DNA of 12,393 nt from Verrucomicrobiota bacterium (GTDB lineage: Bacteria > Verrucomicrobiota > Verrucomicrobiia > Verrucomicrobiales > DEV007), in assembly GCA_045046875.1 (NCBI GenBank), contig JASFYY010000046.1:1-12393 (forward strand), given 5' to 3'. The notes under the pieces were generated by a model that was given only the letters and a program-made list of their open reading frames with translations, searched no databases and was not told the DNA's origin. Both the position numbers and the translations under genes were made by a program. Position 1 is the stretch's first letter. Every line of letters starts with the position of its first letter. Shown here one piece after another: positions 1-12,393 of the stretch.

Positions 1-183
1 TCTTAGATTCGATTTTCGAGTTCTAGGAAGAATTAAATGATTTTTCAGCTTTGTTACCGCTTTCATGCAACAAAGGTTGCGTGAGAGCTTTATTATCAAG
101 GTGTATTGAAAACTTTGTTTGGGCGCTGATCGTCGATTTAACAAGGGGTGGAAAAAAAACTTTCAAAAAAACAGGAAAAACGC

Positions 184-201
184 TTGTGAAAAGTTTCACA
201 A
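184..201. promoter_or_regulatory. Palindromic operator TTGTGAA-AAGT-TTCACAA (Rex-box consensus; also contains the CRP-family core TGTGA-N6-TCACA)
   Basis: Perfect 7-bp inverted arms (184-190, 195-201) in the AT-rich non-coding leader, ending 31 bp before the likely actA ATG at 233. The palindrome is seen directly; the identity of the binding factor is inferred. Confidence 0.7.
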
Positions 202-211
202 AGTCTTTAAT
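184..211 (+). promoter_or_regulatory. Candidate sigma70-type promoter for the act operon
   Basis: TTGTGA (184-189, -35-like) and TTTAAT (206-211, 5/6 match to TATAAT) with a 16-bp spacer, preceded by A-tracts at about 152-180 (UP-element-like). Motif match only. Confidence 0.35.
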
Positions 212-232
212 ACGCCCGATAAATCATCACAA

Positions 233-1000
233 ATGGGTAACTTTTTTCCACGCTGGGTAAATTGGATTCCACTGAAAGTCATTTTTGGCCTTTCAGTGGT
301 AGGAATGCTGGTGGTTCCGGCCTTTTGGTACACCGCCACGGCTAAATACACCCGGGTGGGTTACGAACCACAACAGCCGATTCCTTTTGATCACAGTATC
401 CACGCGGGGCAGTTGGGCATGGATTGCCGTTATTGTCACAGTTTTGTCGAGAATTCAAAACACTCGAATATACCAGTGGCCGAGCAGTGTTGGAATTGCC
501 ACAAGGCGATCCGCACCGAGAGCGACAAGTTGTTGAAGCTGCGTGAAGCGGTGGATAAAAACTACGAGGGTTACACCGGTGAGCGGGTGAAGTGGGTGCA
601 GATCCACGAAACTCCGGATTACGCTTATTTTGATCACTCGGTTCACGTCAATCGCGGGGTGAGTTGTATGGAGTGTCACGGCAAGGTCAACGAGATGAAG
701 GTGGTTCGTCAGGAGAAGTCGCTTTCAATGGGTTTTTGTTTGGATTGTCACCGCAATCCGGAAAAACATCTGCGTCCGATGGATGAGATCACTAATTTGA
801 ATTGGAAAGCCGAAGATGTTGATCGTCACGAGTTTTTCAAGTATCTGGCGGAGAAGACGGGCAAATCGGCCAAGGACTTTGCTGAAGAGCATAAAGTGAA
901 AGGGAAAGAGAAGCCTTTGACCCGTGAAGATATCGGTAAAGGGCTGAAAGAGGCTTGGAACGTGAATCCTCCAGAGAGTTGCACGGCATGTCACCGTTAA
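233..1000 (+). CDS. actA: Alternative complex III pentaheme cytochrome c subunit A
   Basis: Five CxxCH motifs (CRYCH, CWNCH, CMECH, CLDCH, CTACH), one N-terminal TM helix, and ActA-typical GYEPQQPIPFDHSIHAG, YFDHSVHV and LSMGFCLDCHR segments. Start moved from 119 (TTG) to the ATG at 233 (MGNFFPRW), because the upstream 38 codons run through the AT-rich promoter/operator region. Confidence 0.95.
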   Translation: MGNFFPRWVNWIPLKVIFGLSVVGMLVVPAFWYTATAKYTRVGYEPQQPIPFDHSIHAGQLGMDCRYCHSFVENSKHSNIPVAEQCWNCHKAIRTESDKLLKLREAVDKNYEGYTGERVKWVQIHETPDYAYFDHSVHVNRGVSCMECHGKVNEMKVVRQEKSLSMGFCLDCHRNPEKHLRPMDEITNLNWKAEDVDRHEFFKYLAEKTGKSAKDFAEEHKVKGKEKPLTREDIGKGLKEAWNVNPPESCTACHR

Positions 1001-1048
1001 TGTTGACAGTGAAACCGAGAAATAAGTAGATTTTCCAGTTATATTAGA

Positions 1049-4000
1049 ATGAAACGCAAGTGGCAACATCCTGAAACTCCCGACACCGGTCGTCAGTACT
1101 GGCGCAGTCTGGGCGAGCTTGATGAAAGCCCTGAATTCACTTCATGGCTGGAACGTGAATTCCCACAGGGAGCGGCAGAACTGGCCGGGCCGGAAACGGA
1201 CGGGGGAGTTTCACGACGCAATTTTGTCCGCCTGATGGGTGCGGCTACCGCACTGGCGGGTTTTGGCATGACTGCTTGCCGTCGCCCACGACGCTTTTTG
1301 GTTCCTTTCAACGAGCATGTTGAATGGAACGTGCCAGGGAATCCTTTGTTTTACTCCACGGTGAAACCGCGTATCGGCGGACTCGGTGGAGATCCGCTGG
1401 TGGTGACGACTCACGAAGGGCGTCCGACCAAGGTGGATGGCAATCGTCTGCACCCGACCGTTTCCGGTGGATCGGATGCTTTCATGCAGGCTTCGGTGCT
1501 GGATCTTTACGATCCGGATCGTTCGAATTTGTATTTGGCCAAAGGGAAAACTTCCAGTGAAGCGGATTTCACCGGTGAATTTCTCACCGAATTCCAAAAA
1601 GGGGTGGGTGACGGTACGGCTTTCTTGGTAGGGGACTCTTCTTCACCGACTCGCAATCGTTTGCTCTCTGAGCTGAAAGAACGTTACCCGTCGGCTGAGT
1701 TTTATCGTCACGAAGCGATTTCGCATGACGGTTGTGCGCAAGCGCAGGAGATTTTGTTTGGCAAAGGTGGTCGTCAGGTGACCCGTTTTGACCGGGCGGA
1801 GAAAATTTTGTCACTCGACTGTGACTTTCTTGGTCTCGACCGAATCGGTGAGGATCCAGTGAAGCAATTCACTTTGGGACGCCGGGTTGAGGATGCCAAG
1901 GGCAAGCTGTCTAAAAAGATGAATCGACTTTATGTCGTGGAACCAGCGTTCACGCTGACCGGCGGCATGGGGGATCACCGTTTGCGTTTGCCCGCAAGTC
2001 AGACTTTCAAAATTGCGGTCTTGTTTGCCCGTGAAATCGCCAAAGCAACCGGCGATGCGGCTTTGAAAAAAGCTGTGGCTGCTACGGCGGGACGCGTGAA
2101 CGGCGCGATTTTCAACCGCAAATGGATCGTGGAAGCCGCCAAGGATTTGGCCGCATCCAAAGGCCGGGCACTGGTGGTGGCGGGTTCTCGTCACGACAAA
2201 GAAGTGCATTTGCTGGTGGCAGCGATCAATACCGCACTGGGTGCTTACTCGGGTAGCAAAGCTTCCTTGCAAGTGGTGAATACGGGTCAAAAAGAAGCCC
2301 GTTTGCCAGGCATCGATGCCTTGGCGAAAAAGATGAAGTCTGATTTGGTGCGCACCCTGGTGGTGGTCGGCGAAACGGATCCGGTGTTTGATGCTCCGGC
2401 TGATTTGAATTTTGCTGAGCTGATGGCCAAAGTACCGGTATCGGTTCACTTGGGCGTGAGAAAAAATCTCACCGCCAAAGCAGCGACTTGGCATGTGCCG
2501 GGCGCACACTACCTCGAAAGCTGGGGGGATTTGCAATCGGTGACCGGAGTGTATTCCGCGATGCAGCCGATGTTATTGCCTTTGTATGGAGGCCTTTCGG
2601 AGATTGAATTTTTTATCCGCCTTTTGGCTGAGCCTGAAAAAGCACCTGCTGAAGGTGAGGAAGCAGCTGCCGGAGCAGCGGTGGCGATTGAAGACGTGCC
2701 TTTGCCTGGTTTGGCCGAAGTGAAAAAGACTTTTGCTACTTTGGCAAAAGGCGACGTGAAAAAAGCTTGGAACGCGACTTTGCGTGACGGTTACCTCGAC
2801 AAATCCAAATTTGCAGTAGCTGCTGGAGCCAAAGTGGACGTGAGCAAGGTGGAGGGAGCTATCGAAGGTGCCGAATTGGTCGACATGCCGTATGCCGAGT
2901 CGATCGAAGTGGTTCTGACCACCAGCGCGGCAATTTACGACGGACGATTTGCCAACAACGGTTGGATGCAGGAAGTGCCTGATCCGATCACCAAACTCAC
3001 TTGGGACAACGCGGCTCTGTTGAGTCAGGCGACCTTCGATAAGTTGGGTCTCAAAGAGGATGGAGAACTTTTGGAAGTCACTGTGGGTGAAACGGTTGTC
3101 AAGGTTCCTGCTTTGCGCAGTCCGGGCCAGGCCGATTTCACGATTACACTGGCATTGGGTTATTACGGCCACGATGCCAAGGGGCAGGAAGTGGAAATCG
3201 GTCGGGTGGGAACAGGTGTTGGTTTTAATGCTTATCCGCTGAAAACGACCGCAGCTTCTTACGTGGTGTCTGGCGCGAAAGTGACTGGCACGGGCAAAAA
3301 ACACATTCTGGCTCTCACTGCAGAACACTACAGCATGGAAGGTCGTGCTTTGGCTCGCGAAGTGACCCTGGACAATTTTGATGATGATCCTGATGCGGTG
3401 CAGAAGCACGGCATGGATGCTCACATTCCGGAAAACATCTCTTTGTATAAAGGGCCGGATTTCATGAACGCGGAAAACCCGGTGAACGATACCGAGCGTA
3501 GCAATCCGTGGAATTTCCCTTTCCGTGTCGATCCCGACCATCAGTGGGCGATGACAGTGGACTTGCATTCTTGTCTCGGTTGCAATGCTTGCACCGTGGC
3601 TTGTCAGGCAGAGAACAATATTCCCATCGTCGGTAAAGCCGAGGTGCTCAATGGTCGTGAAATGCACTGGATCCGTATGGATCGTTATTTCACTACCTTG
3701 AAACAGGAAGATCTTGCCAGCCAGTTCCGCGATGGAGACGGGGATCGCCCCGGTCGTCGCAGCGTGGACGATGACAATATCGAAATGATTCCGCAGTTGG
3801 TTAACTGCGCGCAGTGTGAAGCGGCTCCGTGTGAAACGGTTTGTCCGGTCAACGCGACGACTCATACCGGTGACGGACTGAACGCGATGACTTATAATCG
3901 CTGCATTGGCACACGTTATTGTGCTAATAACTGTCCCTACAAAGCACGTCGTTTCAACTTTTTCGACTTCAATAAACGTCCGCTCGACCAATTGCGTCTG

Positions 4001-4423
4001 GGACCTTTGGCTCCCGCTGAAGGCAATGCGACAACGACCGAGCAGTTGCAGAAAAATCCAAACGTCACCGTTCGTATGCGTGGGGTGATCGAAAAATGCA
4101 CCTACTGTGTGCAACGGATCACCACGGCTAAAGTGGCGGCGAAAGCCAAAGCCCGTGAGTCTGCGGATGTGCAAGTGCCGACCAATAAAGTGGAGACTGC
4201 CTGTCAGGTGGCTTGCCCGTCGGATGCGATTATTTTTGGGAACTTGAAAAACCCGAAAGATGATGTGAATCAGAAAAATTCCAAAGCTTCTCCCCGTAAC
4301 TACGAGATACTGAAGTACCTTGGGATTCGTGCTCGCACGACTTATCTAGGCAGGGTTCGGAATCCGAATCCAAGCATGCCGGGTGCAACGAAAGTGGGGC
4401 AGGCAACCGCGAAGATGCAATAA
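1049..4423 (+). CDS. actB: Alternative complex III subunit B (molybdopterin-oxidoreductase-like domain fused to a ferredoxin FeS domain; Tat substrate)
   Basis: N-terminal YWRSLGEL...EREFP leader, Tat motif SRRNFVRL, lipobox-like MTAC, then EGRPTKVDGN, QASVLDLYDPDRS and NNGWMQEVPDPITKLTWDN. C-terminal FeS motifs CLGCNACTVAC, CAQCEAAPCETVCP, CIGTRYCANNCP (3Fe-4S type) and KCTYC...ACQVACP. Confidence 0.96.
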   Translation: MKRKWQHPETPDTGRQYWRSLGELDESPEFTSWLEREFPQGAAELAGPETDGGVSRRNFVRLMGAATALAGFGMTACRRPRRFLVPFNEHVEWNVPGNPLFYSTVKPRIGGLGGDPLVVTTHEGRPTKVDGNRLHPTVSGGSDAFMQASVLDLYDPDRSNLYLAKGKTSSEADFTGEFLTEFQKGVGDGTAFLVGDSSSPTRNRLLSELKERYPSAEFYRHEAISHDGCAQAQEILFGKGGRQVTRFDRAEKILSLDCDFLGLDRIGEDPVKQFTLGRRVEDAKGKLSKKMNRLYVVEPAFTLTGGMGDHRLRLPASQTFKIAVLFAREIAKATGDAALKKAVAATAGRVNGAIFNRKWIVEAAKDLAASKGRALVVAGSRHDKEVHLLVAAINTALGAYSGSKASLQVVNTGQKEARLPGIDALAKKMKSDLVRTLVVVGETDPVFDAPADLNFAELMAKVPVSVHLGVRKNLTAKAATWHVPGAHYLESWGDLQSVTGVYSAMQPMLLPLYGGLSEIEFFIRLLAEPEKAPAEGEEAAAGAAVAIEDVPLPGLAEVKKTFATLAKGDVKKAWNATLRDGYLDKSKFAVAAGAKVDVSKVEGAIEGAELVDMPYAESIEVVLTTSAAIYDGRFANNGWMQEVPDPITKLTWDNAALLSQATFDKLGLKEDGELLEVTVGETVVKVPALRSPGQADFTITLALGYYGHDAKGQEVEIGRVGTGVGFNAYPLKTTAASYVVSGAKVTGTGKKHILALTAEHYSMEGRALAREVTLDNFDDDPDAVQKHGMDAHIPENISLYKGPDFMNAENPVNDTERSNPWNFPFRVDPDHQWAMTVDLHSCLGCNACTVACQAENNIPIVGKAEVLNGREMHWIRMDRYFTTLKQEDLASQFRDGDGDRPGRRSVDDDNIEMIPQLVNCAQCEAAPCETVCPVNATTHTGDGLNAMTYNRCIGTRYCANNCPYKARRFNFFDFNKRPLDQLRLGPLAPAEGNATTTEQLQKNPNVTVRMRGVIEKCTYCVQRITTAKVAAKAKARESADVQVPTNKVETACQVACPSDAIIFGNLKNPKDDVNQKNSKASPRNYEILKYLGIRARTTYLGRVRNPNPSMPGATKVGQATAKMQ

Positions 4424-4481
4424 ATTGGAATCAACGCGAGTGATCACAGAATTGACTAAAAGATTTAAAGGAATTATTTGA

Positions 4482-5927
4482 ATGGCTAAGGGAACAACAG
4501 ATTCGAATCAGACGGTGCACCCGAGCGAAGCTCCAGGGGTGAAGCGTGAGTCGTTGGTTCTGAACAACCGCTCGATGAGCTGGATCACGGATCGCGTCTG
4601 CGGTATCGTGGAAAACCGCCAACCGTTTGTCTGGTGGATTTTGTTTGTGCCTTCAGTGCTATTGGCCTCATGTCTTGGTTACACCTTGGTGTATTTGGTT
4701 TCGACCGGTGTCGGGGTTTGGGGAAATAACCAACCGGTGGCCTGGGGTTGGGCGATTGTGAACTTCGTGTTCTGGATTGGTATCGGCCATGCGGGAACCT
4801 TGATCTCGGCGATTTTGTTTTTGACCCGTCAGAAGTGGCGGACCTCGGTCAACCGGGCGGCGGAAGCGATGACTTTGTTTGCGGTGGTTTGTGCGGGTAT
4901 TTACCCCGGTTTCCACGTGGGACGATTCTGGATGGTGTGGTTTTTGGCACCGGTTCCAAACTCCAACGAGATTTGGCAGAACTTCAAGAGCCCGCTGTTG
5001 TGGGATGTGTTCGCGGTTTCGACTTATTTCACGGTATCGGTGATCTTCTGGTATATCGGCTTGATTCCCGATCTGGCGACGCTGCGTGATCGCGCGACGA
5101 CCAAAGTGCGCAAGTTTCTCTACGGCATGTTCGCTCTCGGTTGGCGCGGTGGCAACCGGGCTTGGAAACACTATGAAATGGGCTACCTGCTGTTGGCAGC
5201 GCTTTCTACTCCACTGGTGCTCTCGGTGCACTCGGTGGTCTCCTTCGACTTTGCGACTTCAGTGGTGCCCGGTTGGCATACAACGATTTTCCCACCTTAT
5301 TTTGTGGCAGGGGCGGTGTTTGGTGGATTCGCCATGGTGCTGACTTTGATGATACCCATACGCAGTCTCTACGGCTTGCAGGATATGTTTACTTTGAAAC
5401 ATATCGACAACATGGCGAAGATCATTTTGCTGACCGGCACGATTGTGGGTTACGCCTACATCATGGAGCTGTTCATGGCGTATTTCTCAGGCAACAAGTT
5501 TGAGGGTGATGCTTTTTACATGCGGATCGTTAACGGCCCTTATACGTGGGCTTATGCTTGCATGTTCTTTTGCAACGTGATTGCTCCGCAGATTTTCTGG
5601 TTCGATAAAATTCGACGCAACCTGGTGGTGGTCTTCATCGTAGTGATGTTTGTGAATGCGGGTATGTGGTTCGAGCGTTTTGTGATCATCACGACTACTC
5701 TGGCACGTGACTTCCTGCCTGGGCAGTGGGGTTACTACAGCCCGACCTGGGTGGAGTGGTTGATGTTTGCCGGAACTTTTGGCTTGTTCATGATGTTGTT
5801 CCTGTTGTTCATCCGCTTCTTGCCAGTGATCGCGATCAGCGAGGTGAAAGGGGTGTTGCCGGAGTCGGACGCTCATTATCCTGATTGGCAAAAAATGAAA
5901 AAGGGACGTGCTGGAGCAGATGCCTAA
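4482..5927 (+). CDS. actC: Alternative complex III subunit C (NrfD/PsrC-family quinol-oxidising membrane subunit)
   Basis: Polytopic membrane protein with [74 protein letters not shown] and GMWFERF. The conserved His and Asp of the quinol-site region appear intact. Confidence 0.96.
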
Positions 5928-5973
5928 GGGCGGTGCAGAGCTAGAATAAATTAAGATTGAATTTGAATTAAAG

Positions 5974-6534
5974 GTGAAGGCAACAACTAACAGCAAACCG
6001 GCCTACGGTTATGTCGCAGAGTTTGAAAACGCTACGGCGATTTATCACGCTGCGGAGAAAGTGCGCGACGCTGGCTTCAAACGCTGGGATGTGCATTCCC
6101 CTTATCCTATCCACGGCATGGATGCTGCGATGGGATTGAAAAAATCCTGGCTGTCGGCTTTGGTGCTGGCGGGGGGAGCGACCGGTGGTTTGACTGCGTT
6201 GTGTTTGCAGTTTTTTACCCAGGTGAATTTGTATCCCACCGTGGTGCAGGGCAAACCGACAGACTTCTCGACCTTGCCGGCTTTTTTCCCGGTGATTTTC
6301 GAACTGACGATTTTGCTTTCTGCGTTTGCGGTACTGGGTGGTTTGTTGGTGATCCTGATGTTGCCGCGTTTGAATCATCCGCTGCTCGCCTCGAAGACCT
6401 TTTTGAAATTTTCCGACGACGGATTTATTATGTCAATTGAAGCACGGGATCCGAAATTTTCCCGGGAACGGACCAAAGAAATGTTGGAGTCCTTGGGGGC
6501 AACCAATGTGGAGTTGGTCGAAGATGAAGTGTGA
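5974..6534 (+). CDS. actD: Alternative complex III subunit D (DUF3341 family)
   Basis: DVHSPYPIHGMDAAMGL, two TM helices, VQGKP...PAFFPVIFELTIL and FSDDGF motifs, positioned between actC and actE. The GTG start is less certain than the product. Confidence 0.92.
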   Translation: MKATTNSKPAYGYVAEFENATAIYHAAEKVRDAGFKRWDVHSPYPIHGMDAAMGLKKSWLSALVLAGGATGGLTALCLQFFTQVNLYPTVVQGKPTDFSTLPAFFPVIFELTILLSAFAVLGGLLVILMLPRLNHPLLASKTFLKFSDDGFIMSIEARDPKFSRERTKEMLESLGATNVELVEDEV

Positions 6535-6553
6535 TTGAATTAGGAAACTCATA

Positions 6554-7234
6554 ATGCGCTGGTTTTTTCTCATATTATTTATTGTAACGGTGGCCGTGGT
6601 TTCGGCGATCGGAGTTCGTGGTACGCGTTTCACGCAGCCGCCGATGGAGCTGTTTCCTGACATGGATCGTCAGTATAAGGTGAAGTATCAAAAACCCAGC
6701 GACAAGTTTGCTGACGGTAGCGGTAACCGCCTACCGGTGCTTGGCACCGTGCCGATTGGTTTTGAACTGCCCAAAGGGGACAATCGTGCTGCCAATGGCA
6801 AAGCAATCGCGGCTTTTGGATTCAGTCATTCGGATGACTATTATAACAGCGGACGTTTTGGTGATTATTACGGCGACGGCATTCCGTCTGAAGTGAAAGT
6901 GGATGCGGCGCTGCTCAAACGCGGCAAGCAGCAATACGAGATCAAGTGCACAATGTGTCACGGCGCATCCGGCAACGGCAAAGGCACGGTATCGAATTAC
7001 TGGTTGGGATTTCCGCCAAGTGCCGACTTGATGGCCCAGCTGATCAAGGACGCACCGGATGGACAGATTTTTTCTGCGATGACCAACGGCAAAGGCCTGA
7101 TGGGATCGTATAAGGGCATTATCACGGTGCAGGACCGATGGGCGATTATCGCTTATGTCAGAGCTTTGCAGTTTTCTTCTTCGGCGAAAAACGAGGGAGA
7201 AGTGAAAAAGGCTTTTGAACAAGCCCGAAAGTAA
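6554..7234 (+). CDS. actE: Alternative complex III monoheme cytochrome c subunit E
   Basis: Single CTMCH, FPDMDRQ, RLPVLGTVP, DGQIF, GKGLMGSY (distal Met) and DRWAIIAYVRALQ motifs. Hydrophobic N-terminal helix. Confidence 0.92.
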   Translation: MRWFFLILFIVTVAVVSAIGVRGTRFTQPPMELFPDMDRQYKVKYQKPSDKFADGSGNRLPVLGTVPIGFELPKGDNRAANGKAIAAFGFSHSDDYYNSGRFGDYYGDGIPSEVKVDAALLKRGKQQYEIKCTMCHGASGNGKGTVSNYWLGFPPSADLMAQLIKDAPDGQIFSAMTNGKGLMGSYKGIITVQDRWAIIAYVRALQFSSSAKNEGEVKKAFEQARK

Positions 7235-7263
7235 TTTTTAAAAAGCAAGAAGACTAGATTTTT

Positions 7264-8823
7264 ATGAGCGCACTTAAGTCAGCAGATGATTTCCCAAAAG
7301 ACGGGGAAGCTCTGAACAAGTCGAAAACAGGAATGCTGAAAATGGTGTTTCTGGCAGTCGGCGTTGTCGGTTTGGTGTTGTTCGCCATCCTAGCGATGAC
7401 AGGAGGCGGAGAAGACGGAGAAGTTTCACGCCAGTCGATGATGGCTTATTCCTGGTTGTTTGCGGTGATGTTCTTTTTGACTCTCGCCGTGGGGGGGATC
7501 TTCTGGACGCTGGTTCATAATGCCACCAACTCGGGTTGGGGAGTGATGGTCAGGCGCTTGATGGAAAACCTCGGCAGTCTCACCCCGTGGATTTTGTTAT
7601 TGGGTTTGCCTTTGGTATTCTGTAGTGGTTTCAAAAACGCACTGTGGGAGTGGATTCCAGAGCAGGCGGCGTTGATCGAAGGCGGTGAAAAATACGCAAA
7701 AGCTCATTTGGAAGCTGAAAAAACCAAACGTGCGAAGGATTTGGAAGTATCCAAGGCTGACTTCAAAAAGCTGGAAACTGAAACAGCTGCGGCTTTGACC
7801 AAAGCGGGCGAGAACAAGGGGGAAGCGAGCTTTCTCAATGAGCGTCTGGTGCATGCCAAAAGTAAGTTGGCGGAATTGGAAGAGGGGCAGTTGGATGACA
7901 AAGCCCTGAGCAAAGAGCTGCAGGTTCACTTCATGAAACACGGTGACGGTGAAGGCGGTCACGGTAATCCTTTGTTGTTCCACAAAAGTGGGTATTTGAA
8001 CATAGGTTCATGGGTGATGCGTTACATCTTTTATGTGCTTGGTCTGGGTGGGGTGATTTACACTTTGAGGAAATGGTCGATTGCCCAGGATAAAACGGGT
8101 GATCCTAAGTATACCCTTTTGATGCGTCGTTTCAGTTGTGCCTTTATTGCGGTGTTTGGTATTTGCTGGACTTTCCTGGTGGTCGACTGGTTGATGGTCT
8201 TGGATTACACCTGGTTTTCGACCATGTGGGGCGTTTACCTTTTTGCCGGAGCCGCTTTGAGCTCGATGGCGTTGCTGATTGCTTTGCTGACTTACTTGCG
8301 CAGCCAGGGGCATTTCAAAGACACCGTGACCATGGAGCACTACCACTTGATGGGTAAGTTGCTGCATTCCTTTGTGATCTTCTGGGCTTACATTGCGTTC
8401 AGTCAGTTTTTCCTGATCTGGTATGCCAACATCACTGAAGAAACCAAGTTCTTCCTGTTGCGTAACACAGACTTTTTTAATACCTACACCATCAGCTTGT
8501 TAGTGATCGGTCACTTCTTCATTCCTTTTGCCGCATTGTTGGTGCGTCAGGTCAAAAAGACCCCGGCACTGATGGTGGCCATCTCGGTTTGGATTTTATT
8601 GATGCAGATCGCTGACATCTATTGGATCATTATCCCCGAGCGTGGGGTATCCCTGACGGGTGGGGCGCAATTGGTCATCCCAGGTGCGATCTGGTTTGAT
8701 GTATTGGCCTTTATTACGGTGGGTGGTATTTTCGGATTCCTCTTGCTGCGCAGTCTGGGCAAATCGAGTTTGTATCCCAGCCAGGATCCTCGCCTGGAAG
8801 AATCTTTGAACGTGGTGAACTGA
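7264..8823 (+). CDS. actF: Alternative complex III subunit F (membrane subunit, ActC paralogue) with a large hydrophilic insertion
   Basis: GWGVMVRRLME, KSGYLN, DWLMVLDYTWFSTMWG, HLMGKL, FWAYIAFSQFFLIWYANITEET and C-terminal DPRLEESL motifs, with about 10 hydrophobic segments. Confidence 0.93.
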   Translation: MSALKSADDFPKDGEALNKSKTGMLKMVFLAVGVVGLVLFAILAMTGGGEDGEVSRQSMMAYSWLFAVMFFLTLAVGGIFWTLVHNATNSGWGVMVRRLMENLGSLTPWILLLGLPLVFCSGFKNALWEWIPEQAALIEGGEKYAKAHLEAEKTKRAKDLEVSKADFKKLETETAAALTKAGENKGEASFLNERLVHAKSKLAELEEGQLDDKALSKELQVHFMKHGDGEGGHGNPLLFHKSGYLNIGSWVMRYIFYVLGLGGVIYTLRKWSIAQDKTGDPKYTLLMRRFSCAFIAVFGICWTFLVVDWLMVLDYTWFSTMWGVYLFAGAALSSMALLIALLTYLRSQGHFKDTVTMEHYHLMGKLLHSFVIFWAYIAFSQFFLIWYANITEETKFFLLRNTDFFNTYTISLLVIGHFFIPFAALLVRQVKKTPALMVAISVWILLMQIADIYWIIIPERGVSLTGGAQLVIPGAIWFDVLAFITVGGIFGFLLLRSLGKSSLYPSQDPRLEESLNVVN

Positions 8824-8832
8824 TACTTAATA

Positions 8833-9309
8833 ATGAATAAGGAACATCCACAAGACAATGCCCAGAGCCGCTTCACCGCGTTTTGGATGATTGTGATTTC
8901 ACTGCTGGTTTTTGTGGTGGTCATTTCATTCATCCTGTGTTTCAACTCTTCGAATGAAGATGCCGCAGCCAATGCGGGAGAAAATGAGAGGGCGGGACAA
9001 CGCCTGAAAAAGTTAACCGAAGTGAACGCAGCGCAGCAGGCCCTGATCACTCAAGTCGCAGTGGTCGATAAAGAGAATAATTTGGTTCGCATTCCGGTGA
9101 CGGCTGGAATGAAACTGATCCTGCCGGATTTGAGAAAACAAAAAGCCGCTGTTAGTAAAGTGGTGGTGCCAGGATCTCCTACCAGTTTGAAACAAGCCCA
9201 GGCGCAGGCCAAAGCTGCGGCAGCAGTAGCAGAGAAGAAAGCTCCTGCGAAAAACGAGGCGGCGGCGGATAAAGCCGCCCCGGTCAAAGCGGCGGCGGAT
9301 AAGAAATAA
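8833..9309 (+). CDS. ActG-like single-TM accessory subunit with an Ala/Lys-rich C-terminal tail
   Basis: One N-terminal TM helix, an amphipathic helix, then VVDKENNLVRIPVTAGMKLI, which resembles the VDxxxGxVRIPIxxAMxL motif of the small gene following actF in ACIII clusters. Assignment rests on position plus this short motif. Confidence 0.7.
   Translation: MNKEHPQDNAQSRFTAFWMIVISLLVFVVVISFILCFNSSNEDAAANAGENERAGQRLKKLTEVNAAQQALITQVAVVDKENNLVRIPVTAGMKLILPDLRKQKAAVSKVVVPGSPTSLKQAQAQAKAAAAVAEKKAPAKNEAAADKAAPVKAAADKK
9259..9302 (+). repeat. 14-bp direct repeat GCGGCGGCGGATAA x2 (AAADK peptide repeat)
   Basis: Copies at 9259-9272 and 9289-9302, 30 bp apart and in frame within the low-complexity tail. 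Confidence 0.85.
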
Positions 9310-9330
9310 AGATTTTTTGGATAACAGGGA

Positions 9331-10821
9331 ATGAGTGAAACCATGCAAGAGGCAAGCGTACAAGACATACAGGAAAGGGCGGCGATTGATAAATCCGCTC
9401 GACTCCCTGTGTTGTTTTTCTTCACATCGGCAGCCGGTTGGTTGTTTCTGGCGACCTTGTTGGGTTTTGCCAGTTCGGTGAAACTGGCCGCGCCCGAGTT
9501 GTGGGATGCCTGCCCTTGGTTGGCCTACGGACAGCTTTTCCCTGCCCACATGGATTCGTTGATTTACGGATGGGGCATGCAGGCGGGTTTTGGAGTGATG
9601 ATTTGGTTGATGGCTCGCCTGTGCCGGGTGGAGATCAAAAACGGGGTTACTTTGGTGGCTGCGGGTTTTGTCTGGAATCTGACGATTCTGTTTGGTGTGG
9701 TTGCGGTTTGGAGTGGTTACGGCAACTCAATGCCCTGGCTTGACTTCCCCGCTTATTTGTGGCCGGCGATGTTCCTTTCTTACGCGGTGATCGCTGGTTC
9801 ACTGCTGATGATGTTCCGTCGTCGTCGGGAAGGGGAGGCTTATATCTCGCAGAAGTATATCTTTGGTGCGGCTTTGTGGTTCCCTTGGATCTTTGCCGTG
9901 GCTAACTTGATTTTGAATCACACCGGTGGATCGGCATTGATGAATGCAGGGGTTAATGCCTGGTTCATGAACAACCTGATTTATTTCTGGTTTGTTCCCG
10001 TGGGTCTGGCTTCAGCTTATTATATCATCCCCAAGATTGTCGGTCGTCCGATCTACAGTTACCAGTTGGCGCAGATTGCTTTTTGGGCACTGGCCGTATT
10101 GGCAGGATGGACCGGGTTTAACCGTTTCCTCGGCGGGCCGTTCCCTTCGTGGATGCCCGCGATCAGTGGAGCCGCGATCATCTTGATGTTATTGCCGATC
10201 GGTGCAGTGGCGGTGAACCTCCTGGGAACCATTTCCGGTCGTGGAAGTTTGATGCACTTCAGTCCTTCACTGCGCTTCACCGTTTTTGGTGGCATCATGT
10301 TTAATCTGTATGGGTTGCTGGTTGCCTTTTCATCCTACTTTGACATCAGCCGTTTGTTGCAGTTTTCTTACGCGACGCTGGGGTATGACATCATGGTGGT
10401 TTACGGTTTTTTCTCGATGGTGGTTTTCGGAGCGATCTATTTCATCGTGCCGCGCATCACCGGATGTGAGTGGCCTTCGGCCAAACTGATCCGTTTCCAC
10501 TTTTGGTATAGCTCTTACGGCATCATCACCATCGTGGCCTTCATGGTATTTGCCGGACTGGCGCAGGGTGGAGCGATCGACGATTGGAGCGGAGACTTCA
10601 TGGACTCGGTTCGTCGTGGCAAAGGTTATATTGTGGCCTTGGCGGTTGCCTGGGCATTAATTTCCGTGGCTAATCTGGCCTTTTATTACCAGTTGTTGAT
10701 GATGGCATGTGGCAAAGGCCGGAAGTCAGAAGGTCCCACTTTGATTCACAAAAATCCCGGTGAAGCGGCGAGTGCTGAAGCGGCAGCCGGTTTTGCACCA
10801 GAAGATACTGCAAAAGCATGA
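9331..10821 (+). CDS. cbb3-type (C-family) oxidase subunit I homologue (CcoN/FixN-like) lacking CuB and heme b3 ligands; predicted non-catalytic
   Basis: About 12 TM segments and CcoN-like segments WLAYGQLFPAHMD, YISQKY, YYIIPKIVGRPIYSYQLA..FW, GAIYFIVPR and HFW. It overlaps a ccoO-like gene. Only 5 His in 496 aa (H73, H197, H309, H390, H473), and only H73 falls at a canonical ligand position. Confidence 0.88.
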   Translation: MSETMQEASVQDIQERAAIDKSARLPVLFFFTSAAGWLFLATLLGFASSVKLAAPELWDACPWLAYGQLFPAHMDSLIYGWGMQAGFGVMIWLMARLCRVEIKNGVTLVAAGFVWNLTILFGVVAVWSGYGNSMPWLDFPAYLWPAMFLSYAVIAGSLLMMFRRRREGEAYISQKYIFGAALWFPWIFAVANLILNHTGGSALMNAGVNAWFMNNLIYFWFVPVGLASAYYIIPKIVGRPIYSYQLAQIAFWALAVLAGWTGFNRFLGGPFPSWMPAISGAAIILMLLPIGAVAVNLLGTISGRGSLMHFSPSLRFTVFGGIMFNLYGLLVAFSSYFDISRLLQFSYATLGYDIMVVYGFFSMVVFGAIYFIVPRITGCEWPSAKLIRFHFWYSSYGIITIVAFMVFAGLAQGGAIDDWSGDFMDSVRRGKGYIVALAVAWALISVANLAFYYQLLMMACGKGRKSEGPTLIHKNPGEAASAEAAAGFAPEDTAKA

Positions 10822-11492
10822 AGAAAGAGTTTCCAGTTTTTATCCTTGGTTTGGCTGCGGCATTTATCGTGCCTTTGATCTTCTTGATCGTGGTGCCTTA
10901 CCTGCAGTTGAGTGACGCCAAACCGGAGAATTACTCCGAAGAAGATGATGTCGTGGCGGCCTGGGCTTACCCGGCTGTGTGGACAGGGGCGAATAAGGAG
11001 GGTGAGGAAGTTTATGCTTCCCAGGGTTGTGCTTATTGCCACACTCAAATGGTGCGTCCGACTTACGCCGGTGCTGATATGTGGCGCAAGGGCTGGGGAG
11101 GTAATGAAGAAGAGGGTTTGGCCCGTGAAACCCGTGCGGCGGATTATACCAATGATCGTCGTGCGATGCTCGGTTACATGCGCATCGGTCAGGATCTGGC
11201 TAATGTGGGAACCCGTAACAGGGATCGCGCCTGGTATCATCAGAAGCTCTACAATGCCCGCACCCAGAATGTGGATTCGAGCATGCCTTCCTATAAAAAT
11301 CTCTATCGCAAACAACAGATTGCCCAACCTTCGGAAAATGCGATCAAGCTGAAAGGGCGTTTTGCGGTGGAAGAAGGTTATGAGGTGGTGCCCACCGAAA
11401 AAGCAGAAGCTTTGGTGGACTACCTGTTATCGCGCAAAATGGATGCTCCGATTCCTGGGGCAGGGACAGATGAAGAAGTGGCCGCTAAGTGA
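10818..11492 (+). CDS. ccoO: cbb3-type oxidase subunit II-like monoheme cytochrome c (CcoO/FixO family)
   Basis: N-terminal TM helix, GEEVYASQGCAYCHTQMVRP, RIGQDLANVG (cf. RTGPDLARVG), WYHQKLYN, SSMPSY (distal Met) and ALVDYLLS. ATGA overlap with the upstream stop. Confidence 0.88.
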   Translation: MKKEFPVFILGLAAAFIVPLIFLIVVPYLQLSDAKPENYSEEDDVVAAWAYPAVWTGANKEGEEVYASQGCAYCHTQMVRPTYAGADMWRKGWGGNEEEGLARETRAADYTNDRRAMLGYMRIGQDLANVGTRNRDRAWYHQKLYNARTQNVDSSMPSYKNLYRKQQIAQPSENAIKLKGRFAVEEGYEVVPTEKAEALVDYLLSRKMDAPIPGAGTDEEVAAK

Positions 11493-12247
11493 TCATGGAC
11501 GATAAAAATTCTACAGAATCAAATTTGGATTATCAAGGGGGGCGTGCTGCCGTTCGCGATGGGCATGACTCTGTGCGTCGGGAAAAACCGGAACCGGTTG
11601 CCGGAGGCAGTAACAAGGTATTGATTTCCTGGGTGGCCGGAGCGGGCATCGTTTTGATGATGGCTGGTGGTTATTTCAATGGTTACAGCAATTCTTTTGA
11701 TAGCAGTGATTCATACATTTATCCTGGTTATGTGGCTGCGGCGCGACCTGTCGTTGAGGGGGTAGATGCAGATGCTGAGCAGAAACCTTGGATCGAGGTC
11801 TGGATGAAGGATGGCAAAAAAGTTTACACTAACTGTATCGCTTGTCATCAGGCGGCTGGAACGGGAACACCTGGATTATTCCCACCACTTAAAGGGTCGG
11901 AATGGGTGGATGGGGGAACCGAGCGTTTGGGCATGATCGTATTGAGCGGTATTTTGGGACCTTTGAATGTTTCTGGTTCGACCTACAATCAGCCGATGCC
12001 GGCATGGGGAGCTTTGAATGATGAAAAACTCGCTCAGGTGCTGACTTACATTCGGCGTGAATTTGGAGAATTGCCAGAAGGACAGAGTGGAGTGGTGACC
12101 AAGGAGATGATGAAAGCTGCGCGTGAAAAACACGTCAAACGCACCTCCCCTTGGACGGAGGCCGATTTGTTGGCGATCCCTGGGGATGCGGAATTGCCAG
12201 GCGTAGAAGTGGATTTGAATACCGGGCAACCCGTTGCTGGAGAATAA
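11489..12247 (+). CDS. Membrane-anchored monoheme class I cytochrome c
   Basis: One TM helix (VLISWVAGAGIVLMMAGGYF), GKKVYTNCIACHQAAGTG, FPPLKGSEWV, QPMPAW (distal Met) and LAQVLTYIR. The start is either GTG 11489 (GTGA overlap with the ccoO stop) or ATG 11495. Confidence 0.9.
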   Translation: MIMDDKNSTESNLDYQGGRAAVRDGHDSVRREKPEPVAGGSNKVLISWVAGAGIVLMMAGGYFNGYSNSFDSSDSYIYPGYVAAARPVVEGVDADAEQKPWIEVWMKDGKKVYTNCIACHQAAGTGTPGLFPPLKGSEWVDGGTERLGMIVLSGILGPLNVSGSTYNQPMPAWGALNDEKLAQVLTYIRREFGELPEGQSGVVTKEMMKAAREKHVKRTSPWTEADLLAIPGDAELPGVEVDLNTGQPVAGE

Positions 12248-12259
12248 CAAGAAAATCAT

Positions 12260-12288
12260 TTGTCACGGGATAAAAGATCACGTGACGA
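12260..12288 (+). other. Intergenic stem-loop without a U-tract
   Basis: GTCACG-G-GAT (12262-12271), loop AAAAG, ATC-A-CGTGAC (12277-12286): 9 pairs with one mismatch, extendable by G-U and A-U pairs. Confidence 0.5.
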
Positions 12289-12326
12289 GGAATATTTAAG
12301 CCTAGGCTTTGCAGAATAGAAAAATT

Positions 12327-12393
12327 ATGAGCGCGTCAACCACGACTCACGAGCAATCAGAGAGCAGCAGTGATCATCACGATCATCACGATC
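12327..12393 (+). CDS. 5' fragment of the next gene (MSASTTTHEQSESSSDHHDHHD...), probably heme-copper oxidase subunit I
   Basis: ATG at 12327 after an A-rich spacer, open to the window edge and not in the ORF track. His-rich N-termini are typical of A-type oxidase subunit I proteins in ACIII-linked clusters. With only 22 codons visible, the product is an inference. Confidence 0.5.
   Translation, partial: MSASTTTHEQSESSSDHHDHHD
12372..12393 (+). repeat. Tandem 9-bp repeat GATCATCAC (DHH), at least 2.4 copies, truncated by the window end
   Basis: GATCATCAC at 12372-12380 and 12381-12389, then GATC at 12390-12393. Confidence 0.85.

Follow-up and report, generated by a model that had tools for sequence, protein, structure and literature searches.

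A verrucomicrobial contig of 12,393 nucleotides (JASFYY010000046.1, analyzed over its whole length and hereafter called the window) carries, between the genes for alternative complex III (ACIII) and those for an aa3 oxidase, an intact gene for a CcoN-fold membrane protein in which five of the six histidine ligands and the cross-link tyrosine are replaced. Sequence comparisons indicate that this gene is under purifying selection and that ligand loss in its family occurred more than once. Judged by the defining ligands, the protein is not an active member of the C family and, most likely, is a structural subunit. On balance, we lean towards the reading that it serves as a cofactor-free scaffold for a two-cytochrome relay from ACIII to the CuA center of aa3.

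Gene, fold and ligand positions

The window contains the following features:

119-1000, +: actA, with five CxxCH motifs
1049-4423, +: actB
4482-5927, +: actC
5974-6534, +: actD
6554-7234, +: actE
7264-8823, +: actF-like gene, labeled by position and similarity across loci; no Pfam match
8833..9309, +: small single-helix membrane ORF, 158 aa, between actF and the CcoN-like gene; ActG-like by position only
9331..10821, +: CcoN-like gene, encoding a CcoN-fold membrane protein without five of the six His ligands and the cross-link Tyr (PF00115, 147 bits)
9547..9549, +: His73, the sole retained ligand position (H60 of 3MK7), from the phmmer alignment to 3MK7_A
9970..9984, +: Asn214 (nt 9970; formerly the CuB His, H207) and Tyr218, from the 3MK7 alignment and comparison with intact relatives
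10102..10125, +: Ala258 (formerly the cross-link Tyr, Y251) and Asn264/Arg265 (nt 10120-10125; formerly the CuB His pair, H257/H258)
10384..10392, +: Tyr352-Asp353-Ile354, with Tyr352 replacing H345 and Ile354 replacing H347 (heme b3 and heme b His)
10651..10653, +: Trp441 of the final helix (mostly Gly among intact relatives)
10818..11492, +: CcoO-like membrane monoheme cytochrome c (PF02433, 58 bits); CxxCH and distal Met kept
11489..12247, +: c552-type membrane-anchored monoheme cytochrome c (PF00034); start GTG 11489 or ATG 11495
12327..12393, +: beginning of coxA (subunit I of aa3), truncated where the contig ends; 22-nt overlap with contig C29

A previous sequence-only reading of this DNA had described the CcoN-like gene as full length and overlapping an intact ccoO, and this description holds: the ORF of 496 aa is free of internal stops, its end overlaps the start of ccoO by 4 nt (10818-10821), and ccoO retains both the heme-binding motif and the distal Met. 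The closest solved structure is P. stutzeri CcoN (3MK7_A; phmmer E 1.9e-27, 23% identity), and the alignment contains no gaps within any of the ligand motifs. In this alignment, which the earlier reading had proposed, only His73 occupies a ligand site (one of the six His of the C family), and the His and Tyr losses reported there from visual inspection were reproduced together with their nucleotide positions. Further replacements relative to 3MK7 are R57 to Phe70, E122 to Pro135 and E125 to Asp138. Among the proton-channel, heme and Ca2+ positions, whose roles in cbb3, like those of the ligand residues, come from the cbb3 literature, Tyr230 (Y223 of 3MK7) is kept, and Val222 (T215), Ala247 (S240), Phe324 (Y317), Phe70 (R57) and Pro135 (E122) are changed.

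The AlphaFold model of the protein, built with 69 relatives as input (pLDDT 88.6), matches 3MK7 with a TM score of 0.84 (Z 49.3, rmsd 2.1 over 444 residues), whereas the Z scores against NorB are lower (41-43); the predicted structure has the 12-helix COX1 fold and is closest to CcoN. The TIGR00780 score is 107.6 bits, against a cut-off of 583, and six-His relatives from the same ACIII-linked operon slot likewise fall below this cut-off (229-247).

Across 40 six-His relatives, 104 positions are at least 97.5% invariant, 97 of them non-ligand positions and seven ligand positions. The CcoN-like protein retains 68 of the former and only one of the latter (Fisher p 0.006); because the non-ligand positions are mostly kept, the loss of the ligands is, by this measure, targeted, beyond what drift would produce. 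The cross-link Tyr, replaced here by Ala258, is a Tyr in 40/40 of the intact relatives. A sequencing artefact does not account for the pattern because all 120 of the closest listed proteins and all 80 of the best loci also lack the ligand set. The ligands by which NO reductases are recognized (the binuclear His set or two His and an Asp, the high-spin heme His, and the low-spin heme pair) are missing as well, with Asn214, Asn264, Arg265, Tyr352 and Ile354 in their places. The adjacent gene encodes a monoheme CcoO subunit, as in the C family. Almost certainly, the protein would reduce neither O2 nor NO. The host genome also encodes a canonical fused CcoNO that scores above the TIGR00780 cut-off, with an adjacent CcoP-like gene, and a qNOR (G000:C44:5885-8467, G000:C149:44873-47383); therefore, the cell does not depend on the CcoN-like protein for the reduction of either gas.

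Relatives, selection and the history of ligand loss

The protein search yielded 886 relatives, and the best 120 of these (50-97% identity) each keep two of the six His at most; Arg265 is present in all 120 and His73 in 116. None of the best 80 of the 555 confirmed genome loci, all of which are titled Verrucomicrobiota, retains more than three His, and His73 is found in 72 of these. Ligand-intact members are absent from all 200 close relatives (best 120 of 886 proteins and best 80 of 555 loci), and intact orthologues are only ~31-40% identical to the window protein. The profile search produced at least 150 clusters at 50% identity; exclusion of one that also belonged to the close set and of 12 shorter than 400 aa left 137 distant representatives. 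Among the matches listed, 69 of these have none of the six His, 43 have one, 18 two, two three, one four and four all six, and His73 is present in 15 of the 137. The six-His clusters listed include a protein from Telmatocola (Planctomycetota) and a Burkholderiales cluster; metagenome relatives of the Telmatocola protein are encoded behind actF in the same gene order. A metagenome scan with an intact relative as the query recovered 6 loci, and the ESM Atlas search returned COX1 clusters only.

Some relatives display other combinations of ligands. L095 (G048) retains both low-spin heme His and has lost all the binuclear ligands, and P0132 retains four His; both half-stripped forms are candidates for a one-heme intermediate. 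L125 and L126 (G060, G189) encode another CcoN variant with all six His, and the gene that comes next is CcoO-like and diheme; L160 (G057):6287-8841 carries a canonical ccoNO split between two frames, with a six-His ACIII-slot copy elsewhere in the same genome.

The view of the CcoN-like protein as a maintained pseudoenzyme, which the sequence-only reading had put forward, gains support from the dN/dS analysis (Nei-Gojobori; 81 sequences, 104 pairs at least 80% identical, of which 58, sharing some branches, had dS below 1.5). The median dN/dS is 0.074 (range 0.008-0.286), and none of the 58 pairs approaches 1; the comparison of the window gene with L005, which is near saturation, gives 0.055. 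For the same loci, the medians are 0.047 for coxA (40 pairs), 0.090 for actF (28) and 0.114 for ccoO (35). Thus, the gene is, on these ratios, under purifying selection, and recent decay, the alternative that the earlier reading had tied to ratios near 1 with ligand-intact close orthologues, is ruled out by values far below 1. At the sequence level, the protein combines lost catalytic residues, an open frame and purifying selection, the hallmarks of a pseudoenzyme.

To trace the ligand state within the phylum, 251 genomes were sampled from Verrucomicrobiota, and the ACIII-linked slot could be read in 59. In 33 of the 59, the slot gene retains six His and the Tyr, and in 26, which include the window's own genome and one with a truncated orphan copy, it retains at most two His. 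The ligand-intact orthologues that occupy this slot belong to families other than the window's, a fact that the sequence-only reading had no means of seeing. In trees of the ACIII-linked homologues, which the sequence-only reading had proposed and which were built here with the seven ligand columns removed, the window protein branches among the six-His ACIII-linked orthologues, apart from canonical CcoN. The number of state changes required is 4 in the 78-row FastTree, 5 in the 33-row IQ-TREE and 4 in a quick 33-row run, counts that give no direction of change. Two f6 sequences without the ligands group with an intact one, also from f6 (support 99/96), and a single clade of the 19 ligand-less rows, that is, a single origin of the ligand loss, is rejected at p-AU 0.016 in a set of 33 rows picked after the 78-row tree had been viewed. 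On this phylogenetic basis, ligand loss occurred more than once; we read the changes as losses rather than gains because the six-His relatives found in other phyla branch outside this group and the regain of six ligands is implausible. By the same trees, the CcoN-like protein descends from an ACIII-linked C-type oxidase. Branches are longer in the ligand-less lineages.

The layout of the operon predates ligand loss, given that intact and ligand-less loci share cox gene orders: the downstream coxA-coxC-coxB order of intact G174 is the same as that of the window, and the order coxB-coxA is common to intact G005 and ligand-less G216. An A-type CoxA match was found in 26/26 ligand-less genomes vs 26/33 intact ones, with no match at E 1e-20 in the remaining seven (Fisher p 0.014, inflated by kinship; four of the seven belong to one genus), so that a tie between ligand loss and the presence of an A-type oxidase is suggestive only. 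A plausible history would start from an operon encoding ACIII together with a working C-type oxidase of the atypical kind; in lineages that had access to an A-type oxidase, the active site of the C-type enzyme might have been dropped, with the helical bundle and the cytochromes kept.

Across all lineages, 63 positions are kept, mostly Gly, Pro, Trp and helix-end residues. Ser247 is replaced by Ala in 194/201 close relatives, 13/13 f7 sequences and 100/121 distant ones, and in the ligand-less groups, Thr222 and Arg70 have mostly been replaced. Of the 21 glycines invariant in intact relatives, those at 218, 331, 356 and 441 became larger residues in several ligand-less lineages, those at 303 and 238 in fewer and that at 202 in a single lineage, the others remaining small. 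In the AlphaFold model, positions 218 and 356 are each one turn away from a lost His on the same helix. Position 218 is Gly in 40/40 intact relatives and Tyr in 155/201 members of the window protein's group; position 441, in helix XII, which lines the low-spin heme, is Gly in 38/40 intact relatives and Trp in 200/201 close ones. The pocket glycines and the proton-channel Ser changed alike in separate lineages, and we read the enlargements at the glycines as the probable filling of empty pockets. A polar pair, Arg265/Asp353, is present in 175/359 ligand-less rows, and one guess is that it forms, together with His73, an internal staple. Position 53 was considered as a new His ligand: it is His in 64% of the distant representatives listed and Ala in the window protein, and it is also His in 95% of the intact relatives; therefore, this His is ancestral rather than new, and the candidate was discarded.

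Operon context and possible functions

The 22-nt overlap between the end of the window contig (C46) and that of C29 is unique within the assembly, and C29 carries coxA (ligands present), coxC, coxB, ctaA, ctaB and sco. Downstream of the CcoN-like gene, the best 80 of the 555 loci encode ccoO (80/80), a cytochrome c gene (79/80) and coxA (76/80); three of the four loci where coxA was not seen end too early, and in L006 ctaA follows directly. Upstream, actF is present in 66 of these best 80 loci, and 13 contigs begin too close to the gene; in L064, the nearest 10 kb contain no act gene, and actC lies elsewhere in the genome. An ORF similar to the small ORF of the window, for which no PDB match was found, is present at 121/125 loci. 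In Verrucomicrobiales, the operon order is fixed: actA-F, small ORF, CcoN-like gene, ccoO, c552-type cytochrome, aa3 genes. The segment from actF through the cytochrome c gene, which marks the clade of atypical CcoN in the ACIII slot, is complete in the window.

Individual loci vary in several respects. The ActF-like protein of the window contains a charged insertion of ~100 residues, with no Pfam or NCBIfam match. The small ORF is fused to a CxxCH cytochrome domain in 3/125 loci (e.g., L038, L150). In L075, L076, L082 and L084 (Prosthecobacter/Brevifollis), actE-F, the CcoN-like gene and the cox genes lie apart from actA-D, with actC on another contig or elsewhere. L006:1-15123 has no coxA-coxB after the cytochrome gene, and its actA, actB and cytochrome gene seem split, through either assembly errors or decay. 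In L122 (G132):11222-18144, an insertion of ~7 kb separates actF from the small ORF. L131 (G153):9013-11179 encodes a 347-aa truncated CcoN-like protein with ccoO and the cytochrome in a genome without an ACIII match, possibly a case of late decay, and in the methanotroph locus L186 (G039):9193-12097, coxC and coxB come immediately after ACIII, the CcoN-like gene, ccoO, the cytochrome gene and coxA all being missing at the locus. In L187 and L188, the ACIII operons are followed by a gene set that, from its sequences, resembles that of the Na+-translocating NADH:quinone reductase.

For the profile of the third gene of the module, the strongest match is to the cytochrome domain found in three-domain Cu nitrite reductases (E 2e-40); cytochrome c552 (1C52) is matched at E 3e-32 and, more weakly, CcoP at E 3e-21. 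Cytochromes of the first two kinds donate to copper sites. In most relatives, intact or not, a near-invariant His26 and, after it, an Arg-Glu motif precede the membrane helix of this third-gene cytochrome (11489-11620 in the window). The CxxCH motif of CcoO is present in 80/80 loci (best 80 of 555), and the distal Met is absent in 6/70 aligned rows, every one of these beside a ligand-less CcoN-like gene. ActA is a pentaheme protein in 48/50 ActA ORFs, the other two being partial, and of the 63 CoxB ORFs, 61 contain the CuA motif and none a CxxCH cytochrome domain. According to the accessible text of PMC8552683, ACIII is linked to A-type oxidases either by a sixth, mobile ActA heme (F. johnsoniae) or through a caa3 with its own cytochrome (R. 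marinus); with a pentaheme ActA and a CoxB free of a cytochrome domain, both of these links appear to be absent here. The inserted three-gene module is a candidate for the ACIII-aa3 link.

We favor the scaffold-relay reading because both known links are absent, the third gene is c552-like and the heme motif of CcoO is kept at all 80 loci. ACIII would pass electrons to the CcoO-like and c552-type cytochromes, held in the membrane by the CcoN-like protein, and the two cytochromes would relay these electrons onward to the CuA center of the adjacent aa3. The parts of this reading differ in strength. The protein likely binds no heme or copper, and the binding of no b heme at all is highly probable. 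A role as a scaffold for the two cytochromes is probable, and we give slightly better than even chances to the relay to aa3 being the selected function in the lineage of the window protein. More tentatively, subunit I might have become a cofactor-free adaptor at least 3-4 times independently in Verrucomicrobiota, with the two cytochromes wiring together an ACIII-adaptor-aa3 supercomplex, which would be a third type of ACIII-complex IV junction.

Several observations count against parts of the scaffold-relay reading. Among the other ligand-less genomes, 18 were examined, and 16 of these encode, away from the module, an A-type oxidase whose CoxB bears its own cytochrome c, so that the relay cannot be the only reason why the CcoN-like protein persists. 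Nor does ACIII need the module: G070 and G238 have ACIII and lack the three genes, and the methanotroph genome G039 (99% complete) contains no ccoO/FixO match. The 94% conservation of His73 in the close family is not explained by a bare scaffold. In intact operons, the electrons would end at CcoO, and the CcoO heme has no evident part to play once heme b is lost.

These points bear on the main competing explanation, a structural role without the relay, which we regard as unlikely, if the most serious of the alternatives: the c552-type cytochrome, CcoO or the ACIII supercomplex would require the CcoN-like protein to fold, insert or stay stable, the CcoO heme would be a dead end, and the c552-type cytochrome alone would carry electrons to any acceptor (aa3, caa3, canonical cbb3 or NOR). 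Such a role fits the persistence of the gene where a caa3 lies elsewhere (the 16 of 18 genomes), the loss of the distal Met of CcoO in 6/70 rows, the prevalence of Gly, Pro, Trp and helix-end residues among those kept, and the longer branches of the ligand-less lineages; the truncated orphan copy of G153 and the loss of the module in G039 resemble late relic stages. It sits less well with the retention of CxxCH by CcoO in 80/80 close loci (best 80 of 555), at a dN/dS of 0.114, and with the fact that, in Verrucomicrobiales, these genes stay beside an aa3 without its own cytochrome. Quite improbable, in our assessment, is that the protein still binds a single heme via His73, either five-coordinate or completed by a newly acquired ligand, and works as a gas sensor, heme carrier or buffer of electrons. 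His73 is present in 116/120 listed close proteins and 72/80 best loci, a helix XII Arg is kept in 151/201 close relatives, albeit not in the window protein, and His/Met and His/Lys low-spin hemes are described for nNOR and eNOR in the accessible text of PMC11214002. Yet His73 is missing in 122 of the 137 distant representatives listed, Arg70 is replaced by Phe and Gly441 by Trp, and position 354, the ligand site opposite, shows no consensus (Thr, Ile, Met or Val). The specific version proposed in the sequence-only reading, a heme bound by His73 with Tyr352 or Met355, fails on conservation, as position 352 is Tyr in only 22/338 relatives and position 355 Met in 17/338 (338 from listed matches), and ligand-adjacent glycines became Tyr218 and Trp441.

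The same reading had also raised a transport role, which finds little support after the loss of the proton-channel Ser and Thr positions. In this explanation, to which we assign a very low probability, the emptied pockets or the old proton pathway would form a transporter or channel through which protons, ions, lipid or gas pass. Tyr230 and Asn296 are retained, and Arg265/Asp353 is a new conserved polar pair, but the pair belongs mainly to one lineage, no new polar residue is common to the lineages, Ser247 and Thr222 are lost, and the pocket-glycine substitutions add bulk. Least probable of all are a reductase that continues to act on O2 or NO at an unusual site and, alternatively, a pseudogene in decay. 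Database entries for relatives do carry the name "cbb3-type cytochrome c oxidase subunit I", an Asp takes the place of one His in gNOR (PMC11214002, accessible text), and one truncated copy exists (G153). Against these stand the loss of all three CuB/FeB His and both other heme His with no conserved His, Glu, Cys or Met as substitutes, the dN/dS of at most 0.29 in 58 pairs, and the intact canonical CcoNO and qNOR of the genome.

Methanotrophs and comparison with known systems

In three genomes with pMMO genes (G093, G111 and G132), the slot gene retains one of the six His. Each of these has a single FixO match, at the ACIII-slot locus, and no CcoN above the cut-off, and their COX1 genes of 465-476 aa bear the NorB motif. 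Given that the ligand-less copy is the only cbb3-like gene in these genomes, their affinity for O2 would have to be supplied by ba3 or aa3. If the adaptor interpretation is true, the "high-affinity cbb3 oxidase" credited to verrucomicrobial methanotrophs would not exist as an oxidase. More generally, annotation likely over-counts high-affinity oxidases in bacteria with the CcoN-like protein, which affects the ecology inferred from genomes. The ligand-less family, apparently selected and repeatedly arisen, forms with its extant intact and half-stripped relatives a natural series from a respiratory enzyme to a structural part, and the module offers a testable answer to the question of how a pentaheme ACIII reaches an aa3 without a cytochrome domain.

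The operon itself was already known, and the loss of the ligands apparently was not described before: no description was found in the main text of the open-access literature searched, and the accessible parts of PMC3362086, PMC4013037, PMC6431628, PMC5615132, PMC13608581 and PMC13274419 do not mention it. The accessible text of PMC8498564, citing Refojo et al. 2010, restricts the C-type oxidase with ACIII to verrucomicrobial methanotrophs and Opitutaceae. In the text available from PMC6688271, PMC10205796 and bioRxiv 2024.01.15.574570, the slot gene is counted as cbb3, and two of the three call it high-affinity; the accessible part of the bioRxiv report gives its transcripts as unchanged between oxic and anoxic growth. 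The window protein shares with this ACIII-linked C-type oxidase the slot and the partner genes, and the six-His, Tyr-bearing orthologues are its relatives in the tree. Unlike the published enzyme, treated as a working high-affinity oxidase in the accessible text of PMC8498564 and PMC6688271, the slot gene is ligand-less in 26/59 genomes, three of them pMMO-encoding.

Compared with CcoN of 3MK7, the protein has the same 12-helix fold, CcoO partner gene, His60 position and helix-end motifs, but lacks five His and the Tyr251, Arg57, Glu122, Thr215 and Ser240 positions. Unlike in a cbb3 operon, the third gene encodes a c552-type monoheme cytochrome instead of the diheme CcoP, and the locus lies between ACIII and aa3. 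As in the ACIII-aa3 (F. johnsoniae) and ACIII-caa3 (R. marinus) supercomplexes, the ACIII genes are followed by an A-type oxidase, and a membrane-bound cytochrome c link is expected (PMC8552683 and PMC5928083, in their accessible parts); unlike in these, there is here neither a sixth ActA heme nor a CoxB cytochrome domain. The fold and the absence of the cross-link Tyr are shared with the NO reductases (cNOR, qNOR, gNOR, nNOR and eNOR), but these retain their metal ligands, with one His changed to Asp in gNOR, whereas the window protein has lost the whole binuclear set (PMC11214002, accessible text, for the reductases). The ligand-less family also contrasts with the heme-copper rule in the same text, by which three His bind CuB, the Tyr is cross-linked and the His ligands are completely conserved except for the gNOR swap.

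Emptied subunits have parallels in other respiratory complexes. ActF and CydB are cofactor-free paralogous subunits of such complexes. ActB is a cofactor-free paralogue without molybdenum, according to the accessible text of PMC8552683. Like these three, the CcoN-like protein would keep the fold of a redox enzyme for structure after the loss of the cofactors; unlike these, which sit beside their partners in a single complex, the protein is a heme-copper oxidase's own catalytic subunit I, and it appears to have been emptied several times.
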